From: Candidatus Falkowbacteria bacterium RIFOXYC2_FULL_36_12
GTDB taxonomy: Bacteria; Patescibacteriota; Patescibacteriia; UBA11705
Direction of reading: 5' to 3'
Length of the DNA: 64,000 nt
Assembly: GCA_001778235.1 (NCBI GenBank)
Contig: MFGJ01000001.1
Span: 5,152 to 69,151, forward strand
The translations under genes were made by a program, and so were the position numbers. The notes beneath the pieces were generated by a model. The model was not told the origin of the DNA. It did not search any database and saw nothing but the letters and a program-made list of their open reading frames with translations. Positions 1 through 64,000 of this stretch are shown here, piece after piece. The first letter of the stretch is position 1; every line of letters begins with the position of its first letter.

Positions 1-480
1 AAATTCATCTTTTATGGCTTTAATCAATGATTCAAATTGAATTAATTTTGTAATCAGGGCAAAAGCAGTAATCATGCCTGTGTTGGTAATATCTCTGCCA
101 ATAATCTGACGAGCAAAATCAGTCACTGGGATGGTATAGAGTTTTAATAAATCAAGTTGAGGCCAATTTGCCTGCTCTGAATTAACGAAAATAACTGTTG
201 ATTTTTTTATGCCCTCAAGAACATCTGGAACTAATTTGAGTAATGTCGGATCTTGGACTATGAGAAAATCTGGCTGATAAATTTGAGACTGTATTCTCAC
301 TGGCTCTGATGAAATTCGCACAAAGGCTTCGACAGGAGCACCACGACGCTCGACTCCAAAATTGGGGAAAGCCTGTGAAAACTTGCCTTCATAAAAAGCG
401 GCTTTAGCAATCAAATTTGCAGCTGTAACAGCTCCTTGACCTCCTCGGCCATGAATCCGAATTTGGATATATTTTTTCAT
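1..480 (-). CDS. 2-oxoacid:ferredoxin oxidoreductase gamma subunit (PorG-like). The gene runs past the window's 5' edge, so its C-terminus is missing.
   Basis: Reverse-strand translation from the ATG at 478-480 gives MKKYIQIRIHGRGGQGAVTAANLIAKAAFYEGKFSQAFPNFGVERRGAPVEAFVRIS..., which matches the gamma-subunit GRGGQG motif and fold. It is open to position 1 and has no stop, which is why the ORF track lacks it. Confidence 0.6.
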   Translation of the reverse strand, partial: MKKYIQIRIHGRGGQGAVTAANLIAKAAFYEGKFSQAFPNFGVERRGAPVEAFVRISSEPVRIQSQIYQPDFLIVQDPTLLKLVPDVLEGIKKSTVIFVNSEQANWPQLDLLKLYTIPVTDFARQIIGRDITNTGMITAFALITKLIQFESLIKAIKDEF

Positions 481-482
481 AA

Positions 483-1193
483 TTATTTTGCAATAGAATT
501 AATAATGTCTTCCCAAGTTTCTATGGAAACATAACCGGCCAACTTGTAACCATTAACAAAAAAAGTTGGAGTGCCGACAACTTCCAATTCTTCAGCCAGA
601 CTAACATCAGCTAGAATTTTCTGCTGATTTCTTTGTTCAGTCATACATTGGGTGAAATGGAATTCATTTAAACCTGTCTGAATAGCAATTTGGAGAAGAT
701 CAGCTGGAGTAACTTTATCCTGGAGTTGGAATAATCGATCATGAAAAGGCCAAAACTTACCTTGGAGATGAGCACACTCACCAGCCTGGGCATAAGCGAC
801 CGAAGCTTCGTCAATAATCGGAAAATTTCTCCAATAAAACCTAACCTGATCAGGATATTTTAATTGTAACTGACGAATAACAGAATAATTTCTTTGGCTA
901 ACCTGACATAAAAAATCACCAAATTCAACAATGACAATCGGGGCGATGGGCGAGCCGAAATAGGGATCAGACGGGTCAATAATTTTGTCCATGGAATATG
1001 GGGCGTCAGACTGGCCAACCTTTGCCTGGCTATTATAGACTGAAGCAAAAGAACGATAAACCAAGAAACCAAAAATCAAAAGTGCAATAACAATCAATAT
1101 TAAAATAAAAAGTAAAAGTTTCCCCCACCATTTTTTGTACCACGATAACTTAATTGGAAGCTGTGAATCTTCAATCATAATTTGATTTTGCAT
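483..1193 (-). CDS. Membrane-anchored DsbA-like thioredoxin-fold protein (thiol:disulfide oxidoreductase family).
   Basis: One N-terminal TM helix (LLLFILILIVIALLIFGFLVY) is followed by a thioredoxin-like domain. FGDFLCQVSQ is a CxxS variant of the DsbA CxxC motif. The C-terminal VVGTPTFFVNG resembles DsbA. Confidence 0.55.
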   Translation of the reverse strand: MQNQIMIEDSQLPIKLSWYKKWWGKLLLFILILIVIALLIFGFLVYRSFASVYNSQAKVGQSDAPYSMDKIIDPSDPYFGSPIAPIVIVEFGDFLCQVSQRNYSVIRQLQLKYPDQVRFYWRNFPIIDEASVAYAQAGECAHLQGKFWPFHDRLFQLQDKVTPADLLQIAIQTGLNEFHFTQCMTEQRNQQKILADVSLAEELEVVGTPTFFVNGYKLAGYVSIETWEDIINSIAK

Positions 1194-1358
1194 CTAATTT
1201 ATTTTACCACAAAACATTGATTTTCAGAAATCTTGTTATAGTTGACAATATTCACAGGTATATGTAATATAATTAAATCTCAAAATTAAATAAAAATGTC
1301 TAGCTTGACGAATTCGTGTTATTTTGATATAGTTGAGCTAGTAAATTAAGCTAATTTT

Positions 1359-1577
1359 ATGGACCAAATCATTATTATTATTCAAATGGTTGTAGCTGTT
1401 CTACTGATTATTTTCATTTTACTCCAAAATCGCGGTTCTGGAGCTGGAGGTATTTTTGGCGGTGCAGGCGGAGGCTCATTCCGAAGCAAAAGAGGACTGG
1501 ACAAAAAGCTTCATATTTTAACTATTATCTTCTCAATATTATTTCTTGGTTTATCAATAGCAAATTTGTTATTTTAA
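1359..1577 (+). CDS. secG: Preprotein translocase subunit SecG.
   Basis: 72 aa with two TM helices flanking the glycine-rich LLQNRGSGAGGIFGGAGGG segment typical of SecG. Confidence 0.7.
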   Translation: MDQIIIIIQMVVAVLLIIFILLQNRGSGAGGIFGGAGGGSFRSKRGLDKKLHILTIIFSILFLGLSIANLLF

Positions 1578-1600
1578 CTAAAAATAATACTTAATATTTT

Positions 1601-3466
1601 GTGAATTTTTTCAAAAATATTCTCTTTTCAATCAAAGCAAAAAGAACTCCAAAATTAACTGATACAAAAACCCGTAAAAAATTGCTTGAACACAATCAAA
1701 CTGACCAAAAATTGGTAGCTTCACTTTCAAATAAAAAAATCCCAACTTTTAAACAAGTAAAATATTTGGGAAAACTTTTGACGGTCAGAGAAAAATTAGC
1801 AATCAAAATTTTTACAACATTTGTAATAGTTGGTGTGATTTTTATTGGCATCAACTCATACTTAAATTTATCTAATGTTGCTCCAGCCAAAGGTGGAAAG
1901 TATACTGAAGCATTGGTTGGATCGCCTCAATTTATTAACCCAATACTTGCTCAAACAAATGATGTGGATCTTGATCTAAGCTCAATCTTGTTTAATGGAT
2001 TGATGCAATACACACCTGGTCTTGGACTGGTTGAAGATTTGGCGGAGAGCTATTCAATAAGTGAGGATCAGAAAGTCTACACCTTTGTTTTGAGAAAAGA
2101 TGTTTATTGGCATGATGGACAGCTGTTTACGGCTGATGATGTAATCTTTACTTTTTCCAGAATCAATGACCCAAACGCCAAAAGTCCCTTATATTTTAAT
2201 TTCAAAGGTACAACTGTAGAAAAAATTGATGATTTTACTATCAGATTTATTTTGACTGAACCTTTTGCACCATTTCTCGAAAACTTAACTGTAGGAATTA
2301 TTCCAGCCCATGTCTGGAAAAATATCCCAGTACAAAATTCACATTTATCAGATCTTAATTTGAAACCGATTGGTACTGGTCCATATCAATTTGCATCTTT
2401 AACCAAGGATAATAAAACCGGAGAGATTAAATCATATACACTTGAAAGAAATAATGGATATTTTGATGGCCCAGCAAATATTGATAAAATAATATTTAAA
2501 TTTTACCCAAATTTTGATTTGGCGATAGAAGCTCTAAACAATAAAAATGTTCAAGCAATGAGCTTCTTGCCAAAAGAAAAGCAAGATAGAATAATTAATG
2601 ATCGATCACTAAATTATCAATATTTAAACCTACCACAATATACTGCAATATTTTTTAACCAAAAAGAAAATACTTTACTTAAAAACCAAACTTTGAGAAA
2701 AATATTAGCGCATGGAATTGACAAAGATAAACTGGTGAGTGATGTACTGAATTCAGAGGCTCAAAAAATCGAGGGAACAATTTTGCCAGGACAACTTGGT
2801 TATACAGATGATTACCCAAAATATCCTTTTGATATTGAATACGCAAAAGGAGAGCTGGAGAAATTGGACTGGAAACTAGCAACATACGAAGTGGAAGCAA
2901 AAGAAGGTGAAACAACTGAAACATACCCATTCCAAGTTCGGAAGAAAAATAGTACCTACCTGGAACTCGGTCTAACAACGGTCAATTTGCCGGAAAATGT
3001 TGATATTGCCAAGGCAATCCAAAAAACCTGGCAATTGCTTGGAGTAAAAACAAATATCAAACTGGTGGAACCTGATAATATTGCTGAAACTCTGAAAAAT
3101 CGTGATTATGAAATCCTGCTGTATGGCGCGATTATTGGTTATGATCCAGATCCATTTGCTTTTTGGCATTCATCACAAGCTCAACAACCTGGATTGAATT
3201 TATCTCAATTTACCAACAATAATGCTGACAAATTGCTATCTGATGCAAGAAAAACAACTAATATTGAAGAAAGAGAAAAAGACTACATTGCATTCCAAAA
3301 GATAATCGCTGAAGAGGTTCCTGCTGTTTTTCTCTATAACCCTACTTATACTTATCCTCAAACAAATAAAATTCTTGGTTTTGAAAACCACACAATTGTC
3401 ATCCCTGCTAATAGGTTGGCTAACATTGAAAAGTGGTACATCAAAACTGATCGAAAATTCAACTAA
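1601..3466 (+). CDS. Family-5 ABC transporter substrate-binding protein (peptide/nickel, OppA/DppA-like) with an N-terminal membrane anchor.
   Basis: 621 aa. An N-terminal TM segment is followed by a large periplasmic-type domain whose sequence resembles family-5 solute-binding proteins. Confidence 0.5.
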   Translation: MNFFKNILFSIKAKRTPKLTDTKTRKKLLEHNQTDQKLVASLSNKKIPTFKQVKYLGKLLTVREKLAIKIFTTFVIVGVIFIGINSYLNLSNVAPAKGGKYTEALVGSPQFINPILAQTNDVDLDLSSILFNGLMQYTPGLGLVEDLAESYSISEDQKVYTFVLRKDVYWHDGQLFTADDVIFTFSRINDPNAKSPLYFNFKGTTVEKIDDFTIRFILTEPFAPFLENLTVGIIPAHVWKNIPVQNSHLSDLNLKPIGTGPYQFASLTKDNKTGEIKSYTLERNNGYFDGPANIDKIIFKFYPNFDLAIEALNNKNVQAMSFLPKEKQDRIINDRSLNYQYLNLPQYTAIFFNQKENTLLKNQTLRKILAHGIDKDKLVSDVLNSEAQKIEGTILPGQLGYTDDYPKYPFDIEYAKGELEKLDWKLATYEVEAKEGETTETYPFQVRKKNSTYLELGLTTVNLPENVDIAKAIQKTWQLLGVKTNIKLVEPDNIAETLKNRDYEILLYGAIIGYDPDPFAFWHSSQAQQPGLNLSQFTNNNADKLLSDARKTTNIEEREKDYIAFQKIIAEEVPAVFLYNPTYTYPQTNKILGFENHTIVIPANRLANIEKWYIKTDRKFN

Positions 3467-3710
3467 TATTTCTTCCTATATAATTAATTAAAAGCAACGA
3501 ATTTATTTTAAATTCGCAGATTTGTAGTTTATCTCAATTAAAAAATAACTAATATAAATCAAAACTACATAAAAAGATATGATACAAAAAAGACACACAC
3601 AGATAAAAACTAAGCCAGGTCAACAGAACCAACATGCTTCAAGAGTAGTCAGAAAACACTCTTATAATACCAGTCGCACAAGTAGACCAACAAATTATTT
3701 CGAGCCAGGA

Positions 3711-5402
3711 ATGAATAATGGTGGAGCTCCAAAACTGAAAATTATCGGACTTGGAGGACTAGAGGAAGTTGGTAGGAATATGACCCTACTTGAATATGAT
3801 AAAGATATCATAATCATAGATATGGGATTAATGTTTCCGGATGAAGATATGCCGGGGATTGATTATATTATTCCTGATATATCTTATTTAAAAGGCAAAG
3901 AGAAAAACATCAAAGGAGTTATTATTACTCATGGTCACTATGACCACATTGGTGCGATCTCTCATTTAATTCCTGAACTAGGATTTCCAACCCTATACAT
4001 GACTCCGCTTACTGCCGGATTGGTCAAAAAACGGCACGAGGAATATAAATTGCGAGAGCTAGATATAACAATTGTTGATCCAGAAGTTGACAAGATAAAA
4101 CTTGGTAATTTTCTGATTGAATTTTTCAGAGTTAACCACAATATCCCAGATTCATTCGGCGTAGTTGTTCGGACTCCACTTGGAACTGTTGTTCACACTG
4201 GAGATTTTAAAATCGACTTTGCACCGATTCATGATAAACCAGCTGATTTAAACCGTTTTGCTGAAATTGGTAAAAATGGTGTTACTGCCCTACTGATAGA
4301 CAGTACTAATGCTGGTAACCCAGGGAACCAAATTTCAGAACATGTTGTAGAAAATGAACTGGAAAAGATTTTCCAAGAATCTGACGGTATGATTTTGGCT
4401 GGAACTTTTGCTTCACTATTAAATCGTGTTCAACAATTAATTTCTCTAGCCGAAAAATACGGTCGAAAGGTTTACCTCGATGGACGAAGCATGATATCAA
4501 ATGCGGAAATTGCTCATCAACTGGGATATTTGAAATTCAAACCAACAACTTTGATTGAAGGTGGAGAAATTGATAAATACCCAAGAAACAAGTTGCTAGT
4601 AATAGGGACTGGAGCTCAAGGAGAAAAAAATGCTGTTTTGATGAGAATTGCCAACAAAGATCATAAACACATTGAAATAGAACAAGGAGATTGTGTAATT
4701 TTCTCATCTTCAGTTATTCCTGGAAATGAAAGAACAATTCAAAGCCTAAAAGATACTTTTGCGAGATTGGGAGCGAGAATCTACCACTATAAAATGATGG
4801 ATGTCCACGCAGGAGGACATGCGCAACAAGAAGATTTGAAATTGACTATGCGCCTTTTCAAACCAAAATATATTATGCCGATTGAAGCAAATTATTTCCT
4901 AAGAGTTACCAATGGAGAAGTGGCTGAACAAATTGGTTTTGCTAAAGAAAATATTTTACTCCCTGACAATGGCCAAGTAACTGAATTCAAAAGACAGGGA
5001 CGCGAAGTAATTGCCGAAGTAACAAAAGAAAAAGTGCCGACAGAATATATTATGGTTGATGGTCTTGGTGTTGGAGATGTAAGTAATATTGTGATACGAG
5101 ACCGCCAAGTGCTGGCTGATGATGGGATGTTTGTCGTTATCGCCACTCTTGATGCAAAATCAGGCGAATTGGTTGGTAGTCCAGATATTATTTCCCGTGG
5201 ATTTGTTTATATGAAAGAAAGTAAGAAACTGATTGAAGAAGCTCGAGCTAGGGTGAGAAAAATTTGTAAAGAAAAAGGTAATAATAAGAAATTTACAGGC
5301 ACTGATGAAATCAGGAATAAAATCCGAGATGATGTAGGTAAATTCTTGTTTTTCAAAACTAAGAGAAGACCAATGGTTTTACCGGTGGTGATTGAAGTGT
5401 AA
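3711..5402 (+). CDS. rnj: Ribonuclease J (metallo-beta-lactamase / beta-CASP).
   Basis: KLKIIGLGGLEEVGRNM start, the HGHYDHIG zinc motif, and beta-CASP and C-terminal domains. The track starts the ORF at 3579 with a 44-aa Arg/Ser/Thr-rich extension. The ATG at 3711 (MNNGGAPKLKII) fits the canonical RNase J N-terminus. Confidence 0.85.
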   Translation: MNNGGAPKLKIIGLGGLEEVGRNMTLLEYDKDIIIIDMGLMFPDEDMPGIDYIIPDISYLKGKEKNIKGVIITHGHYDHIGAISHLIPELGFPTLYMTPLTAGLVKKRHEEYKLRELDITIVDPEVDKIKLGNFLIEFFRVNHNIPDSFGVVVRTPLGTVVHTGDFKIDFAPIHDKPADLNRFAEIGKNGVTALLIDSTNAGNPGNQISEHVVENELEKIFQESDGMILAGTFASLLNRVQQLISLAEKYGRKVYLDGRSMISNAEIAHQLGYLKFKPTTLIEGGEIDKYPRNKLLVIGTGAQGEKNAVLMRIANKDHKHIEIEQGDCVIFSSSVIPGNERTIQSLKDTFARLGARIYHYKMMDVHAGGHAQQEDLKLTMRLFKPKYIMPIEANYFLRVTNGEVAEQIGFAKENILLPDNGQVTEFKRQGREVIAEVTKEKVPTEYIMVDGLGVGDVSNIVIRDRQVLADDGMFVVIATLDAKSGELVGSPDIISRGFVYMKESKKLIEEARARVRKICKEKGNNKKFTGTDEIRNKIRDDVGKFLFFKTKRRPMVLPVVIEV

Positions 5403-5419
5403 ACATTACGAATACTAGA

Positions 5420-5450
5420 AAAAAACACGCCCAGAAAGGTGTGTTTTTTA
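5420..5450 (+). terminator. Rho-independent terminator after rnj.
   Basis: ACACGCCCAGAAAGGTGTGT hairpin followed by a T-run. Confidence 0.6.
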
Positions 5451-5454
5451 TTAT

Positions 5455-5895
5455 AAACATAAACTACCAGTGATAGCTAGTGTGGGCGTTTAAAGGCGAA
5501 GCCGTTGAAAGTAGTAGGCATCAGTTTAATCTAAATGTAAGTTGTTGTTTTGCTAAAGTGAGTTATTTTGAGATTGAGTGATTGATTTCGCTTTGCGAGC
5601 TACTTTTGACACCCTGCCTACCGGCAGGCAGGCAAAAGTAGCCAAAAGTGCTGGGGGGATTCAATGCGAATTGAAATGATTATCTCTCGTGCATTGATTA
5701 CGCGCAGAATCCCCCCAGACCTGCCTTCATCAAGATTATGGCAGGCAAGCCCCGATGCTTGGCATGTTCGTGGGGATGAATAATAAAGTAATTGCTTAAT
5801 ACGGTGGAAAATGAATTGCAGGTGATTAAATTATATAAAGATGGAGGCCTTTGCCCGAAAGATAGAAACTACCAGTTGCTATGCTGGTGGTTTTT
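5455..5895. repeat. Dispersed hairpin-rich repeat element, copy 1.
   Basis: It shares long blocks with 18040..18660: TTGAAAGTAGT-GG...TAATTTAAATGTAAGT-GTT--TGTT-GCTAAAG, GTGATTGAT, a CCTGCCTACCGGCAGGCAGG palindrome, GGGGGGATTC...GAATCCCCCC inverted repeats, and CATGTTCGTGGGG. It is flanked by imperfect direct repeats of AAACTACCAGT at 5461 and 5867. Confidence 0.7.
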
Positions 5896-5927
5896 CATTT
5901 GATTTGGCTAATTATAAACAAATATCA

Positions 5928-5956
5928 TTGACAAATCTAGCTTCTTTTGCTATAAT
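5928..5956 (+). promoter_or_regulatory. Consensus sigma70-type promoter for rnpB.
   Basis: TTGACA (5928-5933), a 17-bp spacer, then TATAAT (5951-5956). The RNase P RNA 5' end lies about 8 nt downstream. Confidence 0.7.
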
Positions 5957-5963
5957 GATGTTG

Positions 5964-6562
5964 GTTCCAAATGAGTAGTTCTGTCGCCCCCCCACTAAAA
6001 TTTATGTTTTATGTTTACCTTTTACAAAGCTTAAAGGATAAAAAACTTTATATTGGTTATACAAATGATTTAAGAAGAAGATTTGCTGAACATAATAAAG
6101 GTGAATCTAAGTCAACAAGAAATAGAAGACCTTTTAGATTGGTTTACTATGAAGCCTTTTTATCTCAAATTGATGCAAAAAACAGGGAACGGAAATTAAA
6201 ACTATTCAAAAATACTTACAACCACTTGAAAAAACGGATAGTAAATAGTCTTTTAGAACATAAATTTTAGTGGGGGGGAGGAAAGTCCGAACACTCACAC
6301 TTTGGTGTAGAATGGTAGCGGGTAATTCCCGTCGATTGGCTAGATTTATCATGTCAATCAGAGGTGCGAGCAGTGACGTCAAATTGAGAAATTAATTTGA
6401 ATCCCTTTGGGGATAATCTCTTTCGAAAGATAGAGAGTGAAACGGCTAAATCCTTACTTGAGTGCAAGAGCAAATTAGGTAGCTCGCTTGAACCTACAAG
6501 CAATTGTAGGGCTAGATAGATGACAGTTAAAACAGAATTCGGCTTACTCACTTGTTTGGAAC
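5964..6562 (+). ncRNA. rnpB: RNase P RNA (bacterial type A) with a ~290-nt expansion of helix P3 that contains an ORF.
   Basis: P4 5' strand GGAGGAAAGTCCGAACAC at 6279-6296. GCAAGAGCAAATTAGG matches the GCAAGGCCAAAUAGG region. GGGCTAGATAGATGACAG...ACAGAATTCGGCTTAC matches GGCCUAGAUGAAUGAC...ACAGAACCCGGCUUA. P1 pairs GGTTCCAAATGAG with CTCACTTGTTTGGAACC. A terminator follows at 6570-6596 (GTGACGGCGTCAC plus a T-run). Confidence 0.85.
6004..6270 (+). CDS. GIY-YIG nuclease family protein (UPF0213 / YhbQ-like, 88 aa) lying inside the RNase P RNA P3 helix.
   Basis: MFYVYLLQSLKDKKLYIGYTNDLRRRFAEHNKGESKSTRNRRPFRLVYYEAFL... matches the small GIY-YIG (YhbQ/COG2827) pattern. The ORF sits exactly in the loop of a perfect 20-bp stem (5987-6006 pairs with 6259-6278), so its ATG pairs with the CAT just upstream of its stop. 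The track start at 5971 would read through the rnpB P1/P2 strands, so 6004 is preferred. Confidence 0.75.
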   Translation: MFYVYLLQSLKDKKLYIGYTNDLRRRFAEHNKGESKSTRNRRPFRLVYYEAFLSQIDAKNRERKLKLFKNTYNHLKKRIVNSLLEHKF

Positions 6563-6654
6563 CAAAAAAAGATAGTGACGGCGTCACTGTTTTTTTATTT
6601 GAAAAAACATTAATTTTTAAGTATAATATCTGTAGTTATTTATTTAAATTTATT

Positions 6655-8079
6655 ATGAAGAAAAAATCCGAGTTAGTTTTCACAGCAATAAAGATTCCAC
6701 TAGATTATGCTTTACTGGTTTTATCTGGAGTATTAGCCTACTTGATTCGAATAAACGAAAATATTACCCAGTACAGACAAGTGGAATTTAATATTGATTT
6801 AAATGAAATTTTCACCACTTCCCTACTCCTGTCTGTTGTATGGCTATTATTTTTTGCTATGGCTGGTTTGTATAAATTTCGGCGATTGAAAATCACTGAT
6901 GAATTGGGAAAAATTATTCTTGCCTGTTCAACTGGTATGAGCGCGATTATTATTTATATGTTCTTTGTCCGTGAATTATTTGATTCAAGATTTATTGTGC
7001 TTACTGCCTGGGTTTTGAGTATATTTCTGATAATAGTTGCCAGAATTATTTTGAGGAAAATACAAAATATTAGTCTGAAGTTTGGGGTGGGAAGTCACAA
7101 AATAATAATTGTTGGCAACAATGAGGCGACCAAAGAGTTGATAAAAACTTTTAAGCAACAACCAGAATTAGGTTATAAAATAATTGCTGAATGTAAAAAA
7201 TTTGATAATGAAAAATTTATTGATTTGCACAAAAAATATTTCATTGATGAAATAATTCAAACTGATTCATCGTTATCAAGAGCTGAATCAATAGAGCTAA
7301 TAAACTTTTCAGAAAATAATAACATTATTTTCAAATATGCGGCAGGTACATTTGAAGCAAGGACGACAAATATTGATGTTCATATGATTGCCGGGATTCC
7401 CCTAATCGAAATCCGTAAAACTAAGCTTGATGGCTGGGGGAAAATTGCCAAGAGATTAATTGATTTTATTTATTCAATAATTTTAATTGTTGTATTATCC
7501 CCTGTGATGCTAATAATTTTGCTGGCAATAAAAATCGAATCCAGAGGACCAGCAATTTTCCGAAATGAACGAGTATCTCGGCATGGTAAATTTCATGTCT
7601 TCAAATTCAGATCAATGTATGCTGATTATTGCATTGGCAAACAGTTTGAAAAATTTACTGACCAAAAAAAGATTATTGAATTTGAAAAAGATTTAATAAA
7701 AAAACAATCTGAAAGAAAAGGACCAGTTTATAAAATTTTAAATGACCCAAGGAGGACAAAGGTCGGCAGATTTATTGAGAGAACTTCACTCGATGAATTG
7801 CCACAATTATTCAATGTCCTGATTGGCAATATGAGTTTAGTGGGGCCAAGACCGCATCAACCAAGAGAAGTAGAAAAGTATGAAATGCACCACAAGAGAG
7901 TACTTGATATTAAACCGGGAATTACTGGACTGGCACAAATTTCTGGGCGGAGTGATCTTGATTTCGAAGATGAAGTTAAATTGGATACATATTACATTGA
8001 AAACTGGTCACTAAAATTGGATTTCTGGATAATGTTAAAAACTCCACTGGTAGTTTTGTCCAGGAAATCAAAAGTATAA
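6655..8079 (+). CDS. Polyprenyl-phosphate hexose-1-phosphate transferase (WbaP / bacterial sugar transferase family); the initiating glycosyltransferase.
   Basis: Several N-terminal TM helices, then a C-terminal bacterial sugar transferase domain (GPRPHQPREVEKYEMHHKRVLDIKPGITGLAQISGRSDLDFEDEVKLDTYYIENWSLKLDFWIMLKT). The track start at 6520 lies inside rnpB, so the ATG at 6655 (MKKKSELVFTAIKIPLDY) is preferred. Confidence 0.8.
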   Translation: MKKKSELVFTAIKIPLDYALLVLSGVLAYLIRINENITQYRQVEFNIDLNEIFTTSLLLSVVWLLFFAMAGLYKFRRLKITDELGKIILACSTGMSAIIIYMFFVRELFDSRFIVLTAWVLSIFLIIVARIILRKIQNISLKFGVGSHKIIIVGNNEATKELIKTFKQQPELGYKIIAECKKFDNEKFIDLHKKYFIDEIIQTDSSLSRAESIELINFSENNNIIFKYAAGTFEARTTNIDVHMIAGIPLIEIRKTKLDGWGKIAKRLIDFIYSIILIVVLSPVMLIILLAIKIESRGPAIFRNERVSRHGKFHVFKFRSMYADYCIGKQFEKFTDQKKIIEFEKDLIKKQSERKGPVYKILNDPRRTKVGRFIERTSLDELPQLFNVLIGNMSLVGPRPHQPREVEKYEMHHKRVLDIKPGITGLAQISGRSDLDFEDEVKLDTYYIENWSLKLDFWIMLKTPLVVLSRKSKV

Positions 8080-8096
8080 ATCATAACTACAAAAAT

Positions 8097-8846
8097 ATGG
8101 CCATGTTCCAAGAAAGGTTTGAACCATCTGAACAGGAGGATCCATCTCTAAATATTGAAAAGCGACTTTCATTCTCTGCAGTATCCATTGAAACGGTTGA
8201 GGCATATTTAGACTCGGTAGAATCAGAACCACAGGAAAAGCAAATTGAAGAATTTAAAAAAATTCTAAACGCAATAAAAATAAACCAATCTCGTTGGATT
8301 GAACCTGTACTCAATCTTGAATATTTTGAGATACAAATAAAACCAGAATATAAAAAACTGCGGATTGAGTATAATCAACTAAAAACTGACTTAGAAGATG
8401 TTGAAATAGAGACGGATAGAAAAGAAGATCGAGAAAAGTTGTTTGAAGCGTTTAAAAATGATTGGGATAAGTTCAGGAGACAATATGTCAACGCGAAATT
8501 TATGCCACATTTAGCGACTTCATTGGAAAAAGTGGAGCAAGGCAGAGAGAGTGAACTATTAAACAAAACATTAGAAATGATAAAAGATGACATTGTTAGA
8601 ATGGCAAATGACTACTTTGAGGCAGTAAAGCCAATACTACTTTCAGGCATAATGTCAGAAGACCCAATAGAAAAACATCAGGCTGAAATTTATAAAAAAA
8701 CAAAATTCGAATTTGAAAAATTAATAAAACTGGCAGACAAAGCAATAAAAACCAGTGATGACAAAGAGAAAAAAGTCTGGTATAATGAATTAATAGATAA
8801 ATGGAATATATTTCAAGATGAACATATGGTATATGAGAAACAATAA
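8097..8846 (+). CDS. Hypothetical acidic, helix-rich cytoplasmic protein.
   Basis: 249-aa ORF, about 30% Glu/Lys, no TM segment, and no motif I recognise. Confidence 0.4.
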   Translation: MAMFQERFEPSEQEDPSLNIEKRLSFSAVSIETVEAYLDSVESEPQEKQIEEFKKILNAIKINQSRWIEPVLNLEYFEIQIKPEYKKLRIEYNQLKTDLEDVEIETDRKEDREKLFEAFKNDWDKFRRQYVNAKFMPHLATSLEKVEQGRESELLNKTLEMIKDDIVRMANDYFEAVKPILLSGIMSEDPIEKHQAEIYKKTKFEFEKLIKLADKAIKTSDDKEKKVWYNELIDKWNIFQDEHMVYEKQ

Positions 8847-8863
8847 TTAATAATACAAACTTT

Positions 8864-9343
8864 ATGGAACTTGAAAGTCAAATGTTAAACTTACCTCCGG
8901 AGGGTCCAAGTAAACAACTAAAACAAGAACAACCTAATAATGTGACTGAACTCGAGACTGGTGAATTAGCTGGAGTTATGAGCAGAGTAAATAAATTTTG
9001 GGATACTCCGTTTGAGACTACCACTACAGAAGAAATAAACCAAACAGTTGATAATTTTTTAACTGAATTGAAACCACTTAGAACAAGGATTGATGATAAA
9101 GTAAAATTGTATGAGTTTCAACTAAAGGACCTGCCAGTAACTTCAAAACAAATAAAAGAAGTAAATGAAGGAATAAAAGATCGACTTGAGATGGTTCGAG
9201 AAGTACAATCAAAATTTGATACATTATTAGTAAAACTGGAAGCTGTTAGAAAAGAAAATAACTTGCTTAAAAAAGATGACTTGCTTGATGAAGTAAAAAA
9301 TCTTTGGGAAAAATTTTATTCTGAAACTGTCGTAGAAGTATAA
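8864..9343 (+). CDS. Hypothetical acidic coiled-coil protein.
   Basis: 159-aa ORF, 18 bp downstream of the previous gene. A terminator hairpin (AGTCACTCGAAAGAGTGACT plus T-run) at 9355-9385 closes this two-gene unit. Confidence 0.4.
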   Translation: MELESQMLNLPPEGPSKQLKQEQPNNVTELETGELAGVMSRVNKFWDTPFETTTTEEINQTVDNFLTELKPLRTRIDDKVKLYEFQLKDLPVTSKQIKEVNEGIKDRLEMVREVQSKFDTLLVKLEAVRKENNLLKKDDLLDEVKNLWEKFYSETVVEV

Positions 9344-9482
9344 TTAAAATATTTGAGTCACTCGAAAGAGTGACTATTTTATTACAAAAAATTGTAATAA
9401 GATAAACTAAAAAGTGATTTTGTTGTTTCAAAAAGTTTTTTTTCTTTACAAAATTGATAAAAAAACTTAAAATACTATTGCC

Positions 9483-9701
9483 ATGGACAAAAAGAGGAAA
9501 AAAATGATCACTGAAGTCAAATATGACTGTTGCAAATGTGAAGGAACTGGCAATGTTCAGGTCAAACACGGGTTAAATACTGTTGCCAATGAAACATGTG
9601 ACAAATGTAATGGCAAAGGCTATTTGTCAACAAGGTGTAGAAAACAAACTTGTAAATGCAGTACTTCCCCTGATACAAGTGTAACAAAATTTTTTGAATA
9701 G
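9483..9701 (+). CDS. Small cysteine-rich zinc-finger protein with two DnaJ-type CxxCxGxG motifs.
   Basis: CCKCEGTG and CDKCNGKG followed by CRKQTCKC. A promoter-like TTTACA-N17-TAAAAT sits upstream. It is only 72 aa, so moderate confidence. Confidence 0.35.
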   Translation: MDKKRKKMITEVKYDCCKCEGTGNVQVKHGLNTVANETCDKCNGKGYLSTRCRKQTCKCSTSPDTSVTKFFE

Positions 9702-9829
9702 ACCCTTTAAATGGTTTAATTGGAACAATATTTTGTAAAAAATAAACTTTGAATAGTTGGAGTAGCAGTTGACAATACCTATCAATGTGATAAAATAATA
9801 AATTCATAGCCTGGAGGGGGACGAAGAAA

Positions 9830-10324
9830 ATGAAACACCAACAAATAAGTTTTACACTGTCTGTGTTGGATGATTCATGGTTTGATAACAGAAAAAACAG
9901 AGGTAAATTAATTATTTTCACCAGTCTGTTTCCAATTGTTTGGTTTTTATCCTGTTTCTTACTACCAGATAATCCGATTCAAAAACTAAGCAATTATCTG
10001 GTATTGAAGTATTTTATTGTTGTTTGCATTCCCCTGTTTGGAGTTCTTTCCCTGATCGTAGGAATTCAAAAGATTTGCGGACATGAAAGGAGATTTTTTC
10101 ATATTTTGAGCCTACTGACATATGCAAGCTGGTTTATCGCATCAGGATATCTGCACTTTAATATTTACAGCAATGACTATATTGAACAAGCAATTAATTA
10201 CTTAGCTCGAAGAAGCTATTGGTGGTTTGAGCTACTGGGATTTTTGAGCGTATTAGCTATGACTTTTTGTGCAGTCACCATATTGATGGAGACTCTGGAA
10301 AACAGAGATACTAGATCAACATAA
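9830..10324 (+). CDS. Hypothetical integral membrane protein (4 TM).
   Basis: Hydrophobic helices and a GGAGGGGG RBS 8 nt upstream. A TTGACA (9769-9774) / TAAAAT (9791-9796) promoter lies upstream. Confidence 0.45.
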   Translation: MKHQQISFTLSVLDDSWFDNRKNRGKLIIFTSLFPIVWFLSCFLLPDNPIQKLSNYLVLKYFIVVCIPLFGVLSLIVGIQKICGHERRFFHILSLLTYASWFIASGYLHFNIYSNDYIEQAINYLARRSYWWFELLGFLSVLAMTFCAVTILMETLENRDTRST

Positions 10325-10385
10325 CAAAATTTTTCGAATAAGATCATCAATGTATGGTCTTTTTTGTTTGATGTGAATATATATA

Positions 10386-10806
10386 GTTTCCACGAATTAC
10401 GAATATGCTAAGTTTCCACGAATAACGAATCTGCCACCTGCCTACGCTGACTTCAGCTTCGGCAGGCAGGCGAATCTACAAATTGAGGTGAATGATGAAT
10501 GGTTTCCACGAATAACGAATTTGCCACGAATCTACAAATTGAGGTGAATGATGAGTAGTTTCCACAAATAACAAATCTGCCACGAATCTACAAATTGAGG
10601 TGAATGATGAATAGTTTCCACGAATTGCGAATCTGCCACGAATCTACAAATTGAGGTGAATGATGAGTAGTTTCCACAAATAACAAATCTGCCACGAATC
10701 TACAAATTGAGATGAATGATGAATGGTTTCCACGAATAACGAATCTGCCACCTGCCTACGCTGACTTCAGCTTCGGCAGGCAGGCGAATCTACAAATTGA
10801 GTTGTG
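10386..10806. repeat. Tandem array of six ~56-bp direct repeats (plus one truncated unit). The first and last full units each carry a 33-bp palindrome insertion.
   Basis: The unit GTTTCCACGAATAACGAATCTGCCACGAATCTACAAATTGAGGTGAATGATGAAT(A/G) starts at 10412, 10502, 10558, 10614, 10670 and 10726. Units 1 and 6 contain CTGCCTACGCTGACTTCAGCTTCGGCAGGCAGG. There are no unique spacers, so this is not CRISPR. Confidence 0.85.
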
Positions 10807-10992
10807 AGTATAACCAGTTATAACAAACAGAAAGGTAATTTTCTTCCTATTGTGTCAAACTCTGCATAACTTGTTTGGTGAAGATTGGGAAATACTGTAA
10901 AATACCAATACAAATATACAAATGTTTACGAATATTACAAATACAAGGAGTTGTATTCATATTGTTTATAGTATTCGCAAATACGTAATTCT

Positions 10993-12096
10993 ATGAAAGT
11001 TGCTCTAGTGCACGACCACTTAACTCAAGATGGAGGGGCGGAAAAAGTATTGCAAGCATTGCAGGATGTCTACACAACAAGTCCGACATATACTTTGGTT
11101 TATGACAAAAAGAAAGTCAATAAAATATACCAAAGCCGAGATATTCGGACTTCTTTTATTCAAAAATTTCCATTTGGAGTCAGAAAATTTGAATGGTTTT
11201 TGGTTTTTATGCCAGCGGCGGCGGAAAATTTTGATTTGTCAGAATATGATGTTGTTATTTCTAGTGCTTCAGCTTTTTCTAAAGGCATAATAACTAAACC
11301 AGACGCTCTACACATCTGCTACTGCCACACTCCGACTAGATATCTCTGGACAGATTCAATCAATTACATAAAAGAACTTCGACAAAGCCCAATAATCAAG
11401 AGAACCTTGCCATTAGTACTTACTAAACTACGGATGTGGGATAGATTAGCGGCAGAACGAGTCAATGTTTTTGTTGCCAATTCTCGTGAAGTACAAAAAA
11501 GAATAAAAAAATACTACCGCCGAGAAAGTATTGTTGTTTTTCCGCCAGTAGAAACAAAGAAATTTCAAATCCGACAGAATATCGGCAATTTTTATTTAAC
11601 AGGTGGTAGACTTGTGCCATATAAACGATTTGATTTAACAGTAAAAACTTTCAATCGTCTGGGATTAAAATTGAAGATTTTTGGTGAAGGTCCGGCGTTT
11701 CAAGAACTTAGAAAAATGGCTGGACCCACCATTGAATTTTTAGGGAAAATTGATGAGGAAGCAAAGATTGAATTGTTTGAAACATGTATAGCCTTTATTC
11801 ATCCACAAATTGAAGACTTTGGTATCACTCCGGTTGAGGCTATGGCTGCTGGAAGACCAGTAATTGCTTTCAATCGTGGAGGAGCACTTGATACAATAAT
11901 CGATGGCAAAACTGGAATATTTTTCAATGAACAAGAATGGGAGACGCTGGCCGATACGCTAATCCATTTCAAACCAGAAAACTTTAAACCTGAAGACATA
12001 AGAAACCATGCCTTAAATTTTGATGAGACTGTTTTCAAAAAAAACATGGCTGATTTGGTGAACAAATCTTGGGAAAAATGGCAGAATACTTTATAA
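10993..12096 (+). CDS. Glycosyltransferase family 4 (GT-B, group 1).
   Basis: MKVALVHDHLTQDGGAEKV N-terminus. The C-terminal GT1 motif FIHPQIEDFGITPVEAMAAGRPVIAFNRGGALDTIIDGKTG includes the EX7E-like region. Confidence 0.8.
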   Translation: MKVALVHDHLTQDGGAEKVLQALQDVYTTSPTYTLVYDKKKVNKIYQSRDIRTSFIQKFPFGVRKFEWFLVFMPAAAENFDLSEYDVVISSASAFSKGIITKPDALHICYCHTPTRYLWTDSINYIKELRQSPIIKRTLPLVLTKLRMWDRLAAERVNVFVANSREVQKRIKKYYRRESIVVFPPVETKKFQIRQNIGNFYLTGGRLVPYKRFDLTVKTFNRLGLKLKIFGEGPAFQELRKMAGPTIEFLGKIDEEAKIELFETCIAFIHPQIEDFGITPVEAMAAGRPVIAFNRGGALDTIIDGKTGIFFNEQEWETLADTLIHFKPENFKPEDIRNHALNFDETVFKKNMADLVNKSWEKWQNTL

Positions 12097-12150
12097 CGAG
12101 AACAGCGAGTAAAGCAAGTACAGCGAGAACAGCGAGTACAGCAAGTACGG
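12097..12150. repeat. 9-bp periodic AGCGAG(N)AC repeat (six units); member of a dispersed family.
   Basis: CGAGAACAG CGAGTAAAG CAAGTACAG CGAGAACAG CGAGTACAG CAAGTACGG. Related copies occur at 33355-33405, 39458-39480, 45492-45525 and 61679-61720, and inside rpsA at 62966-63003. Confidence 0.7.
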
Positions 12151-12179
12151 TAATGACCTTACATAATTTTGCTTAATTT

Positions 12180-13313
12180 ATGAATATTGCCATTGATATA
12201 AGAAATCTAATGGAGAATGAAATTACTGGTGTTGGAGAGTATACCTTTAATTTGCTAACCGCACTTTTTGAGTTGGATAAATCCAATAATTATTTTCTTT
12301 TTTATAATTCTTCAAAAAATGTTACTGTTCCTCCTTTTAACTTTGAAAATGTGAAACTTGTTAAATTCAGTTTTCCAAATAAATTGTTGAATCTAAGCTT
12401 GAAAGTTCTCAAATATCCAAAACTTGATAAACTAATTTTCAGGAAATTGAATGTAAAAATAGATTTATTTTTTTTCCCGAATTTAAATTTCTTTGCAACT
12501 GATTGCTCGTATTTTATCACTTGTCATGATTTGAGTTTTGAAATTTTCCCTGAATTTTTTTCTTGGAAAAGAAAGCTTTGGCACAAAATTATTAACCCAA
12601 AAAAACTTTTTGAAAAAGCGAAAAAAATCATTGCTGTTTCATCAAACACAAAGTCAGATTTAGAGAACATTTACAAAATTAATCCTGAAAAAATTTACGA
12701 AATTTATTCTGGAGTATCTGAACAATTTCAAAAATTGGATTTGTCAGATCCTGGCCGGGATCGTGTGCGTAAAAAATATCATCTGCCGTCCAAATTTATT
12801 TTATATCTTGGAACACTTGAGCCGAGAAAAAACATTGAGAGTTTGATTGAAGCTTTTTCATTATTTAAACAAAAAAATCAAAGCAAAAATATTGAACTGG
12901 TAATCGCTGGGAAACCTGGATGGAAATATAGTTCAATTTTCAATAGTGCAAAAAAATCAAAGCATTTTAAACAGATCCATTTTATCAATTATGTGAATAA
13001 TAAAGATAAAGTTTTCCTTTATAACCTAGCGCAATGTTTTGTTTTCCCAAGCTACTATGAAGGATTTGGGTTTCCTCCGCTTGAAGCTATTTACTGTGGA
13101 ACAACAACCATAGCCAGCCATACTTCTTCTCTACCTGAAATATTAGGTAACAATGCAATCTATATTGACCCATACAATATCAATGATATTGTAAAATCGT
13201 TTGAATCAATTGACACTTTTTCATTGAAAGTTGTAAACCGAAAATTCTCATGGCAGACTACAGCAGAAAAAATGTTGAAAATTTTTATTGACACTTCAAT
13301 AAATTGTAATTAA
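12180..13313 (+). CDS. Glycosyltransferase family 4 (group 1).
   Basis: MNIAIDIRNL start, and the C-terminal FVFPSYYEGFGFPPLEAIYCGTTTIASHTSSLPEILG motif typical of GT4 mannosyl/glucosyltransferases. It is a paralogue of 18755..19870. Confidence 0.8.
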   Translation: MNIAIDIRNLMENEITGVGEYTFNLLTALFELDKSNNYFLFYNSSKNVTVPPFNFENVKLVKFSFPNKLLNLSLKVLKYPKLDKLIFRKLNVKIDLFFFPNLNFFATDCSYFITCHDLSFEIFPEFFSWKRKLWHKIINPKKLFEKAKKIIAVSSNTKSDLENIYKINPEKIYEIYSGVSEQFQKLDLSDPGRDRVRKKYHLPSKFILYLGTLEPRKNIESLIEAFSLFKQKNQSKNIELVIAGKPGWKYSSIFNSAKKSKHFKQIHFINYVNNKDKVFLYNLAQCFVFPSYYEGFGFPPLEAIYCGTTTIASHTSSLPEILGNNAIYIDPYNINDIVKSFESIDTFSLKVVNRKFSWQTTAEKMLKIFIDTSINCN

Positions 13314-13346
13314 GATAAGAAGTTGAACAAAAGGCAGGAGACAGCG

Positions 13347-14060
13347 ATGTCACAGCCAGAACCAGTAAATTATAGGCAGATTTATCATCAAATTTTGAAT
13401 CATTTATCAATTGATGAAAGAGTTGCGATGGCTCTTGGCGCTGTGGGCGATCTTTTACAAGCATTTTGTTTTGACCAGAATGAACAAGTTATTATTGCGG
13501 TGATTTCAAACCAGACCTTTGGTTTAGAACAGGCAAGATTAATTGCTGAACATCACCACAATGGCGCAAGCTTGGACCATTTAACTAAAACTCCAAATTT
13601 TATCAGTGATTCGGCCGTAAGATCTCACCTATTGAAGAATCGAGCCAGTACTGCGTTGGTCTTGAAAAGAATATTTTTGATACTTGATTTGTTTCACTTG
13701 CATAATGTTGCCTCTGGACAAGAAGCAACTGAACAAGCAAAGATGCAAGCTAGAGATGCGTTACGAAAAAAATTTGACCAGAGCACGCCAGAACAACGAG
13801 TTCATTTTATTATTAACACAGAAGGCAGATGCTTGCGTTTCTTTTACAAAATGAAAATGGGGCCAGAAACCGCTGACTTGCTTGGCAAACATGAATATAC
13901 TAAATTTATTTTAGTAAGAAATCTTCTTGTTTTTCCAGGATTGCCACCTCAAGTATTAAGAGGAATGTCAAAATCACCAGTTATCTGGAGAAACAATGAA
14001 TATAGAAGAAGAATTCTTGGACATACAAATTGTCCGATGGATGTAAAACAAAAAAGGTAA
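13347..14060 (+). CDS. Hypothetical protein with GC content visibly higher than neighbouring genes.
   Basis: Track ORF 13323..14060; the ATG at 13347 has an AGGCAGGAG RBS. I recognise no family. Possibly acquired. Confidence 0.4.
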   Translation: MSQPEPVNYRQIYHQILNHLSIDERVAMALGAVGDLLQAFCFDQNEQVIIAVISNQTFGLEQARLIAEHHHNGASLDHLTKTPNFISDSAVRSHLLKNRASTALVLKRIFLILDLFHLHNVASGQEATEQAKMQARDALRKKFDQSTPEQRVHFIINTEGRCLRFFYKMKMGPETADLLGKHEYTKFILVRNLLVFPGLPPQVLRGMSKSPVIWRNNEYRRRILGHTNCPMDVKQKR

Positions 14061-14195
14061 GATTACCTAAATTAAGAGATATTAATATCTCTTTTTATTT
14101 TTATATTACTGAAATTATGTTAATGGCAAGTGTATTAAATTTTTCTCTAATTTACAATAAATTCTGTTAAAATAACTAAGTTTTATTAGCTGTTA

Positions 14196-14224
14196 TTGAC
14201 AAACCTATTGATTTTTGCTATAAT
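14196..14224 (+). promoter_or_regulatory. Consensus promoter of the tRNA operon.
   Basis: TTGACA (14196-14201), 17-bp spacer, TATAAT (14219-14224), about 45 nt upstream of tRNA-Lys. Confidence 0.7.
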
Positions 14225-14269
14225 ATATTGTTATTTGTTCATTAGAAGGTTGACCGCCTTAAGGTCAAT

Positions 14270-14342
14270 GGGCCGCTAGCTCAGTTGGTAGAGCAGCAGA
14301 CTTTTAATCTGTTGGTCATCGGTTCGATTCCGATGCGGCTCA
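14270..14342 (+). tRNA. tRNA-Lys (anticodon TTT).
   Basis: Acceptor GGGCCGC/GCGGCTC, D-arm GCTCAGTTGGTAGAGC, anticodon loop CTTTTAA, T-arm ATCGGTTCGATTCCGAT. Confidence 0.85.
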
Positions 14343-14378
14343 CCCCATTTCTTCAAGAAGCCAAAAACAGGCTTCAAG

Positions 14379-14453
14379 GCTGGCATAGCTCAATGGTAGA
14401 GCAGCTGATTTGTAATCAGCCGGTTGAGGGTTCGATTCCCTTTGCCAGCTCCA
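14379..14453 (+). tRNA. tRNA-Thr (anticodon TGT), with an encoded CCA.
   Basis: Acceptor GCTGGCA/TGCCAGC, anticodon stem GCTGA/TCAGC with loop TTTGTAA, T-arm GAGGGTTCGATTCCCTT, 3' CCA present. Confidence 0.85.
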
Positions 14454-14467
14454 TTCTTTCGTCCATT

Positions 14468-14541
<74 letters not shown>

Positions 14542-14545
14542 CACT

Positions 14546-14662
14546 GGAGGAGTGGCCGAATGGTTGAAGGCGGCGGTCTTGAAAACCGCAGGTACGCAAG
14601 TACCCAGGGGTTCTCCGCCAAAGGACGGACTAGTCCTACGGCTAGGATTCCCTCCTCCTCCG
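14546..14662 (+). tRNA. tRNA-Ser (anticodon TGA)-like gene with an apparent ~32-nt insertion in the T-arm; possibly an intron-like element or a pseudogene.
   Basis: The 5' half is canonical class II: acceptor GGAGGAG, D-arm TGGCCGAATGGTTGAAGGC, anticodon stem GCGGT/ACCGC with loop CTTGAAA, and variable arm GGTACGCAAGTACC. The acceptor 3' strand CTCCTCC lies at 14655-14661. GGGGTTC and GATTCCCTC are separated by TCCGCCAAAGGACGGACTAGTCCTACGGCTAG, making the gene 117 nt rather than about 90. Confidence 0.5.
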
Positions 14663-14737
14663 CTCGTTTGAAGGAATTTCTAAGGGAGTAAATAAACTCC
14701 CCGGGAGATAACAGCCTAAAACTGGATCTCCCGAAAT

Positions 14738-14808
14738 TGGGGCGTCGTCAAGCGGTAAGACACAGGGCTTTGGTCCCTGCATCCTAGGTTCGAATCCTAG
14801 CGCCCCAG
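14738..14808 (+). tRNA. tRNA-Gln (anticodon TTG).
   Basis: U1-A72 acceptor TGGGGCG/CGCCCCA as in E. coli tRNA-Gln. Anticodon stem CAGGG/CCCTG with loop CTTTGGT. T-arm CTAGGTTCGAATCCTAG. Confidence 0.8.
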
Positions 14809-14837
14809 CATAAATGCTAGTCACAGCAGTGACTAGA

Positions 14838-14878
14838 GCCGTGAAAACTCAACAGAGTTAGTAACGGCTTTTTTTTAA
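14838..14878 (+). terminator. Rho-independent terminator of the tRNA operon.
   Basis: GCCGTGAAAACTCAACAGAGTTAGTAACGGC followed by T8. Confidence 0.6.
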
Positions 14879-14961
14879 TTTTATTGGTTAGAATATTGAC
14901 AAAATTGTATTTTTTAGTATAATAAACATAGATTGTCCGAGTCGAGCAAACGGAGAAAAAC

Positions 14962-15144
14962 ATGGGAAAAGCAAAAAAAAATTTTAGTCTGATTCAACAC
15001 AGAACTGATGAACAAATAAAAAAACTACAAGAAGAAGTGAAACAAGCTCGGCAGGAAGCCAAGGATCAGGATGCAGATATTCTAACTCTTGAAGAACTTG
15101 AAAGAAAATTGCTTCTGAACGATAAAGAAACTGAAAAAAAGTAA
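14962..15144 (+). CDS. Small, highly charged hypothetical protein (60 aa).
   Basis: Preceded by a consensus TTGACA (14896-14901) / TATAAT promoter and a GAGTCGAGCAAACGGAGAAAAAC leader. KKNF..QEEVKQARQEAKDQ helical. Confidence 0.4.
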   Translation: MGKAKKNFSLIQHRTDEQIKKLQEEVKQARQEAKDQDADILTLEELERKLLLNDKETEKK

Positions 15145-15197
15145 CATTGCTAAATCGCAGTGTTTTTTGTTTTATTTATGGGGAAATGATATACTCT
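15145..15197. repeat. 53-bp exact duplicate, copy A. Copy B is at 16121..16173.
   Basis: CATTGCTAAATCGCAGTGTTTTTTGTTTTATTTATGGGGAAATGATATACTCT occurs identically after gene 14962..15144 and after gene 15718..16119. Confidence 0.9.
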
Positions 15198-15311
15198 CTA
15201 TGGTTTTTCTTGACAAAAGTATAGAAGTTTGTTATTCTATACTATTGGACTTTGAAACAGTTTGGAAATTAATGAATTCAGCCCCCCCCCTCACACCACC
15301 AGGAGAAAACC

Positions 15312-15674
15312 ATGCATAACATCTCACATTTGATTTACACATCTGACCTGTGTCAATTCATTTATGGACTGGGTCTTGTATTGGGGGTTTGTTTCATTAT
15401 TTCCAGCTTTATTTCCTCTCTTATTCTTGATGTATCCTTCAGATTTGACATTGTTCATCGTGATTCTGGCAAAAACTTTATTATGGCGATGACCTGTGCT
15501 GGTGCCTTCTTCATTTCAATTTTTGGACTCAATTCCCTGCCAATTGAAAGAAATATGTATTGGGACATTGGAGCTCTGGTTGGATTGTGTTCTGGAATTC
15601 TAGTAATAGTCATTGTCTATCTGGCTGTTAGTATGTTTATTCATTCAAAGACTACGACTCATTCAAGAATCTAA
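15312..15674 (+). CDS. Small integral membrane protein (4 TM); paralogue of the next gene.
   Basis: NSLPIERNMYWDIGALVGL resembles NSLLATELNVFWDIGSLIGG in 15718..16119. AGGAG RBS. A C9 homopolymer (15282-15290) sits just upstream. Confidence 0.55.
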   Translation: MHNISHLIYTSDLCQFIYGLGLVLGVCFIISSFISSLILDVSFRFDIVHRDSGKNFIMAMTCAGAFFISIFGLNSLPIERNMYWDIGALVGLCSGILVIVIVYLAVSMFIHSKTTTHSRI

Positions 15675-15717
15675 ATATTGACCTAGTTCCACGAAACAAG
15701 GATGGAGGAGAATAAAC

Positions 15718-16119
15718 ATGCCACCAACATCATTCTACGAAAAATTGGCGTACGGAACTCATAATTTGATGCTTGCTGATAGCATTCCGACATCCGATCT
15801 TTATCAATTAATTTATGGGATGATGCTGTTTCTTTCTTTTGGTTTTTTTGTTGCAGGGATAATGGCAAATGTGATGCTGGATACTAACCGTTGGTGTTAC
15901 AATAATATGGGAGAAATTGTTGGAATGAGTTCATGTGGCATTGGTTCTACTCTCTTTGCAGTATTTGGACTGAATAGCCTGCTGGCTACAGAGCTCAATG
16001 TATTTTGGGATATCGGTTCTTTAATTGGAGGGTTTTTAGGTATTGCTCTCATTGTTATCACTTACATTACGACGAAATTATACTTTTGTTCAAAAACAAT
16101 CAGACAGACAAGAAACTAA
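15718..16119 (+). CDS. Small integral membrane protein (4 TM); paralogue of 15312..15674.
   Basis: Strong RBS GGATGGAGGAG. Similar TM architecture and conserved segments. Confidence 0.55.
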   Translation: MPPTSFYEKLAYGTHNLMLADSIPTSDLYQLIYGMMLFLSFGFFVAGIMANVMLDTNRWCYNNMGEIVGMSSCGIGSTLFAVFGLNSLLATELNVFWDIGSLIGGFLGIALIVITYITTKLYFCSKTIRQTRN

Positions 16120-16120
16120 A

Positions 16121-16173
16121 CATTGCTAAATCGCAGTGTTTTTTGTTTTATTTATGGGGAAATGATATACTCT
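16121..16173. repeat. 53-bp exact duplicate, copy B.
   Basis: Identical to 15145..15197. Confidence 0.9.
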
Positions 16174-16198
16174 AACTATATTAATTTAATGCAAATTT

Positions 16199-18007
16199 AT
16201 GACTAAATTTGAACAATTTTATCGTGAAGCACTTCGAGATTTAAAAAAATTAATTCAGAGATTTCCTCTTGCAATGCTGGCAGCGGTAGCAAGTGTTGTT
16301 CTCGGGATTATTGGTATTGAGATTGAACAATCGGGCAAAGAGGTGCCACTTGGTTTGATGTACACCCTCATGTCTTTGGTTTTGACTTTCCCGATGTTTG
16401 TCTTGGCTGAACTTATTTCAGAGAGTCTTAACTGGGATGTGACAAAAAAATATCTATTAAAATTGGTGCCAATCTTAATTGGTGTGGTGTACTTTTTCTC
16501 GCTGATGCTACCCTACCAGGAAATATCAGAAAGGCAAGGAATTGAGTTTTTCTTACTAAATGTTATTTTTTATTTCTTGATTTTGGTTGCACCCTTTATA
16601 AACAATAATTTCCGTTCTAAATTATGGAACTTTAGTAAACAAATTATTATAAGATTATTTTTTTCAGTTCTCTTCACTGGAGTAATTTTTGCAGGTGTTT
16701 CTCTGGCTATCACTGCAGTGCAATATTTATTTGAACTGAAAATTGACAATGAGATATTTATAGAAATCTGGATTTCTGCAGTTGGATTATTTGGGATAAA
16801 TTTTCTTTTGGCTGGTGTGCCAACGCTAAAAGAAATGAATGATGAAATTGACTATCCGAAATTATTGAAAGTGTGTGTTCAGTATATTTTATTACCATTA
16901 CTGGCAGTTTATGGAATAATTTTGTATGTTTATACTCTAAGAATTATTTTCACATCTGCTTGGCCGAAGGAAGGTGTTGTCCAGTGGGTCATGGTTTATG
17001 GAATTGGAGGATTTGTAACTTTTGCCCTAGCAAAACCTTTAACAATGCATGTTAAATTATTAAAAAAAATATTTACTGGTTTTTTTATTTCAGTTTTACC
17101 ACTGCTCATAGTCTATTTTTCAGCTATTGGTATTCGAATTTCTGAATATGGAGTGACAGTTGACCGTTACCTTGTTGTATTGTTTGGACTTTGGTTAATC
17201 CCTGTTACATTTTATTATTTATTAAGTAGGAAAAAACACCTACACTGGTTAATTGGCTCTGTTGTAATCTGTGTTTTGATCTTCCTGTATGGTCCATGGA
17301 ATGGGTATAATATTTCTTTTAACAGCCAGGTACAAAGATTGGAAAACTTATTAATAAAAAACAATCTTCTGATTGATGGGAAACTACAGAAAGCTCCTGA
17401 CAATTTTTCTATCTCTGAATATACTGAAATTGAATCGATCTCTCGATATTTATATCGAAGTTATGAGGTAGAAAAGATTAACAAATGGCTTGGCGAAGAA
17501 AATGTTGAACTTATTAATAAAAATATTCTACAAAAAAATGGTAAAACATATTATGCACATTCAAGGGCTTTTCTTCAGGCAATTAATTTAATAAAAATAG
17601 ATAGTGTTATTGATAAACCTGCGATACTGTTTAGCTATCAACCTGAATCCGATGTCTTCCCAGTTGCAACATATGATTATGTCTATTCATTTCAAGGTTT
17701 AAGTGATGATGCAGTAAGGTTTCCTGAAAAGTTTTACAGAGATACGATCTCAACATCATTAACAACAAATGAATTGCTTATAATGAAAAATTCGAACATC
17801 TTAATTGAGATAAACCTAACGGATATAGCTTATAAATTGATTAAAAAATCTACCCCTTACAATATCCCGATTGATGATATGATTATCTACGCGAGCAATG
17901 AAAAGATTGAGATCAAACTGCTTCTAAGTAATTTACAATTTAGCCTTGATAATGAACGACCTCTAATTAAAACCGTGAGTGGATTGGTTGCTTTCTCACT
18001 GAAATAA
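16199..18007 (+). CDS. Large polytopic membrane protein (about 10-12 TM) with a C-terminal soluble domain; function unknown, possibly envelope or glycan related.
   Basis: 602 aa with long hydrophobic helices through residue ~370, then a hydrophilic C-terminal domain. It sits within the glycosylation locus. Confidence 0.45.
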   Translation: MTKFEQFYREALRDLKKLIQRFPLAMLAAVASVVLGIIGIEIEQSGKEVPLGLMYTLMSLVLTFPMFVLAELISESLNWDVTKKYLLKLVPILIGVVYFFSLMLPYQEISERQGIEFFLLNVIFYFLILVAPFINNNFRSKLWNFSKQIIIRLFFSVLFTGVIFAGVSLAITAVQYLFELKIDNEIFIEIWISAVGLFGINFLLAGVPTLKEMNDEIDYPKLLKVCVQYILLPLLAVYGIILYVYTLRIIFTSAWPKEGVVQWVMVYGIGGFVTFALAKPLTMHVKLLKKIFTGFFISVLPLLIVYFSAIGIRISEYGVTVDRYLVVLFGLWLIPVTFYYLLSRKKHLHWLIGSVVICVLIFLYGPWNGYNISFNSQVQRLENLLIKNNLLIDGKLQKAPDNFSISEYTEIESISRYLYRSYEVEKINKWLGEENVELINKNILQKNGKTYYAHSRAFLQAINLIKIDSVIDKPAILFSYQPESDVFPVATYDYVYSFQGLSDDAVRFPEKFYRDTISTSLTTNELLIMKNSNILIEINLTDIAYKLIKKSTPYNIPIDDMIIYASNEKIEIKLLLSNLQFSLDNERPLIKTVSGLVAFSLK

Positions 18008-18039
18008 TACTTAAAAGCTTACCAGTTATTGGTGAGCTT

Positions 18040-18660
18040 TTTTATTATTTGGACATAAATCATCAGCGACAGCTGGTGTGTGTGCTTAAAAGCGCAGCAA
18101 TTGAAAGTAGTGGTTAGCGGTGTAATTTAAATGTAAGTGGTTGATGTTGCTAAAGCAAGTTTTTTTTAGAATAAGTGATTGATAAAGCTTCGCTTGACAC
18201 TTTTTGATGGCAAAAAGTGTCCAAAAACCATTGGGGGCTTTAATTGCTACTTTTGAACACTATTTTGTGTTTTGAACACGGCAAGAAAGCCCCCAAACCC
18301 GAGGTTTACCATGTTCGTGGGGTTTAAAGTTAGTGATTGGTTTTGCTAAAGCAGGTTTTTTGAAAAAAGTGATTGATTGCCTGCCTACCCTGCCTACCGG
18401 CAGGCAGGCGGCAGGCAGGCAAAAAGGACGAACCGCCTACACTAAAGTTTCGGCGGTCAAGAAAGTTTTGGGGGTTTTAAAACAAATGCTTTTGAACATC
18501 TTCGTGTGGTTCATGACCGCGATAAACCCCCCAAACACCGAGGCTATTCATCTTAGGTGTTTTGAAATTAAATAAATGATTTTTTTGATTGATATTGCTA
18601 AAGCAAGCTTTTTTTGACCTGTGAGATAGAAACTACCTCCGTGAGCTGATGGTTTTTTAT
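18040..18660. repeat. Dispersed hairpin-rich repeat element, copy 2, containing two internal modules.
   Basis: Two modules each have GCTAAAGCA-GTTTTTT, GTGATTGAT, a hairpin, a GGGGG...CCCCC long stem, then ACCGAGG. Hairpins: GACACTTTTTGATGGCAAAAAGTGTC, then CCTGCCTACCCTGCCTACCGGCAGGCAGGCGGCAGGCAGG. Stems: GGGGGCTTT...AAAGCCCCC and GGGGGTTT...AAACCCCCC. ACCATGTTCGTGGGG and the flanking GATAGAAACTACC motif match copy 1. Track ORF 18333..18575 inside it is probably spurious. Confidence 0.7.
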
Positions 18661-18754
18661 TTGGAAAAATGTTTTATTTTTGCTAAAATACAAGTATTAA
18701 TATAATAATCTTATTGATTCCGTAACAAGTACGGAATAGACAGACAGAGAGTGT

Positions 18755-19870
18755 ATGAAAATTGCTATTGATGCGAGAATGTATGGGGAAAAACAGACAA
18801 CAGGGATTGGTCAGTATATTAAGCAAATTACTGATAATATTTTTCGGATTGATGAAGAAAATGAGTATATAATGTTCATGCGAGAGCCTGAATTTTCTAC
18901 ATATTTTCCACCAAGTCCAAGAGTAAAAAAAATTTTAGTAACTCCTCGCTGGTATACCTATGCTGAACAATTTAAATTGCCGTTTGAATTTGCCAAAGAA
19001 AAATTTGATCTGATTCATTATCCGCATTTTAATTCACCTATTTTTTTTAGAAAAAAGTCTGTGTGTACTATTCATGATGTCACACCTTTTCTTTTTCCAG
19101 GACATAGAATGAAATCAATTATTAGGCGCCTTGGATATCGAACTGTTTTTGCTGGGACTGTAAATAATGCTAAGAAAATAATCACTGTTTCCGAAAGCAC
19201 AAAAAACGGGATAATTAAGCATTTTAAAATAGATTCTGAAAAAATAAAAGTCATTTATGAAGGTGTGGATGAAAGGTTCAAAGTTACCGTGGAAAATGGT
19301 ATAATAAGTAGTGTAAAAAAGAGGTATAATATTACTGGACCTTTTATTCTTTTTGTAGGTGTTTGGCGCAATCATAAAAACATTGAAGGGCTGATTTCAG
19401 CTTATGAAATTCTCAAGAAAAAATATCATATCCGACAGAAATTAGTTCTGGCTGGACAGGAAGACAAGGACTATTCAAATATCAGAACAATGATTGAAAA
19501 TTCAGGTTACAAAGACTGCATTATTACTCCGGGATTTATTGAGAGCAAGGATTTGCCAAGCCTCTATAGCGGAGCTGATGTATTTGTTATCCCGTCATTC
19601 ATTGAAGGATTTGGCCTGATTGCTCTCGAAGCTCAAAAATGTGGCTGTCCAGTTGTAGCCAGCAATATTACAAGTTTGCCTGAAATTTTAGCTGATTCTG
19701 CCATATTGTTTGATCCGTATAACAAAAATCAGATGGCTGAAAAAATTTACACTATTTTGGATAATAAAAAATTACAACAAGAATTGAGAGAGAAAGGATT
19801 TCAGAATGTTGAAAGATTTTCTTGGGAAAAAGCTGCCAGAGAAACTATTGAAGTCTATACCGAGCGTTGA
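18755..19870 (+). CDS. Glycosyltransferase family 4 (group 1).
   Basis: MKIAIDARMYGEKQTTGIGQY start. C-terminal FVIPSFIEGFGLIALEAQKCGCPVVASNITSLPEILADSAILFDP. Confidence 0.8.
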   Translation: MKIAIDARMYGEKQTTGIGQYIKQITDNIFRIDEENEYIMFMREPEFSTYFPPSPRVKKILVTPRWYTYAEQFKLPFEFAKEKFDLIHYPHFNSPIFFRKKSVCTIHDVTPFLFPGHRMKSIIRRLGYRTVFAGTVNNAKKIITVSESTKNGIIKHFKIDSEKIKVIYEGVDERFKVTVENGIISSVKKRYNITGPFILFVGVWRNHKNIEGLISAYEILKKKYHIRQKLVLAGQEDKDYSNIRTMIENSGYKDCIITPGFIESKDLPSLYSGADVFVIPSFIEGFGLIALEAQKCGCPVVASNITSLPEILADSAILFDPYNKNQMAEKIYTILDNKKLQQELREKGFQNVERFSWEKAARETIEVYTER

Positions 19871-19912
19871 TGGAGACTGGGAAAATATTTATACAAAAAC
19901 AAATTTAATATC

Positions 19913-22450
19913 ATGCCGAGAAAAAAAGTAGAAACAAAAAAGAAAAACAATAAGACAAGAAAAACCAGTACAAAAGCAATGAAAGTTACTAGGGCAGAAA
20001 GAAAAGAGCTTGAGAAAACTGCTTTGTGTTTTGGTATTTCAGAAAAAGACATGGCGGATATTTTGGCAAACAGCACGATTAAAGAACAACATGAATTAAT
20101 AAAAGAATTAACAGATCAATTGCCAAGAGACGAAGCAATTGTTACTTCAAAAGATCCAAAGTGTAATAATATTGTGGTCCAAAATGTACGGAGCCGACAT
20201 GAACACTCACCTTTTGTTTTGAATCTGAAGAAAATGGCCCAAGAAAGAGAAGAAAAAATAAAGCGAAAACAATTTGTGGTTGAACGACTAAGAAAATTTT
20301 CCCATCCGATTGAGGCGTCAACAAGAATAATTCAAGATAAAGCTGAAAAATATACGCCTTCTAAAAATATTGTTACTGCTAAGCCTGACAACAAAAAAGC
20401 CAAGAGACAAAAACCAACAAAATTTATCAGCGACCAATTTAACAAAGGACCATTGCTACGATTACCAGCATTGTGGATGAAACCAGCCTTGGCTTTTGCA
20501 ATTGTGGCTGTGCTGGTAATTTTGCCGATCAAAGGATTTACATATGTAAATGATTTGATTGATAGCAAGGATAAAGTAGTAGCAGCATCAGAACAAGCCT
20601 TGGACGACCTAAAAACCGCCGGTCAATCTTTGTCAGAAAAAGATATTCTTTCTGCCAGTGAAAAATTTGCCAAAGCGGAAATCAATTTTGAATCTGCATC
20701 AGATGAATTGAAAAATGTTAACTCATACTTGGTGGCAGCAATAAAGATCGTACCAAAAGCTGGAAAATATTTCACGGACGCAGAAAGATTAACCGAAGCC
20801 GGAATGCAATCGGCTGAATTAGGTCAAGAAATGACTACAATTTTTGATAAGTTTTATTTACAAGAAAACACTCTAACTCTGACTGATAAAATAGTGACAC
20901 TAAAAGATGAATTGAATACTTCTTTACTACCAAAACTGCAGTCAATCACTACACTTCTGGCTCAAGTAGACCCAAAAATCCTGCCAGAAGAAAAGCAAGC
21001 TCAATTTATTGCGGTTCAAGACAACATTAGCTCAATCAACAAAGATATTGAAGAACTGGTAAGTTTCAGTAATGATCTAGTTGAAATACTCGGACAAAAT
21101 TACAAGAGACGATATTTATTTATATTTCAAAATAATAATGAACTCCGAGCAACTGGTGGATTTATGGGGAGTATGGCACTGGTTGATATTTATAATGGCA
21201 AGATACAAAATATTGAAATTCCGGGGGGTGGAACTTATGATTCAAAGGGGAGTTTGTTGAAACAGGTAAAATCACCAGATCCATTACATTTAATTAATGC
21301 AAAATGGGAACTCCAAGATGCTAATTGGTTTGCTGACTTCCCAACAACGGCGAAAAAAATTCAATGGTTTTATGAAAATTCTGACGGACCATCAGTTGAC
21401 GGTGTGATAGCAATCAATGCAACTTTACTGGAGAAAATATTAGAGAGTACACAACCAATTGCCATGCCAGAATATGGAAAAACAATTACCCCTGACAATT
21501 TTATTGCTGAAACCCAAAAATCAGTCGAGGTTGAATACGACAAAATTGAAAATAAACCTAAGCAGTTTATCGCTGATCTAGCACCAAAACTTCTGGAGCA
21601 AGTTTTCAATTCACAGCAAACTGATTTAGTCACGCTAGTAACCACACTGAAAAATGGCTTGAAAGAAAAAGAAATCCAACTTTATTTCAACAATGAAAAC
21701 TGGCAACAACGAATCAAGAACTATGATTGGTCTGGTGAAGTTAAATCAACTTCAAATGATTATTTATCAATCATTAATTCTAATATTGCTGGCGGGAAAA
21801 CTGATTTATTTATCGAGCAAACAATTGATCATACTTCTGAAATCCAGCCAGATGGGACAATTGTTGATTCAATCATTATAAAAAGAAAACACAATGGCGA
21901 CCAGCTTGATCCATTTTCAGGCGTAAGAAATGTAGACTATATGCGGGTATATGTTCCAGCAGGTAGCCAATTTATTTCAGCTGATGGCTTTGACCAACCG
22001 CCAGTACAATTATTTAAATCAGCTGAAGATTATTACCAAGATGATACATTATTAAACACATTAGAACAAAATAAAATGGTTGATCCTGAAACAGGAACAA
22101 TTATATATACTGAAAATGACAAGGCAGTATTCGGCAATTGGACGCAAACAGACCCAGGAGAAGAATCTATAATTAGCCTAAAATATAAACTGCCTTTCAA
22201 GATTGAACAGACAAATAGTAATTGGATTGGTGATTTGTTTTCAAAAGAAACATCAAAAGATTTTTATTCAATTTTTTATCAAAAACAGTCTGGTGCAATA
22301 AACACAAAAATAAATTCAAAAATCATTTTACCGAATAAACTAAAAGCTATTTGGTCTTATTCTGAAGATGAATTTAGTCCAATTAGCACTGAACAAAACT
22401 TTGAGCTTGAGAGCGACAAGATGAATGGCATTATAATTCAAGCACAGTAA
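19913..22450 (+). CDS. Large membrane-anchored extracytoplasmic protein, possibly DUF4012 family; cell-surface biogenesis.
   Basis: Lys-rich N-terminal tail, one TM (LAFAIVAVLVILPI), then a ~650-aa external domain containing RATGGFMGSMALVD, which I tentatively associate with DUF4012. Translationally adjacent to the next gene (stop 22450, next start 22453). Confidence 0.4.
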   Translation: MPRKKVETKKKNNKTRKTSTKAMKVTRAERKELEKTALCFGISEKDMADILANSTIKEQHELIKELTDQLPRDEAIVTSKDPKCNNIVVQNVRSRHEHSPFVLNLKKMAQEREEKIKRKQFVVERLRKFSHPIEASTRIIQDKAEKYTPSKNIVTAKPDNKKAKRQKPTKFISDQFNKGPLLRLPALWMKPALAFAIVAVLVILPIKGFTYVNDLIDSKDKVVAASEQALDDLKTAGQSLSEKDILSASEKFAKAEINFESASDELKNVNSYLVAAIKIVPKAGKYFTDAERLTEAGMQSAELGQEMTTIFDKFYLQENTLTLTDKIVTLKDELNTSLLPKLQSITTLLAQVDPKILPEEKQAQFIAVQDNISSINKDIEELVSFSNDLVEILGQNYKRRYLFIFQNNNELRATGGFMGSMALVDIYNGKIQNIEIPGGGTYDSKGSLLKQVKSPDPLHLINAKWELQDANWFADFPTTAKKIQWFYENSDGPSVDGVIAINATLLEKILESTQPIAMPEYGKTITPDNFIAETQKSVEVEYDKIENKPKQFIADLAPKLLEQVFNSQQTDLVTLVTTLKNGLKEKEIQLYFNNENWQQRIKNYDWSGEVKSTSNDYLSIINSNIAGGKTDLFIEQTIDHTSEIQPDGTIVDSIIIKRKHNGDQLDPFSGVRNVDYMRVYVPAGSQFISADGFDQPPVQLFKSAEDYYQDDTLLNTLEQNKMVDPETGTIIYTENDKAVFGNWTQTDPGEESIISLKYKLPFKIEQTNSNWIGDLFSKETSKDFYSIFYQKQSGAINTKINSKIILPNKLKAIWSYSEDEFSPISTEQNFELESDKMNGIIIQAQ

Positions 22451-22452
22451 TT

Positions 22453-24450
22453 ATGAGCAAGAGAAAAAAAAACAAGCATTTTTATAAAAGAAATTCAATT
22501 ACTGAAAAAACAAAAAATACTGGCGGAGCACCAACAGAATCAGGTTTTGATGAGACAAAAAAAGAAGGGGGAAAAAATCCTTTGGACTCCCTACACGAAA
22601 TTTTTGAAGAAAAAAAATCAGCTGAAGAAACATCTAATAAAAAAAATTCAAAGGACAAGGGTGAAAATAATATTTTAGCCCAGATAGTCAAGGAAGAAAG
22701 AAAAAAAAGAAAAGGCCGAATTGTTTTATTCGCCTCTATTTTTTTGTCTGTCTGCGCGCTGGCAACTGCATTTGGATTTGTCTATTTCAACACAATAAAT
22801 CCTTTTACCCAAGAGAAGATTGAAATGGCAATAAAGGGACCGGAAAAAGCTAAAATGGGCGAAGAGATTGATTATAAAATAATATATTTGAATTCAGGTA
22901 AAGTTGATATAAATAATGCAAAAATAATTTTATCAGAACCAAGTGGATTCCAATTAACCAGTTCAGCGCCGGAAATAGATGGTCATAGTTTTCATCTTGG
23001 TGACATAAAAAAAGGTGAAAAAGGCTATGTAGAACTGTCTGGGACTTTAATCGACTCACCTGAACAAGTTCAGACTCTGAAAGCAACTCTGATTTTTACA
23101 CCAAGTAATTTTTCTGCTGAATTTAGTATCAAGAGTGAACTTAGTATAGTGATTGAACCTCTTGATCTTGGTTTAGTTTTCAATACATTGCCAAACGCAG
23201 CGACCAATGAGGTGTTACAATTTGATATTGAATATAAAAATAATGAACTTTTTCCTATTGAAAATATAAAATTAAAATTTGTTGCACCTGAAACATTTAG
23301 TCTTGAGTCTACAACACCTGAATTCACTACCCCAGATGAAAAAGAATGGTCTTTGGGAAAACTGGATCCTGGCGATGAAGGTAAGATTGTAATAAAAGGA
23401 AAATTTACGGGCGAAAATCTTCAAGACAAAGAACCTCAAGAATTAAAAGTTCAACTACTTTTAATCAACAAGGAAGAACAAAATTATCAACAACAAGAAT
23501 TGATTCAACAAATACAGATTGTTGAACAGGCTATCAGCACAACACTGATAATTAATGGTTCCAATGAAGACCAAAATATCAATTACACTGATAATCTCCA
23601 ATTCACAGTCAATTATAAAAACAATGGTAAGGAAGAGTATAATAATCTTGCATTGTCAGTAATTATTGAGTCTGAACCGATTGAACTGTTGGACTGGGAG
23701 AAACTTGATGATGAGCTTTATGGCAGAGTAGAAAAAACAGACAAGGGTAAAAAGATAACATGGACTGGAAACCAAATTGATAATTTGGAAACTCTAGGAG
23801 CTGGAGAAAAAAACTCATTAAACTTCTCTTTGCCTCTCCGAGATTTGGAGATATTTACCTATAATGACCTTACAAAGGCAAAGCTAGTAATCTATTCACA
23901 AATAAATATTTCTGATACAAATAGAGCTTACCCAAACATTGAAAGCAATAAAATAACTTTGATGTTAAATTCTAATACAAATCTGCAAACAGAAGCGCGC
24001 TATTACTACACTGACGGCACCCCGATTGGGTCAGGTTCAATCCCTCCAAAATCAAATCAAGAAACAGAATATGTAATTTTTTGGGAGTTGAATAATGATT
24101 TACATGAAATTGAAAATATTACTATATCAACGACTTTACCTGACAAAGTTGAATGGCTAGATAAATATACATTAAATGTGGGAGAAATGTTCTATGCAGA
24201 TAATAATAGGGAAATTACTTGGACTTTAAATAGACTGCCTGTATCGGCTGAAAATCCAACTATAAACTTTCGCATTAAGCTCACTCCCGACACTAATGAT
24301 GTTGGTAAATTGATGAAATTATTAAACAATATAACTCTTAGAGCAACTGACACTGAAACTGGAGATATAATCAGTGAAACTTATGGAATTGTTTCGACCA
24401 ATCTTGAGAGTGATGAATTTGCAGTCGGTAAAGGAATTGTTACAGAATAA
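22453..24450 (+). CDS. Membrane-anchored surface protein with repeated beta-sandwich (DUF11 / conserved-repeat-domain-like) modules.
   Basis: Lys-rich N-terminus, TM (IVLFASIFLSVCALATAFGFVYF), then repeated modules such as LGKLDPGDEGKIVIKGKFTG and LKATLIFTPSNFSAEF. A terminator hairpin AACAGAGGACGCTGATCCTCTTTTTT follows at 24466-24492. Confidence 0.45.
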   Translation: MSKRKKNKHFYKRNSITEKTKNTGGAPTESGFDETKKEGGKNPLDSLHEIFEEKKSAEETSNKKNSKDKGENNILAQIVKEERKKRKGRIVLFASIFLSVCALATAFGFVYFNTINPFTQEKIEMAIKGPEKAKMGEEIDYKIIYLNSGKVDINNAKIILSEPSGFQLTSSAPEIDGHSFHLGDIKKGEKGYVELSGTLIDSPEQVQTLKATLIFTPSNFSAEFSIKSELSIVIEPLDLGLVFNTLPNAATNEVLQFDIEYKNNELFPIENIKLKFVAPETFSLESTTPEFTTPDEKEWSLGKLDPGDEGKIVIKGKFTGENLQDKEPQELKVQLLLINKEEQNYQQQELIQQIQIVEQAISTTLIINGSNEDQNINYTDNLQFTVNYKNNGKEEYNNLALSVIIESEPIELLDWEKLDDELYGRVEKTDKGKKITWTGNQIDNLETLGAGEKNSLNFSLPLRDLEIFTYNDLTKAKLVIYSQINISDTNRAYPNIESNKITLMLNSNTNLQTEARYYYTDGTPIGSGSIPPKSNQETEYVIFWELNNDLHEIENITISTTLPDKVEWLDKYTLNVGEMFYADNNREITWTLNRLPVSAENPTINFRIKLTPDTNDVGKLMKLLNNITLRATDTETGDIISETYGIVSTNLESDEFAVGKGIVTE

Positions 24451-24789
24451 ATTTTTTATAACAAAACAGAGGACGCTGATCCTCTTTTTTGTATTCTGCG
24501 AGAACATGGTCTCATCCGTAGTCCTCAAGATGTTTTTCTATTCCTTGACAAGCTTCTCCCTCCTCTCCAGGTTCTTTGAGTGGTAGACATACCCGATAAG
24601 GTATTTGTCACTATAATGACTTGGTATTATAACAAACCAATTTAGTTTTGTCAATAGCGATAAACAACATCTAGCAGTAGTTATTTTTGCCTAATTTTAG
24701 CTACTTATTCTGATTTTACTGCCTTCCCTAATTAATTTATGTCAACACCTATTGACATAAACCATTATCTATGATATACTTTTTTATAA

Positions 24790-25075
24790 TCAACAGATAG
24801 ATTTCCACCCCAATCCGGCCAAAACCGGGGAAGAGAGGAATTGTGAGTCAGCGGAGCAATGCCATTTTTCAAATGAGAAAAGAATTGATGATTAGGATTG
24901 TTCTGATGGCGATGCTCCAGAAAATTCTTCAAAGCGGTTTAGGGGATCAAGGCGGATTGTGTGATAGCAATAACAACCGTCATTCAGGTTTACAGATGGG
25001 TGTTTGTGGCCTTACAGATATCGTTCCCGGCATTTATCTGCAGATGTAGAGTCGCTCTAACAAGATCGTCTCTTT
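24790..25075 (+). ncRNA. Candidate structured ncRNA (unclassified), GC-rich relative to its surroundings.
   Basis: A TTGACA-N17-GATATACT promoter lies at about 24752-24782. The region is about 45% GC against about 30% for neighbours. It has a local hairpin CCGGCCAAAACCGG, long-range complementarity (CAATGCC at 24862 with GGCATT at 25029), and ends in the hairpin TAGAGTCGCTCTA plus a T-run. The track ORF 24843..25049 needs a GTG start and has no RBS. Confidence 0.25.
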
Positions 25076-25822
25076 TTAATTTGCTAAATTCCAAAGCATT
25101 TTATAAATTTCTCTAAAGCTCAAATTTATTATGCTGTCTTCAATTAAAACTGCTCGCGGTTTCCCCTTTAAGCTATTTATCCATAAAAAATTATCAAAAA
25201 GTGCAATCTCAACCTCTAAATTCATTTTTGTTTTCGGTATATATTTAGACTTAAATTGTTTATATTGTTTAGAAAAGTTAGTAATCTCTGGGATTGGAGA
25301 ATCAGACACTTGTATATGTTTATACTCTTGAATTTTTTTGATTAGTTTTGTATACACCTCTTCTTTTTCACTTGTTAATTCAAAATGCTTCGACACTGGT
25401 GCAATCGCAAAAAAATATTTATGAGTCGTTTTTACCAAATCATCTCTGAATGAATTTATTGCATCTTCACCCTCATAATAGCGAACACCAGGTCTATCTT
25501 TTTGTGCATTAAATATAGCTTCAAGACTTGGAAGTATTTTGTTAAATTCATTTTCCTTGAAAATGATTTCTGATTTTTCTCTTTCAATCAGTTTTTTTAC
25601 CTTTGATGGCTTTTCAGCAATAAAATAGGTTTTCTTGTCCATTGATACCTGTGACACCAGACCTCTATTTTTTAGCAAATCCAGCTGGACATAGGTTGTT
25701 GCCCTATTTACGCCTGCTTTAGTTGAAATTTGCTGGACCGTTGACTGCGCCAACTCCAAGGCAGCGAGGTAAACCTTGCCCTCTTTTTCACTTAATCCGA
25801 ATTCTTGTAATTCTTTTAACAT
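25076..25822 (-). CDS. TrmB-family transcriptional regulator.
   Basis: N-terminal winged HTH MLKELQEFGLSEKEGKVYLAALELAQSTVQQISTKAGVNRATTYVQLDLLKNRGLV, followed by a TrmB-like C-terminal domain. Confidence 0.7.
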   Translation of the reverse strand: MLKELQEFGLSEKEGKVYLAALELAQSTVQQISTKAGVNRATTYVQLDLLKNRGLVSQVSMDKKTYFIAEKPSKVKKLIEREKSEIIFKENEFNKILPSLEAIFNAQKDRPGVRYYEGEDAINSFRDDLVKTTHKYFFAIAPVSKHFELTSEKEEVYTKLIKKIQEYKHIQVSDSPIPEITNFSKQYKQFKSKYIPKTKMNLEVEIALFDNFLWINSLKGKPRAVLIEDSIINLSFREIYKMLWNLAN

Positions 25823-26586
25823 AAATTATCTATCGGTTCAGCTTCCTGCCATAAAATTTCAAACAATATTTTCATTGATGTGGCAAAAAACTTATCCTTA
25901 AAAATTATAATTTCTTTGTCTCTTAGAATAGTAACGACCTTCTGAGCAATCAAAAATTCACATGGAATATTGTACTTAACAAACGGTAAATATTTTATAA
26001 AAACCTTATCATTTTCCGTATTAAGTTTTTGTAGAAATTTATTTACTTGCTTTACCCTCGCAATTACAATCCCTTTATAAAGCTTAGTTGATTCTAAAAG
26101 TTTTTCTGCGTATGCCTTGTCTTTTTCATTCACTCTATCAATCTGTTTCAATTCTTCCCTATTGAATATACTGTAAATGAAGTCTGAGCGCATTGAGACC
26201 AAAAAATCACGGGCCATTTCAATATCCTTCAAATCATACTTACAAACACTGATTTTTTCTTCTTCAACACTATAGAGTGATTCAAGCTCTGGCATAATCA
26301 AATCCAATGTTAGTTTCCTGCGACGAATCTCCTGTTCCTGCGTCTGCCAGATATGACGCAATTTTTCAGGTTTTTCTGCTACCAGATAGGCTTTGCCATT
26401 TTTCTCTTCAGTCTTTATCAACCCTCGCGTAATCAGATTCCTGATGTGAGTATAAGCTGTTGTCCGGTTAATTTCAGCTTTTTCAGCAATCTTTTGGACA
26501 CTACAAAAGCCTAACTGCAGAGCGGCGAGATAGACTTCAGCTTCTTTTTCTGACAGACCTAACTGTAATAGATGATTTACTACCAT
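25816..26586 (-). CDS. TrmB-family transcriptional regulator; paralogue of the downstream gene, overlapping it by 7 bp.
   Basis: MVVNHLLQLGLSEKEAEVYLAALQLGFCSVQKIAEKAEINRTTAYTHIRNLITRGLI wHTH. Tandem arrangement with 25076..25822. Confidence 0.7.
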   Translation of the reverse strand: MVVNHLLQLGLSEKEAEVYLAALQLGFCSVQKIAEKAEINRTTAYTHIRNLITRGLIKTEEKNGKAYLVAEKPEKLRHIWQTQEQEIRRRKLTLDLIMPELESLYSVEEEKISVCKYDLKDIEMARDFLVSMRSDFIYSIFNREELKQIDRVNEKDKAYAEKLLESTKLYKGIVIARVKQVNKFLQKLNTENDKVFIKYLPFVKYNIPCEFLIAQKVVTILRDKEIIIFKDKFFATSMKILFEILWQEAEPIDNLC

Positions 26587-26744
26587 ATCTTATAGTACAA
26601 TTATAACATTTTGAAAGATAAAAAAAAGAGCACGGCCAAGTGCACTCTTTTTATCATTAATATGTATATGCAGGGGTCAACCAAATCTCTTACCTAGCAA
26701 GTATATCAATTTTGTCAACCAGTGTAAATGATTTTATACACATC

Positions 26745-29126
26745 CTAGACTACAATACTTAACATTTTACCAGAAACAAATATAAATTTTTTCGGTTTGC
26801 TGATAAGATACTTCTGCAATTTTTCATCTGACATAACCAACTTTTTGATTTCTTCTTCAGTAATATCTGGCGAAACAATCAGTCTTTGGCGGACCTTGCC
26901 GTTGATCATGATTGGCATTTCGATTGTCGATATTTTTATTTTATTTTTATCAAACTTTGGCCACTTTTCTTGACAGACATATTGCTTATTGCCATATTTC
27001 TGATTCAATTCTTCAGCTAGGTGTGGAGCAAAAGGAGACAAAAGAATTAAAAATGTTTTAAAAGTATCTTGGCTACATCCTGTGATAATTATTTCATTAA
27101 CGAATTCCATCAAACTTGAAACCGCAGTATTGAAGTGCATTTGATCAATGTCTTTTGTGACTTTGTGAATTGTTTGCTGGAGTGAAGAAATAATTTTTTC
27201 AGAATCTTTAGCAACAAAATTCTCAAATTTCCAAACTTTATCCAAAAACCTTTTAACGCCCTTAATACCATTTGTATCCCAAATAACCGCTTGATCATAC
27301 GGACCAATGAACATCTCGTAGACACGAAGAACATCTGCGCCATATTCTGTAACTATAACATCTGGATTGATAACATTTCCACGAGATTTTGACATTTTTT
27401 CACCATCGGGAGCTAATATCATTCCATGAGAAACGCGAGATTGATATGGTTCAGAAGTTGGGACGACTCCTATGTCGTAAAGAAACTTATTCCAAAATCT
27501 TGAATAGAGTAAATGCAATGTTGTGTGCTCCATTCCCCCATTGTATAAATCAACTGGCATCCAATATTTTAATTTATCTTGGTCAGCAAACGATTGGTCA
27601 TTTTTCGGGTCAATATAGCGGAGGAAATACCAAGAACTACCAGCCCAATTCGGCATAGTATCAGTTTCCCGCTTAGCTGGACCAGAACATTTTGGACAAG
27701 TTGTATTCACCCAGTCGGAAATATCAGCTAGCGGTGATTCACCTGTGTCTGTTGGTTCATATTTTTCCACCATTGGTAGGGCAACAGGCAATTGATCTTC
27801 TGGAACAGGGATTTCACCACATTTTTCACAAAAAACAATCGGGATTGGTTCGCCCCAATAATGTTGACGAGAAAAAATCCAATCTCGAAGCTTATAATTC
27901 TTGGCTGACTTACCAATTCCATTGTCTTCCAGCCATTTGTTTATAGCTTCAATAGCCTTTTCAACTTCAAGTCCATTGAGAAAATCTGAATTTATTAATT
28001 TTCCGTCACCAATGTATGCTTTGGCTAATATTCCCTGCTCCGACTGTATTACTTCTTTTATATCCAATTTAAATTTCTTGGCGAATTCAAAATCCCTTTC
28101 ATCATGAGCTGGGACAGCCATAATTGCACCTGTGCCATAAGTTGACAGAACATAATCAGCGATCCAAATTGGAAGTAATTCTTTGTTCACAGGATTTACA
28201 GCATAAGAGCCAGTCCAGACACCGGTTTTTTCTTTGGCCAATTCTGTGCGCTCAAGATCACTCTTGGTGCGAGTCAGTTTTTGATAGGCTAAAACAGCTT
28301 TTCGTTGTTTGTCGGTTGTAAGTGCTTCAACCAGTTCATGTTCTGGAGACAAAACCATGTAGGTTGTCCCAAATATAGTATCTGGCCTAGTAGTATAAAC
28401 ACGGATTTTCTCATTGGAATTATCAACTAAAAAATCTATTTCCGCGCCATAACTGCGACCAATCCAATTGATTTGCGAAGTTTTTATTTTATCAAGATAA
28501 TCAACTGTCTCTAGATCTTCAATCAAACGATCAGCGTACTGTGTAATCTTCAAGAGCCATTGATTCAAATTTTTCCGTTCGGCAACATGACCGCACCGTT
28601 CGCATTTAGCATCAACGACTTCCTCATTGGCTAATCCAATCTTGCATGAAGGACACCAATTGATGGGCATGGCTTTTTTGTAAGCTAATCCTTTTTTATA
28701 TAATTGCAGGAATATCCACTGGGTCCATTTATAATATTCTGGCTCGGTGGTATTAATTTCCCTAGACCAATCAAAAGAAATTCCCAAGCTTTGAATTTGT
28801 TTTTTAAATATTGCAATGTTCTGCCTTGTAGCGTCAGCTGGATGAATACCAGTTTTTATAGCATAATTTTCAGTTGGTAAACCAAAAGCATCCCAGCCAA
28901 TCGGATATAAAACATTTTTACCAACTAGACGCTTGTGCCGAGCAATGACATCCAGGGCTGTGTGGCTCCGGACATGTCCAACATGAAGTCCATCACCAGA
29001 TGGATAAGGAAATTCAATCAAACAATAATATTTTTCTCTGGTTGAATTATCTTCAGACTGAAAAGTCTGCTCATCGCGCCAGATTTTCTGCCATTTTTTT
29101 TCTGTTTTTTTGAAGTTGTACTTCAT
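26745..29126 (-). CDS. leuS: Leucyl-tRNA synthetase.
   Basis: HVGHVRSH (HIGH motif), KMSKS, and editing and anticodon-binding domains. The track start at 29141 is a TTG; the ATG at 29124-29126 gives the canonical MKYNFKKTEKKWQKIW start. A terminator AGAGCACGGCCAAGTGCACTCT lies at about 26620-26650. Confidence 0.9.
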   Translation of the reverse strand: MKYNFKKTEKKWQKIWRDEQTFQSEDNSTREKYYCLIEFPYPSGDGLHVGHVRSHTALDVIARHKRLVGKNVLYPIGWDAFGLPTENYAIKTGIHPADATRQNIAIFKKQIQSLGISFDWSREINTTEPEYYKWTQWIFLQLYKKGLAYKKAMPINWCPSCKIGLANEEVVDAKCERCGHVAERKNLNQWLLKITQYADRLIEDLETVDYLDKIKTSQINWIGRSYGAEIDFLVDNSNEKIRVYTTRPDTIFGTTYMVLSPEHELVEALTTDKQRKAVLAYQKLTRTKSDLERTELAKEKTGVWTGSYAVNPVNKELLPIWIADYVLSTYGTGAIMAVPAHDERDFEFAKKFKLDIKEVIQSEQGILAKAYIGDGKLINSDFLNGLEVEKAIEAINKWLEDNGIGKSAKNYKLRDWIFSRQHYWGEPIPIVFCEKCGEIPVPEDQLPVALPMVEKYEPTDTGESPLADISDWVNTTCPKCSGPAKRETDTMPNWAGSSWYFLRYIDPKNDQSFADQDKLKYWMPVDLYNGGMEHTTLHLLYSRFWNKFLYDIGVVPTSEPYQSRVSHGMILAPDGEKMSKSRGNVINPDVIVTEYGADVLRVYEMFIGPYDQAVIWDTNGIKGVKRFLDKVWKFENFVAKDSEKIISSLQQTIHKVTKDIDQMHFNTAVSSLMEFVNEIIITGCSQDTFKTFLILLSPFAPHLAEELNQKYGNKQYVCQEKWPKFDKNKIKISTIEMPIMINGKVRQRLIVSPDITEEEIKKLVMSDEKLQKYLISKPKKFIFVSGKMLSIVV

Positions 29127-29291
29127 ATTACGAATATACAAATACTACGAACATTACAAATACTAAAAAATGCGTAGATTAGTAAAGATTGGTTATTAGT
29201 AATCTATTGCCATTTTATCCTAAATACTGTCTTTTTTCAAGTTTAACAAAAAACAGAGGTGTTACTCTGCTTATTTTGATAAATGATAAGT

Positions 29292-29612
29292 TTATTTACG
29301 AACAATTCTTATTTCAATTAAAATCAAATCACAACCTGTGCACCTACAAAGAAGGCAAAGAACTGAACCATTGATCGGAAGCTTAGATAAAGCACTATTT
29401 AGCCTGGTCAAAATAGACTGAACGAATCCGATAAATTGTAGGTCGCTATAATCAACCAGCGGTGACAATTCACGCAGAAAACTACGCAAAGGAAACTCTT
29501 CAGAAATTTGCTTTAATCCCTGATGACGGAAAAAACGATATAAGCTCAAAATGTATCCAGTCAAATTAGACACCAGACGCAGTCTGACTCTGTCTTCTGC
29601 TTGATTATCCAT
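29292..29612 (-). CDS. Hypothetical protein (106 aa) with higher GC than its neighbours.
   Basis: The ATG at 29610-29612 (MDNQAEDRVRLRL...) is preceded by an AAGGAG RBS. I recognise no family. GC is about 42%. Confidence 0.4.
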   Translation of the reverse strand: MDNQAEDRVRLRLVSNLTGYILSLYRFFRHQGLKQISEEFPLRSFLRELSPLVDYSDLQFIGFVQSILTRLNSALSKLPINGSVLCLLCRCTGCDLILIEIRIVRK

Positions 29613-29674
29613 CGGGGCTCCTTTCCAGGTAAGATAGAATCTTATCAAAAAAGTTTTTTTCCGTCAATGATTTA

Positions 29675-30283
29675 TTAGAGAAGTTTATTTTTTAATGGTT
29701 TAAAACTGGTACGGTGAATCGGACATAAACCTAATTGATTAATTTTTTCTAAATGCATAGCAGTACCATAACCTTTGTGAAGATCAAAGCCATAATTTGG
29801 ATAAACCTTGGCAAATGAATCCATAATTCTATCGTGGATGACTTTGGCAATTATTGAGGCGGCGGCAATGGAAAGAATATTGGCATCACCTTTTTTGAAT
29901 GATTCAAAAGGAGTTTCAAAATATACTCCAGGCATATGGTCAATCAGAATATAATCAGGTTGGACATGGAGAAAGGTCCAAGCTCGCTTCATGGCTATTT
30001 TGTTGGCAAAGCCAAGACCGTGTTTGTCAATTTCTGTATTATGAACAACCCCAACAGACCAAGAGATAACATTGTCACGAACTATGTCAAAAAAGTATTC
30101 CCGTTTAGCACTTGTAAGACTCTTTGATTCTTTTAATTCACTAAGGGGATTTAAATTTTGAGGATCTAAAATTACGGCTGCAGCAACTAAAGGCCCGGCA
30201 AGCGGTCCACGCCCAGCCTCATCTATACCACAAATGTTTTGAAACCCTTGGTCCAATAATTTTTGTTCGAGAGAATAATTCAT
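29675..30283 (-). CDS. rnhB: Ribonuclease HII.
   Basis: GIDEAGRGPLAGPLVAAAVIL catalytic motif. The start is set at MNYSLEQKLL rather than the upstream track start. Confidence 0.85.
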   Translation of the reverse strand: MNYSLEQKLLDQGFQNICGIDEAGRGPLAGPLVAAAVILDPQNLNPLSELKESKSLTSAKREYFFDIVRDNVISWSVGVVHNTEIDKHGLGFANKIAMKRAWTFLHVQPDYILIDHMPGVYFETPFESFKKGDANILSIAAASIIAKVIHDRIMDSFAKVYPNYGFDLHKGYGTAMHLEKINQLGLCPIHRTSFKPLKNKLL

Positions 30284-30378
30284 ACTATAATCAAGATTAA
30301 CAAAAATTTTGAATATTAACAATTTTATTAAATTTTATCAGACTAAAAAACTCCGCTGATGCGGAGTTTTTGAAGTGA

Positions 30379-30639
30379 TTAAGCTGAAAGATGAGCACTT
30401 AATAATTTTGTCATTTCAAACATTGATACTTCTTTTTTGCCACCAAAAACTTTTAATAGTTTTTCGTCAGCTAAAATGTTTCTTTTGTTCTGTGGATTTT
30501 GAAGATCATTCTTCTTGATATACTCCCAAATCTTTTTTACAACTTGAGATCTTGGCAATGGGCCTTTTCCAACTACTGCTTCTAAATCAGCTGAGAGCTT
30601 ATAAGGCTTCATCAAAGCTGGATTTACTTTTCTTGGCAT
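30379..30639 (-). CDS. SWIB/MDM2 domain protein.
   Basis: 86 aa. KKIWEYIKKNDLQNPQNKRNILADEKLLKVFGGKKEVSMFEMTKLLSAHL matches the SWIB domain consensus. Confidence 0.65.
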   Translation of the reverse strand: MPRKVNPALMKPYKLSADLEAVVGKGPLPRSQVVKKIWEYIKKNDLQNPQNKRNILADEKLLKVFGGKKEVSMFEMTKLLSAHLSA

Positions 30640-30723
30640 AATTATAAAATTAATTTATTAGTTGCTTTTTCTAAGACCTTTTGTTTGAGTATAGCAAACT
30701 TTCACTTAGGACGCAACTAGATT

Positions 30724-31953
30724 TTAGTGTAAATCTAGCTTATCTGCAATTCGACTAACTGCTAGAACAAAAGCAGCGGTGCGTAGATCAATATTATGCT
30801 CTTGAGCTTTGCTCCAGACGGCATCAAGAGAGCTGGTCATTATTTGCTCTAATTTAGCAAAAACATCAGCTTCTTCCCAATACTTATCATCCAGATTTTG
30901 TTGCCATTCAAAATAACTAACTGTCACGCCTCCTGCATTGGCCAAGACATCTGGCACAACCACTTTGCCGGCTTCAAATAACAACTTATCCGCAGCTGGA
31001 TTTGTAGGTCCATTGGCAAGTTCGAGTAAAACTTTTGCCTTTATATTGTGAGCATTTTTCTCTGTAATCTGATTTTCAAGAGCAGCCGGGATTAAAATAT
31101 CAACCTCAACTTCTAATAATTGTTCGTTGGTTATTTTCTGACCAGAAACATATTCAATAACTGAACCTTTTGCCTGTTTTGTTAATTTTACTTGTTCAAT
31201 ATCAAGACCGTCCATGTTTAAAATTCCACCTTGGGAATCTGAAACCGCGACAACTTTGTACCCGCCAGCTACAAGCAAATCCGCCATGACTGAACCAGCA
31301 TTACCAAAACCCTGGATAGCGATTTTAATTTCTGACTTTGATTTATTAAGAGTTTTCTGGATAACTTGTTCGAGCACATAAAATCCGCCCATGGCAGTTG
31401 CTCGATCTCTGCCTTTTGAACCACCTTTGTCTAATGGCTTGCCAGTAACAACCGCTAAATCTTCCTTGCCCGTAACCCGAGTATATTCATCGACTATCCA
31501 ACTCATTATTTCCGGTGTGGTATAAATATCTGGTGCAGGAACATCAACCTGCGAACCTATCACCGGTGCTATGGCTCGAGTAAAAGATCGTGTAAGTTTT
31601 TCCAGTTCTGCTTTTGATAATAGCTTAGGGTCAATGGTAATGCCACCCTTTCCACCACCCATAGGAATGTTAACTACCGCACACTTTATAGCCATCCAAA
31701 ATGCCAAAGCTTTGACTTCATCTAAATCAACCGAAGGATAAAATCGTAAACCACCCTTGTATGGACCACGGAGATTATTAAACTGAACACGATAACCATC
31801 AAAAACCTTGAAAGATCCATCATCCATTTTTACCGGTACTTTTACCTGAATCACTCGATCAGGTTTTTTTATAATTTCAAATTTATTAGCATCAAGATTT
31901 AAAATCTTCGCTGCATTTTCTAATTGTTGAATTGCATTTTCAAATGGAGACAT
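30724..31953 (-). CDS. gdhA: Glutamate dehydrogenase (Glu/Leu/Phe/Val dehydrogenase family).
   Basis: NIPMGGGKGGI catalytic Lys motif. NAD(P)-binding GFGNAGS. 409 aa. Confidence 0.85.
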   Translation of the reverse strand: MSPFENAIQQLENAAKILNLDANKFEIIKKPDRVIQVKVPVKMDDGSFKVFDGYRVQFNNLRGPYKGGLRFYPSVDLDEVKALAFWMAIKCAVVNIPMGGGKGGITIDPKLLSKAELEKLTRSFTRAIAPVIGSQVDVPAPDIYTTPEIMSWIVDEYTRVTGKEDLAVVTGKPLDKGGSKGRDRATAMGGFYVLEQVIQKTLNKSKSEIKIAIQGFGNAGSVMADLLVAGGYKVVAVSDSQGGILNMDGLDIEQVKLTKQAKGSVIEYVSGQKITNEQLLEVEVDILIPAALENQITEKNAHNIKAKVLLELANGPTNPAADKLLFEAGKVVVPDVLANAGGVTVSYFEWQQNLDDKYWEEADVFAKLEQIMTSSLDAVWSKAQEHNIDLRTAAFVLAVSRIADKLDLH

Positions 31954-31983
31954 ATTATTTTTATTATTCCTTTAATAATTGTT

Positions 31984-32943
31984 TTATCGAGTTAAATCAG
32001 GAGCCAATCCAATTGAGCCATTCTTGCCTCTCAACATCTGGATATATTTGGCAGTTGACATTGCGGCCTTGGCGCCATCACCGGCTGAAATTACGGCTTG
32101 TTTAAAAGGCGTATTAGTAATATCACCAGCGGCAAAAATTCCTGGGGCTGAAGTTTTATTTTCATTATCAACAATGACATAACCTCTCTCATCTAAATTT
32201 ACCAAATCTTTTATCATGTCGGTTTTTGTTATCCAACCAATTTCAATAAAAACTCCGTCAAGATTTAATTCTGTTTCTTGCTGTGTCTGATTGTTAAGCA
32301 AAATAACTTTTTCTAGTTTTTGTTCACCGATAAATTCCTTTATTTCTGTAAAATTCATTGATTCCACATTACCGGCAGCATTAACTTGGTCAATCAATAC
32401 TTGTTCAGCACGAAATTTATCACTGCGATTGAATAAATAAACTTTTTTGGCAATATTTGATAAATATTCAGCAGCATCAAAACTGGAATTACCCCCACCA
32501 ACAACACCAACGATCTTGCTTTTAAAAAATGGAGCATCACAAGTGGCGCAATAAGCCACACCTCGTCCTGTTAATTTTTTTTCACCAGGGACGCCAAGAG
32601 TTCTCTGCTCTAAACCATAAGCTAGGATAACTGCCTTGGATTCAAAGGCACCAATCGTGCTCTTTATTTCAAATTTTCCTTCCTCAATTTTTGTAACCTG
32701 ATTGACTTCGCCGAGTTTGATTTGCGCACCAGCAGTTTCAGCCTGCTGTTTGAATTTATTCATCAATTCTGGGCCCAAAATAGTGCCTGTACCAGGGTAA
32801 TTTTCAATTTCCGTAGTAATTGCTGCTTGGCCACCATATGTTTTGGTGATAACTAATGTTTTTAGTTCGCGTCTGGCAGTATACAAGGCAGCGGTTAACC
32901 CAGCGCAGGCGCCACCAATAATGACAACATCATATTGTTCCAT
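31984..32943 (-). CDS. trxB: Thioredoxin-disulfide reductase.
   Basis: FAD-binding YDVVIIGGACAGLTAALY. Redox-active CATCD. NADPH-site GGGNSSFDAAEY. The start is set at MEQYDVVIIGG. Confidence 0.85.
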   Translation of the reverse strand: MEQYDVVIIGGACAGLTAALYTARRELKTLVITKTYGGQAAITTEIENYPGTGTILGPELMNKFKQQAETAGAQIKLGEVNQVTKIEEGKFEIKSTIGAFESKAVILAYGLEQRTLGVPGEKKLTGRGVAYCATCDAPFFKSKIVGVVGGGNSSFDAAEYLSNIAKKVYLFNRSDKFRAEQVLIDQVNAAGNVESMNFTEIKEFIGEQKLEKVILLNNQTQQETELNLDGVFIEIGWITKTDMIKDLVNLDERGYVIVDNENKTSAPGIFAAGDITNTPFKQAVISAGDGAKAAMSTAKYIQMLRGKNGSIGLAPDLTR

Positions 32944-33027
32944 AGATTTTTTTAAATTTAGCTTTACCATAGAGTAATGCGAATTAATACTTTGATAAAT
33001 AAAAAGACGGTTCCCCGCCTGATTATT

Positions 33028-33351
33028 TTATAATGCTTCTAATTTTTGTTTTAGACTGGCTTTGTCTTGGATTCCGAGCAATCTTTCTTTTTCTTCACCA
33101 TTTTTGAAAATAATAATTGTCGGAATACTCATAACGCCATATTCCCCTGCCTTTGCTTGGCTTTCATCGACATTGAGTTTGGCAATTTTTATACCTGAAC
33201 CAGCTAACTCCTCGGACAATTCATCAATTATTGGACCCATTACCTGGCAAGGGCCACACCAAGTAGCAAAAAAATCCACTAAAACTGGTTTATCTTTGTA
33301 ATTTTTTACCTCTTGATCAAAATTTGCATCAGTTAAATTTAATTCTGACAT
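33028..33351 (-). CDS. trxA: Thioredoxin.
   Basis: WCGPCQ active site. 107 aa. Confidence 0.9.
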   Translation of the reverse strand: MSELNLTDANFDQEVKNYKDKPVLVDFFATWCGPCQVMGPIIDELSEELAGSGIKIAKLNVDESQAKAGEYGVMSIPTIIIFKNGEEKERLLGIQDKASLKQKLEAL

Positions 33352-33437
33352 AGTTTTAAGCGAGTAAAGCGAGAACAGCGAGTAAAGTTATGACTGTAGT
33401 GGCTTTATTTACTGAACTGACTGATCTTGCCTTTTAA

Positions 33438-33575
33438 TTATTTTTTATTTTCCAACCAAAAACGCACAACATGGCGAATAAATTCGCTCTTGCTGGTATA
33501 CTTATGTTTTTTCATTTGTTTTTCCACTTCCTGACATAACTCTTGCGGAAGTGAAATTGTAACTACACAACGCAT
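33438..33575 (-). CDS. Ribbon-helix-helix (CopG/Arc/MetJ-like) small DNA-binding protein, 45 aa; below the track's size cutoff.
   Basis: Reverse translation gives MRCVVTISLPQELCQEVEKQMKKHKYTSKSEFIRHVVRFWLENKK. The beta-strand then two helices pattern with SKSEFIR..V..W is typical of RHH proteins. A palindrome GTATTACAGTGTAATAC sits about 100 bp upstream at 33678-33694. Confidence 0.45.
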   Translation of the reverse strand: MRCVVTISLPQELCQEVEKQMKKHKYTSKSEFIRHVVRFWLENKK

Positions 33576-33783
33576 TTGATAAGCGAGAAAAGTTAATTAT
33601 TCACTGGCTGTACCCTGTACTTGCTTTAGATTAAGTTAAGTAAGTTGACTCGAATCATAAATACTTACCTACACGACTGTATTACAGTGTAATACAATTA
33701 TACTGAATTTTATTTTTTTGTCAAATTATTAAAACAGGCGGGCAAAGGTTCCCCTTTGCCCGCCTGATATGTTCCAACAAAAC

Positions 33784-35757
33784 TTAAATTCGCTTTTTTA
33801 TTTCCTTTTCAAAGTAGACATCAAGAATATCACCAACTTCAACTAAAGGCTGACCATCAAATTGCATACCAAATTCCTGTCCCTTAACTACATTACTAAC
33901 AACTTCTTTACCAATTTGCAATTCAACAATTTTACCCTTGGAAATAAACTCTTCATGGCGTAAAATTACGGCGACTGCTCCTTTTTCAATAGAACCAGAC
34001 TTGACCCGACAACCGACAATCATGGATTTTTCTTGTTTTTTAAATATTTTTATTACTTCAGCCTGACCTAAATCTTCACGGATAACTTCGGCCTTGATCA
34101 TTTCATTGGCTTTTTCTCTAACAGCATCGATTAATTCGTAAATTATTTTATATTTTTTTATTTCAACACCTTTTTCTTGGGCCAATGAAGCTGCAGATGA
34201 ACTCGGAACAACACTAAAACCAACTAACATCGCGCCAGTAGCATCAGCACTCATAACATCGCTTTCGGTTATATTACCAAGACCTCTCGCAATAAATTTA
34301 ATTTTTACATCTTCGGTGTTTAATTTTTCAAGTGATTCAATTACTGCTTCTTGGGAACCAAGAACATCTGAACGCAAAATAATATTTATTTTGGTAGCGC
34401 CTTCATCATGTTCATCATCCTTGTCAACTGTATTTTGCATAAAAGTATCTTCTTTGTTGCCTAATTTGTGAGCCTTGGTTTTCTTAACTTTGCCAGTGGT
34501 TATTTCAAGAATATCTCCCACGACCGGAGCAGATTTCATACCAACTAGTTGAGCTGGGACTGATGGGCCGGCTGAATCGATTTCCTGTCCAAGATAATTG
34601 TGCATAGCTCTAATCTTGCCATAAAAATCTCCGTTTATCATCATCTGATCACCGCGATGCAATGTACCATTTTTTACTAAAACTGTTGCAACCGGGCCAA
34701 AGCCTTTATCAACATGTGATTCAATGATTGTACCGACAACCTCGCCATCTGGATTAGCAACAATTTTGTCAACTGACATTTCAGCGACGAGTAAGACTTG
34801 TTCTAGTAATTCATTAATATTTTCATTTTGTTTGGCAGAAATCGGGACACAAATTGTCTTGCCCCCCCATTCTTCAGTTAGAAGATTGTGTTGAGCAAGA
34901 TCTTGCTTAACCTTTTCAATATTTGCATCGGGTAAATCTATTTTGTTTATGGCAACAACAATTGGAATACCAGCATTTTCAGCAATCTTCTGGGCTTCAA
35001 TGGTTTGAGGTTTGACACTGTCATTGGCAGCCACAACTAAAATCGCAATATCGGCAACATTGGCACCACGAGATCTCATGGCAGTGAAGGCTTCGTGTCC
35101 TGGAGTATCAATAAAAGTAATCAATTTACCTTTTCGCATAATTTGATAAGCACCAATATGTTGAGTAATTCCACCGGCTTCACCGGCGACAACATTGGTT
35201 TTACGAATGGCATCAAGAAGTTTTGTTTTCCCATGGTCGACATGACCCATAACAACGATAACTGGTGGGCGTGGCAGTTTGGCTGTATCATCGGCTAAAA
35301 TCTGTTTAACCTTTTGATCTTTTTCCAATGCAAGTTCTTCGTGAACTTTTTGTTCAACTGCTGTATAGCCAAGGTCTTCGGCAATAATGGCGGCTGTATC
35401 GTAGTCTATTCTTTGATTTAATGAAGCCATAACACCGTTTCTCATCAGCTCCTTGATAACATCGGTAGCAGGTAAATTTAAAATTGAAGCAAAAGTTTTT
35501 ACGGTTAAAACTGGAGGAATTTTTACCTCACCTTTTTCAATCAACTCACCTTTTTCATCTTTATGACGAATTTTAAGATATTCTTGCTCTTGGGCTTTGC
35601 GATATTGATAATCGCCCCAAGCTTTGATGATTCTATGACCTAAACGATCATCAATTTTTATGGCTTTTTTACCAATATCAAAACCTAATTCAGGAAGTTT
35701 TTCCCTTAATTCTTCAGTAGATATTCGTAATTTTCGAGATAATTCGGTAACATTCAT
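33784..35757 (-). CDS. infB: Translation initiation factor IF-2.
   Basis: G-domain VVIVVMGHVDHGKTKLLDAIR, DTPGHEAF, NKID. 657 aa. A terminator CAGGCGGGCAAAGG/CCTTTGCCCGCCTG lies at 33737-33769. Confidence 0.9.
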   Translation of the reverse strand: MNVTELSRKLRISTEELREKLPELGFDIGKKAIKIDDRLGHRIIKAWGDYQYRKAQEQEYLKIRHKDEKGELIEKGEVKIPPVLTVKTFASILNLPATDVIKELMRNGVMASLNQRIDYDTAAIIAEDLGYTAVEQKVHEELALEKDQKVKQILADDTAKLPRPPVIVVMGHVDHGKTKLLDAIRKTNVVAGEAGGITQHIGAYQIMRKGKLITFIDTPGHEAFTAMRSRGANVADIAILVVAANDSVKPQTIEAQKIAENAGIPIVVAINKIDLPDANIEKVKQDLAQHNLLTEEWGGKTICVPISAKQNENINELLEQVLLVAEMSVDKIVANPDGEVVGTIIESHVDKGFGPVATVLVKNGTLHRGDQMMINGDFYGKIRAMHNYLGQEIDSAGPSVPAQLVGMKSAPVVGDILEITTGKVKKTKAHKLGNKEDTFMQNTVDKDDEHDEGATKINIILRSDVLGSQEAVIESLEKLNTEDVKIKFIARGLGNITESDVMSADATGAMLVGFSVVPSSSAASLAQEKGVEIKKYKIIYELIDAVREKANEMIKAEVIREDLGQAEVIKIFKKQEKSMIVGCRVKSGSIEKGAVAVILRHEEFISKGKIVELQIGKEVVSNVVKGQEFGMQFDGQPLVEVGDILDVYFEKEIKKRI

Positions 35758-35977
35758 GTAATTATATTGGCAATTAAATAAGTTATTAATATTCTATCTT
35801 AATCTAGCAAAAATGTCAATCAAATCACTTATAACTAACTGCTTTTAAATTATTAATTTTCTTAAATTATAAATTATTGACAATTCAAACCAGTTATGAT
35901 AAATTGAAGTATTGATATTTAACAATTTGAGTGTTGCAAAAGTCAACGCTGACAACCAGCAGAGGCAGGAGAAAAAC

Positions 35978-36841
35978 ATGAATACTGGCTGGAAAATTGC
36001 TATTTCTGTATTTTTTGGAGCTTTGATTGGATCATTGGTTTCAATCAACTATTCTTGGTGGATTGGCATGATTGTTGGTGGTATTGTTGGTTATCTGTCA
36101 GTAGAACCAATGGCTATTCCGAAAGCAATTGCAAAGGTTTTCAAGAGTATGTATTCAGAGTCAAACAGAAATAAATTTAAGTTTACTGGGAAAATTTTTG
36201 TATGCCTGTATTTGTCCATGTGTTTTGTGATCGTCACCCCTGTTTTTCCAATCCATGCTTTTGGTATATGGCTAGGAAAAATCACCTTACTATCATTATA
36301 TTTTTATGAATTTACCTTTTTAATAGCTGCTTTATTTTCGAGTATTGTTATAAGCATAACATTCTATGGTGAAACTTATTGGAAGTATGAAAATTATATG
36401 CTTTCAAGTTATGAGATTTCCCAAATTCCTCCAGGAATTACTCTTGTTTACTCTATGCAGAGTCCAAAAAAATATTTCAAATCATTTTTGAGAAGTTATT
36501 TTAATATTGTGACTATAATAAGTAAAGGATTTGTGATATTTTTCATTATTATGCTTCCGATGTTCATTTTTTGGAAAATGCCTGTATATATTTTCTGGAA
36601 AATTCCTATCGGCATTGGTAAGTTTACCTGGGCTGTTGTCAAGATTATTCATTGTCACAACAGAGTAATCGCGGGAATTGATGCTGTTATCTTTGCTTGT
36701 TTGGGATATGGGTTGAGTTATCTGACGCCAATGGCGCCACTGATTGGAGCTGTGATTGGTTTTGCACTAAGTAAGCTTCACTGGGAATTGGTGAGTGTGA
36801 GATGGCTAAAAGTTTGTCCGCAGAAAATTAAAAATGATTAA
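35978..36841 (+). CDS. Hypothetical integral membrane protein.
   Basis: Multiple TM helices. The ATG at 35978 has a GGAGAAAAAC RBS. A TTGACA-N17-TAAATT promoter lies at 35876-35908. Confidence 0.45.
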   Translation: MNTGWKIAISVFFGALIGSLVSINYSWWIGMIVGGIVGYLSVEPMAIPKAIAKVFKSMYSESNRNKFKFTGKIFVCLYLSMCFVIVTPVFPIHAFGIWLGKITLLSLYFYEFTFLIAALFSSIVISITFYGETYWKYENYMLSSYEISQIPPGITLVYSMQSPKKYFKSFLRSYFNIVTIISKGFVIFFIIMLPMFIFWKMPVYIFWKIPIGIGKFTWAVVKIIHCHNRVIAGIDAVIFACLGYGLSYLTPMAPLIGAVIGFALSKLHWELVSVRWLKVCPQKIKND

Positions 36842-36893
36842 ATCGCTTTATATTATAAGGTGATTTTTTTAATTATTTAATTTTACCCTTATA

Positions 36894-37167
36894 CCCTGAA
36901 ATAAATTCAGGGTGACAAGTGAGAGATCCTGAAAACAGTACCCGGAGATCCTGAAACAAGTTCAGGATGACGAGTGTAGGGTTCAGGATGACGAGTGTAG
37001 GGTTTTTGATGACGAGTGGTGTGTGGTCCCGTCACTCTGAACTTGTTTCAGAGTCTCCTGAATTGACATTAGAGGAAGGAATGGAAAAATTAATTTGAAT
37101 TTTGAAGAATTATATCCTGAAACAAGTTCAGGATGACGAGTGTAGGGTTCAGGGTGACAAGTGTGGG
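36894..37167. repeat. Intergenic array of palindromic hairpin repeats: CCTGAAACAAGTTCAGG followed by (G/A)TGAC(G/A)AGTGTAGGG.
   Basis: Units such as ATCCTGAAACAAGTTCAGGATGACGAGTGTAGGGTTCAGGATGACGAGTGTAGGG appear in both orientations (CTGAACTTGTTTCAG). They are followed by the GC-rich hairpin GCCGACCCGTTGCCGAGCAGCGGGTCGGC. The same family lies inside the CDS at 53985..54238. Confidence 0.8.
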
Positions 37168-37263
37168 AAATAAAAACAGCCGACCCGTTGCCGAGCAGCG
37201 GGTCGGCGGAGAGACCTAACTTTCCCTTGATTTTTTAGCAAATTTAAAGTATAATAGGCTCAT

Positions 37264-38415
37264 ATGAAATACTTTTTCCAAGTAGGAAATCATCCAAAAT
37301 TAGCTAAATCAGAGCTGGAAGCTGTGCTAAGACGAGAAAATATTGACTTTGAAATCAGTTTTGTAATTGAGAATATAATTGTACTTGAAACAAAGATTAC
37401 TTTAGAAAAAAACTTGCTGAAATTGCTGGGAGGTTTTGTGAAATTTGGGATTATTGAATTTGAAACCACAAGAAATAATTTACAAAAAGATATTTTTCAG
37501 TACTTGATAAAATACAATTATGAAAAAATATTTTTTGGTTTGAATAATTTCACATCGGAAAATTTGAAACTGAATAAAATCGGACTAGAGCTAAAAAAAG
37601 AATTGAAAAATAGTAATAAAAATTGCCGTTTTGTCAGTGGGGTGGAAAATCCGCTCTCAAGTGTGATAATTCACAAAAATAATCTAGACAAAGAAAATGG
37701 CTTTGATTTAAATTTTATTTCTAGTGCAGATACAATATTAGTGGGAAGAACTCTGGCAGTGCAAGATTATAATTTTTATTCAAAAATTGATTATGGTAGG
37801 CCAGCCAAAGATGATCTGTCAGGTATGTTGCCACCAAAAGTCAGTCAAATAATGATCAACTTAGCTGAAATAAAAAACAACAAATTAAAAGTTCTTGATC
37901 CATTTTGTGGTTCGGGCACAATCCTACAAATGGCAGCACTTCAAGGTGTGATAAATTTAATTGGATATGACAATTCTGTAAAAGCCATAAAAGATACAAC
38001 TGAAAATCTTGATTGGCTGAAAAAATCTTTTGATTTGAAATTTAATCTTGAATTGGAGACTTTGGGGATTGAAAATCTTGAGCAAAAAATCAAAGCTGGT
38101 AGCATAGATGTCGTTGTGACAGAACCTTATCTTGGTCCAGCAATGAGAGGAAGTGAAGGAAATGACTTTGTAAAAAAAGTGCAGGAAGAATTAAGTCAGC
38201 TTTATACCAAAATGTTTACGCAATTGGAAAAAGCCTTGAAATCATCTGGAGTGATGATAATAATAATTCCAGAGATACATATAAAAGGAAAAATATACCA
38301 ATTCAACATAAATGAATTGATTGGGAACAAATTACAAGTAGAAAATGAGTGGCAATATTCAAGAGAAAAGCAAAGAGTTGTCAGAAATATTTACAAAATA
38401 AAAAAAGTGACCTGA
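37264..38415 (+). CDS. Putative SAM-dependent RNA methyltransferase (UPF0020 / THUMP-associated N2-G methylase-like).
   Basis: Motif I VLDPFCGSGTILQMAALQG and motif IV-like DVVVTEPYLGP in the C-terminal half. The N-terminal ~170 aa might be THUMP-like. A TATAAT at 37243-37248 lies upstream. Confidence 0.4.
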   Translation: MKYFFQVGNHPKLAKSELEAVLRRENIDFEISFVIENIIVLETKITLEKNLLKLLGGFVKFGIIEFETTRNNLQKDIFQYLIKYNYEKIFFGLNNFTSENLKLNKIGLELKKELKNSNKNCRFVSGVENPLSSVIIHKNNLDKENGFDLNFISSADTILVGRTLAVQDYNFYSKIDYGRPAKDDLSGMLPPKVSQIMINLAEIKNNKLKVLDPFCGSGTILQMAALQGVINLIGYDNSVKAIKDTTENLDWLKKSFDLKFNLELETLGIENLEQKIKAGSIDVVVTEPYLGPAMRGSEGNDFVKKVQEELSQLYTKMFTQLEKALKSSGVMIIIIPEIHIKGKIYQFNINELIGNKLQVENEWQYSREKQRVVRNIYKIKKVT

Positions 38416-38436
38416 AGAGGTCGCTTTTTTATATTA

Positions 38437-39447
38437 TTATTTCTTTTTTTTAACTCGATGTTTAATTTGATCAACGATTCTACGCATCTTGGATTTACCA
38501 CGCTTCAAAGCTAATTCCTCAAACAGTATCGACCAGACAGTGACCTGGAAGGTGGTATAACCTGAACCGAATACAGCAATAATAGCTAAAGCAAGGATAA
38601 CTATTAAAACTACAAGTAAACCTAAACCGCCACTTAGTGACATCAAGACCATCATTAAATAAAGCAAAATAAATGGAGACAAGACAAACACAGCAAAAAC
38701 TATAGCAAGCAAACCGATTAAGATATTGAGTAGAAACAAGATAAAGCCCATTTCAATATTGAGTAACATGTTTTGCTTGAAAATATACCAAGCATAACGA
38801 ATTGAGACAAAAATTCCTTTGTCGCGCAGAACAATAAAAGCTGAAGCGTAGATAGTGAGGAAATATATTATAATACCCAGTAGCAGTAAAACTAAAAATG
38901 AAACTATGTACAAGGCATAAGCAATCCAACTGGTTTGGGCGATATATAGAGAAACCAGGAAAGCAATAAAAATTACAAAGCCGGTCATAACTACTCGGGT
39001 AATTATATTCAAGCCTAGGACAGGCCAGAATTTGTGTATACCCAAGCTGAATGCTTGTTTGAATGAAATTTTCTTGTTTTGATCGAGAGTTATGGCTGAT
39101 TTAATCAAACTAATCTGCGAAACAATGGCTAAAATTATTATCAACGAAGCGACTAACATCACAAACAAGATAGTGAAAAGTGATAAACTGAAAGAAACAG
39201 TATCTGTCTGCCAAAGATCAATTAACTTGGTCCAAGAAAAAGTACTGAAAATACCAGTATTGGCATATTGCCTCAAGGTGTAATAAATACTCCGACCTTC
39301 GGACATGTCATTGAAGCTACGAATGATTGCTTCATAAAAACTGGCATTGCCAAGAAAAGTGGCGAAGAAGCCAAAGAGCCACAACCAGCGGAAACGCCAA
39401 GTCACTCTCCATGAACGAAACAATATTTGTCGATAAAATTTTTCCAT
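38437..39447 (-). CDS. Hypothetical polytopic membrane protein with a Lys-rich C-terminus.
   Basis: 336 aa, 6-8 TM helices. The AGCGAG repeat sits immediately 5' of its start. Confidence 0.45.
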   Translation of the reverse strand: MEKFYRQILFRSWRVTWRFRWLWLFGFFATFLGNASFYEAIIRSFNDMSEGRSIYYTLRQYANTGIFSTFSWTKLIDLWQTDTVSFSLSLFTILFVMLVASLIIILAIVSQISLIKSAITLDQNKKISFKQAFSLGIHKFWPVLGLNIITRVVMTGFVIFIAFLVSLYIAQTSWIAYALYIVSFLVLLLLGIIIYFLTIYASAFIVLRDKGIFVSIRYAWYIFKQNMLLNIEMGFILFLLNILIGLLAIVFAVFVLSPFILLYLMMVLMSLSGGLGLLVVLIVILALAIIAVFGSGYTTFQVTVWSILFEELALKRGKSKMRRIVDQIKHRVKKKK

Positions 39448-39626
39448 AATTTTTTACAAGCGAGAAAAGCAAGATAAATCAGATAAGAACAAGGTTATCC
39501 TACCTGCTTTTCAATGACTTTTTAATATTGCATTAATTATATCACAATTTGCAGGAATAAAGAAAAAGTTGTGGAAAAAAAGATACTGCCTTTGAAGCAG
39601 TATCTTTTTTATTGAAAAATTGTATG

Positions 39627-41465
39627 TTATTTATTTTCTCGGCTAACTTTTGGGCCACATATTTCTATGAAACGATCTTTTTCAATTGTTTCTTTCTCTA
39701 TAAGTTCAGCAACTATTGCCTCTAGCTTATCACGATGATTTTCTAATATTTTTTTGTCGGTTTCAACTGCATCAAAGATTAATTGGTCTATTTCCGTGTC
39801 AATCTCTTCAGCAATTTTTTCAGAATAATTTCGCTGTTCCCTAATATCTCGTCCTAAAAAGATTAATTCTTCTTTCTCACCGTAAATACGGGGAACCAAT
39901 TTATCACTCATACCATAACGAGTAATAAGTCTTCTGGCTGTCTTGGTAGCTTTTTCCAAATCATTGGATGCACCGGTGGTGACTTCGGAGAAAATCACCT
40001 TTTCAGTTGTATGCCCGGCAAGCAAAACAGCAATATTGTCAATAAATTCTGACTTTTTATGTAGATATTTATCGCTTTCTGGCAAACTAAGCGTATAACC
40101 AGCGGCATGACCGCGAGAAATAATAGAAACTTTGTGAACAGGATCAGCGTTTGGCAAGAGGTGAGCAACAAGAGCGTGTCCAGCTTCGTGATAAGCTGTA
40201 ATCTTTTTTTCTTGCTCGGACAAAACATGACTCTTCCGTTCTGGTCCAATCATTACTTTTTCAATACTGTTTAATAATTCTGATTGTGTTATCTTTTTTA
40301 GATTGTTTCTAGCAGCAAGAATGGCGGCTTCGTTTAGTACATTTTCTAAATCTGCACCAGACATACCAGATGTTCGTTCAGCAACATGACGAAGATTTAC
40401 ATCTTGTTCAGTTGGCTTGTTCCGCATATGCACTTGTAAAATTTCTTCTCGATCGTTTATATCTGGTAAATCGAGGACAACTTGACGATCAAAGCGACCA
40501 GGTCGAAGCAGAGCTGGATCAAGAACATCAGGACGATTGGTGGCGGCCATAACAATAACATTGGCATTCGGCTCAAAGCCATCCATTTCTGTCAAAATCT
40601 GGTTAAGAGTTTGTTCTCTCTCATCATGTGAGCCTCCAAGTCCTGAACCGCGTTGACGACCAACTGCATCAATTTCATCAACAAAAACAATAGCTGGAGC
40701 ATTTTTCTTGGCTCGATTAAATAAATCTCGCACGCGTGAAGCGCCAACACCAACAAACATTTCTACAAATTCTGAACCTGAAATAGAAAGAAAAGGCACA
40801 CCAGCTTCTCCGGCAACGGCCTTGGCTAATAATGTTTTTCCTGTGCCCGGAGGTCCCATCAGAAGGACACCCTTTGGGATTTTGGCACCAAGGGCTAAAA
40901 ATTTTTTCGGGTTTTTTAGAAAATCAACAATTTCCAAAAGTTCTTCTTTGGCCTCTTTGACACCAGCAACATTTTTGAAAGTTGTTTTTGTTTTACTATC
41001 TTTTTTTTGTTCACGCGCTTTGCTAAGACCAAAACTCATAGCATTTTTATTGGCACCTTGAACTTGTCGAAGCATAAACCAAAGCAATAGCCCAATAAAG
41101 AAAACCATTAGCAGTGTTGGAAGAAGGCTCTTCATTAGCATAGAAAAAGTATCTTCTTTGACAACTTCACGAGAAAACTTTGTCAGTTTGTCCGGTGAAA
41201 TCTCATAACTTGAAAGCAGTTCAGAAAAAGATTCTATATCTTCTTTATAAACCGACTGATTTGTCCCATCAAGTAAAGTGATATTCAACTTATTTCCCTG
41301 AACTGCTATTTTATCAATTTTCTCATCATTTATTTCCTGCACCATTTTCTGAATATCAATATTTTCAACTGGTTCAGAATCCAGGTTATATAAACTAAAT
41401 AATGATGCAATCGCAAGGACAACAATGAAGAATATTGCAATATTTTTTAGTATACTTTTTTTCAT
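39627..41465 (-). CDS. ftsH: ATP-dependent zinc metalloprotease FtsH.
   Basis: Walker [12 protein letters not shown], and zinc-binding HEAGHA. Two N-terminal TM segments. Confidence 0.9.
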
Positions 41466-41493
41466 AGCGTAATACTTTTTTTAAAGTTAGATA

Positions 41494-44400
41494 TTACTTA
41501 ATTTCAGTCTCTGTAGCCCTTGCCATATCCTCCATATTACTTTTTTCTTTTTCAGTAGGAATATGAGCAGTACCTCGAGCTAGATCTTCAACTGTTGCAC
41601 CGAAGCCTGTACCTGCAGGAATTAATCTACCAATAATAATATTTTCTTTCAGACCTTCAAGTCTGTCAATCTTTCCGGTTACAGCGGCGTTGATCAAGAC
41701 TCTAGCTGTTTCTTGGAAGGAGGCAGCTGCGAGGAAACTCTTGGTTGAAAGGGAAACTTTTGATATGCCTAAAAATACTTCACGGTACTCTGCTAATCTG
41801 CCTTTTTCTTTTGCTGTTTTCTGATTTTCCTCAATTAGTTCAGAATACTCAACTATTTCACCCTCTAATAAATTTGTATCGCCAGGATCTTCAACATAAA
41901 CACGAGAAAACATTTGTTTAACAATGGTTTCAACATGCTTATCATTCAATGGCTGACCCTGTGACTTATAAATGTATTGAATTTCTTTCAAAATATATTT
42001 TTCAACCGCTTGTCTGCCTTTTAGTTTGTACAACTGTTCTAGAGCCAAACTTCCTTCAGTCAACTGGTCACCTTTTTCAATTTCAACGCCATCCCTAACC
42101 CACAAAACTGTACCGGCTGGAATAACATATTCTCTCTCCATTTGGACAGTGCCACTGACAACAAGCTCTTTATCAGATAACCTTATTGTACCTGATTTGC
42201 CGGTTTTAACTTTTTTCTTATTGGCATCAACATAGAGAACATCATTGTCTTTGACCAAATCTCCATCTTTGACTTTCAGTTTCAAGGCAGAAATATCTTT
42301 GAACTTATGGACCTCGTCTTCTTTGTTTTCATAAGAAACCTTGATAATTTTTTCACCAAATGAAGTTCTGGCGATTATATCTCCTTTTGGTCCCTTGATT
42401 GTTCTTGGTTGTTCAACAATCGAAACTTTTCCGCCAACTTCACTAAGAAGCGCTTTTTTCTTTGGACTGCGAGCCTCAAAAACTTCTTCAACTCGAGGAA
42501 GACCTTGGGTGATATCATCTCCGCCAGCAACACCTCCAGTATGGAAGGTTCTCATTGTCAGCTGTGTACCAGGTTCACCAATACTTTGAGCCGCAATAAT
42601 ACCAACTGCAGTTCCCATCTTTACTTCTCGATTGTAAGCTAAATCAAAACCATAGCATTTTCGACAAACACCTCGTGGTAGTTTACAACTTAGAACAGAT
42701 CTAACATTGGCAGAGTCTAATTCAAGTTTATCAAGTTTACGAGCAATCTCATCGGTAATTACCTCACCTTTTTTAACAATAGCTTTGCCTTTGGCGTCTT
42801 TTATATCGGACAAGAGATAGCGACCAACTATTCTTTCAATCAAAGTCTGATTCATTTGTTCGCTTTCTTCTTTGGTAAAAATTTTACCTTCTGTATCACC
42901 ACAATCTTCTTTTACGACAATCACATCTTGGGCAACATCGACTAAACGACGAGTCAGATATCCAGCACCAGCTGTACGCAAAGCTGTATCGGTCAAACCT
43001 TTTCGAGAACCGTGACTAGAAATATAATATTCAAGGACACTGAATCCTTCTCGGAAATTTGCTTTTACCGGTAATTCAATAATCTGACCAGCCGGGTTTG
43101 TCACCAAACCTTTCATACCCATCATCTGTGTCAACTGTCCCCATGAACCACGGGAACCAGAATTAATCATAGTGTAAACTGGACCATTTTTATCAAGTGC
43201 ATCCTTGGTTAAAGCAGTAACTCGATCCTTAACATCGGTCCAGGTTTCAATAACTTTTGTATATCTTTCGTCAGGAGTCAATAATCCATTATTAAACTGT
43301 TCATTGATTACTTCAACACGACCATTTCCCTCGTCAACTAATTCAGTTTTACCCTTTACTTCTGGGGTATCTTTCATGCCCCAAGAAAATCCAGCTTTTG
43401 TAAGTTGTTTATAACCGAAATTCTTGACACGATCCAAAACACCGGCAACTTCAACAAAAGTATACTGTTCAAGACAAAGCTTGATAATTGCGCCCATTCT
43501 TTTTTTATCTACTTCTTCATTGAAAAAATCAACTTTATCAGGTAGAAGTTCATTAAAAAGAATTCTGCCCAGACAGGTTTCAAGCATATCTTGCTTAACC
43601 TTACCTCTTAAGACTTTATTATTTGAGACTTTTATCAAAATTTTGTCTCTTAATGATATTTTGCGTAAAGCATAAGCCAACTTAGCCTCCTCAACATCAG
43701 CAAAAGTTTTGATTGGCTTTGGTTGGTCTTCTCTCATCAGAGTTACATAATAACAACCCCAAACCATATCAAGTGACGGTGTTGCAATCGGATTACCGGT
43801 TGCAGGTTTTAACAAATTATTGGTTGACAACATCAAATCACGAGCTTCTTGTTTGGCTTCTTCAGTTAGAGGAACATGCACAGCCATCTGGTCTCCATCA
43901 AAGTCAGCATTGAAGGCAGAACAAACCAAAGGATGAAGCTGAATAGCTTTTCCTTCAATCAAGATTGGACGAAATGCTTGGATACCAAGTCGATGCAAAG
44001 TTGGAGCACGATTTAACATAACTAGGGCACTTTTGATAATATCTTCAAGAATATCCCAGACTTCTGGTCGATCAGCTTCAATAAATCTATTGGCACTCCT
44101 GATATTATGTACATACTCTTCTTTTATCAGACGACTTATAACAAATGGCTTGAATAGTTCTAAAGCCATTTTCTTTGGTAAACCACATTGATCCAAAGTT
44201 AAATTTGGTCCGACCACGATAACGCTTCGTCCTGAATAATCAATTCTTTTACCAAGCAAATTCTGACGGAAACGACCTTGTTTACCCTTCAAATAATCTG
44301 CAATTGATTTCAAACTTCTTTTTTGACCGGTTGAAGCAGTAGTTGTCTTGGTGTGACGGGCAGAATTGTCAATCAAAGCGTCTACAGCTTCCTGGAGCAT

Positions 44401-45483
44401 GCGCTTTTCATTACGACAAATTACTTCTGGAGCGTTTAATTCAGCCAACCGCTTCAAACGATTGTTTCGGCTGATAATTCGTCGATACAAATCATTTAAA
44501 TCACTGGTAGCAAAACGACCACCATCAAGTGGAACCATAGGACGCAAATCAGGAGGAATAACAGGCACAGCATTTAACACAGTCCATTCGGGTTTTAGAT
44601 TATTTTTAAATAAACTTTTTAATAGTTTTACACGATTTATTATTTTTTTCTTTTTTGTTCCCTTTTCATCATGTTCAATTTCTGATTCAAGTGCGAGAAC
44701 GGTTTTTTCTAAATCAAATCTCTGTAATAATTTATAAATTGCCTCGGCTCCAATTCCTGCTTCAAAAACATGGCCATAGCGCAATGATAAATCGTGAAAC
44801 TGTGATTCACTAATAATACTTAACACTTTTAAATCTTTTAATTCTTTTTCAGCAGAACTAAAATTTTCCTTGAGGTCTTCCTCTTCATTTAGGTGCCAAG
44901 ATTCCAATTTTTTTAATTCATCCTTTCTCTCCTTGGACTTCAAATCAGCGCTTTCCAAAACATTTAATTTTTGTTTGTGCTGACCCTCAATATTTTTCAT
45001 TTTTGATCTGTATTCCTTTTGAAGATTGTCTAATTCTTCTTTCTTAGCTTCCTCGTCGATTTCAGTAACAATAAAGCTGGCAAAGTAAATAACTTTTTCC
45101 AATTTTTGCACAGACATATCCAAAACTAATCCAATTTTACTTGGAACTCCACGCAAAAACCAGATATGTGTTACAGGAGAGGCTAGATCAATGTGCCCCA
45201 TTCTCTGGCGACGAACCACTGAACGAGTAACCTCTACTCCGCATTTATCACAAACAATTCCCTTGTATCTAATTTTTTTATACTTACCACAATAACATTC
45301 CCAATCTTTACTTGGACCAAAAATTTTCTCACAGAATAGTCCATCTTTTTCTGGTTTTTGGGTTCGGTAATTGATTGTTTCAGGTCGGGTCACTTCACCA
45401 TGAGACCAAGACCGTATGTCATCTGGAGAAGCGAGTTTTAATCGGATTGAATCAAAATCGCTTATTTTTAATGCTTCACCCAT
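41494..45483 (-). CDS. rpoC: DNA-directed RNA polymerase subunit beta'.
   Basis: NADFDGDQMAVHVPL catalytic motif, a zinc-binding Cys cluster and the trigger-loop region. 1329 aa. Confidence 0.95.
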   Translation of the reverse strand: MGEALKISDFDSIRLKLASPDDIRSWSHGEVTRPETINYRTQKPEKDGLFCEKIFGPSKDWECYCGKYKKIRYKGIVCDKCGVEVTRSVVRRQRMGHIDLASPVTHIWFLRGVPSKIGLVLDMSVQKLEKVIYFASFIVTEIDEEAKKEELDNLQKEYRSKMKNIEGQHKQKLNVLESADLKSKERKDELKKLESWHLNEEEDLKENFSSAEKELKDLKVLSIISESQFHDLSLRYGHVFEAGIGAEAIYKLLQRFDLEKTVLALESEIEHDEKGTKKKKIINRVKLLKSLFKNNLKPEWTVLNAVPVIPPDLRPMVPLDGGRFATSDLNDLYRRIISRNNRLKRLAELNAPEVICRNEKRMLQEAVDALIDNSARHTKTTTASTGQKRSLKSIADYLKGKQGRFRQNLLGKRIDYSGRSVIVVGPNLTLDQCGLPKKMALELFKPFVISRLIKEEYVHNIRSANRFIEADRPEVWDILEDIIKSALVMLNRAPTLHRLGIQAFRPILIEGKAIQLHPLVCSAFNADFDGDQMAVHVPLTEEAKQEARDLMLSTNNLLKPATGNPIATPSLDMVWGCYYVTLMREDQPKPIKTFADVEEAKLAYALRKISLRDKILIKVSNNKVLRGKVKQDMLETCLGRILFNELLPDKVDFFNEEVDKKRMGAIIKLCLEQYTFVEVAGVLDRVKNFGYKQLTKAGFSWGMKDTPEVKGKTELVDEGNGRVEVINEQFNNGLLTPDERYTKVIETWTDVKDRVTALTKDALDKNGPVYTMINSGSRGSWGQLTQMMGMKGLVTNPAGQIIELPVKANFREGFSVLEYYISSHGSRKGLTDTALRTAGAGYLTRRLVDVAQDVIVVKEDCGDTEGKIFTKEESEQMNQTLIERIVGRYLLSDIKDAKGKAIVKKGEVITDEIARKLDKLELDSANVRSVLSCKLPRGVCRKCYGFDLAYNREVKMGTAVGIIAAQSIGEPGTQLTMRTFHTGGVAGGDDITQGLPRVEEVFEARSPKKKALLSEVGGKVSIVEQPRTIKGPKGDIIARTSFGEKIIKVSYENKEDEVHKFKDISALKLKVKDGDLVKDNDVLYVDANKKKVKTGKSGTIRLSDKELVVSGTVQMEREYVIPAGTVLWVRDGVEIEKGDQLTEGSLALEQLYKLKGRQAVEKYILKEIQYIYKSQGQPLNDKHVETIVKQMFSRVYVEDPGDTNLLEGEIVEYSELIEENQKTAKEKGRLAEYREVFLGISKVSLSTKSFLAAASFQETARVLINAAVTGKIDRLEGLKENIIIGRLIPAGTGFGATVEDLARGTAHIPTEKEKSNMEDMARATETEIK

Positions 45484-45603
45484 ATTTTTGAAAGCGAGAA
45501 CAGCGAGTTAAGCGAGGTAAGCAAATGAAGTAAAAATGAGACTTATTTGCTGTACTAGCTGTATCAGCTGAACTGACTATATATTTATATATAATTTATT
45601 GAT

Positions 45604-48600
45604 TTATCTTTGATCACGATTTCCTTCGTTTTCTCCATCATTGTCCTGATAATCAATTGTTTTTCCACCTTTCATGAGTTCAACATCCAGACATAAACCT
45701 TTTAATTCTCGGATTAAAACATTGAATGATTCTGGAACATTCAAACGACGAATCGGTTCACCCTTGATAATTGATTCATAGGCTTTGGCGCGACCTAAAA
45801 CATCATCTGACTTAATGGTCAAAATTTCTTGCAAAGTATGGGCGGCACCATAAGCTTCCAAAGCCCAAACTTCCATTTCTCCAAATCTCTGACCACCAAA
45901 TTGGGCTTTACCTCCAAGAGGTTGCTGGGTGATTAATGAGTATGGACCAATTGATCGTTGGTGAATCTTGTCATCAACCATATGATTTAATTTCAAAATA
46001 TAGTTGTACCCGACAGTAACCTGGTGATCAAATTGTTCTCCGGTTTTTCCATTTGTCAGTGTAATCTGGCCACTTTCAGGATAACCGGCTTTTTTCAATT
46101 CTTCCTGAATTGTTTCTTCAGATATCCCATTGAAAACAGGGGTAGCAACTTTGTAACCAAGTTTGTGAGCAGCAAGACCTAAATGAGTTTCTAATATCTG
46201 ACCCAAATTCATACGAGAAGCAATACCAAGCGGTGTCAGTAGAACTTCAAGAGGTGTACCATCTTCCATGAATGGCATATCTTCAACCGGAACGACCCTC
46301 GAAATAACACCTTTGTTTCCGTGTCGACCAGCAAGTTTATCACCGACCTGAACTTTTCGTAGGTTGGCGACTGAAATTTGGATTGTTTTTATAACGCCAG
46401 GTGAAAGCTTATCACCATTTTCTTGAGAAAAGATTTTTATATCAACCACTTTACCTTGTTCTCCATGTTCCAACCGAAGTGAAGTATCTCGAACATCACG
46501 AGCTTTTTCACCAAAAATAGCTTTGAGCAATTTTTCTTCAGCTGAAAGCTCGGTTTCACCCTTTGGAGTAATTTTTCCAACAAGAATATCACCTGATTGG
46601 ACAAATGCGCCCACTCGGACAATGCCTTCAGCATCAAGATTGTTTAGTTTTTCTTCAGAAATATTTGGAATATCTGAAGTTACCATTTCTGAACCAAGCT
46701 TTGTTTCTCGAACATCGATAGAATAGTTATCAATATGAATTGAAGAGAATGTATCTCTTTGAACAACTTTTTCTGAAATAACAATCGCGTCTTCATAATT
46801 GAAACCTTCATACGCCATGTAACCGACGAGAACATTCTGTCCAAGTGCCAATTCTCCTTTGTCAACTGATGGACCATCAGCAATTACTTGGCCTTTTTTG
46901 ATTTTGTCACCCAAATCAACAATCGGCATCTGATTTAGACTGGTTGATGAGTTGGAACAAATATATTTATTTAGGGAATGAGTTTTGGTTTTTCCATCCT
47001 TGTATTTTATTCTAATGGCGTCACCTTGGACACCGACAACCTCACCATCTTGCTCTGCGAGTAAAACATGTCCTGAATCTCTGGCGGCAACAGCTTCCAT
47101 ACCAGTACCGACAATTGGTGACTGGGGTCTAACGGTTGGGACTGCTTGCCGTTGCATGTTTGTTCCCATCAAAGCGCGGACAGCATCATCATGTTCAAGG
47201 AACGGAATCAAGGCTGTTGCAACGCTGACAATCTGATTGGATGAAACATCAACATGATCGATTTTATAAACATAATCAAAATCAGGTTTGGAATATTTTC
47301 GAAGCGGTAATTTTTCATCAAGAAAATAACCATTATCGTCAACAGGAGCAGTACTAGAGGTAGCGATTGATTTTTCTTCAATAATAGCATTTAGATAAAC
47401 AACATTGGTTGTGACTTTGTTTTCGACACTGGCATCAATTTCATCGGCGGGAACATTGCATTTATCAAGATCAACGCCCTTCACTTTATCGCCTTTTTTA
47501 AATACAACCTGATTTGTCTTTGGATCAATTAAATCTTTGGTGACTAAATGTTCAACCTGAAAATATGGAGTTTCAATAAAACCAAATTCATTGACACGAG
47601 CATAGCTGGCCAAATGACCAACAAGTCCAATATTTGGACCTTCTGGAGTAGCAATAGGACAAATACGGCCATAATGAGTGGCGTGAACATCACGAACATC
47701 AAAACCAGCTCTTTCACGGCTTAATCCGCCAGGACCCATGGCTGAAATTCTTCGTTTATGCTCCAACTCTGAAAGCGGATTGGTCTGATCCATGAACTGT
47801 GAAAGCTGTGAAGACATGAAAAATTCCTTGACAACACCAATGACCGGACGAGCATTGATTAATTTTGAAGGCGTAAGGGTTGTTGGATCCATGGTACTCA
47901 TGCGGTCCTTTACAATTCTCTCCATACGAGCAAGTCCAACTCGGAATCTATTCTGAATCAATTCACCAACTGCACGGATTCTTCTATTGCCCAAGTGATC
48001 AATATCATCAGCATCTTCTTGGGTAATATTTAATTTAATAATTTCTTTTATAACATTAACTACATCTTCAATCTTCAAAACTCTGTCTTTGTCATCCAAT
48101 TTATAATCTGTACCAAATCTTTGGTTCATTTTGTAACGACCAACTTTTCCAAAGTCATAACGCGAAAAATTGAAAAACATTGAATAAATCAGAGAACGGG
48201 CATTGTCTGGAGTAGCAAGATCGCCTGGACGAATTCTTTTATAAACTTCAATCAGACCGTCTTCAACTGTGGTTGAAATATCTTTGGCAAGAGTTGACTC
48301 AATAAATCTGATGTCTTCGTGATTATCAACATCTTTGAAATAATTTAGAATCTCTTCATTGGTTGCAACGCCAAAAGCGCGCAAAAGTGATGTGATTGCA
48401 ACTTTTCTCTTCCTGTCAATCTTGACCCAGATGACATTGTTGGCATCGGTTTCAATTTCTAGCCAGGCTCCGCGATTTGGAATAATCTTGGCGCCATAAA
48501 ATCTGCGATTTTTTTCACGAACATAGCTTGAAGTAAAGAATACTCCAGCAGAACGGATAATTTGAGAAACAATTGCTCTCTCAATTCCATTAATAATAAA

Positions 48601-48954
48601 AGTACCGCGATCGGTGATTAACGGAAAATCACCCAAAAATATTTCTTGGGTTTCTTTTTGTTTTGTCTTGGTGTTTTTCAGAGTTGCCTTGATACGAATC
48701 GGAGCTTCATAAGTAATGTTTTTACTCTTTGAAGTAACCTCATCAAATTTTGGTTCATCAAGGTAATAATCATCGAAGTGCAGTTCCAAGCCTTTTTCAG
48801 AAACATCAATGATTGGTGATATTTCTTCAAACAGTTCACCGAGCCCTTCTTTTAAAAACCAATAATATGAGTTCTTTTGAATCTCAATTAAATCCGGTGG
48901 GTCGATTGGATAAATTTTTGTGAAATACTTTCGATCAGGAGCCTTTTTGGACAT
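45604..48954 (-). CDS. rpoB: DNA-directed RNA polymerase subunit beta.
   Basis: Conserved GEMEVWALEAYGAA and the rifampicin-cluster region. 1116 aa. A candidate promoter TTGACA-N17-TAGTAT lies on the minus strand at about 49121-49155. Confidence 0.95.
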   Translation of the reverse strand: MSKKAPDRKYFTKIYPIDPPDLIEIQKNSYYWFLKEGLGELFEEISPIIDVSEKGLELHFDDYYLDEPKFDEVTSKSKNITYEAPIRIKATLKNTKTKQKETQEIFLGDFPLITDRGTFIINGIERAIVSQIIRSAGVFFTSSYVREKNRRFYGAKIIPNRGAWLEIETDANNVIWVKIDRKRKVAITSLLRAFGVATNEEILNYFKDVDNHEDIRFIESTLAKDISTTVEDGLIEVYKRIRPGDLATPDNARSLIYSMFFNFSRYDFGKVGRYKMNQRFGTDYKLDDKDRVLKIEDVVNVIKEIIKLNITQEDADDIDHLGNRRIRAVGELIQNRFRVGLARMERIVKDRMSTMDPTTLTPSKLINARPVIGVVKEFFMSSQLSQFMDQTNPLSELEHKRRISAMGPGGLSRERAGFDVRDVHATHYGRICPIATPEGPNIGLVGHLASYARVNEFGFIETPYFQVEHLVTKDLIDPKTNQVVFKKGDKVKGVDLDKCNVPADEIDASVENKVTTNVVYLNAIIEEKSIATSSTAPVDDNGYFLDEKLPLRKYSKPDFDYVYKIDHVDVSSNQIVSVATALIPFLEHDDAVRALMGTNMQRQAVPTVRPQSPIVGTGMEAVAARDSGHVLLAEQDGEVVGVQGDAIRIKYKDGKTKTHSLNKYICSNSSTSLNQMPIVDLGDKIKKGQVIADGPSVDKGELALGQNVLVGYMAYEGFNYEDAIVISEKVVQRDTFSSIHIDNYSIDVRETKLGSEMVTSDIPNISEEKLNNLDAEGIVRVGAFVQSGDILVGKITPKGETELSAEEKLLKAIFGEKARDVRDTSLRLEHGEQGKVVDIKIFSQENGDKLSPGVIKTIQISVANLRKVQVGDKLAGRHGNKGVISRVVPVEDMPFMEDGTPLEVLLTPLGIASRMNLGQILETHLGLAAHKLGYKVATPVFNGISEETIQEELKKAGYPESGQITLTNGKTGEQFDHQVTVGYNYILKLNHMVDDKIHQRSIGPYSLITQQPLGGKAQFGGQRFGEMEVWALEAYGAAHTLQEILTIKSDDVLGRAKAYESIIKGEPIRRLNVPESFNVLIRELKGLCLDVELMKGGKTIDYQDNDGENEGNRDQR

Positions 48955-49317
48955 AAAAATATGCTCCTCCCCTTACATTAGGAACGAGTTTTTTGATTGT
49001 CTTAAGTTGTAGCGACACTAACCCCGTAAAACATTGTAATTTTTGGTGAACCTGGAACCTCCGATTTATAATCAAAAGGCCAAGTTCCTAGATTGGGGAG
49101 ATTAAATTTAATGTAAATCTGCATTAATACTATCAAATAATTAAATGTCTGTCAAATATCTGATATTTGCCCAGTTCTTTACTCTTTTTAGTCAAAAAAA
49201 AATGTCAATAAAAAGTATCCACAAGGTTGTGGTAATTTTACGATTGACAAACTACACGATTTATTGCAATAAAACATCCACGAGAAATGAATATTTTATA
49301 AAGCTTTATTTATGTTG

Positions 49318-49626
49318 TTATTGTTTGTGATTTCGTTTTTCCATGAAATAATAAATAATTGCCCCGATTATACCAGTAAAAACTATAACCAAAATCCAGA
49401 CAGTCTGATTGTCTTTTTGATTTTTGATTGCATCGATTAGCATCCAAAGCCAAAAAACAAAAACTGCTCCAAAAATAACCACCATAATAACCGGTAAAAA
49501 CCAAATCCATGTTGGCATCTGATCACAAGGGACAACTTCGCCATTGAGAGTGCATGTTTGAGCCAGTACTGGGGAAGCAATAAGAAATGATGCGATTGCA
49601 ACAAATAAACTTTTTATAATTTTCAT
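49318..49626 (-). CDS. Small secreted/membrane protein (signal peptide plus two C-terminal TM).
   Basis: MKIIKSLFVAIASFLIASPVLA signal-like N-terminus. Hypothetical. Confidence 0.35.
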   Translation of the reverse strand: MKIIKSLFVAIASFLIASPVLAQTCTLNGEVVPCDQMPTWIWFLPVIMVVIFGAVFVFWLWMLIDAIKNQKDNQTVWILVIVFTGIIGAIIYYFMEKRNHKQ

Positions 49627-49636
49627 TTTTTTATAT

Positions 49637-49876
49637 TTATTTATTAGAATAAATTACTAAACCGATTATTACTACAAGAATAATAACTGAAACGATTATA
49701 ACGGCTGCTTTGGCTAATGGATTATTGGTCTCAATAGAGACTTTTTTTTCAAACTTGAACGATTTGTTCATAGGTTTATATTTATTTTTAATTAATATAT
49801 TTTTGAGTAAATCAGAATGTATCTTACTTTCACGACTAGCTGTAAACTGAAGAAACTCAACTAATTTGATGAACAA
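49637..49876 (-). CDS. Small C-tail-anchored membrane protein.
   Basis: 79 aa with a C-terminal TM (AAVIIVSVIILVVIIGLVIY). Hypothetical. Confidence 0.3.
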   Translation of the reverse strand: MFIKLVEFLQFTASRESKIHSDLLKNILIKNKYKPMNKSFKFEKKVSIETNNPLAKAAVIIVSVIILVVIIGLVIYSNK

Positions 49877-49888
49877 TTCTAAAGTTGA

Positions 49889-50827
49889 TTAAACCAAGGT
49901 TGTAATTGGTCGGCTCTGAACAATATAAAATTCTCCTCTTGCAAATGCCCATTCAATATCGCAAGGGAATTCATAATGTTCTTCTATGTGTTTACAAATT
50001 TCTGCGATTTCAAGTATTTGTTCTTCTGATAATTTCTGTTTACTACCCTTTTCTTCTACTAAATCTTGTTGTTCAGTATTATTCCTTTTTTGAACTATAT
50101 GCATTTTTTGGACTGAAATATTTTGATCAATAATTTTCATTGTTTCCTTGTCTACAACATATGAATCTGGTGTGACTAGACCACCAACGATTGCTTCTCC
50201 TTGTCCAAAGATTGCTTCAATTATCATCTGATTTTTATCTTGAGTAACTGGATGAACAGTAAAGGTAATTCCTGAAATTTCGCTGTCAATCATTTTTTGA
50301 ATAACGACTGCAACTGAAACTTTTTTATCTTTTAAACCTTGTTCAATTCGGTAATGAATTGCTCGAGGAGTAAAAAGTGAAGCCCAGCATTTTTTCACTG
50401 AATCTAATAAATTTTCATGATTAACAAATAAATAACTTTCTAGTTCACCGGCCCAGGAAGCTGTTGATGAATCCTCTGCTGTTGCACTACTACGAACTGC
50501 AACATATTTCGCATTGAGATCTGAAAAAGATTTTTCTATCTCCTGCGCTATATCATCAGGCATTGTTGCTCCTATAATAAGCGATTCAATAGTTTTCGAA
50601 GCATTGTCAATACTGTTTACATCATCAGAATTTGCTTTGTCCATTTGGGCGTCAATTTCTACATTGATATCTGTTACTTCAAGAAATTTTTCAAAACTAT
50701 TGGATAAAACTACAAAACCGTCGGGGACTGGTATGCTGTTATTAATCATCTCACCGAGCGATGCACCTTTGCCACCGGCAATTTTCACATCTGATTTATT
50801 TATTTTTTTTATTTTTTTACAAAACAT
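49889..50827 (-). CDS. PEP-synthase / pyruvate-phosphate-dikinase N-terminal nucleotide-binding (ATP-grasp, PPDK_N) domain protein.
   Basis: KIAGGKGASLGEM matches the VGGKGANLGEM motif of PEP synthase and rifampin phosphotransferase ATP-binding domains. It is a stand-alone 312-aa protein whose start lies 2 bp after the upstream gene's stop. Confidence 0.65.
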   Translation of the reverse strand: MFCKKIKKINKSDVKIAGGKGASLGEMINNSIPVPDGFVVLSNSFEKFLEVTDINVEIDAQMDKANSDDVNSIDNASKTIESLIIGATMPDDIAQEIEKSFSDLNAKYVAVRSSATAEDSSTASWAGELESYLFVNHENLLDSVKKCWASLFTPRAIHYRIEQGLKDKKVSVAVVIQKMIDSEISGITFTVHPVTQDKNQMIIEAIFGQGEAIVGGLVTPDSYVVDKETMKIIDQNISVQKMHIVQKRNNTEQQDLVEEKGSKQKLSEEQILEIAEICKHIEEHYEFPCDIEWAFARGEFYIVQSRPITTLV

Positions 50828-50829
50828 AT

Positions 50830-51759
50830 CTATATTGCGTCTATTTTTTTGGCCTTTATATTTTTAGCTTCCATATATTCTCCAGCTAATTTTTTTATCT
50901 CTTCTAAATCCAAATCAAATTTTTGTTCTGATCCATTTTCCCGTTTCAAAACAAAAGATACTTTTTTGTGGCCACTCATATCATTCTCGACAACTAAATC
51001 CCAGCTATCTAAAATCTTTAGACTGCCACCGATTTCTTCCAATGAATCCAAGCCGTGTTTGCCATTATCTTGGATTAACGCGTATTTGAGAAAGGCTTCA
51101 GTTGAAGTTTTATGCCCTGAACTAACCAAATCAATTACTCGCCCGCCAGGCATGTAATCTGGTAGATTCAGTAAACGATTAACTTTAAACGCCACACCCG
51201 TTGCATCAAATCTAGAGATCAAAACGCCACTCTTATCTTTTGCTTCATTGACTAACCAGTCAACTGATTCTTCTTCAGCATATTCCATGATTTCTTCCTG
51301 TTCGTCAGAACTTAATTGTTTAAAATTCGCATTAGGAAAATGTTCATTTATGTATTCTTTTTTGCGTTTATCCATCAGCTCCACATACTTTTTATTAATT
51401 TCCGGGTCAGCGTCAGCTTCATCAACTTCAGGAATTGGCAATTCAAAAAAAGCTGATGCTCCTTGTTTTTTTTGTAAAACTTTTATATCAATTCCTGCTG
51501 ATTCAAGAGCATGTCTCAAAGTTTCTTCGGTTCGGTCAATCTCTGTGGCATAGGCCCGATTTACTTTTCTATCAGTTAAATTTTTTTTGCCATATTGACC
51601 GGCCCGATCAATGCCACCAATTGATAAATTTGACAGCGACACCCCAGCTCCATCAAAAACATTGCCGGATTTTTTTTGGGAATGTCGGACAAAAGTAAAA
51701 GTAACCTTGGTGTTTTTACCGCGTTCTTGTTTTTCCGGGCCAAGTAATACTTCTTTCAT
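50830..51759 (-). CDS. Putative histidine-phosphatase-superfamily protein (phosphoglycerate-mutase-like).
   Basis: FTFVRHSQKKSGN fits the [LIVM]-x-R-H-[GS] phosphohistidine signature. A second His sits in the LVSSGHKTSTEAF context. It lies between the two dikinase-domain genes. Confidence 0.4.
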   Translation of the reverse strand: MKEVLLGPEKQERGKNTKVTFTFVRHSQKKSGNVFDGAGVSLSNLSIGGIDRAGQYGKKNLTDRKVNRAYATEIDRTEETLRHALESAGIDIKVLQKKQGASAFFELPIPEVDEADADPEINKKYVELMDKRKKEYINEHFPNANFKQLSSDEQEEIMEYAEEESVDWLVNEAKDKSGVLISRFDATGVAFKVNRLLNLPDYMPGGRVIDLVSSGHKTSTEAFLKYALIQDNGKHGLDSLEEIGGSLKILDSWDLVVENDMSGHKKVSFVLKRENGSEQKFDLDLEEIKKLAGEYMEAKNIKAKKIDAI

Positions 51760-51825
51760 AAAATTAATATTAAATTACTTAATTATTTATCCATAGCTCG
51801 AGTGACTCACAATGACAAGGTTTTT

Positions 51826-53172
51826 TTATTTTATTTTCCTTACTATTGAATTTTTTGTGTCCAATTCCACTAAATCTCCATCTTTAAATATTTCTGTCGC
51901 CGACTTTGTCCCAACTAAACCTGGTAATTTGAATTCCCGACAGACAATGGCTGCGTGGCAGGTAATACCACCCTCATCAGTAATTACTCCAGCAGCTTTT
52001 TTCAAGGCAGGGAGCAAATTTGGTCTGGTCATTTCCGTGACAATGATTTCGCCGCCTTTCATTTTCTTAATTTTTTCATTATGATTCCCAGCATCTTTAT
52101 ATGACAAAACTAACACCGGCCCGCTGACTTTACCGGAGGATACTGCAAATCCTTTTAATTGATCTCTTGATTTTTCATTCGCTTGGCCTGTTAAAATTTT
52201 CAATTTGTCTTCAGCTTCTTGCCCCCAATAGGTTTTAATTTTCTTTTGCTGATAAATTTTTAAACATCCTGTTAACCTTTTTTTAAGTTCGTCTCGACTT
52301 AGTTTTTTCGCTTTTCCAAAAAGTAGATTCTTTAATTCTGAGTAGAAATACAGCCGGCCATCGTCAGGCATCAAACCTACTCGCTCGTAAATTAAACTCA
52401 ATAGATAATCAAACCAAATCATCCCCGGCATATAAGTTAAGCGAATTTGATATCTTCTAAATTTTATCCGTGTCAAACTATCAATTATTTTTTTTATTTT
52501 TTCATTCGGATTTAATTGATTCATCAAATCAACTTTTTCCCGAATATCATTCTTCCCCTTCTCAAATAATTGCCCTTCATTTAAAAGTTCTTTCCAGTTT
52601 TTTGTTTGCTTCAAAACTTCGGTATATGACTGCGACATGAGCGGAGACGCCTCATTATAAATGAACTTTTTTTCGCTCAACAGCACCGTATCAATCGATT
52701 CGTTAATGTCTGCCACATTTTTGGTCGTTAACCACTCTTTGAGGTCATTTTCCAAAACACAATATTTATACTCATCTATAAAACTATAAACCACTACAAA
52801 CTGATCAAAAATTTCAAAATGTTTTTCAAAACGCAACCAAAGTTCTTGGTGATTCATAATCTCAAAATCAAGGTGCGCCATGTCTTTTATCAACAAAAAA
52901 TAATTGCTGATCGCCTGTTCCACTGCTTTTTCTACCAGCTGAATATTTTTTGCTTTAACAAAATATACCCGACCAAAATTTTCTGCCCGCGCCAATTCTT
53001 CTTCGGGCAAATACCATTCTGCATAATTCTTCTTTTGGTACATGGCTGACTGATTCGTCCCGAAACCAAACCTCTTTTGGCTTTTTTCACCTGTGGCTCT
53101 CAATATATTCCCCAAGTCAGCCAGCAGCAACCCTTCTTCTAACCACACTTTTATCCACTTAAAGTTTTTCAT
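51826..53172 (-). CDS. PEP-utilizing-enzyme mobile (phosphohistidine swivel) domain protein with a ~340-aa N-terminal putative substrate-binding region.
   Basis: The C-terminal GGITCHAAIVCREFKLPGLVG matches the GG-TSHAAI-ARE phosphohistidine-domain motif of PEP synthase, PPDK and rifampin phosphotransferase. Its start overlaps the MurE-like stop by 4 bp. Confidence 0.6.
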   Translation of the reverse strand: MKNFKWIKVWLEEGLLLADLGNILRATGEKSQKRFGFGTNQSAMYQKKNYAEWYLPEEELARAENFGRVYFVKAKNIQLVEKAVEQAISNYFLLIKDMAHLDFEIMNHQELWLRFEKHFEIFDQFVVVYSFIDEYKYCVLENDLKEWLTTKNVADINESIDTVLLSEKKFIYNEASPLMSQSYTEVLKQTKNWKELLNEGQLFEKGKNDIREKVDLMNQLNPNEKIKKIIDSLTRIKFRRYQIRLTYMPGMIWFDYLLSLIYERVGLMPDDGRLYFYSELKNLLFGKAKKLSRDELKKRLTGCLKIYQQKKIKTYWGQEAEDKLKILTGQANEKSRDQLKGFAVSSGKVSGPVLVLSYKDAGNHNEKIKKMKGGEIIVTEMTRPNLLPALKKAAGVITDEGGITCHAAIVCREFKLPGLVGTKSATEIFKDGDLVELDTKNSIVRKIK

Positions 53173-54791
53173 TGTTTTTTCAATAATTTTCTAACAACTT
53201 CTCGATCATCCCAAGGAATATATTTTCCGCCGGCAACGGCCATAGCTCTTTCTGAACCTTTGCCCGTGAGTAGGACTAAGTCTCCTGCCTGTGCCAAACT
53301 TAGGGCTCTTTCGATGGCGGAACGGCGGTCAAGAATTTTAAATAGATTTTGATTTTCAATTTTGCCCTTTTCGATAGCTCCGTCAGCAACTTGATTAATA
53401 ATAGTCTGCGGATCTTCATCATAAGGATCTTCATTGGTAACAATTACAATGTCAGCTTTGGATCCAGCCATGTTTCCAAGAATTGGACGGCGAGCTTTGT
53501 CTCGACCTCCGCCACAAGAACCGAGGACATGAATCAATTTTTTATAAGGCAAATCTGAATTTTTAATTTGATCCAAAGTTTCATAAAGTTTTTTCATGGA
53601 ACCTGGCTCTGGAGCATAATCGACCATAATTGAAAAATTTTGGCCTTGATTAATTAGCTCTGTGCGACCTGGAACAACTGGAACAGATTCAAGGGCTGAT
53701 TTAATTTTTGTTATTTCAATTCCTTCTTGTGTAGCAATTGCAATGGCTGGCAGAGAGTTTTCAACATTGAAGGCGCCGATGAGTTGTAAGTTGATAGTTG
53801 TTAGATTATAGTTGAAAGATGTGCCTTTGACTGAAACCTTAATGTCAGAAGCTTTGAAGTCGGCTTGCTTCTTTACGCTGAAGGTATTTTTTTTGTCAGC
53901 TGGGAAATTGAGAAAATATTCAGCGTGTTCATCGTCGATGTTTATAATTGAGATTTTTGGGATTGTTTTATTTTTATCATCATACCCTGAAACAAGTTCA
54001 GGGTGACAAGTGGGAGATCCTGAAACAAGTTCAGGGTGACAAGTGGGAGATCCTGAAACAAGTTCAGGATGACAAGTGTGGTGGGTGTGGAGTGTGCTTT
54101 GGGAAGTAGGTGTTTCAGGATGACAAGTGGGAGATCCTGAAACAAGTTCAGGATGACAAGTGTGGTAGGTGTGGAGTGTGCTTTGGGGAGTAGGTGTTTC
54201 AGGATGACAAGTGGGGTGTTCGGGGTGACAAGTGTGGGACTCTGACTGACAAGCGATAATATCCGAATAATTCTTTTTTGGCATTTTTGTCAGGTGTGAG
54301 AAGAATTTCCCTTTGGCTTTTTTATAATTTTCAAAACCGCCATGTGCCTCTATGTGCTCTGGAGTTAAGTTGGTAAAAACCGCATAATCATAATTTATTG
54401 CAATGTGCCGGTATTGTTCAACTCCTTGAGATGAAGTTTCAATTACAGCATATTTACAACCAGCATCAACCATTTTCTTTAGATATTTCTGAAGTTGAAA
54501 GCGACCGAGCATGGTCATTTTTTTATCATTTAATTTTTCTTCATTTGCTACCTTGAATAAAACTGTAGATAAAGCGCCAACTTTGTCTCCGCCAGCTTCA
54601 AGCGCTTTGGAAATAAGACTAACCGTAGTTGATTTGCCATTGGTGCCGGTAACTCCGATGACGATCATTTTATTGGAAGGATTACCATAAATAAAAGAAC
54701 CAAAAACCGCTAAACTCTTGTAATAAAACTGGAGTAAAAAATTGGGAATTAATTTTTTTATAAGATTTTTCATATAATTAAATACTATCAT
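53169..54791 (-). CDS. murE: Mur ligase family protein (MurE-like UDP-N-acetylmuramoyl-tripeptide ligase) carrying an in-frame ~85-aa repeat-encoded insertion.
   Basis: P-loop GVTGTNGKSTT, TPEHIEAHGGFENYKKAKGKFF, ISIINIDDEHA, GRTELINQGQNFSIMVDYA, and C-terminal DRRSAIERALSLAQAGDLVLLTGKGSE. The N-terminal domain is short (P-loop at residue ~50). Residues ~185-270 (HTCHPEHPTCHPETPTPQSTLHTYHTCHPELVSGSPTCHPE...) are encoded by the hairpin repeat array. Confidence 0.65.
   Translation of the reverse strand: MIVFNYMKNLIKKLIPNFLLQFYYKSLAVFGSFIYGNPSNKMIVIGVTGTNGKSTTVSLISKALEAGGDKVGALSTVLFKVANEEKLNDKKMTMLGRFQLQKYLKKMVDAGCKYAVIETSSQGVEQYRHIAINYDYAVFTNLTPEHIEAHGGFENYKKAKGKFFSHLTKMPKKNYSDIIACQSESHTCHPEHPTCHPETPTPQSTLHTYHTCHPELVSGSPTCHPETPTSQSTLHTHHTCHPELVSGSPTCHPELVSGSPTCHPELVSGYDDKNKTIPKISIINIDDEHAEYFLNFPADKKNTFSVKKQADFKASDIKVSVKGTSFNYNLTTINLQLIGAFNVENSLPAIAIATQEGIEITKIKSALESVPVVPGRTELINQGQNFSIMVDYAPEPGSMKKLYETLDQIKNSDLPYKKLIHVLGSCGGGRDKARRPILGNMAGSKADIVIVTNEDPYDEDPQTIINQVADGAIEKGKIENQNLFKILDRRSAIERALSLAQAGDLVLLTGKGSERAMAVAGGKYIPWDDREVVRKLLKKQ
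53985..54238. repeat. Hairpin repeat array (same family as 36894..37167) inside the MurE-like CDS, with the reading frame preserved.
   Basis: Three units of the 33-bp AGATCCTGAAACAAGTTCAGGGTGACAAGTGGG, then two 66-bp variants (…GTGTGGTGGGTGTGGAGTGTGCTTTGGGAAGTAGGTGTTTCAGGATGACAAGTGGG…). All unit lengths are multiples of 3. Confidence 0.85.
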
Positions 54792-54834
54792 TATTATTGC
54801 AAATTTTCAACCAAAAAACGCTAACATTGTAGCG

Positions 54835-55116
54835 CTAATCAATTATTTCTATTTCCCGTAGTTTACGGATTAAATCTCGCTTGGCATTGTTGACAGGCAT
54901 AAAAAACGATCCAGAACTTATAATTTCCTTTCCATGGTAGTATAGGCATTTGTATTTCCGGGTAGAAACCCATTTTTCTCCATTGTACCAACATTGCTCC
55001 CAGAGTTCAGCGGGGACATTCCCAATCAAGACAAAATCCTCAACTTTGCGAAATCTGGTATTGCCAAAACTGGGTTTACCTCGATTTCTTTCCATCTTCG
55101 CCTCCTGTTTTTCCAA
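54835..55116 (-). CDS. Hypothetical small protein.
   Basis: 93-aa ORF containing CWYNGEKW...CLYYHG. No recognised family. Confidence 0.3.
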   Translation of the reverse strand: MEKQEAKMERNRGKPSFGNTRFRKVEDFVLIGNVPAELWEQCWYNGEKWVSTRKYKCLYYHGKEIISSGSFFMPVNNAKRDLIRKLREIEIID

Positions 55117-55277
55117 GAAACAAAATCAATATAGCAAAAATAATTATCAATGTAAATATAGGCATCTTTGACAAATTTGTTATAATAGAATAGAATTTAT
55201 AATTAAATTCTGTTGTAGATTAGTTGCGAAAAAATCGTATTTACTAATTGATTGAGCCAACAGTAAAAATAACTTTT

Positions 55278-55616
55278 ATGACTGATCGAATGCTACAAAT
55301 AAATGTTTTGCTCCAACGAGCTATTGCGGAAATCATTACTTATGACATTGAATTGCCACAAGAATATTTGGTTACTGTAACAAGAGTAAAAACCGGGGCT
55401 GATCTGCGGGCGGCTACTGCATTTCTAAGTATTTTACCAATGGAACACAGCCGGGAGGCAATGGCTTATATCATCAGAAATAGGAAGCTAATACAAAAAC
55501 AACTTGGAGATAAAGTCCAGCTAAGATTTACTCCAAAAGTTTTATTCAAAGTTGATGTGACCGAACAAAAAGCAGCAGAAATCAATGATATCCTTGATAG
55601 GATCAAGGAAGAATAA
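55278..55616 (+). CDS. rbfA: Ribosome-binding factor A.
   Basis: MTDRMLQINVLLQRAIAEIIT...VTVTRVKTGADLRAATAFLSIL matches RbfA KH-like fold conservation. Start chosen at the ATG at 55278. Confidence 0.75.
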   Translation: MTDRMLQINVLLQRAIAEIITYDIELPQEYLVTVTRVKTGADLRAATAFLSILPMEHSREAMAYIIRNRKLIQKQLGDKVQLRFTPKVLFKVDVTEQKAAEINDILDRIKEE

Positions 55617-55618
55617 TT

Positions 55619-56587
55619 ATGAGCAATGGAGAAAAACTATTTTCACTTATAGATCAAAGCAGGAGAATACTGGTAATCGCGCATCGCCGACCTGATGGCG
55701 ACACAACAGGTTCTGCCTGCGCTTTTTTGGATTATCTACTATTGAAAGGAAAAATTGCTCGAGGATTTTGTATTGATATTATCCCAGAAAATCTAGGATT
55801 TCTATTGCCAGAAACTGATATTTTTTTTCATGATGTTTATCAGCTAGACTTAAATAGCTATGATTTAATTATTGCAGTGGATTGCGGGGAACTAAAACAA
55901 ACTGGGATTTCAGAGATTTTGCAAAATAGACCTGTAAAAACCTTGCTTATCAATATTGATCACCATCATACCAATGATTATTTTGGCGACATGAACATTG
56001 TTGAGTCGCAAGCATCTTCGACGGCAGAAATTGTACATAACCTATTTTTACAAACTGGAAAAATTTTATCAAAGAGAGCAATAAACTGCCTGCTGACGGG
56101 CATTTTGACTGATACAACATATTTCTCAAATGCTGCAACAACATCAAGTGCGATAAAATCCGCGTCAACCCTACTCGAACAAGGAGCCAAGATTAATCAA
56201 ATTACACAAAAAATCTGGCAAAATAAAAATCTCGCCAGTTTACAACTCTGGGGTAAAATCTTTGAACGGATTATATTCAACCAAGAAACTAAAACTGCAA
56301 CGGCAATTATTACCAAGGATGATTTAGACACCCCGGGTCTACCAGATGACTCACTTGAAGGAATTAGCAACTATTTAACATCTCTGGCAGATACAAAAAT
56401 TGTTTTGGTACTAATGCAAATTGATGACAATACAATAAAAGGTAGTCTACGAACAACTTATGATGATGTTGATGTTTCAGAAATTGCTCAAAGATATGGT
56501 GGCGGTGGGCACAAGAAAGCTGCTGGGTTTACAACACATGGAAAAATAGTTTTTGATGATATAAGTTGGAAAATTAAAACCACTTAA
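55619..56587 (+). CDS. nrnA: DHH-family phosphoesterase (NrnA-like oligoribonuclease / pAp phosphatase).
   Basis: HRRPDGDTTGS, DHHHTN and GGGH (DHHA1) motifs. A bidirectional terminator AAGAAGGCGTTTAACGGCCTTCTT lies at 56606-56632. Confidence 0.8.
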   Translation: MSNGEKLFSLIDQSRRILVIAHRRPDGDTTGSACAFLDYLLLKGKIARGFCIDIIPENLGFLLPETDIFFHDVYQLDLNSYDLIIAVDCGELKQTGISEILQNRPVKTLLINIDHHHTNDYFGDMNIVESQASSTAEIVHNLFLQTGKILSKRAINCLLTGILTDTTYFSNAATTSSAIKSASTLLEQGAKINQITQKIWQNKNLASLQLWGKIFERIIFNQETKTATAIITKDDLDTPGLPDDSLEGISNYLTSLADTKIVLVLMQIDDNTIKGSLRTTYDDVDVSEIAQRYGGGGHKKAAGFTTHGKIVFDDISWKIKTT

Positions 56588-56663
56588 TAATTTTTTATAA
56601 AACAAAAGAAGGCGTTTAACGGCCTTCTTTTAAATTTGATAGATATGAAATATAGAAAATCTG

Positions 56664-56891
56664 CTATTTGTTTTTTCTGAAAAATTTTATTGTTGTGACA
56701 ATTAATGCAATCAGAAAAATAATTGGGAGTAACCAGTGAACTGAACAATGTAAACGGAATGGAATCAATAATAGGGTTGAAGAATCACCTAATCCGCCAT
56801 GACAGGTTCCGAGTGTATAACCATAAAACCAATTAGCAAGCGACCAAAGAAGCAAAATATACCAAACTATTGTTTTTTTGATGTAACTCAT
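56664..56891 (-). CDS. Small membrane protein (2 TM).
   Basis: 75-aa ORF with two hydrophobic helices. Hypothetical. Confidence 0.3.
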   Translation of the reverse strand: MSYIKKTIVWYILLLWSLANWFYGYTLGTCHGGLGDSSTLLLIPFRLHCSVHWLLPIIFLIALIVTTIKFFRKNK

Positions 56892-56937
56892 AATTCTTTA
56901 CTTATTTATTTACTTAATTCTTTACTTATTTATTTAC

Positions 56938-59475
56938 TTACTCAACTGACTTGCCGACAAGAGTAACGCTAGCGACTTTGTCATCTGGATTCTTGAAACG
57001 CATGATATGGACACCTTGAGTGTCTCGACCAAGGACAGGAACTGATTCAAGTGGAATACGGATAAGCTGACCTTTTTCAGATATTACCATCAAATCCAAG
57101 GCCGAAGCGTCATCTTTATTAATCATAAACCCACGAACTACCTTACCTGTTTTGACAGAAACTTTCTGGGTTCGGATGCCTGAACCACCACGATTTTGGA
57201 CTTTGTAATAGGCTAGCTGGGATCTCTTGCCATAACCTTTTTCAGTAACAACAACGGTTTGTAGTTCTTTTTCAAGTTTTGGTTCAAGTTTAGTCAAAGC
57301 AACAACAAAGTCTTCTGGTTTTAATTTAATGCCTCGAACACCAGCAGCGGTCCTGCCCATTGGACGGACATCTTTTTCCCTAAACCTGATTGACTGACCA
57401 CGACTAGAAACTAGTTGCAATTCATGATTACCATTGGTTGGGTGAACCCATTTTAATCTTTCATCATCTTTTAATTTTATAGCAATCAAGCCTGAACGAC
57501 GAACATTGGTAAAGTCTTCAAGATTTGTTTTCTTGATGGTTCCGCCAGTTGTAGCCATGAATAAAAATTTGGCATCAGCGGTATCGCTATTAAGCGGTAA
57601 AATGGTAGAAACTTTCTCAACTTGTGATAATTGCAAGAAATTTACCAGTGAGCTTCCCTTGGCAGTACGAGAACCGACGGGGACTTCATAGGCTTTCAAT
57701 TGGAAGACTCGTCCTTTGGTGGTGAAGAATAGAAGATCGTCATGAGTCTGGGTTGTAAGTAGTGTGTCAACAATGTCTTCTTCTTTGGTTGTCAAACCAA
57801 TAACACCTTTGCCACCGCGAGCTTGGGTTTTGAAGGTTTCAGGTGGCATTCGTTTAATATAACCATCACGGGTTAAAAATATAATTGTTGGTTCATTTGG
57901 CACAAGATCTTCTTGTTTGAATTCACCGACTTCGCCAGCAACAATTTTTGTTCGGCGCTCATCACCATATTTTTCTTTTAAAGCAGATACTGAATCAGTG
58001 ATAATCTTCAAAATTTTCTTGTCTGAACCAAGGATTTCTTTTAATTCCTTGATTAAACTTTTCTTTTCTTTTAATTCAGCCTCAATACGAAGTCTTTCAA
58101 GGTTGGCTAAATTCTGCAGTCTCATTTCTAGGATTGCAATTGACTGAATTTCAGATAATTTGAATTTTTGCATTAAACTATTTTTGGCCTCTTCCCGATC
58201 TTTTGATTTTTTAATTAACTTTATAACGGCGTCAATATTATCAATGGCAATTTGCAAGCCCTCTAAAATATGAGCCCGGGCTTCGGCCTTTTCCAATTCA
58301 AACTGGGTGCGACGACGAACAACTTCTTTTCTATGTTTTAAATAATATTCTAAAACTTCTTTTAAATTCAAAACTCTTGGCTGAATGCCATCAACCAAAG
58401 CCAGCATATTAACATTGAAGCTGGTTTGCAAAGTTGTTAATTTGAATAAACGGTTGAGAACCTTTTGTGGAAAGGCTTCTTTTTTTAATTCAATAACAAC
58501 ACGAACACCATCTTTGTCAGATTCATCTCTAATATCTCGGATACCTTCGAGTCTTTTTTCTTTGACCAAAGCAGCAATTTTTTCGAGCAAAGTTGCTTTG
58601 TTGACTTGATATGGGACTTCATTGATAATAATCTGAAATCGACCTTCTTTTTCTTCAATAATTTCGGTCTTGGCTCGACAGATAATTCGTCCTTTGCCCG
58701 TAGCATAAGCACTCTTGATATCATTTATATTGTAAATAATTCCACCGGTTGGGAAATCAGGACCTGGAACAAACTTTACCAAATCCTCAATTTCACAATC
58801 AGGATCATTGGCTAAATAAGCAATCGCATCACAGAGTTCGCCTAAATTGTGCGGAGGAATATTGGTAGCCATACCAACGGCAATACCAGAAACACCATTT
58901 AACAAAAGGTTTGGAAGTTCAGCTGGCATAACCTTTGGTTCCTTTTGAGTACCATCATAGTTAGGGACAAAATCAACGGTATTTTTCTCAATATCTCGAA
59001 GTGCTTCTTCGGCAATTGGCTTCATCTTGACTTCAGTATAACGCATAGCAGCTGCGCCATCGCCATCCATAGAACCAAAGTTTCCCTGTCCATTTACCAA
59101 AAGATATCTCATGGTAAAATCTTGGGCCATACGGACCATAGATTCATAAACTGCGCTATCGCCATGAGGATGATATTTACCAAGAACTTCACCGACAACT
59201 GTGGCGGATTTTCGAAACTTGGCAGTAGATTTCAAACCAAGATTCCACATAGCATATAGAATACGGCGGTGAACCGGTTTGAAACCATCACGAACATCAG
59301 GCAAAGCACGCTGGACAATAACGCTCATGGCGTAATCCAGGTAACAATTTTCCATTTCTTCAATCAAACCTTGGTCAATAATTTTTTCTTTTATTATCTC
59401 CGGTTCTAGTGCTTTATTATCCTTCTTGGGTTTAGTTGAACCTGTTGATTTTTCATCTTTTTTCTTCCGTGGCAT
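56938..59475 (-). CDS. gyrA: DNA gyrase subunit A.
   Basis: Active-site region [11 protein letters not shown] with the catalytic Tyr, the QRDR-like region [17 protein letters not shown], and C-terminal beta-pinwheel repeats. 845 aa with a Lys-rich N-terminal extension. Confidence 0.95.
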
Positions 59476-59546
59476 AAATTTATCAAATATGTATTTGGCG
59501 AACTAAAATTTTAGCTCAACCATTTTTGAGTTAATGTAAAATATTT

Positions 59547-59852
59547 TTATGGTGTTGGTAGAATATCTTCAGCTTTTATCTGACCATCGAGAGATGCGTC
59601 TGGAATAGTTGAATCCTCTGTAGTAGTCGAATCTTCGGTATTGAAAATAGTACCAAAATCTTTCAAACCCTGCTCCAAGTCCTGAATTGCTTGATCAGTA
59701 GTTTTGTCAGACTCAACCTTGAATTCATTATCAATCTTCTGAAAATTCAAACGGATGAAAAACAGCCAACCAACAAAAATTATAATAAAAACTAAAATTA
59801 TAATTAAAAGCAAACTTTTATCCTTGTTTTTGTTTTTGTTTTCTTGATCCAT
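59547..59852 (-). CDS. Hypothetical single-TM acidic protein.
   Basis: 101 aa. A Lys-rich N-terminus, a TM (LLLIIILVFIIIFVGWLFFI), then an acidic tail. Confidence 0.35.
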   Translation of the reverse strand: MDQENKNKNKDKSLLLIIILVFIIIFVGWLFFIRLNFQKIDNEFKVESDKTTDQAIQDLEQGLKDFGTIFNTEDSTTTEDSTIPDASLDGQIKAEDILPTP

Positions 59853-59858
59853 AAGTTT

Positions 59859-60518
59859 TTATGATTTTTCTAAAATAACAACTCTAATATTATCTTCGGG
59901 TAAATCTTTTCTGGTGATTTTTAATTTTGTTTCTTTGTCAGCCTTGCCACCCATTTCTTTCAAAAATTTCTTTTCATCGTCAATATCAATAGTTAATCCT
60001 GGAATTTTGTAATGCATTGGGATGACCATTCTTGGTTCAATTTGGCGAACAACTTCGGCAGCTTCAGCTCCATCAATAGTATACTTGCCACCAACAGGAA
60101 TTAGTAAAACATCTATATCGCCAAGAAAATCAATCTGCTCTTCAGTTAATTTTTGACCCAAGTCTCCGAGATGAGCGACGACTATATGATCAATTTCAAT
60201 TTTGAAAATTGTGTTTGATCCCCTTTCGGAGCCATTTTTCTTATCATGAAAAGATGGAATACCATTGATAAAAACTTTTTTTGTTTCATATTCTCCTGGA
60301 CGGTCAATAATAGTCGTAATCTCGTCTTGGTTACCAGTAACCTTCTCGGTATTATTGTGGTCAAAATGATCATGAGAAACAGTAACAACATCTGCTGAAA
60401 TCTTCGGTGGAAACAAACCAGTATCTTTGCCATATGGATCAGTAACAACGATGACTTCTTTGCCGTCTATTTTTTCACTAAGTTTGAAGGATGAATGGCC
60501 AAACCATGAAATATTCAT
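59859..60518 (-). CDS. Metallo-beta-lactamase-fold hydrolase (UPF0173-like).
   Basis: MNISWFGHSSFKLS start and VTVSHDHFDHNN metal-binding motif. The track start at 60638 would add 40 hydrophobic residues, so the ATG at 60516-60518 is preferred. Confidence 0.7.
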   Translation of the reverse strand: MNISWFGHSSFKLSEKIDGKEVIVVTDPYGKDTGLFPPKISADVVTVSHDHFDHNNTEKVTGNQDEITTIIDRPGEYETKKVFINGIPSFHDKKNGSERGSNTIFKIEIDHIVVAHLGDLGQKLTEEQIDFLGDIDVLLIPVGGKYTIDGAEAAEVVRQIEPRMVIPMHYKIPGLTIDIDDEKKFLKEMGGKADKETKLKITRKDLPEDNIRVVILEKS

Positions 60519-60709
60519 ATAAAATCTGCCTGTTATGGATAAATAATATGCTTGTATTTTAACAAAGATGTAAATAAATGTAAATAATGGCGGAATAGAC
60601 AAAACAGCGCAGAGCTTAATTTTGGCGGTTGTAATCAATTTTGACGGATAAAGGGTTAAATAAAAAAGCCCAGATACTATCTGAACTCTATAATTTTAGA
60701 TTTAAATTT

Positions 60710-61459
60710 TTAATCAACTTGGTGACGCGATTCAGACTTGACGGTATAATTGACAGATCCAAGCGACAATCCAAGATTGATATCTTGCCACATCTTACGG
60801 GTGTAGGCAACCGTCTCCGTCACCCAAGCATGGAAAACCGGGAGTTCGGAAAATACCGGAGTGACAGGAACACTAAACGGAGCGGTTTGGAAAACATCAC
60901 AGAACCCCTGCAAACGGGAGCGATAGTATTCCTGAATTTGTAAAGGTGTTCTGCCAATGTCCAGCAGATTTTTTACTATCTGATAAGATATATCTACATG
61001 GATCAAATAAGTAAATGCGACCCAGAATTTATGCCCTGATGAAAAATTTACTTCTTTCTGGAAATTGTAACTATTGGACAATGGAAGTCTGATGACATTA
61101 TAGTTCGTAAGCGAGTGAAAATATTTAGTGAGGGCTGAATCTGGCAGTGTCAGATAAAACGAAATATTACGCCTTTTATTGGCAAAATACCATAGATGAT
61201 CACCTGCTGGCGTTTCTTCATTCCCAATTTTAATTTCCGTGATGGTTGAAAGATCATAGCGGTGTAGCTTAAAGATAATGAAAACCTGCCAGGCGACATA
61301 GATAATGATGGGAATCAGTGTCAATATATTATACCAAACAAAAAGGAAAAGCATCAGAAAAAGTAAAACAATAGATTCGAGCAAACGAGCAATCCATCGA
61401 CCCCCAACAGAATAGAACTTAAATTTACTGATGTAATTCAATTTTTCCTGATTTGTCAT
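60710..61459 (-). CDS. Hypothetical membrane protein (2-3 N-terminal TM plus a C-terminal soluble domain).
   Basis: Start chosen at MTNQEKLNYISKF (ATG at 61457-61459). No family recognised. Confidence 0.4.
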   Translation of the reverse strand: MTNQEKLNYISKFKFYSVGGRWIARLLESIVLLFLMLFLFVWYNILTLIPIIIYVAWQVFIIFKLHRYDLSTITEIKIGNEETPAGDHLWYFANKRRNISFYLTLPDSALTKYFHSLTNYNVIRLPLSNSYNFQKEVNFSSGHKFWVAFTYLIHVDISYQIVKNLLDIGRTPLQIQEYYRSRLQGFCDVFQTAPFSVPVTPVFSELPVFHAWVTETVAYTRKMWQDINLGLSLGSVNYTVKSESRHQVD

Positions 61460-61830
61460 GATGAATTCATCTCCTTGTCTGTTTGGCGTTGTTTGTAGGG
61501 AACAATAATAGTTTATTTTATAATTTATTTTAGAATTTGTCAAGTCTAGCTGGTGATGAGTAAAAACATATCACGATTCTACCAATACTTGACATTTAAT
61601 ATAATTCATATTAAACTTAAGTCACTTATTTATAATCTAGCTACAAGCTAGACTTGCCCGAACAAGAATAAAGCGAGGTCAGCGAGTACAGCGAGTAAAG
61701 TTATGACTGTACTTGATCCTCCAGCTTAATCAATAACGGGCGGGTTAATCATTTATTTGGTAAATCCGCTAAAGGCGGAATTTTTATTACTTATTTTAAT
61801 AAAAGCTCTACGGATAGACCAAAAATTTAT

Positions 61831-63102
61831 ATGGTAGCAACTAAATCAAAAAAAATAGCCCAGAAAAAAGCTTTGCAGGAAAAAGACCTTAATTCAAAAA
61901 TGGCGCAACTTTTGGAAAAAGATATTACAAACTTCAAACCACTTGAAATGAATCAATTGGTAAAAGGCACTGTGATCAATGCGACAAAAACTGAAGTCTT
62001 GGTTGATGTTGAGGGCATCACTACTGGGATAATCCGAGGCAAAGAATTGTCTTATGATACCGAAGAACAACAGCAACTAAAAGTTGGTGACAATGTTGAA
62101 GCTACGGTGATTGATCTTGAAAATGAAATCGGCATGCTTGAACTGTCATTTCGTTTTGCCAGTCATCAGAAAGCATGGGAAAATTTGGATATATTCAGAC
62201 AAGAGAATAAAATTGTTAGCGCTAAAATTCTTGATGCCAATAAAGGTGGTTTGTTAATCACTGTCAATGGAGTAAAAGGATTTTTGCCTGTATCACAATT
62301 AAATCCTGAACATTATCCTCGAGTCCCTGGCGGAGATAAAAATAAAATTTTGGATAAACTGAAAAGTTATGTCGGAGAATCATTTGAAGCTAAAGTTATT
62401 GATGTTGATGAATCTCAAGAAAAATTAATTGTTTCAGAAAAAGCTGCCTGGGAAGAAACCCAGAAAGATGTCCTTGATAAATACAAAGTCGGAGATGTAA
62501 TTGACGGAACAATAACAGCTGTAACTGATTTTGGAATCTTTATTAAATTCGGTGAAAACCTTGAAGGATTGGTTCATATTTCTGAACTTGCTTGGCAGAG
62601 AATTGATAACCCAGCTGAACTATTCAAGGTTGGACAAGATATCAAAGCAGAAATTATCAATATTGAAGGCTCAAAGATTTTCTTGTCAATCAAAAAACTT
62701 CAGACTGACCCATGGACTGACATTGAAAAGAAATACAAGGTTGGTCAATTGGTAAAAGGTAAAGTATTAAAAGTAAATCCATTTGGATTATTTGTCGAGC
62801 TAGACAAGGACATCCACGGACTTGCTCATGTGTCTGAACTGTCAAATAAAACCATTACCAACACTGAAGATATTGCCAAGCCTGGAGATGAAAAAGAATT
62901 TAAGATTGTTTCAATAGAACCAAATGAACATAGACTTGGTTTGAGCTTGAAAGATCTTGAGGGAAAAGCGAGTTCAGCGAGTACAGTAAATACAGCAAGT
63001 AAAGATGCTGTAGAGGAGAAAGAGACTGAAAAAGTTGAGGATGTTAAGCAGAAGGAACATGTTGAAACAACTGAAGACGAAAAAACAGTAGATAAAGAAT
63101 AA
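61831..63102 (+). CDS. rpsA: 30S ribosomal protein S1 (four S1 domains) with a Glu/Lys-rich C-terminal tail.
   Basis: Repeated S1 OB-fold signatures (GxVxG…GLxHxSE…). The tail codons KASSASTVNTASK are encoded by an AGCGAG-type 9-mer repeat at 62966-63003. Confidence 0.85.
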   Translation: MVATKSKKIAQKKALQEKDLNSKMAQLLEKDITNFKPLEMNQLVKGTVINATKTEVLVDVEGITTGIIRGKELSYDTEEQQQLKVGDNVEATVIDLENEIGMLELSFRFASHQKAWENLDIFRQENKIVSAKILDANKGGLLITVNGVKGFLPVSQLNPEHYPRVPGGDKNKILDKLKSYVGESFEAKVIDVDESQEKLIVSEKAAWEETQKDVLDKYKVGDVIDGTITAVTDFGIFIKFGENLEGLVHISELAWQRIDNPAELFKVGQDIKAEIINIEGSKIFLSIKKLQTDPWTDIEKKYKVGQLVKGKVLKVNPFGLFVELDKDIHGLAHVSELSNKTITNTEDIAKPGDEKEFKIVSIEPNEHRLGLSLKDLEGKASSASTVNTASKDAVEEKETEKVEDVKQKEHVETTEDEKTVDKE

Positions 63103-63116
63103 ATTCTGATATATAA

Positions 63117-63143
63117 AGCCCCGCTGAAAAGCGGGGCTTTTTG
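63117..63143 (+). terminator. Rho-independent terminator after rpsA.
   Basis: AAAGCCCCGCTGAAAAGCGGGGCTTTTT. Confidence 0.8.
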
Positions 63144-63257
63144 GATTTAGTTTATACCTTGCCAATTAATCAAACAACATTGACAAAGTCTACTATTATT
63201 GATATAATTGTTTATCACAGAATCACTTTGACAAAGCAAAAGGGCAAGGAGAGTGAG

Positions 63258-63842
63258 ATGAGAGAAACACTGTCAATAATTGCAGGTATTTTATTCGTAA
63301 TTGGTTTTGTTCCTTATGTAATTGCAATCTTGAGAAAAGAAACTAAGCCGGAAAAAGCAACATGGATTATCTGGGCGACACTTGATTCTCTCACTTTGGC
63401 TGGAATGTACTACGAAGAAACTGTGAATGGACAAATTGTTGGGGCTGTTTTAGGAGTTTGGATTGTGGTGTTTTTTGCCATGAAGTATGGGACACCTGGC
63501 TGGACATTGCTAGATAAAGCATGCCTGATGGGAGCAGTGATAGGAATTGCACTTTGGCAAATTTTTAGTGACCCACTGTTTGGAATCATGACCAGTCTAG
63601 TCGTGGTATCTCTAGGCTCTATTCCGACCTTTGTATCAGCCTGGGAAGACCCAAGTAAAGAAAATAAGCTGGCATGGGTGATTTTCTGGGTTTCTAGTGT
63701 TCTCGCGGTGATTACTATCCCTCATTGGACGCTAGAAGATGCAGCCCAACCAATAACATTTTGCGTTGTTGAGTCGATAATGATGTATATTTTATTTTCA
63801 CGAAATCAAAAAACAATTTCAAAGACATCAGTAAAAATCTGA
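63258..63842 (+). CDS. Hypothetical integral membrane protein (about 5 TM).
   Basis: The ATG at 63258 has an AAGGAGAG RBS. The track start at 63141 lacks an RBS. Confidence 0.45.
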   Translation: MRETLSIIAGILFVIGFVPYVIAILRKETKPEKATWIIWATLDSLTLAGMYYEETVNGQIVGAVLGVWIVVFFAMKYGTPGWTLLDKACLMGAVIGIALWQIFSDPLFGIMTSLVVVSLGSIPTFVSAWEDPSKENKLAWVIFWVSSVLAVITIPHWTLEDAAQPITFCVVESIMMYILFSRNQKTISKTSVKI

Positions 63843-63900
63843 AGTCTTTTTTTATTAAAAAAATCAACAATGTTATTGCTGATTTGCTGGTGAGAATTCC

Positions 63901-64000
63901 TTACCCGTCCGAGTATTCGCGATTTGGATCCAAATCACTAACTTGTAAAGTATCTCCTGAAGGATTTATCGCCAACTGATTGTAATGACGAATAATACTT
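63901..64000 (-). CDS. 3' end of an unidentified gene that continues beyond the window's 3' edge.
   Basis: An open reverse-strand frame (…SIIRHYNQLAINPSGDTLQVSDLDPNREYSDG*) ends at a TAA at 63901-63903. Only 33 codons are visible. Confidence 0.25.
   Translation of the reverse strand, partial: SIIRHYNQLAINPSGDTLQVSDLDPNREYSDG

What the first reader, a model, noticed from the sequence alone, without database searches (positions are those of the whole stretch)
5455..5895. Family of ~450-620 bp hairpin-rich dispersed elements with GGGGG/CCCCC-closed stems; two copies, at 5455..5895 and 18040..18660.
The two copies share ordered blocks: TTGAAAGTAGT-GG, TAATTTAAATGTAAGT, GCTAAAG-AGTTTTTT, GTGATTGAT, a CCTGCCTACC/GGCAGGCAGG palindrome, 60-70-nt stem-loops closed by G5-6...C5-6 runs, ACCGAGG, ACCATGTTCGTGGGG, and a terminal GATAGAAACTACC. 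Copy 1 is bounded by AAACTACCAGT direct repeats, as in a target-site duplication. Copy 2 carries two internal modules, which shows modular amplification. No transposase is present. The elements look like non-autonomous structured repeats (MITE-like) or a multi-copy structured RNA family. One copy abuts rnpB and the other sits inside the glycosylation locus.
Basis: seen in the sequence. Interest (0 to 1): 0.6.

Follow-up and report, generated by a model that had tools for sequence, protein, structure and literature searches.

The report
Modular hairpin-rich intergenic repeat family
Two intergenic stretches of this groundwater CPR bacterium are copies of one non-coding, hairpin-packed, modular repeat, most like the BOX or mosaic repeats of other bacteria; it is a new sequence family of a familiar kind, and its function and copy number remain unproven.

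Summary
Windows 5450-5920 and 18045-18665 are two copies of one non-coding element. Each has a conserved 5' block, then one (copy 1) or two and a half (copy 2) internal modules, then a 3' block ending in a T-run. A third copy with two modules lies on a 1.6-kb metagenome contig (L127). Three hairpins per module keep perfect pairing while their sequences differ: 13 of 30 pairs show double compensatory changes. A 10-bp helix joining the two ends also covaries. No Rfam family matches, and there is no phage or plasmid similarity. Syntenic loci of five related lineages lack the element, and so do the 10 kb beyond each window end. Better candidates flank each copy: ATTATAAACA and TTATTTGGA. Removing the element restores a plain terminator-to-promoter junction. 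My best reading is a lineage-specific composite intergenic repeat of the BOX/NIME/BIME type. It also carries nested copies of a smaller palindrome (CCTGCCTACC/GGCAGGCAGG). A paralogous structured sRNA family is not excluded. Interest is modest.

The parts
5450..5459 (+). Copy 1, left flanking direct repeat ATTATAAACA (candidate target-site duplication)
   Evidence: On the + strand of the window it occurs only here and at 5911. P=0.0025 in composition-matched shuffles of the flanks.
5457..5531 (+). Copy 1, conserved 5' block: ACATAAAC, the 5' arm of the closing helix (5461-5477) and TTGAAAGTAGT (5505-5515)
   Evidence: It is 77-81% identical among the three copies. No covarying internal structure was found.
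5532..5586 (+). Copy 1, S1 segment that opens each module: TAAATGTAAGT...TTGCTAAAG...T-run...AGTGATTGAT
   Evidence: TTGCTAAAG is identical in the module copies of the window and in L127 module 1 (TTGTTAAAG in L127 module 2); AGTGATTGAT is identical in all five full modules.
5588..5642 (+). Copy 1, hairpins H0 (5588-5598) and H1 (5599-5642). H1 carries a nested 20-nt palindrome CCTGCCTACCGGCAGGCAGG at its tip (5613-5632).
   Evidence: The stems are perfectly paired in every copy with different sequences.
5651..5718 (+). Copy 1, hairpin H2: a 68-nt stem-loop with a 12-bp outer stem CUGGGGGGAUUC/GAAUCCCCCCAG
   Evidence: In L127 the outer stem is CUGGGUGAACAA/UUGUUCACCCAG, so the G/C run is not invariant but the pairing is kept.
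5720..5775 (+). Copy 1, hairpin H3 (CCTGCC...GGCAGG, 5720-5745; absent from copy 2) and hairpin H4 region with CATGTTCGTGGGG (5750-5775)
5776..5895 (+). Copy 1, 3' block: a degenerate S1 remnant, AGATAGAAACTACC (5860-5873) and a terminator-like hairpin plus T-run (5864-5895). The 3' arm of that hairpin (5878-5893) also pairs with the 5' end of the element.
   Evidence: One search lists the terminator-like site (13 pairs followed by a T-run). One search shows the closing helix in the MFE and the centroid structures.
5911..5920 (+). Copy 1, right flanking direct repeat ATTATAAACA, 8 nt upstream of the rnpB promoter (-35 box at 5928)
18045..18053 (+). Copy 2, left flanking direct repeat TTATTTGGA
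   Evidence: P=0.03 by shuffling. It overlaps the T-tail of the upstream gene's terminator (18013-18041).
18053..18127 (+). Copy 2, conserved 5' block, with the 5' arm of the closing helix AAATCATCAGC at 18057-18067
18128..18325 (+). Copy 2, module A: S1 18128-18183, H0 18185-18195, H1 18196-18221, H2 18231-18296, H4 18295-18325
18324..18562 (+). Copy 2, module B: S1 18324-18377, a doubly nested CCTGCCTACC/GGCAGGCAGG palindrome 18380-18419, an extra hairpin 18427-18458, H2 18468-18534, H4 18533-18562
   Evidence: One population variant (L136) lacks 18412-18433.
18585..18655 (+). Copy 2, truncated third S1 (18585-18615) and the 3' block: AGATAGAAACTACC 18624-18637, then the 3' arm of the closing helix GCTGATGGTTT 18645-18655, then a T-run
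18657..18665 (+). Copy 2, right flanking direct repeat TTATTTGGA, overlapping the -35 box (TTGGAA at 18661) of the promoter-like site of the downstream glycosyltransferase gene

Best explanation
This is a lineage-specific composite intergenic repeat. It is a non-autonomous DNA element with the architecture 5' block - (S1 + hairpins H0, H1, H2, sometimes H3, and H4) repeated 1 to 2.5 times - 3' block ending in a stem plus T-run.

Shown:
- There are at least three diverged copies (52-81% identical) in unrelated gene contexts.
- The number of modules varies between copies.
- The hairpins are kept as perfect palindromes while their sequences change.
- The two ends are complementary.
- A smaller palindromic unit (CCTGCCTACC/GGCAGGCAGG) is nested inside the element, and also inside another repeat array at 10383-10806.
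- Each window copy sits exactly between the terminator of the upstream gene and the promoter of the downstream gene, bracketed by a 9-10-bp direct repeat.

Inferred:
- The element arrived by insertion, duplicating 9-10 bp of target. It was mobilised in trans by an enzyme encoded elsewhere, or spread by recombination.
- Modules are gained and lost by unequal recombination or slippage between the S1 segments.
- The perfect stems are maintained at the level of single-stranded nucleic acid, by hairpin-templated correction or by selection for folding.
- If transcribed, by read-through or from a weak TATTAT box, it folds into a compact multi-hairpin RNA. Its closing helix plus U-run would stop transcription before the next gene.
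For: - The same ordered blocks occur in two window loci, and only there.
- A third copy with two modules, the second degenerate, is on contig L127 next to a uvrC-like gene.
- Module counts of 1, 2.5 and 2, plus a 22-nt deletion variant in one population, show length instability of the kind reported for BOX elements (PMC3049150).
- H0, H1 and H2 are perfectly paired in every copy with different sequences. 13 of 30 predicted pairs carry double compensatory changes among just three sequences.
- The 10-bp end-to-end helix is kept with compensatory changes. It is AAACUACCAG/CUGGUGGUUU in copy 1 and AAAUCAUCAG/CUGAUGGUUU in copy 2.
- Flanking direct repeats of 10 and 9 bp are each unique to the two flanks on the + strand. 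Their shuffle P values are 0.0025 and 0.03.
- Deleting the element plus one repeat leaves terminator - short spacer - promoter.
- The element is absent from the syntenic regions of five related lineages whose RNase J is 72-79% identical.
- No Rfam family matches.
- The nested small palindrome occurs 5 times at 3 loci.
- Three of six independent assemblies break inside copy 1, as often happens at repeats.
Against: - Only three copies are known. None was found in the 10 kb beyond either window end, so 'dispersed family' rests on a small sample.
- The terminal inverted repeats are not conserved in sequence between copies. They covary instead, which is unusual for transposase-recognised ends.
- The candidate target duplications overlap conserved positions by 1-3 nt. 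In copy 2 they are partly T-tail sequence. In copy 1 the right repeat lies 18 nt beyond the 3' arm of the closing helix.
- No transposase or RAYT-type gene was found among the 30 window ORFs scanned.
- All three copies have the same orientation as their flanking genes, and copy 1 has a good intrinsic terminator. Both features fit an expressed RNA gene equally well.
Confidence: 0.5

Rival explanations
1. This is a family of paralogous, large (about 450-600 nt), modular structured non-coding RNA genes. The repeated modules present conserved unpaired motifs (UUGCUAAAG, AGUGAUUGAU, UUCGUGG) between stable hairpins. One example of such a function is an RNA that binds or sequesters a protein, in the way CsrB/RsmZ-type RNAs carry variable numbers of binding modules. 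The transcript ends at its own stem plus U-run.
For: - The + strand folds with z=-5.0 and -3.6. Both MFE structures are closed by a helix between the 5' end and the 3' arm that precedes the U-run, and that helix covaries.
- The only wobble pairs seen (U.G in the closing helix and in the 4-bp UUGC/GYRR mini-hairpin) are pairs on the + strand and would be C.A mismatches on the - strand. All five substitutions in the mini-hairpin are of the pairing-preserving kind.
- There is strong covariation in H0, H1 and H2.
- Copy 1 ends with a terminator-like hairpin.
- All three copies point the same way as their neighbouring genes.
- The sequence blocks between the hairpins are more conserved than the hairpins themselves.
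Against: - No convincing promoter is present. Only TTACCA-18-TATTAT (9 of 12) precedes copy 2, there is nothing comparable before copy 1 or L127, and the neighbouring rnpB shows this organism uses canonical TTGACA-17-TATAAT.
- About 90 bp of H0/H1/H2 stems contain no G.U pair at all, and many compensations are transversions. That looks more like DNA palindromes.
- The - strand folds as significantly as the + strand (z=-4.1 and -7.1).
- The conserved 5' block and S1 show no covarying structure.
- The element is absent from five related lineages at the syntenic sites, and no Rfam family matches.
- Module B tolerates a 22-nt deletion through two hairpins. L127 module 2 has lost half of H2.
Confidence: 0.3
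2. This is cis-acting DNA: arrays of binding sites (the repeated RGTGATTGAT and TTGCTAAAG motifs) for a DNA-binding protein. They would organise or insulate the terminator-promoter junctions upstream of rnpB and the glycosyltransferase operon.
For: - Short motifs recur 3-4 times per element with exact conservation.
- Both window copies sit immediately upstream of promoters.
- The perfect palindromes are compatible with recognition at the DNA level.
Against: - The downstream genes are unrelated (rnpB, a GT4 glycosyltransferase, unknown in L127).
- Relatives with the same genes lack the element.
- The long hairpins and the end-to-end complementarity have no role in this model.
- No candidate binding protein is linked to the element.
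Confidence: 0.1
3. This is a one-off local segmental duplication with later decay, with no family and no function.
For: Only two copies lie in 84 kb of this genome, 12.6 kb apart.
Against: - A third copy exists in a different gene context on L127.
- The copies are only 52-81% identical, yet they retain perfect hairpins through compensatory change.
- The flanks are not duplicated apart from the 9-10-bp repeats.
Confidence: 0.07

Closest known systems
BOX elements of Streptococcus pneumoniae and S. suis (boxA - boxB(n) - boxC composite repeats)
   Same: - Both are composite intergenic repeats with a fixed 5' module and a fixed 3' module around a variable number of tandem internal modules.
- The termini pair with each other, while the internal module folds largely on its own, so module number can vary without disturbing the rest.
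- Both are highly base-paired if transcribed.
- Both lie in intergenic regions, mostly co-oriented with genes, and length varies between strains.
- Both are found mixed with and inserted into other small repeats (PMC3049150, read).
   Different: - The modules here are about 200-250 nt, against 45-59 nt for boxA, boxB and boxC, so the whole element is 450-620 nt.
- No sequence relationship was tested or is expected.
- The host is a CPR/Patescibacteria bacterium.
- Only 3 copies are known, against about 100 or more per pneumococcal genome.
- The terminal complementarity covaries here rather than being conserved.
MITEs (for example Correia elements of Neisseria, or RUP)
   Same: It is non-coding, under 1 kb, AT-rich overall and highly base-paired, with inverted repeats near the termini and short direct repeats flanking each copy. 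It is absent from the same site in relatives.
   Different: - The inverted-repeat sequences differ between copies.
- The candidate duplications are long (9-10 bp) and not cleanly adjacent to the inverted repeats.
- No partner IS is known.
- The internal tandem modules are atypical for a MITE.
BIME / NIME mosaic elements and REP palindromic units
   Same: It is a mosaic of palindromic units and conserved linker motifs. A short GC-rich palindrome (CCTGCCTACC/GGCAGGCAGG) recurs in different intergenic arrays and is even nested within itself at 18380-18419.
   Different: The palindromic unit is only a passenger here. The main element has long specific hairpins and unique 5' and 3' blocks. No RAYT-type transposase was seen.
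Modular protein-sequestering sRNAs (CsrB/CsrC, RsmX/Y/Z)
   Same: Paralogous RNAs with a variable number of repeated hairpin or motif modules, ending in an intrinsic terminator.
   Different: There are no GGA-type CsrA motifs, no promoter and no conservation across relatives. The modules are much larger. Nothing here was tested experimentally.

Membership tests
MITE | Terminal inverted repeats | tested here: inconclusive
   10-11-bp complementary segments lie near both ends: 5461-5470 with 5884-5893, and 18057-18067 with 18645-18655. Their sequences differ between copies and change in a compensatory way. In copy 1 the 3' one lies 18 nt inside the candidate duplication.
MITE | Target-site duplication flanking each copy | tested here: inconclusive
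ATTATAAACA (5450 and 5911) and TTATTTGGA (18045 and 18657) flank the copies, with shuffle P=0.0025 and 0.03. There are only two cases. They overlap conserved element positions by 1-3 nt, and no empty site was available.
MITE | Many dispersed copies in one genome | tested here: inconclusive
   There are 2 copies in about 84 kb of this genome, plus 1 on a short contig from a sample that also holds this organism. The rest of the genome could not be searched. My genome-collection scan was lost to a pattern that was too loose.
MITE | Ends resembling those of an autonomous IS in the same host | not testable with these tools
   No transposase was found among the 30 window ORFs scanned.
BOX-type composite repeat | Fixed 5' and 3' modules around a variable number of tandem internal modules | tested here: met
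   The 5' block and the 3' block (AGATAGAAACTACC plus a stem and T-run) are shared by both window copies. There are 1, 2.5 and 2 internal modules in copy 1, copy 2 and L127.
BOX-type composite repeat | Termini pair with each other; the internal module folds independently | tested here: met
   The MFE and centroid structures of both copies are closed by the end-to-end helix, with module hairpins folding locally.
BOX-type composite repeat | Sequence homology to boxA, boxB or boxC | not tested
Module sizes differ four- to five-fold, so homology is not expected. The claim is 'built like BOX', not 'is a BOX element'.
Known structured RNA family (Rfam 15) | Match to a curated covariance model | tested here: not met
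   There is no hit at gathering score in the window. Only chance-level hits (miRNA and snoRNA models, E of 0.01 or more) appear over either copy at E<=10.
Independent structured ncRNA gene | Base pairs supported by covariation | tested here: met
   13 of 30 pairs in H0, H1 and H2 have double compensatory changes, and the closing helix covaries. Caveats: there are only 3-4 sequences, all stems are perfect Watson-Crick, and the result is equally compatible with DNA hairpins.
Independent structured ncRNA gene | Own promoter and terminator | tested here: inconclusive
   Copy 1 has a terminator-like hairpin. Copy 2 has only the long-range helix plus a T-run. The only promoter-like site is a 9-of-12 match before copy 2.
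Independent structured ncRNA gene | Conservation in related genomes | tested here: not met
   nhmmer with each copy and with the module profile finds nothing in L130, L133 or L146-L150, or in 116 loci from the genome collection.
REP/BIME palindromic unit (for the nested CCTGCCTACC/GGCAGGCAGG unit only) | Short GC-rich imperfect palindrome recurring in unrelated intergenic sites | tested here: met
   GGCAGGCAGG occurs at 5623, 10461, 10775, 18399 and 18410. It is inserted into H1 of copy 1, doubly nested in module B, and inserted twice into the 56-nt tandem array at 10383-10806.

The most novel reading that the evidence does not exclude
The elements are genes for a previously undescribed class of large modular structured RNA confined to one CPR lineage. 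The conserved unpaired motifs between the hairpins would bind a protein or another RNA, and the mutually exclusive pairing of the 3' arm (with the 5' end or with the local AAACTACC arm) would act as a conformational switch controlling termination.
Probability: 0.15. Interest if true: 0.6.

Novelty: new member of a known kind. Interest (0 to 1): 0.3.

Why it matters
Small interspersed repeats have hardly been described in CPR/Patescibacteria, whose genomes are small and streamlined. My library searches found no paper linking the two.

This 64-kb window carries at least four repeat families. They occur in intergenic DNA and nest within one another, which is unexpected for a streamlined genome. 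They also break metagenome assemblies.

If the element is mobile, it points to an active transposition or recombination system in this lineage. If it is expressed, it would be a large lineage-specific RNA. Either way it is a useful strain marker. The practical significance is modest unless expression or mobility is demonstrated.

Tried and rejected
- **Rfam.** I searched at gathering score and at E<=10 over both copies. There was no family.
- **Genome-collection scan.** The pattern TTGCTAAAG-N(12-24)-AGTGATTGAT was too loose. 
- **Viral contigs.** Two patterns gave only chance matches in phage coding sequence.
- **Metagenome scan.** A tighter pattern gave 5 hits, of which one (L127) is real.
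- **Six-frame pseudo-protein search.** I used a six-frame translation of both copies to look for spurious ORFs called in other copies. Nothing scored.
- **Spurious ORF in module B.** The 80-aa ORF is called as a gene in several assemblies, but its only match among 1.84 billion representatives is its own sequence. It is not a real protein family, and no other copy is visible that way.
- **The uvrC-like fragment next to the L127 copy.** There was no exact match, only 53-62% relatives, whose contigs gave nothing. I cannot say whether L127 is from the same genome.
- **Syntenic loci of relatives and window extensions.** No copies were found.
- **Phage and plasmid collections.** No similarity.
- **Strand discrimination by folding energy.** This was inconclusive because both strands fold far better than shuffles.
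- **Kinds of element rejected on anatomy:**
  - Riboswitch, T-box or leader: each copy is separated from the downstream gene by its own T-run and that gene's promoter.
  - CRISPR, integron attC array, retron or group I/II intron remnant: there are no spacers or cassettes, no RT, and no matching Rfam model.
  - Promoter array: no sigma-70-like sites occur inside the element.

Full report
**Context**

The window is 35% G+C. It comes from a groundwater (Rifle aquifer) CPR/Patescibacteria bacterium. Identical proteins occur on contigs of NCBI assemblies GCA_001778155.1 and GCA_001778075.1 and on many groundwater metagenome contigs. The nearest RNase J proteins carry names such as Parcubacteria and Falkowbacteria.

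Copy 1 lies between the RNase J gene (3579-5402) and rnpB. The RNase J terminator is at about 5421-5449. The rnpB promoter is TTGACA-17-TATAAT at 5928-5956.

Copy 2 lies between a DUF4153 membrane-protein gene (16199-18007) and a GT4 glycosyltransferase gene (18755-19870). The upstream terminator is at 18013-18041. The downstream promoter-like site is TTGGAA-17-TAAAAT at 18661-18689.

Yes.

The exception is CCGAGG, which only copy 2 has.
- Alignment shows one architecture:
  - A 5' block starting ACATAAA.
  - A module made of a conserved, mostly unpaired segment S1 (TAAATGTAAGT..TTGCTAAAG..T-run..AGTGATTGAT), followed by hairpins H0, H1 and H2 (the 64-68-nt stem-loop closed by G and C runs), sometimes H3, then H4 (..CATGTTCGTGGGG).
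  - A 3' block (AGATAGAAACTACC, then a stem, then a T-run).
- Copy 1 has one module. Copy 2 has two modules and a truncated third S1.
- A profile of the modules finds these and nothing else in the 64 kb.
- Copies are 77% identical over the 5' block plus S1, and 55-71% over modules.

**More copies**

- A metagenome pattern scan returned one true relative, L127 (1622 nt, JGI sample 3300025081). That sample also holds a contig of this organism.
- L127 has the same 5' block (80% identical) and two modules. The second module has lost the 5' half of H2.
- Its left neighbours are a uvrC-like GIY-YIG gene and a 68-aa ORF. Its last 320 nt are 62% G+C and look chimeric, so its 3' end is unreliable.
- No copy was found in the 10 kb beyond either end of the window.
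- No copy was found in about 20-kb syntenic loci of five related lineages whose RNase J is 72-79% identical.
- There was no similarity in the phage or plasmid collections.
- Rfam has no matching family.
- My single genome-collection scan was wasted on a pattern that was too loose. The copy number in the whole genome therefore remains unknown.

**Structure**

- The + strands fold well below shuffled controls: z=-5.0 for copy 1, -3.6 for copy 2 and -5.7 for L127.
- Both window copies are closed, in the MFE and the centroid, by a helix between the 5' end and the segment just before the terminal T-run.
- That helix covaries. It is AAACUACCAG/CUGGUGGUUU in copy 1 and AAAUCAUCAG/CUGAUGGUUU in copy 2. 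Each is 10 bp with one U.G pair, at different positions.
- H0 (UCGC/GCGA, AAGC/GCUU, ACGC/GCGU), H1 (GCUAC.., GACAC.., CAUAC..) and the H2 outer stem (CUGGGGGGAUUC, CUGGGUGAACAA, UUGGGGGCUUU) are perfectly paired in every copy although the sequences differ.
- RNAalifold on three sequences gives 30 pairs, of which 13 have double compensatory changes. For that alignment I replaced the palindrome nested in copy 1's H1 loop with the ATGG loop of the other copies.
- The G5/C5 closure is therefore not the conserved feature. The pairing is.

Three observations weaken an RNA-only reading:

- About 90 bp of these stems contain no G.U pair, and many compensations are transversions.
- The reverse strands fold as significantly as the forward strands: z=-4.1 and -7.1.
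- The best-conserved sequence, the 5' block and S1, shows no covarying structure.

Two observations favour the + strand:

- The closing helix has U.G pairs.
- Five of five substitutions in the tiny UUGC/GYRR hairpin are of the wobble-preserving kind. By my own count this has about a 3% chance under neutrality, which is a weak test.

**Ends and flanks**

  - The 3' copy sits in the block AGATAGAAACTACC shared with copy 2.
  - The 5' copy is the conserved terminus.
  - In copy 1 both can pair with the same 3' arm. The local pairing is the terminator-like hairpin 5864-5895.
- Outside the conserved part there are other direct repeats: ATTATAAACA at 5450 and 5911, and TTATTTGGA at 18045 and 18657. 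Each is unique to those two places on the + strand.
- Composition-matched shuffles of the flanks give P=0.0025 and 0.03. Random placements in the window give 0.3% and 1.1%.
- Removing the element plus one repeat leaves the upstream terminator, about 10 nt, then the downstream promoter. That is a plausible empty site.
- This is suggestive of insertion but not proof:
  - There are only two cases.
  - The repeats overlap conserved bases by 1-3 nt.
  - In copy 2 the repeat is partly terminator tail.
  - The upstream terminator of copy 2 (GCTTACCAGTTATTGGTGAGC) itself resembles copy 1's 3' hairpin.

**Instability and nesting**

- One population variant (L136) lacks 22 nt (18412-18433) spanning parts of two hairpins of module B.
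- Three of six independent assemblies of the RNase J locus end inside copy 1.
- The 20-nt palindrome CCTGCCTACCGGCAGGCAGG sits at the tip of H1 in copy 1. The other copies have a 4-nt loop at that position.
- The same palindrome is nested within itself in module B. A longer variant of it is inserted twice into an unrelated 56-nt tandem array at 10383-10806.
- The element is thus a mosaic that has itself been a target for a smaller repeat.

**Interpretation**

The combination of features matches the composite small interspersed repeats of other bacteria. Those features are:

- fixed ends around a variable number of tandem modules;
- complementary termini;
- locally folding modules;
- an intergenic, co-oriented position;
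- length polymorphism;
- nesting with other repeats;
- absence from relatives.

The closest match is the BOX elements (boxA-boxB(n)-boxC). The same properties are described for them in PMC3049150. This element is four to five times larger and unrelated in host.

I therefore rate 'lineage-specific composite intergenic repeat, probably inserted and possibly still mobile' at 0.5.

'Paralogous structured sRNA genes' gets 0.3. The orientation, the terminator, the covarying closing helix and the conserved unpaired motifs fit that reading. The missing promoter, the perfect palindromes, the decaying modules and the lack of conservation do not.

The two readings are not exclusive, because BOX-type repeats are transcribed and can affect neighbouring genes.

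Cis-acting binding-site arrays (0.1) and a simple segmental duplication (0.07) are less likely.

**Novelty and score**

The sequence family is new to Rfam and to the collections I could search. Its kind is familiar. The sample is small (three copies), and neither function nor mobility is demonstrated. Interest is 0.3.

The most novel reading still open is a new large modular RNA with a termination switch. I give it a probability of about 0.15.

Noticed in passing
window 5960-6565 (+): rnpB (bacterial RNase P RNA, class A) appears to carry a roughly 280-nt insertion in its P3 hairpin. The insertion encodes an 88-99-aa GIY-YIG nuclease (ORF 5971/6004-6270; Pfam PF01541, E=1e-16). The C7 run at 5987-5993 and the G7 run at 6272-6278 bracket the ORF. 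Rfam scores only 71 bits against a threshold of 100, and aligns only 6231-6562. Relatives have an uninterrupted rnpB: L133 12704-13082 scores 103 bits, and L130 has the same 5' sequence AGTTCTGTCGCCC with a roughly 100-nt P3 and no ORF.
   Followed up: partly
window 10383-10806: A tandem array of five to six 56-nt units (GTTTCCACGAATAACGAATCTGCCACGAATCTACAAATTGAGGTGAATGATGA..) lies in an intergenic region. Two of the units are interrupted by the palindrome CTGCCTACGCTGACTTCAGCTTCGGCAGGCAGGC, a relative of the one nested in the studied elements.
   Followed up: partly
window 36876-37167 and 53967-54238: A second dispersed repeat family is built from 21/33-nt units (ATCCTGAAACAAGTTCAGGATGACAAGTG..), each containing a short hairpin. 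It occurs at two loci 17 kb apart.
   Followed up: no
window 12085-12170, 33349-33407, 45492-45541, 61662-61720, 62948-63015: Runs of a 9-nt unit (AGCGAGTAC / AGCGAGAAC) occur at five separate places, mostly at gene boundaries.
   Followed up: no
window 14546-14662 (+): A 117-nt tRNA-like match (Rfam tRNA, 38 bits, full model) sits inside a cluster of four tRNA genes. ARAGORN does not call it. It may be a tRNA with an insertion or intron of about 45 nt.
   Followed up: no
window 15134-15197 and 16110-16173: A 64-nt duplicate, 94% identical, contains a terminator-like hairpin (ACATTGCTAAATCGCAGTGT plus a T-run). It lies upstream of two adjacent genes.
   Followed up: no
L127 1300-1622: The contig carrying the third copy switches from 35% to 62% G+C at about position 1300, so it is probably a chimeric assembly. 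The 3' end of that copy therefore cannot be trusted.
   Followed up: partly
window 18333-18575 (+): An 80-aa ORF inside module B is annotated as a gene in several public assemblies (L134, L137, L138, L140). Its only match among 1.84 billion representative proteins is its own sequence, so it is almost certainly a spurious gene call.
   Followed up: yes

What the first reader, a model, noticed from the sequence alone, without database searches (positions are those of the whole stretch)
5964..6562. RNase P RNA gene carries a complete GIY-YIG nuclease ORF inside an expanded P3 helix.
The sequence shows a clear type-A RNase P RNA with promoter, P1 pairing, P4 strands and the GGGCTAGATAGATGACAG / ACAGAATTCGGCTTAC core. 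Its P3 hairpin is replaced by a perfect 20-bp stem (5987-6006 pairing with 6259-6278) whose loop is exactly an 88-aa ORF (6004..6270). The ORF is of the UPF0213/YhbQ GIY-YIG type (FYVYLLQS..KLYIGYTNDLRRRFAEHNKG). Its ATG pairs with the CAT just before its stop codon. P3 is a peripheral, catalytically dispensable helix, so this looks like a selfish or homing-type insertion that needs no splicing. I am not aware of a described protein-coding insertion in rnpB.
Basis: partly seen in the sequence, partly recalled or inferred. Interest (0 to 1): 0.85.

Follow-up and report, generated by a model that had tools for sequence, protein, structure and literature searches.

The report
Nuclease gene nested inside RNase P RNA
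The RNase P RNA gene of this groundwater candidate-phyla-radiation (CPR) bacterium really does carry a complete 88-aa GIY-YIG nuclease gene, closed by a perfect hairpin, where helix P3 should be; it is one copy of a widespread hairpin element that also sits in rRNA, next to tRNA/tmRNA genes and in other RNase P helices of related bacteria.

Summary
Window 5962-6566 is a class-A RNase P RNA gene (rnpB) with a perfect promoter and a terminator. Rfam gives E=1.7e-21, but 71 bits is below the 100-bit cut-off.

Helix P3 is replaced by a 25-bp hairpin (5987-6011 / 6254-6278). Its loop is filled by an 88-aa ORF (6004-6270) of the UPF0213/YhbQ-SLX1 branch of GIY-YIG nucleases.

Two relatives with the same gene order settle its nature:
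- L082 has an insert-free rnpB with a 7-bp P3.
- L081 has the same insert with a frameshifted ORF.

That is the present / decayed / absent pattern of a selfish element. Thirteen contigs from at least three assemblies carry the identical locus.

The hairpin belongs to the element, not to P3. Homologous ORFs, often bracketed by 19-28-bp palindromes with conserved ends (CCCC.CAC / GTG.GGGG), lie in six other rnpB genes (P3 or P15), 16S and 23S rRNA, directly 5' of tRNA/tmRNA genes, and between protein genes.

GIY-YIG inserts in CPR rRNA are published. I found no report of one in rnpB. The most likely mode is that of an rRNA intervening sequence: co-transcribed, insulated by the stem, probably cut out by RNase III. 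That step and the mobility mechanism are inferred.

The parts
5928..5956 (+). rnpB promoter (-35 TTGACA, 17-nt spacer, TG-extended -10 TATAAT)
   Evidence: 12 of 12 matches. Conserved in L081 and L082.
5962..6566 (+). RNase P RNA gene (class A), including the insert
   Evidence: E=1.7e-21, 71 bits; alignment to L081 and L082; fold.
5961..5976 (+). P1 5' strand (pairs with 6550-6565)
   Evidence: repeat I2. Both sides of P1 differ in L081 and L082, read by eye as compensatory.
5981..5985 (+). P2 5' strand CTGTC (pairs with GACAG 6522-6526)
   Evidence: Sequence. The Rfam alignment of the homologous L082 places the same bases in P2.
5987..6278 (+). Hairpin element occupying the P3 position. The outer 4 bp or so could be shared with native P3.
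   Evidence: Absent from L082, decayed in L081.
5987..6011 (+). 5' arm of the element, with the conserved end CCCCCCCAC
   Evidence: repeat I1. The end motif is shared across hosts.
6004..6270 (+). 88-aa GIY-YIG nuclease ORF (UPF0213/YhbQ-SLX1 branch), stop codon included
   Evidence: dN/dS well below 1 in the family.
6254..6278 (+). 3' arm of the element, ending GTGGGGGGG. It contains the last codons and the stop codon.
   Evidence: repeat I1.
6278..6292 (+). P4 5' strand (GAGGAAAGTCCGAAC)
   Evidence: Invariant in the alignment.
6319..6331 (+). P8 hairpin CGGGTAATTCCCG
   Evidence: alignment.
6468..6485 (+). P15 (GAGC...GCTC) with the GGU-containing L15 loop. P16/P17 are absent.
   Evidence: alignment.
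6493..6510 (+). P18 hairpin
   Evidence: alignment.
6509..6547 (+). GGGCTAGATAGATGACAG (contains the P2 3' strand) followed by the P4 3' strand ACAGAATTCGGCTTAC
6550..6565 (+). P1 3' strand
   Evidence: repeat I2.
6574..6597 (+). Terminator-like hairpin AGTGACGGCGTCACT followed by a T-run
   Evidence: The scan reports the hairpin on the minus strand; the plus-strand T-run was read directly.

Best explanation
A roughly 290-bp selfish hairpin element has taken the place of helix P3 in a functional class-A RNase P RNA gene. The element is a minimal SLX1/YhbQ-like GIY-YIG nuclease ORF that fills the loop of a perfect 25-bp palindromic stem.

Shown:
- The gene, the stem and the ORF are real.
- The element is missing from one relative with the same gene order and is decaying in another.
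- The same element family lies in rnpB P3, rnpB P15, 16S, 23S, tRNA/tmRNA leaders and intergenic spacers of many CPR bacteria.
- The ORF family is under purifying selection.

Inferred:
- The element behaves like an rRNA intervening sequence. It has no promoter of its own and is transcribed from the strong rnpB promoter.
- The long stem closes the insert off as a helix extension, so the ribozyme core folds normally.
- A perfect duplex of about two helical turns is most likely cut by RNase III. That would release the ORF RNA for translation and leave a two-piece RNase P RNA held together by P1, P2 and the stump of P3.
- The nuclease serves the element's spread or maintenance at the DNA level, by a mechanism not yet defined.
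For: rnpB identity.

ORF identity and intact catalytic residues (Y5, Y16, R26, H30, E62 invariant; which of these are catalytic is assigned from my knowledge of GIY-YIG enzymes, not tested).

Not an artefact: 13 contigs from at least three assemblies, 100% identical over 676 nt.

Present, decayed or absent:
- L082 is insert-free, 93.7 bits, P3 = CUCCGAU-GUUAAA-AUUGGAG.
- L081 has the same site, a 1-nt deletion giving a stop, and the stem kept.
- The rnpB core is 80-84% identical among the three, against 63% for the insert. The insert-bearing genes therefore stay under constraint.

Family-wide pattern:
- 6 of 80 genome loci are in rnpB: P3 in L006, L018 and L047; P15 distal in L001, L045 and L060.
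- 16S h17 tip in L007; 23S H45 tip (a classical intervening-sequence site) in L009; 23S near nt 270 in L061.
- About 27 loci are directly 5' of tRNA genes and 2 are 5' of tmRNA.
- Stems of 12 bp or more in 41 of 80 loci against 3 of 80 controls; 26 stems of 19-28 bp, mode 21.
- In tRNA-linked copies the stem sequesters tRNA nucleotides +1 to +4, so it must be resolved for the tRNA to mature.

dN/dS is 0.01-0.1.

The insert is 92% ORF and matches no intron model.
Against: - There are no RNA data. Excision by RNase III and a two-piece ribozyme are pure inference.
- No RNase III signature was found in the 64-kb window. This is uninformative for the whole genome.
- The start codon is buried in the stem and there is no Shine-Dalgarno sequence upstream, so how the ORF is translated is unclear.
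- The protein has no DNA-binding domain, and no consistent target-site duplication is seen outside the tRNA-linked copies.
- Synonymous sites between copies are saturated, so there is no sign of recent movement.
- Wobble-type mismatches in the arms show no bias towards the RNA strand: 5 G-T against 5 A-C. This gives no support for RNA-level selection of the stem.
- Both rnpB scores are below Rfam's gathering cut-off.
Confidence: 0.55

Rival explanations
1. The element and its origin are the same, but it is never cut out. The mature RNase P RNA keeps the whole insert as a giant P3 extension. The ORF is then translated rarely, from nascent transcripts, or not at all.
For: - Peripheral helices of CPR RNase P RNAs are reported to carry large extensions (PMC8172020, read).
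- ORF-less hairpins with the same ends sit in rnpB of L018, L060, L047 and L081 and are presumably retained.
- The stem is kept in L081 although the ORF is dead, as expected if the stem matters only for ribozyme folding.
Against: - The ORF family is under strong purifying selection, so it must be expressed.
- tRNA-linked copies need their stem resolved.
- Stem lengths cluster at 19-28 bp. That is about two helical turns, which from my knowledge is the length RNase III needs; this link was not tested.
Confidence: 0.27
2. The GIY-YIG protein is a host-beneficial factor tied to stable-RNA metabolism, for example an RNA-processing or quality-control nuclease. On this view it is deliberately co-expressed with tRNA, tmRNA, rRNA and RNase P RNA, and is not selfish.
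For: - Roughly half of 80 loci are within or next to stable-RNA genes.
- The protein is highly conserved, with saturated dS.
- It is almost absent from viral contigs.
Against: - Distribution is patchy, with an empty site and a pseudogene in the closest relatives.
- Many copies lie between unrelated protein genes.
- Several diverged copies occur in one genome.
- The nearest characterised fold relatives, the SLX1 proteins, are DNA structure-specific nucleases.
Confidence: 0.1
3. It is a classical homing endonuclease gene: a sequence-specific nuclease cuts the empty P3 allele and the element is copied in by repair.
For: - The GIY-YIG domain, and a weak match to the group I intron endonuclease model TIGR01453.
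- The insert sits next to the most conserved rnpB sequence (P4), a typical homing target.
- The same P3 site is occupied in five lineages.
Against: - At 88 aa there is no DNA-binding domain.
- TIGR01453 scores 24.9 bits against a cut-off of 56.
- SLX1 is a better structural match than I-TevI.
- ORFs at P3 do not cluster together; the window's ORF is closest to a P15-site copy.
Confidence: 0.06
4. This rnpB copy is a pseudogene inactivated by the insertion, or the locus is an assembly chimera.
For: The Rfam score is below the gathering cut-off.
Against: - The insert-free relative is also below the cut-off, at 93.7 bits.
- All conserved core motifs, the promoter and the terminator are intact.
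- The core is conserved in the insert-bearing L081, and both strands of P1 differ between the three genes.
- Identical sequence occurs in 13 contigs.
- Seven other rnpB genes carry the element.
Confidence: 0.02

Closest known systems
Intervening sequences (IVS) of bacterial 23S/16S rRNA (Salmonella, Leptospira and others), removed by RNase III without re-ligation. This description is from my own knowledge and from the summary in PMC11270868.
   Same: - They replace the tip of a peripheral helix in a stable RNA.
- They are closed by a long stem and co-transcribed, with no ribozyme.
- Their distribution among relatives is patchy, and some carry an ORF.
- One family member here (L009) sits at the classical H45 site.
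   Different: - The host here is the RNase P ribozyme.
- The ORF is a GIY-YIG nuclease rather than the 23S_rRNA_IVP protein.
- Excision is untested.
GIY-YIG-encoding insertion sequences in CPR rRNA genes (Tsurumaki et al. 2024, PMC11270868, which also cites its reference 2 for GIY-YIG proteins in CPR rRNA insertions)
   Same: - Apparently the same protein family in the same lineages, in non-intron inserts at variable, poorly conserved sites.
- My loci L007, L009 and L061 are of this kind.
   Different: - That paper does not mention RNase P or tRNA at all (0 occurrences).
- 'Inverted repeat' has no occurrence there, and its only use of 'stem' concerns where inserts sit in rRNA stem-loops, so the palindromic ends appear not to be described.
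- I saw no mention of ORF-less derivatives in the four passages I read.
Diverged CPR RNase P RNAs with 'large extensions of helices' (Lui, Nielsen and Arkin 2021, PMC8172020)
   Same: - CPR rnpB genes fall below Rfam thresholds and have extended helices, including P15.
- This is the P15 site seen here in L001, L045 and L060.
   Different: In the passages I searched for 'RNase P RNA', 'insertion' and 'endonuclease', no ORF or mobile element is linked to those extensions.
GIY-YIG homing endonucleases: I-TevI in group I introns, and the free-standing Seg endonucleases of phage T4, including SegB in the tRNA gene cluster (from my own knowledge)
   Same: - The GIY-YIG catalytic fold and a selfish lifestyle.
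- Placement in or next to stable-RNA genes.
   Different: - No DNA-binding domain and no intron.
- Weaker structural match than to SLX1.
- Not phage-borne.
UPF0213/YhbQ proteins and SLX1 structure-specific endonuclease
   Same: Best sequence and fold matches: 1zg2 at E=4e-14, 1ywl, and SLX1 at probability 1.0 with 27-36% identity.
   Different: - YhbQ-type genes are ordinary free-standing genes of unknown role.
- SLX1 needs SLX4 and has a RING domain.
- Neither is known to be framed by palindromes or nested in RNA genes.
Repeats inside rnpB helices: short tandemly repeated (STRR) sequences in P12 of heterocyst-forming cyanobacteria (Vioque 1997; from my own knowledge, not checked here)
   Same: A repetitive element is tolerated inside a peripheral helix of a working RNase P RNA.
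   Different: Those repeats are non-coding, not palindromic hairpins, and have no nuclease.

Membership tests
Bacterial RNase P RNA class A (RF00010) | Covariance-model score at or above the gathering threshold (100 bits) | tested here: not met
   71 bits, E=1.7e-21; missed at gathering threshold. The insert-free homologue L082 also scores only 93.7 bits. CPR genes are known to fall below threshold (PMC8172020).
Bacterial RNase P RNA class A (RF00010) | Universally conserved P4 strands (GAGGAAAGUCC and ACAGAAnnCGGCUUA) | tested here: met
   6278-6289 and 6532-6547. Invariant in the alignment.
Bacterial RNase P RNA class A (RF00010) | P1/P2 closure, P8, P15 with a GGU loop, and P18 | tested here: met
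   Both strands of P1 differ between the three genes, read by eye as compensatory.
Bacterial RNase P RNA class A (RF00010) | Cleaves pre-tRNA 5' leaders | not testable with these tools
   Would need an in vitro assay.
GIY-YIG superfamily, UPF0213/YhbQ-SLX1 branch | Pfam PF01541 above its cut-off, with the conserved tyrosines, arginine, histidine and glutamate | tested here: met
   62.1 bits against 22.6. Y5, Y16, G18, R26, H30 and E62 are invariant in 31 sequences.
GIY-YIG superfamily, UPF0213/YhbQ-SLX1 branch | GIY-YIG fold closest to UPF0213/SLX1 structures | tested here: met
   Model pLDDT 82.7. Foldseek best matches are 1zg2 and then SLX1 entries. PDB sequence search gives 1zg2 at 4e-14.
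GIY-YIG homing endonuclease (I-TevI / Seg type) | Catalytic domain joined to a sequence-specific DNA-binding domain | tested here: not met
   The protein is 88 aa, and Pfam matches only GIY-YIG-type catalytic-domain models (GIY-YIG over residues 1-71), with no DNA-binding domain. TIGR01453 scores 24.9 against a cut-off of 56.
GIY-YIG homing endonuclease (I-TevI / Seg type) | Cuts the empty allele and is copied in by repair | not testable with these tools
   Empty (L082) and filled alleles exist, but cleavage cannot be tested here.
Group I / group II self-splicing intron | A ribozyme core flanking the ORF | tested here: not met
   No intron model matches 5900-6650 even at E up to 10. 267 of 292 nt are ORF.
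rRNA-type intervening sequence (IVS) | Replaces a helix tip of a stable RNA, is closed by a long stem, and is patchily distributed | tested here: met
rRNA-type intervening sequence (IVS) | Excised by RNase III without re-ligation, leaving a fragmented RNA | not testable with these tools
   No transcript data. Stem lengths of 19-28 bp are compatible.
rRNA-type intervening sequence (IVS) | The host is 16S or 23S rRNA | tested here: not met
   The host here is rnpB. Relatives L007, L009 and L061 are in rRNA.
Terminal-inverted-repeat transposon or miniature (MITE-like) element | Terminal inverted repeats with conserved ends, plus non-autonomous derivatives | tested here: met
   Ends CCCC.CAC / GTG.GGGG occur across hosts. 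ORF-less hairpins with the same ends are in L018, L060 and L081.
Terminal-inverted-repeat transposon or miniature (MITE-like) element | Target-site duplication of fixed length and a recognised transposase | tested here: inconclusive
   Direct repeats of 7-11 nt occur only in the tRNA-linked copies. None is seen at rnpB, rRNA or intergenic sites. The encoded protein belongs to no known transposase family.

The most novel reading that the evidence does not exclude
The roughly 290-bp hairpin-plus-ORF unit is an autonomous mobile element of a kind not yet described. Its SLX1/YhbQ-like structure-specific GIY-YIG nuclease would act on the DNA hairpin or cruciform formed by the element's own perfect palindromic arms, rather than on a target sequence. 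The element spreads among stable-RNA genes and spacers of CPR bacteria and spawns ORF-less miniature hairpins. In rnpB it leaves a naturally two-piece, or giant-P3, RNase P ribozyme.
Probability: 0.25. Interest if true: 0.85.

Novelty: new variant of a known kind. Interest (0 to 1): 0.66.

Why it matters
[quoted passage not shown] I found no description of a protein-coding gene nested in it, yet it recurs in at least eight CPR lineages at two helices.
- It helps explain why standard models miss many CPR rnpB genes, which are used as a genome-completeness check (PMC8172020). The inserts lower an already sub-threshold score, here from 93.7 to 71 bits.
- It extends the known GIY-YIG rRNA inserts into one element family with defined palindromic ends. 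That family also occupies tRNA/tmRNA leaders, rnpB and intergenic spacers.
- It raises two directly testable questions: whether a natural RNase P works in two pieces after RNase III cutting, and whether a bare 86-aa SLX1-like nuclease can drive the mobility of a palindromic element.

Tried and rejected
- The Rfam gathering scan of the window found no RNase P. The relaxed scan was needed.
- I expected the insert-free L082 to pass the gathering score. It does not, at 93.7 bits, so the insert is not the only reason for the low score.
- Intron hypothesis: no group I or II match in the insert.
- An RNase III signature-motif scan of the six-frame translation of the window found nothing. This is uninformative for a 64-kb piece.
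- Strand-asymmetry test for wobble pairs in the arms: 5 G-T against 5 A-C, no signal.
- Other copies of the ORF or of the end motifs in the window: none.
- Viral contigs: only 2 weak relatives, so a phage vector is unlikely.
- The 5403-5927 spacer is not conserved in relatives.
- dS is saturated in most pairs, so dN/dS could be computed for only three.
- Literature searches for a protein-coding or palindromic insert in rnpB returned nothing relevant.

Full report

Yes. The sequence and the repeat finder show arms 5987-6011 and 6254-6278, 25 nt and 96% complementary.

The arms bracket an ORF, 6004-6270. Its ATG pairs with the CAT three codons before the stop, and its stop codon lies in the 3' arm.

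A consensus promoter (12 of 12 matches, TG-extended) ends at 5956, and a hairpin plus T-run follows at 6574-6597. The predicted fold of 5962-6566 keeps both P1 and the long stem.

The locus is not an assembly artefact. Thirteen contigs from at least three independent groundwater assemblies carry it, and the three retrieved are 100% identical over 676 nt.

**2. Is it rnpB, and is the insert at P3?**

At Rfam's gathering threshold the window shows only tRNAs. A relaxed scan gives RNaseP_bact_a at E=1.7e-21 and 71 bits, covering P4, P8, P15 (with GGU), P18 and the P4 3' strand. The 5' strands are forced into the ORF tail.

Using the upstream RNase J protein, I fetched relatives with the same gene order.
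- L082 (RNase J 72% identical) has an insert-free rnpB. It scores 93.7 bits, E=2.4e-29, with a clean P1/P2/P3 alignment. Its P3 is CUCCGAU-GUUAAA-AUUGGAG.
- The three-way alignment shows homologous promoters, P1, P2 and cores, 80-84% identical. About 290 nt are present only in the window and in L081, exactly where L082 has P3.
- Both strands of P1 differ between the three genes.

The sub-threshold scores agree with Lui et al. 2021. They had to lower thresholds for 10 of 35 circular CPR genomes and noted 'large extensions of helices' (PMC8172020).

**3. What is the ORF?**

- Pfam GIY-YIG: E=6e-17.
- Nearly 900 homologues of about 84-89 aa were found; the few that carry an organism name are CPR/Patescibacteria genomes. 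The tyrosines, Arg26, His30 and Glu62 are invariant.
- The best solved relatives are the UPF0213 proteins BH0048 and EF2693, followed by SLX1.
- An AlphaFold model (pLDDT 82.7) matches 1zg2 and SLX1 structures (probability 1.0, 27-36% identity) better than the I-TevI catalytic domain.
- There is no DNA-binding domain. The group I intron endonuclease model scores far below its cut-off.
- dN/dS is 0.01-0.1 where it can be computed.
- ORF GC content is 26%, against 41.5% for the rnpB core and 35% for the window.

**4. A mobile, selfish element**

L081 (RNase J 76% identical) has the same insert at the same site. A 1-nt deletion truncates the ORF after 31 codons, yet the stem survives. Intact, decayed and absent states in three relatives with the same gene order are the classical cycle of a selfish insert.

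Eighty homologous loci from species-representative genomes show the wider picture.
- Six lie inside rnpB: L006, L018 and L047 at P3; L001, L045 and L060 in distal P15, replacing P16/P17.
- One lies at the tip of 16S h17. Two lie in 23S, one of them at H45, the classical intervening-sequence site.
- About 27 lie directly 5' of a tRNA gene on the same strand, and two lie 5' of tmRNA.
- Many of the rest lie between protein genes.

Stems of 12 bp or more flank 41 of 80 ORFs, against 3 of 80 in a displaced control. Twenty-six stems are 19-28 bp, with a mode of 21.

The outer ends are conserved whatever the host: CCCC.CAC on one side and GTG.GGGG on the other. The C-run/G-run in the window is therefore the element's own terminus, not an expanded native P3. 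The outer 4 bp or so may overlap the native CYCC/GGRG base of P3.

ORF similarity does not follow the insertion site. The window's ORF is closest (71%) to the P15-site copy in L001. Two copies in one genome share only the element itself. The family is almost absent from viral contigs.

**5. How it most likely works**

Shown: the anatomy and the comparative pattern above.

Inferred:
- The element has no promoter-like site of its own and rides on the rnpB transcript.
- The stem insulates it as a helix extension.
- A perfect duplex of about two turns is the kind of substrate RNase III cuts in rRNA intervening sequences.
- In the tRNA-linked copies the stem sequesters nucleotides +1 to +4 of the tRNA. 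There the duplex must be resolved.
- Cutting in rnpB would leave a 5' piece of about 30-40 nt, held to the 3' piece by P1, P2 and the P3 stump. It would also free an RNA that starts close to the AUG.

I put this intervening-sequence-like mode at about 0.55 and simple retention at about 0.27.

How the nuclease serves the element is open. Classical homing is unlikely (section 3). The arms are almost free of mismatches: 13 in 48 stems, with G-T equal to A-C. This holds even though synonymous sites are saturated and the inner arm sequence varies freely, with fully compensated changes. That points to maintenance of the palindrome at the DNA level. Together with the SLX1-like fold, it motivates the structure-specific reading given as the novel case.

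**6. Comparison with what is known**

- GIY-YIG proteins in non-intron CPR rRNA insertions are published (Tsurumaki et al. 2024, PMC11270868). That paper does not mention RNase P or tRNA.
- Lui et al. 2021 saw helix extensions; the passages I searched link no ORF to them.
- Searches for a coding or palindromic insertion in rnpB found nothing.

The finding is therefore a new variant of a known kind: an intervening-sequence-like GIY-YIG element in a new and surprising host, the RNase P ribozyme. It also gives a wider, previously unconnected view of the element family.

**7. Limits**

- There are no expression data and no complete genome.
- The CPR assignment is inferred from the named homologues and from the groundwater origin of the contigs.
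- Counts of host context (section 4) come from the best 80 of at least 579 genome loci.

Noticed in passing
window 14546-14662 (+): A tRNA-Ser(UGA)-like gene of 117 nt (Rfam tRNA 38 bits, not called by ARAGORN). It folds as a cloverleaf with a long variable arm. About 32 nt of extra hairpin are inserted in the T-loop, between the UUC and GAUU halves (position 56/57). An insert at that position is very unusual for a bacterium.
   Followed up: partly
L018 2170-2196; L060 about 1820-1876; L047 about 2095-2170; L081 7427-7477: ORF-less hairpins with the same CCCCCCAC / GTGGGGGG ends sit at other rnpB sites: between the P2 and P4 3' strands (the 'P19' position), and between P5 and P7 in L081. In L018 and L060 their outer 14-15 nt are identical to the arms of the ORF-bearing element in the same gene. 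They look like miniature derivatives.
   Followed up: partly
L016, L019, L021, L023, L033, L035, L041, L044, L055 (around 1470-1780): In tRNA-linked copies the 5' arm is preceded by a 7-11-nt direct duplicate of the tRNA's own 5' end (for example GGGCCCGTAG|CCCCTCAC..ORF..GTGAG|GGGCCCGTAG...). The element's 3' G-run doubles as tRNA nucleotides +1 to +4. No such duplication is seen at rnpB, rRNA or intergenic sites.
   Followed up: partly
L014, L024, L040, L057, L059, L066, L069, L070 (upstream of 1501); L004 downstream of 1769: Partial or degenerate tRNA copies are interrupted by small GC-rich hairpins (for example CCCCGCAGCGGCGGGG and CCCCGTCGCTCGCGAGCGACGGGG). These seem to be a second kind of mini-insert in CPR tRNA-like sequence.
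   Followed up: no
L003 1479-2070: Two copies of the hairpin+ORF element lie in tandem upstream of a tRNA-Ala gene.
   Followed up: no
window 5440-5900 (+), including inverted repeat 5651-5662 / 5707-5718: About 460 nt between RNase J and rnpB have no convincing ORF and contain several hairpins. The region is not conserved in L081 or L082, and there is no Rfam hit at gathering threshold.
   Followed up: partly
window 15282-15299 (+): A solitary CCCCCCCCCCTCACACCACC run resembles the element's 5' end motif. It has no complementary partner in the window and lies just upstream of an ATG with a Shine-Dalgarno-like AGGAG. It may be a remnant, or unrelated.
   Followed up: no
L029 69-301; L027 984-1234 (-): Group I intron matches (49 and 58 bits) lie within about 1.2 kb (L029) and 270 nt (L027) of GIY-YIG hairpin elements. 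Different kinds of inserts may cluster in these genomes.
   Followed up: no
L001-L080, ORF-bracketing arms: The arms contain almost no G-U wobble pairs (5 of 13 internal mismatches in 48 stems), although the elements are old. This is unlike ordinary structural-RNA helices and is not explained by selection on an RNA helix alone.
   Followed up: partly

What the first reader, a model, noticed from the sequence alone, without database searches (positions are those of the whole stretch)
14546..14662. tRNA-Ser(TGA) gene with an apparent ~32-nt insertion splitting the T-arm.
The acceptor, D-arm, anticodon arm (loop CTTGAAA) and class-II variable hairpin (GGTACGCAAGTACC) are canonical. The acceptor 3' strand CTCCTCC is present 117 nt from the start. 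The T-arm halves GGGGTTC and GATTCCCTC are separated by TCCGCCAAAGGACGGACTAGTCCTACGGCTAG, which includes the 10-nt palindrome GGACTAGTCC. The spacer to the next tRNA is also unusually long at 75 nt and contains the hairpin CGGGAGAT...ATCTCCCG. This could be a tRNA intron at a non-canonical position, a disrupted pseudogene (notable since this would be the TGA isoacceptor), or an atypical fold.
Basis: seen in the sequence. Interest (0 to 1): 0.55.

Follow-up and report, generated by a model that had tools for sequence, protein, structure and literature searches.

The report
Mobile hairpin element inside tRNA-Ser T-loop
A serine tRNA gene of a groundwater Falkowbacteria (CPR) bacterium carries a clean 32-base hairpin-forming insertion in its T loop; related small palindromic inserts sit in other tRNA genes of sister species, and whether the interrupted tRNA still works is unresolved.

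Summary
Window 14546-14662 is the tRNA-Ser(UGA) gene of a Candidatus Falkowbacteria tRNA operon (Lys-Thr-Pro-Ser-Gln). It is interrupted exactly between T-loop nucleotides 56 and 57 by 32 bp (14614-14645). Two sister species carry an uninterrupted Ser(UGA) gene at the same operon position. Deleting the 32 bp in silico restores a canonical tRNA-Ser. The identical insert is present in 9 contigs from at least 8 assemblies.

The insert is neither a group I intron nor an archaeal-type bulge-helix-bulge (BHB) intron. It is a GC-rich quasi-palindrome, homologous (23/32; 0 of 20000 shuffles) to a 32-bp insert in a tRNA-Tyr-like gene of a sister species. A second related subtype interrupts tRNA-Pro (D loop) and tRNA-Arg (anticodon), and also occurs intergenically in this window with filled and empty sites.

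My best reading is that a small DNA-level mobile palindrome landed in the gene. Unprocessed, the transcript cannot form a T loop. UCA is the commonest Ser codon, so either another Ser(UGA) copy exists (disabled gene, about 45-50%) or the hairpin is removed or tolerated (about 40%). The second case would be a new kind of bacterial tRNA processing. Scanning the complete MAGs for a second copy and reading metatranscriptomes would decide it.

The parts
14196..14224 (+). Sigma-70-type promoter of the tRNA operon (TTGACA-17-TATAAT with TG)
   Evidence: 12/12 consensus match, about 45 nt upstream of tRNA-Lys
14269..14542 (+). tRNA-Lys(UUU), tRNA-Thr(UGU) and tRNA-Pro(UGG), the upstream genes of the same operon
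   Evidence: ARAGORN; Rfam 67-74 bits
14546..14613 (+). tRNA-Ser(UGA) 5' part: acceptor 5' strand, D arm, anticodon arm, long variable arm, T-stem 5' strand and T-loop U54 U55 C56
   Evidence: Rfam alignment; alignment to orthologs; in-silico spliced cloverleaf
14614..14645 (+). 32-bp GC-rich quasi-palindromic insert (TCCGCCAAAGGACGGACTAGTCCTACGGCTAG) between T-loop positions 56 and 57
   Evidence: Clean gap against orthologs. Hairpin -12.6 kcal/mol, z -3.3. 23/32 identical to the insert in the L039 tRNA-Tyr-like gene, 0/20000 shuffles.
14646..14662 (+). tRNA-Ser(UGA) 3' part: G57 A58 U59 U60, T-stem 3' strand CCCTC, acceptor 3' strand CTCCTCC, discriminator G. No encoded CCA.
14663..14737 (+). 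75-nt Ser-Gln spacer with two hairpins (GGGAG..CTCCC; CGGGAGAT..ATCTCCCG at 14702-14733)
   Evidence: Spacers of the orthologous operons are also hairpin-rich but not conserved in sequence.
14738..14809 (+). tRNA-Gln(UUG), the last gene of the operon, followed by terminator-like hairpins and a T run
5720..5749 (-). Intergenic copy of the CTTG-CCTGCC..GGCAGG element (CTTGCCTGCCATAATCTTGATGAAGGCAGG), the type that interrupts tRNA-Arg in sister species L037
   Evidence: 24/30 identical to the L037 tRNA-Arg insert. The paralogous repeat near 18290 lacks it (read).
5613..5633 (+). Basic 20-nt hairpin element CCTGCCTACCGGCAGGCAGG(C)
   Evidence: The same 20-mer is in L037 and in 12 IMG/VR contigs.
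10437..10471 (+). The same hairpin shell with a 14-nt centre, inserted in the first unit of a 56-nt tandem array
   Evidence: The four internal units lack it.
10751..10785 (+). Identical hairpin element in the last unit of the 56-nt tandem array
18380..18457 (+). Nested CCTGCC hairpin (one copy inside the loop of another), followed by a CCGCC..GGCGG hairpin

Best explanation
SHOWN. This is the orthologous, operon-embedded tRNA-Ser(UGA) gene of a Candidatus Falkowbacteria (CPR/Patescibacteria) species. A 32-bp GC-rich quasi-palindromic element sits in it exactly between T-loop nucleotides 56 and 57, with no target-site duplication. The element has a homolog in another tRNA-like gene of a sister species. 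A related subtype interrupts two further tRNA genes and also occurs in intergenic DNA of this genome, with filled and empty sites.

INFERRED. The insert arrived by a DNA-level insertion of a small mobile palindrome of the REP/MITE or 'GC-cluster' kind. It is not an RNA intron with a dedicated splice signal.

INFERRED. The operon transcript will carry an irregular hairpin of about 16 bp in place of the T-psi-C loop. It therefore cannot form the D-loop/T-loop elbow, and as transcribed it is most likely not a working tRNA.

MY COMMITMENT. The gene is a recently disabled copy, and UCA decoding is supplied by another tRNA-Ser(UGA) gene elsewhere in the genome. I am about 0.8 confident in the mobile-palindrome origin and about 0.45-0.5 confident in the 'disabled copy' outcome.
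For: Origin as an insertion:
- Clean 32-nt insertion relative to the intact syntenic Ser(UGA) genes in L037 and L039.
- Removing it restores a canonical tRNA-Ser.
- The insert is 23/32 identical, with the same length and hairpin architecture, to the 32-bp insert at L039 7174-7205. That insert lies in a tRNA-Tyr-like gene (0/20000 shuffles).
- A second subtype (CTTG-CCYGCC..GGCRG) interrupts tRNA-Pro in the D loop (L039 6502-6532) and tRNA-Arg(UCU) between anticodon bases 35 and 36 (L037 5020-5049). Each is a clean insertion and is seen in two assemblies.
- That subtype also has an intergenic copy in this window (5720-5749, 24/30).
- CCTGCC-type hairpins show filled and empty sites in a tandem array, plus a nested copy.

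No shared splice geometry:
- Junction positions relative to the hairpin stem differ among the Ser, Arg and Pro inserts.
- The quasi-palindromes align about equally well in either orientation, which argues against a common RNA splice signal.

For a disabled copy:
- The element-bearing Tyr-like gene in L039 is clearly degenerate (22.3 bits, below gathering score; 3 of 7 acceptor pairs broken). Backup copies and tRNA pseudogenes therefore do exist in these operons.
- Operon content differs between species: 5, 8 and 9 genes.
- Relative to both orthologs, this Ser gene has an A49.C65 mismatch and has lost the encoded CCA.
- In the unrelated L026 and L031, T-loop-interrupted Ser copies lie next to normal copies.
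Against: - UCA is the most used Ser codon (279 of 777 Ser codons, 20 per 1000, in 25 core genes). A functional tRNA-Ser(UGA) is therefore indispensable.
- No second copy lies in the 64-kb window.
- To my knowledge CPR genomes are small and usually carry few redundant tRNA genes.
- Apart from the insert, the gene is fully canonical: G18 G19, U8, all stems and the class-II arm.
- It sits at the orthologous operon position behind a perfect promoter.
- The insert is fixed in every assembly seen.
- In the sister operons, 3 of 17 tRNA genes carry such an element, and two of those are otherwise intact and for essential isoacceptors. That is many pseudogenes for streamlined genomes.
- The subtype found in the Ser gene was seen only inside tRNA genes in 147 kb of Falkowbacteria DNA.
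- No transposase was found in the window.
Confidence: 0.47

Rival explanations
1. Bacterial mini-intron or intervening sequence. The hairpin is removed from the pre-tRNA, so the gene remains the working and only tRNA-Ser(UGA). Removal could be precise cleavage plus ligation by an unknown endonuclease and ligase. Or it could be excision without ligation, as in rRNA intervening sequences, leaving two base-paired pieces.
For: - The isoacceptor is essential.
- The gene is orthologous and otherwise perfect, behind a strong promoter.
- The insert is fixed in all assemblies.
- Sister species carry similar inserts in otherwise intact tRNA-Arg(UCU) and tRNA-Pro(UGG). The Arg insert splits the anticodon and could only be compatible with function if it is removed.
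- The pre-tRNA keeps its cloverleaf, with the insert as a coaxial extension of the T arm or the anticodon arm. This resembles an rRNA intervening sequence.
- Size, positions and movement between tRNA genes mirror the mobile non-canonical introns of Thermoproteales (cited in the paper read).
Against: - There is no BHB motif at any of the three junction pairs and no group I core.
- Per the review read, bacterial tRNA introns known so far are group I only.
- Junction geometry differs between the inserts.
- The same element types occur in intergenic DNA and in a dead tRNA-like gene.
- RNase III-type excision cannot restore an anticodon loop.
- No candidate enzyme was found in the window.
Confidence: 0.3
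2. Tolerated expansion. The 32 nt stay in the mature tRNA as an extra helix projecting from the elbow, and the tRNA still works. This organism's processing enzymes, EF-Tu and ribosome would have to accommodate it.
For: - The rest of the molecule is intact, including the SerRS identity elements in the long variable arm and acceptor.
- The fold is stable (-53.8 kcal/mol, z -3.6).
- The D-loop insert in L039 tRNA-Pro lies at the variable-pocket position 19/20, which is naturally length-variable.
Against: - Position 56/57 lies inside the T-loop motif. C56 pairs with G19 and R57 stacks between G18 and G19 (established tRNA structure).
- In the predicted fold, U55, C56, G57 and A58 are consumed by pairing, so no T loop forms.
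- The related Arg insert splits the anticodon and cannot be tolerated, so this reading cannot explain the family.
Confidence: 0.1
3. Scar of site-specific recombination. An integrase-type event at the T loop duplicated or displaced the tRNA 3' end, and the 'insert' is leftover att or element DNA. It begins with TCCGCCA, which resembles the tRNA 3' terminus TCC-G-CCA.
For: - TTCTCCGCCAA at the 5' junction matches the 3' ends of Ser genes in relatives.
- The relatives encode CCA and this gene does not.
- Many hits of the genome scan are such 3'-end duplications (L008, L013, L017, L023, L028, L029).
Against: - TCCGCC is also the terminus of the homologous insert in L039 (reverse complement TCCGCCAGAGGACGGA...), which lies in an anticodon stem. 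It also begins the reverse complement of the Pro insert. It is therefore an element motif and not tRNA-derived.
- The insert contains no repeat of positions 57-73.
- No integrase or island is nearby.
Confidence: 0.04
4. Assembly or sequencing artefact.
For: Two contigs (L002, L004) break inside the neighbouring tRNA-Pro.
Against: The sequence is identical in 9 contigs from at least 8 independent assemblies, made with different assemblers and in different projects.
Confidence: 0.01

Closest known systems
Mobile non-canonical (BHB) tRNA introns of Thermoproteales and other archaea
   Same: [quoted passage not shown] Homologous inserts occur in different tRNA genes, implying transposition. In-silico removal restores a canonical tRNA.
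   Different: No bulge-helix-bulge motif at the junctions. The host is bacterial. One subtype also lies in intergenic DNA. No splicing endonuclease is known or was seen.
REP/BIME elements and other miniature palindromic repeats (Rickettsia palindromic elements, yeast mitochondrial GC clusters)
   Same: Imperfect GC-rich palindromes of 20-35 bp in an AT-rich genome. No target duplication. Filled and empty sites exist. Short unpaired tails flank the stem. From my own knowledge, GC clusters and Rickettsia elements are known to land inside genes.
   Different: Low copy number in the DNA available. The Ser-type element was seen only in tRNA genes. No RAYT or other transposase was found. Insertion into tRNA loops has not, to my knowledge, been described.
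Intervening sequences of bacterial 16S/23S rRNA (excised by RNase III without ligation), including the rRNA insertions reported for CPR bacteria
   Same: An extended helix replaces the loop that caps a conserved stem. The host RNA is otherwise intact. The lineage is already known for insertions in its RNA genes (paper read).
   Different: The host is a tRNA, where a nick in the T loop or anticodon loop has no precedent for function in vivo. Excision is untested.
Group I self-splicing introns in bacterial tRNA genes
   Same: They interrupt bacterial tRNA genes and must be removed for function.
   Different: Group I introns need a catalytic core of roughly 100 nt or more and sit in the anticodon loop (review). 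Here there are 32 nt, in the T loop, with no Rfam group I match.

Membership tests
Protein-spliced BHB tRNA intron (archaeal/eukaryal type) | Bulge-helix-bulge (3-nt bulge, 4-bp helix, 3-nt bulge) positioned at both exon-intron junctions | tested here: not met
   Scripted check of the Ser, Arg and Pro junctions: central helix 2-3 of 4 pairs, flanking helices mostly 1 of 4. The MFE folds show symmetric internal loops and not opposed bulges.
Protein-spliced BHB tRNA intron (archaeal/eukaryal type) | Splicing endonuclease (EndA) and RNA ligase encoded by the host | not testable with these tools
   Only 64 kb of the genome is available. Pfam scans of 39 of the window's ORFs show neither.
Protein-spliced BHB tRNA intron (archaeal/eukaryal type) | Precise removal restores a canonical tRNA | tested here: met
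   In-silico deletion gives an ARAGORN tRNA-Ser(tga) of 86 nt.
Group I intron in tRNA | Conserved catalytic core (P3-P9, about 100 nt or more) | tested here: not met
   The insert is 32 nt. There is no Intron_gpI or any other Rfam family at 14200-14960, even at E up to 10.
Group I intron in tRNA | Located in the anticodon loop, with U before the 5' splice site | tested here: not met
   The insert lies in the T loop after C56.
REP/MITE-like miniature palindromic mobile element | Short (20-40 bp) imperfect GC-rich palindrome with defined ends | tested here: met
   32 bp, hairpin z -3.3. Both 32-bp homologs start with TCCGCC directly at the junction.
REP/MITE-like miniature palindromic mobile element | Filled and empty sites, that is, a precise presence/absence polymorphism | tested here: met
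   Ser, Arg and Pro genes compared with intact orthologs. Tandem-array units with and without the hairpin.
REP/MITE-like miniature palindromic mobile element | Many dispersed copies in the same genome | tested here: inconclusive
   The Ser-type element has 1 copy in 64 kb and 2 copies in 147 kb of Falkowbacteria DNA, both in tRNA or tRNA-like genes. Related CCTGCC/CCGCC hairpins lie at 5 loci in the window, one of them a nested pair.
REP/MITE-like miniature palindromic mobile element | Cognate transposase (for example RAYT/Y1) in the genome | not testable with these tools
   None in the window.
rRNA-type intervening sequence (RNase III-excised) | Extended helix replacing the loop of a conserved hairpin | tested here: met
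   The MFE fold keeps the cloverleaf and extends the T stem by 3+3+5 bp with two 2x2 internal loops.
rRNA-type intervening sequence (RNase III-excised) | Absent from the mature RNA, with fragments left unligated | not testable with these tools
   No RNA data are available.
tRNA pseudogene | Loss of an essential structural element | tested here: met
   The T loop is destroyed as encoded. ARAGORN fails and the Rfam score drops to 38 bits, against 57-60 bits for the orthologs.
tRNA pseudogene | Further degenerative changes elsewhere in the gene | tested here: not met
   All other stems and conserved bases are intact. There is only an A49.C65 mismatch and no encoded CCA. Contrast the L039 Tyr-like gene.
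tRNA pseudogene | A functional paralog elsewhere in the genome | not testable with these tools
   None in the 64-kb window. This species is absent from the genome and metagenome collections that could be scanned.

The most novel reading that the evidence does not exclude
Falkowbacteria (CPR) carry a previously undescribed class of bacterial tRNA intervening sequences. These are mobile hairpin elements of about 30 nt that sit in the D, anticodon and T loops of single-copy, essential tRNA genes (Ser-UGA here; Arg-UCU and Pro-UGG in sister species). They would be removed from the pre-tRNA by a mechanism that is neither group I self-splicing nor BHB/EndA splicing.
Probability: 0.28. Interest if true: 0.9.

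Novelty: new variant of a known kind. Interest (0 to 1): 0.6.

Why it matters
According to the review read, bacterial tRNA genes are interrupted only by group I introns. Here, three related CPR species each carry a different tRNA gene interrupted by a hairpin element of about 30 bp. Each gene is otherwise intact and serves an essential isoacceptor. The elements recur between genes and species.

If these genes are dead, the result documents small palindromic elements eroding the tRNA operon of a streamlined genome, which would imply unexpected tRNA redundancy in CPR bacteria. If they are alive, bacteria possess an unknown way of excising or tolerating inserts in tRNA loops. That would parallel the mobile introns of Thermoproteales and the rRNA insertions already known in CPR.

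There is also a practical point. ARAGORN silently drops this gene, so MAG annotations of this lineage will report a missing tRNA-Ser(UGA).

Tried and rejected
1. Canonical T arm hidden in the sequence. None exists: ARAGORN finds no gene and Infernal needs a 37-nt insertion.
2. BHB intron. Rejected by explicit junction checks.
3. Group I or any Rfam family in or around the insert. None, even at E up to 10.
4. Duplicated tRNA 3' end or att scar, suggested by TCCGCCA at the insert start. Rejected because the same terminus occurs on the homologous elements elsewhere.
5. Assembly artefact. Rejected.
6. Insert repeated in the window. There is only one copy at up to 3 mismatches.
7. Genome contigs and metagenome contigs pattern scans for Ser(UGA) genes with T-loop inserts.
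   - Neither collection held this species.
   - Most hits were normal genes plus chance or duplicated 3' ends.
   - Only L019, L026, L031 and L050 were real T-loop inserts, and these have unrelated sequences.
8. Seven further homolog loci of the upstream 245-aa gene were fetched to find more orthologous operons. They lack the tRNA operon at this position.
9. A viral-contig scan for T loops carrying the CCTGCCTG hairpin. It found only a terminator-like hairpin.
10. TIGR-Tas arrays surfaced in a literature search. They are unrelated.
11. Literature searches for short non-group-I tRNA inserts in CPR bacteria, and for the element sequences. Nothing found.
12. A common target sequence. 'TC' precedes several inserts (Ser GTTC, Arg CTTC, Tyr-like AGTC in element orientation), but the Pro insert does not fit and the T-loop cases were selected with a GGTTC pattern. 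I make no claim.

Full report
**What is there**

Window 14546-14662 (+) reads as a class-II tRNA-Ser with anticodon UGA.
- Acceptor GGAGGAG/CTCCTCC, a 3-bp D stem and anticodon arm GCGGT-CTTGAAA-ACCGC.
- Variable hairpin GGTAC-GCAA-GTACC and discriminator G.
- The T arm is split. AGGGG-TTC is followed by 32 nt (14614-14645, TCCGCCAAAGGACGGACTAGTCCTACGGCTAG) and only then by GATT-CCCTC.

ARAGORN reports the four neighbouring tRNAs (Lys, Thr, Pro, Gln) but not this one. The Rfam tRNA model matches 14546-14662 end to end at 38.0 bits (gathering score 29), with a 37-nt unaligned T-loop stretch and an A49.C65 mismatch. No other Rfam family matches the region, even at E up to 10.

The gene lies in a compact operon. 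The promoter is perfect, TTGACA-17-TATAAT at 14196-14224. The spacers are 33, 14, 3 and 75 nt.

**It is real and fixed**

The 245-aa ORF just upstream and the 60-aa ORF just downstream were used to recover contigs. Nine contigs cover the gene. They include NCBI GCA_001778155.1 and GCA_001778075.1, three JGI metagenomes and several ENA assemblies. All carry the insert with 100% identity.

NCBI names the organism Candidatus Falkowbacteria bacterium RIFOXYD2_FULL_35_9 / RIFOXYC2_FULL_36_12. The window is core chromosome, with rpoB/C, gyrA, infB, leuS, ftsH and RNase J, and is 35% GC.

**It is an insertion, not an odd ancestral fold**

Homologs of the upstream ORF led to two sister species that have a tRNA operon at the same place.
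- L037/L038 (GCA_003518055.1): Arg-Lys-Thr-Pro-Ser-Val-Tyr-Glu-Gln.
- L039/L040 (GCA_002773615.1): Arg-Lys-Thr-Pro-Ser-Val-(Tyr-like)-Met-Gln.

Their Ser(UGA) genes are uninterrupted. The three-way alignment shows a single 32-column gap between C56 and R57. Deleting the 32 nt yields an 86-nt tRNA-Ser(tga) that ARAGORN accepts. Other relatives lack the operon at this locus.

**What the insert is**

On its own it folds into an imperfect hairpin (-12.6 kcal/mol, z -3.3). In the pre-tRNA the cloverleaf is kept. The T stem is extended by 3+3+5 bp, and U55, C56, G57 and A58 are consumed by pairing (-53.8 kcal/mol, z -3.6).

A short-word BLAST of the insert against all fetched loci gave its best hit in L039/L040, TCTCCGCCAGAGGACGGA, 17 of 18. 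That hit lies in a 32-bp hairpin (L039 7174-7205) which itself interrupts the anticodon stem of a tRNA-Tyr(GUA)-like gene. The two 32-mers align without gaps at 23/32, and 0 of 20000 shuffles reach this.

The same operons hold two more interrupted genes.
- L039 tRNA-Pro(UGG) has 31 nt in the D loop after G19 (6502-6532).
- L037/L038 tRNA-Arg(UCU) has 30 nt between anticodon bases 35 and 36 (5020-5049).

Both are clean relative to orthologs or the consensus, and both become canonical when the insert is removed. These two inserts start with CTTG and are homologous to each other (0/5000 shuffles).

The CTTG-CCTGCC..GGCAGG type also has an intergenic copy in this window (5720-5749, minus strand, 24/30 identical to the Arg insert). 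A paralogous repeat near 18290 lacks it.

Related CCTGCC hairpins occur at three more places.
- At 5613-5633.
- Nested one inside another at 18380-18420.
- In the first and last units, but not the four middle units, of a 56-nt tandem array at 10409-10800.

So this lineage carries small GC-rich palindromes that come and go at the DNA level. Four of them sit in tRNA or tRNA-like genes.

**What it is not**

- It is not a group I intron. It is only 32 nt, has no core, and lies in the T loop and not the anticodon loop. The review lists group I as the only bacterial tRNA intron type.
- It is not a BHB intron. At the Ser, Arg and Pro junctions the would-be central helix has 2-3 of 4 pairs, and the flanking helices mostly 1 of 4.
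- It is not a duplicated 3' end. The TCCGCCA at the insert start resembles the tRNA terminus TCC-G-CCA. But TCCGCC is also the terminus of the L039 homolog, and it begins the reverse complement of the Pro insert.

**Does the gene still work?**

Evidence that it must work:
- UCA is the most frequent Ser codon (279 of 777; 20 per 1000 codons in 25 core genes), so a tRNA-Ser(UGA) is indispensable.
- There is no second copy in the 64 kb.
- The rest of the gene is flawless and sits at the orthologous operon position.
- The insert is fixed.
- In the sister operons, 3 of 17 tRNA genes carry an element, and two of these are otherwise intact and essential.

Evidence that it is dead:
- No bacterial mechanism is known for removing such inserts.
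- The junctions lie at different distances from the hairpin stems in the three intact hosts.
- The quasi-palindromes align about equally well in either orientation.
- One subtype also occurs in intergenic DNA.
- The element-bearing Tyr-like gene is plainly degenerate (22.3 bits, three broken acceptor pairs). Because tRNA-Tyr is essential, a backup copy must exist in that genome.
- Operon content is fluid between species.
- Compared with both orthologs, this gene has acquired an A.C mismatch at 49-65 and lost the encoded CCA.

A retained insert is unlikely because 56/57 lies inside the T-loop motif, and the Arg insert splits an anticodon.

My estimates are: disabled copy about 45-50%; removed (spliced or excised) about 30%; tolerated about 10%; other about 5-10%.

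**Limits**

They returned only four unrelated T-loop-interrupted Ser genes. I therefore could not obtain a diverged copy of this particular insertion for covariation analysis. I also could not scan the rest of the genome for a second Ser(UGA) gene, a transposase or candidate processing enzymes. No RNA data were available. Literature searches found no description of such inserts in CPR tRNA genes.

Noticed in passing
L037 4984-5087 (= L038, GCA_003518055.1); insert at 5020-5049: tRNA-Arg(UCU) of a sister Falkowbacteria has a clean 30-nt hairpin insert (CTTGCCTGCCGTAGTTTCAACGAAGGCAGG) between anticodon bases 35 and 36. The ortholog in L040 is intact. The pre-tRNA fold stacks a 9-bp hairpin on the anticodon stem.
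   Followed up: yes
L039 6482-6587 (insert 6502-6532) and L039 7144-7260 (insert 7174-7205); same in L040: tRNA-Pro(UGG) has a 31-nt insert in the D loop and is canonical once the insert is removed. A degenerate tRNA-Tyr(GUA)-like gene carries a 32-bp insert homologous to the window's insert. It scores 22.3 bits (below gathering score), and 3 of 7 acceptor pairs are broken.
   Followed up: yes
window 10409-10800: A tandem array of six 56-nt units (GTTTCCACGAATAACGAATCTGCCAC|GAATCTACAAATTGAGGTGAATGATGAATG) of unknown function. The first and last units carry an identical 34-35-nt CCTGCC hairpin at the same internal site.
   Followed up: partly
window 5613-5632, 18380-18419; L037 2684-2703; IMG/VR loci L075-L086: The exact 20-mer CCTGCCTACCGGCAGGCAGG, always followed by C, occurs in this genome, in a sister species and in 12 IMG/VR contigs whose GC ranges from 33% to 70%. 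It mostly lies in short spacers between genes. It looks like a cosmopolitan mini-hairpin of unknown nature. No paper in the library contains the sequence.
   Followed up: partly
L031 (Calditrichota MAG JAADJD010000044), reverse strand, about 4140-5500 of the reverse complement: Two normal tRNA-Ser genes (CGA, UGA) are followed by at least six tandem tRNA-Ser(UGA)-like copies. Each has its T loop interrupted at 56/57 by CCTGCCTG-N8-9-AGGCAGGCAGG, with conserved stems and variable loops. L026 has a similar partial copy next to a normal Ser gene.
   Followed up: partly
L019 (Bacteroidales MAG JAFGWF010000180), reverse strand, tRNA-Ser(UGA) upstream of a normal tRNA-Ser(CGA): The same 22-nt element (TTCCAWWGGAATCCCTT(T)GGGGA) is inserted in both the D loop (GGTC|..|GATT) and the T loop (GGTTC|..|GAAT) of one tRNA-Ser gene. 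Both arms become long continuous helices (-61.7 kcal/mol, z -4.3).
   Followed up: partly
L037 5774-5861: The intact tRNA-Ser(UGA) of this sister species has the anticodon loop CCTGAAA, that is C33 in place of the nearly universal U33.
   Followed up: no
window 14061-18754: The segment holding the tRNA operon, three small ORFs and a DUF4153 protein is absent in at least five related species. In those species the 245-aa gene is followed directly by the GT4 glycosyltransferase and DUF4012 genes (L035, L041, L043, L046, L061). tRNA gene content of the operon also differs between the three species that have it.
   Followed up: partly
window 5500-5800 and 18060-18560: Paralogous intergenic modules of about 300 nt share motifs (..aatgtaagtgg.., tgctaaagcaag-T-run, gtgattgat, GGGGG..CCCCC hairpins, catgttcgtgggg). 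They could be an uncharacterised repeat or a non-coding RNA family. The hairpin elements are embedded in them.
   Followed up: no
window 5971-6267: A stand-alone 99-aa GIY-YIG nuclease-domain protein (Pfam E 1e-16) lies about 220 nt from the hairpin cluster at 5613-5749. No link to the elements was established.
   Followed up: no
L008, L013, L017, L023, L028, L029 (various phyla): tRNA-Ser(UGA) genes are followed within 10-35 nt by a second copy of their own T-loop-to-3'-end segment. This is the signature of integrase att-site duplication, and it is a common false positive when searching for T-loop inserts.
   Followed up: no
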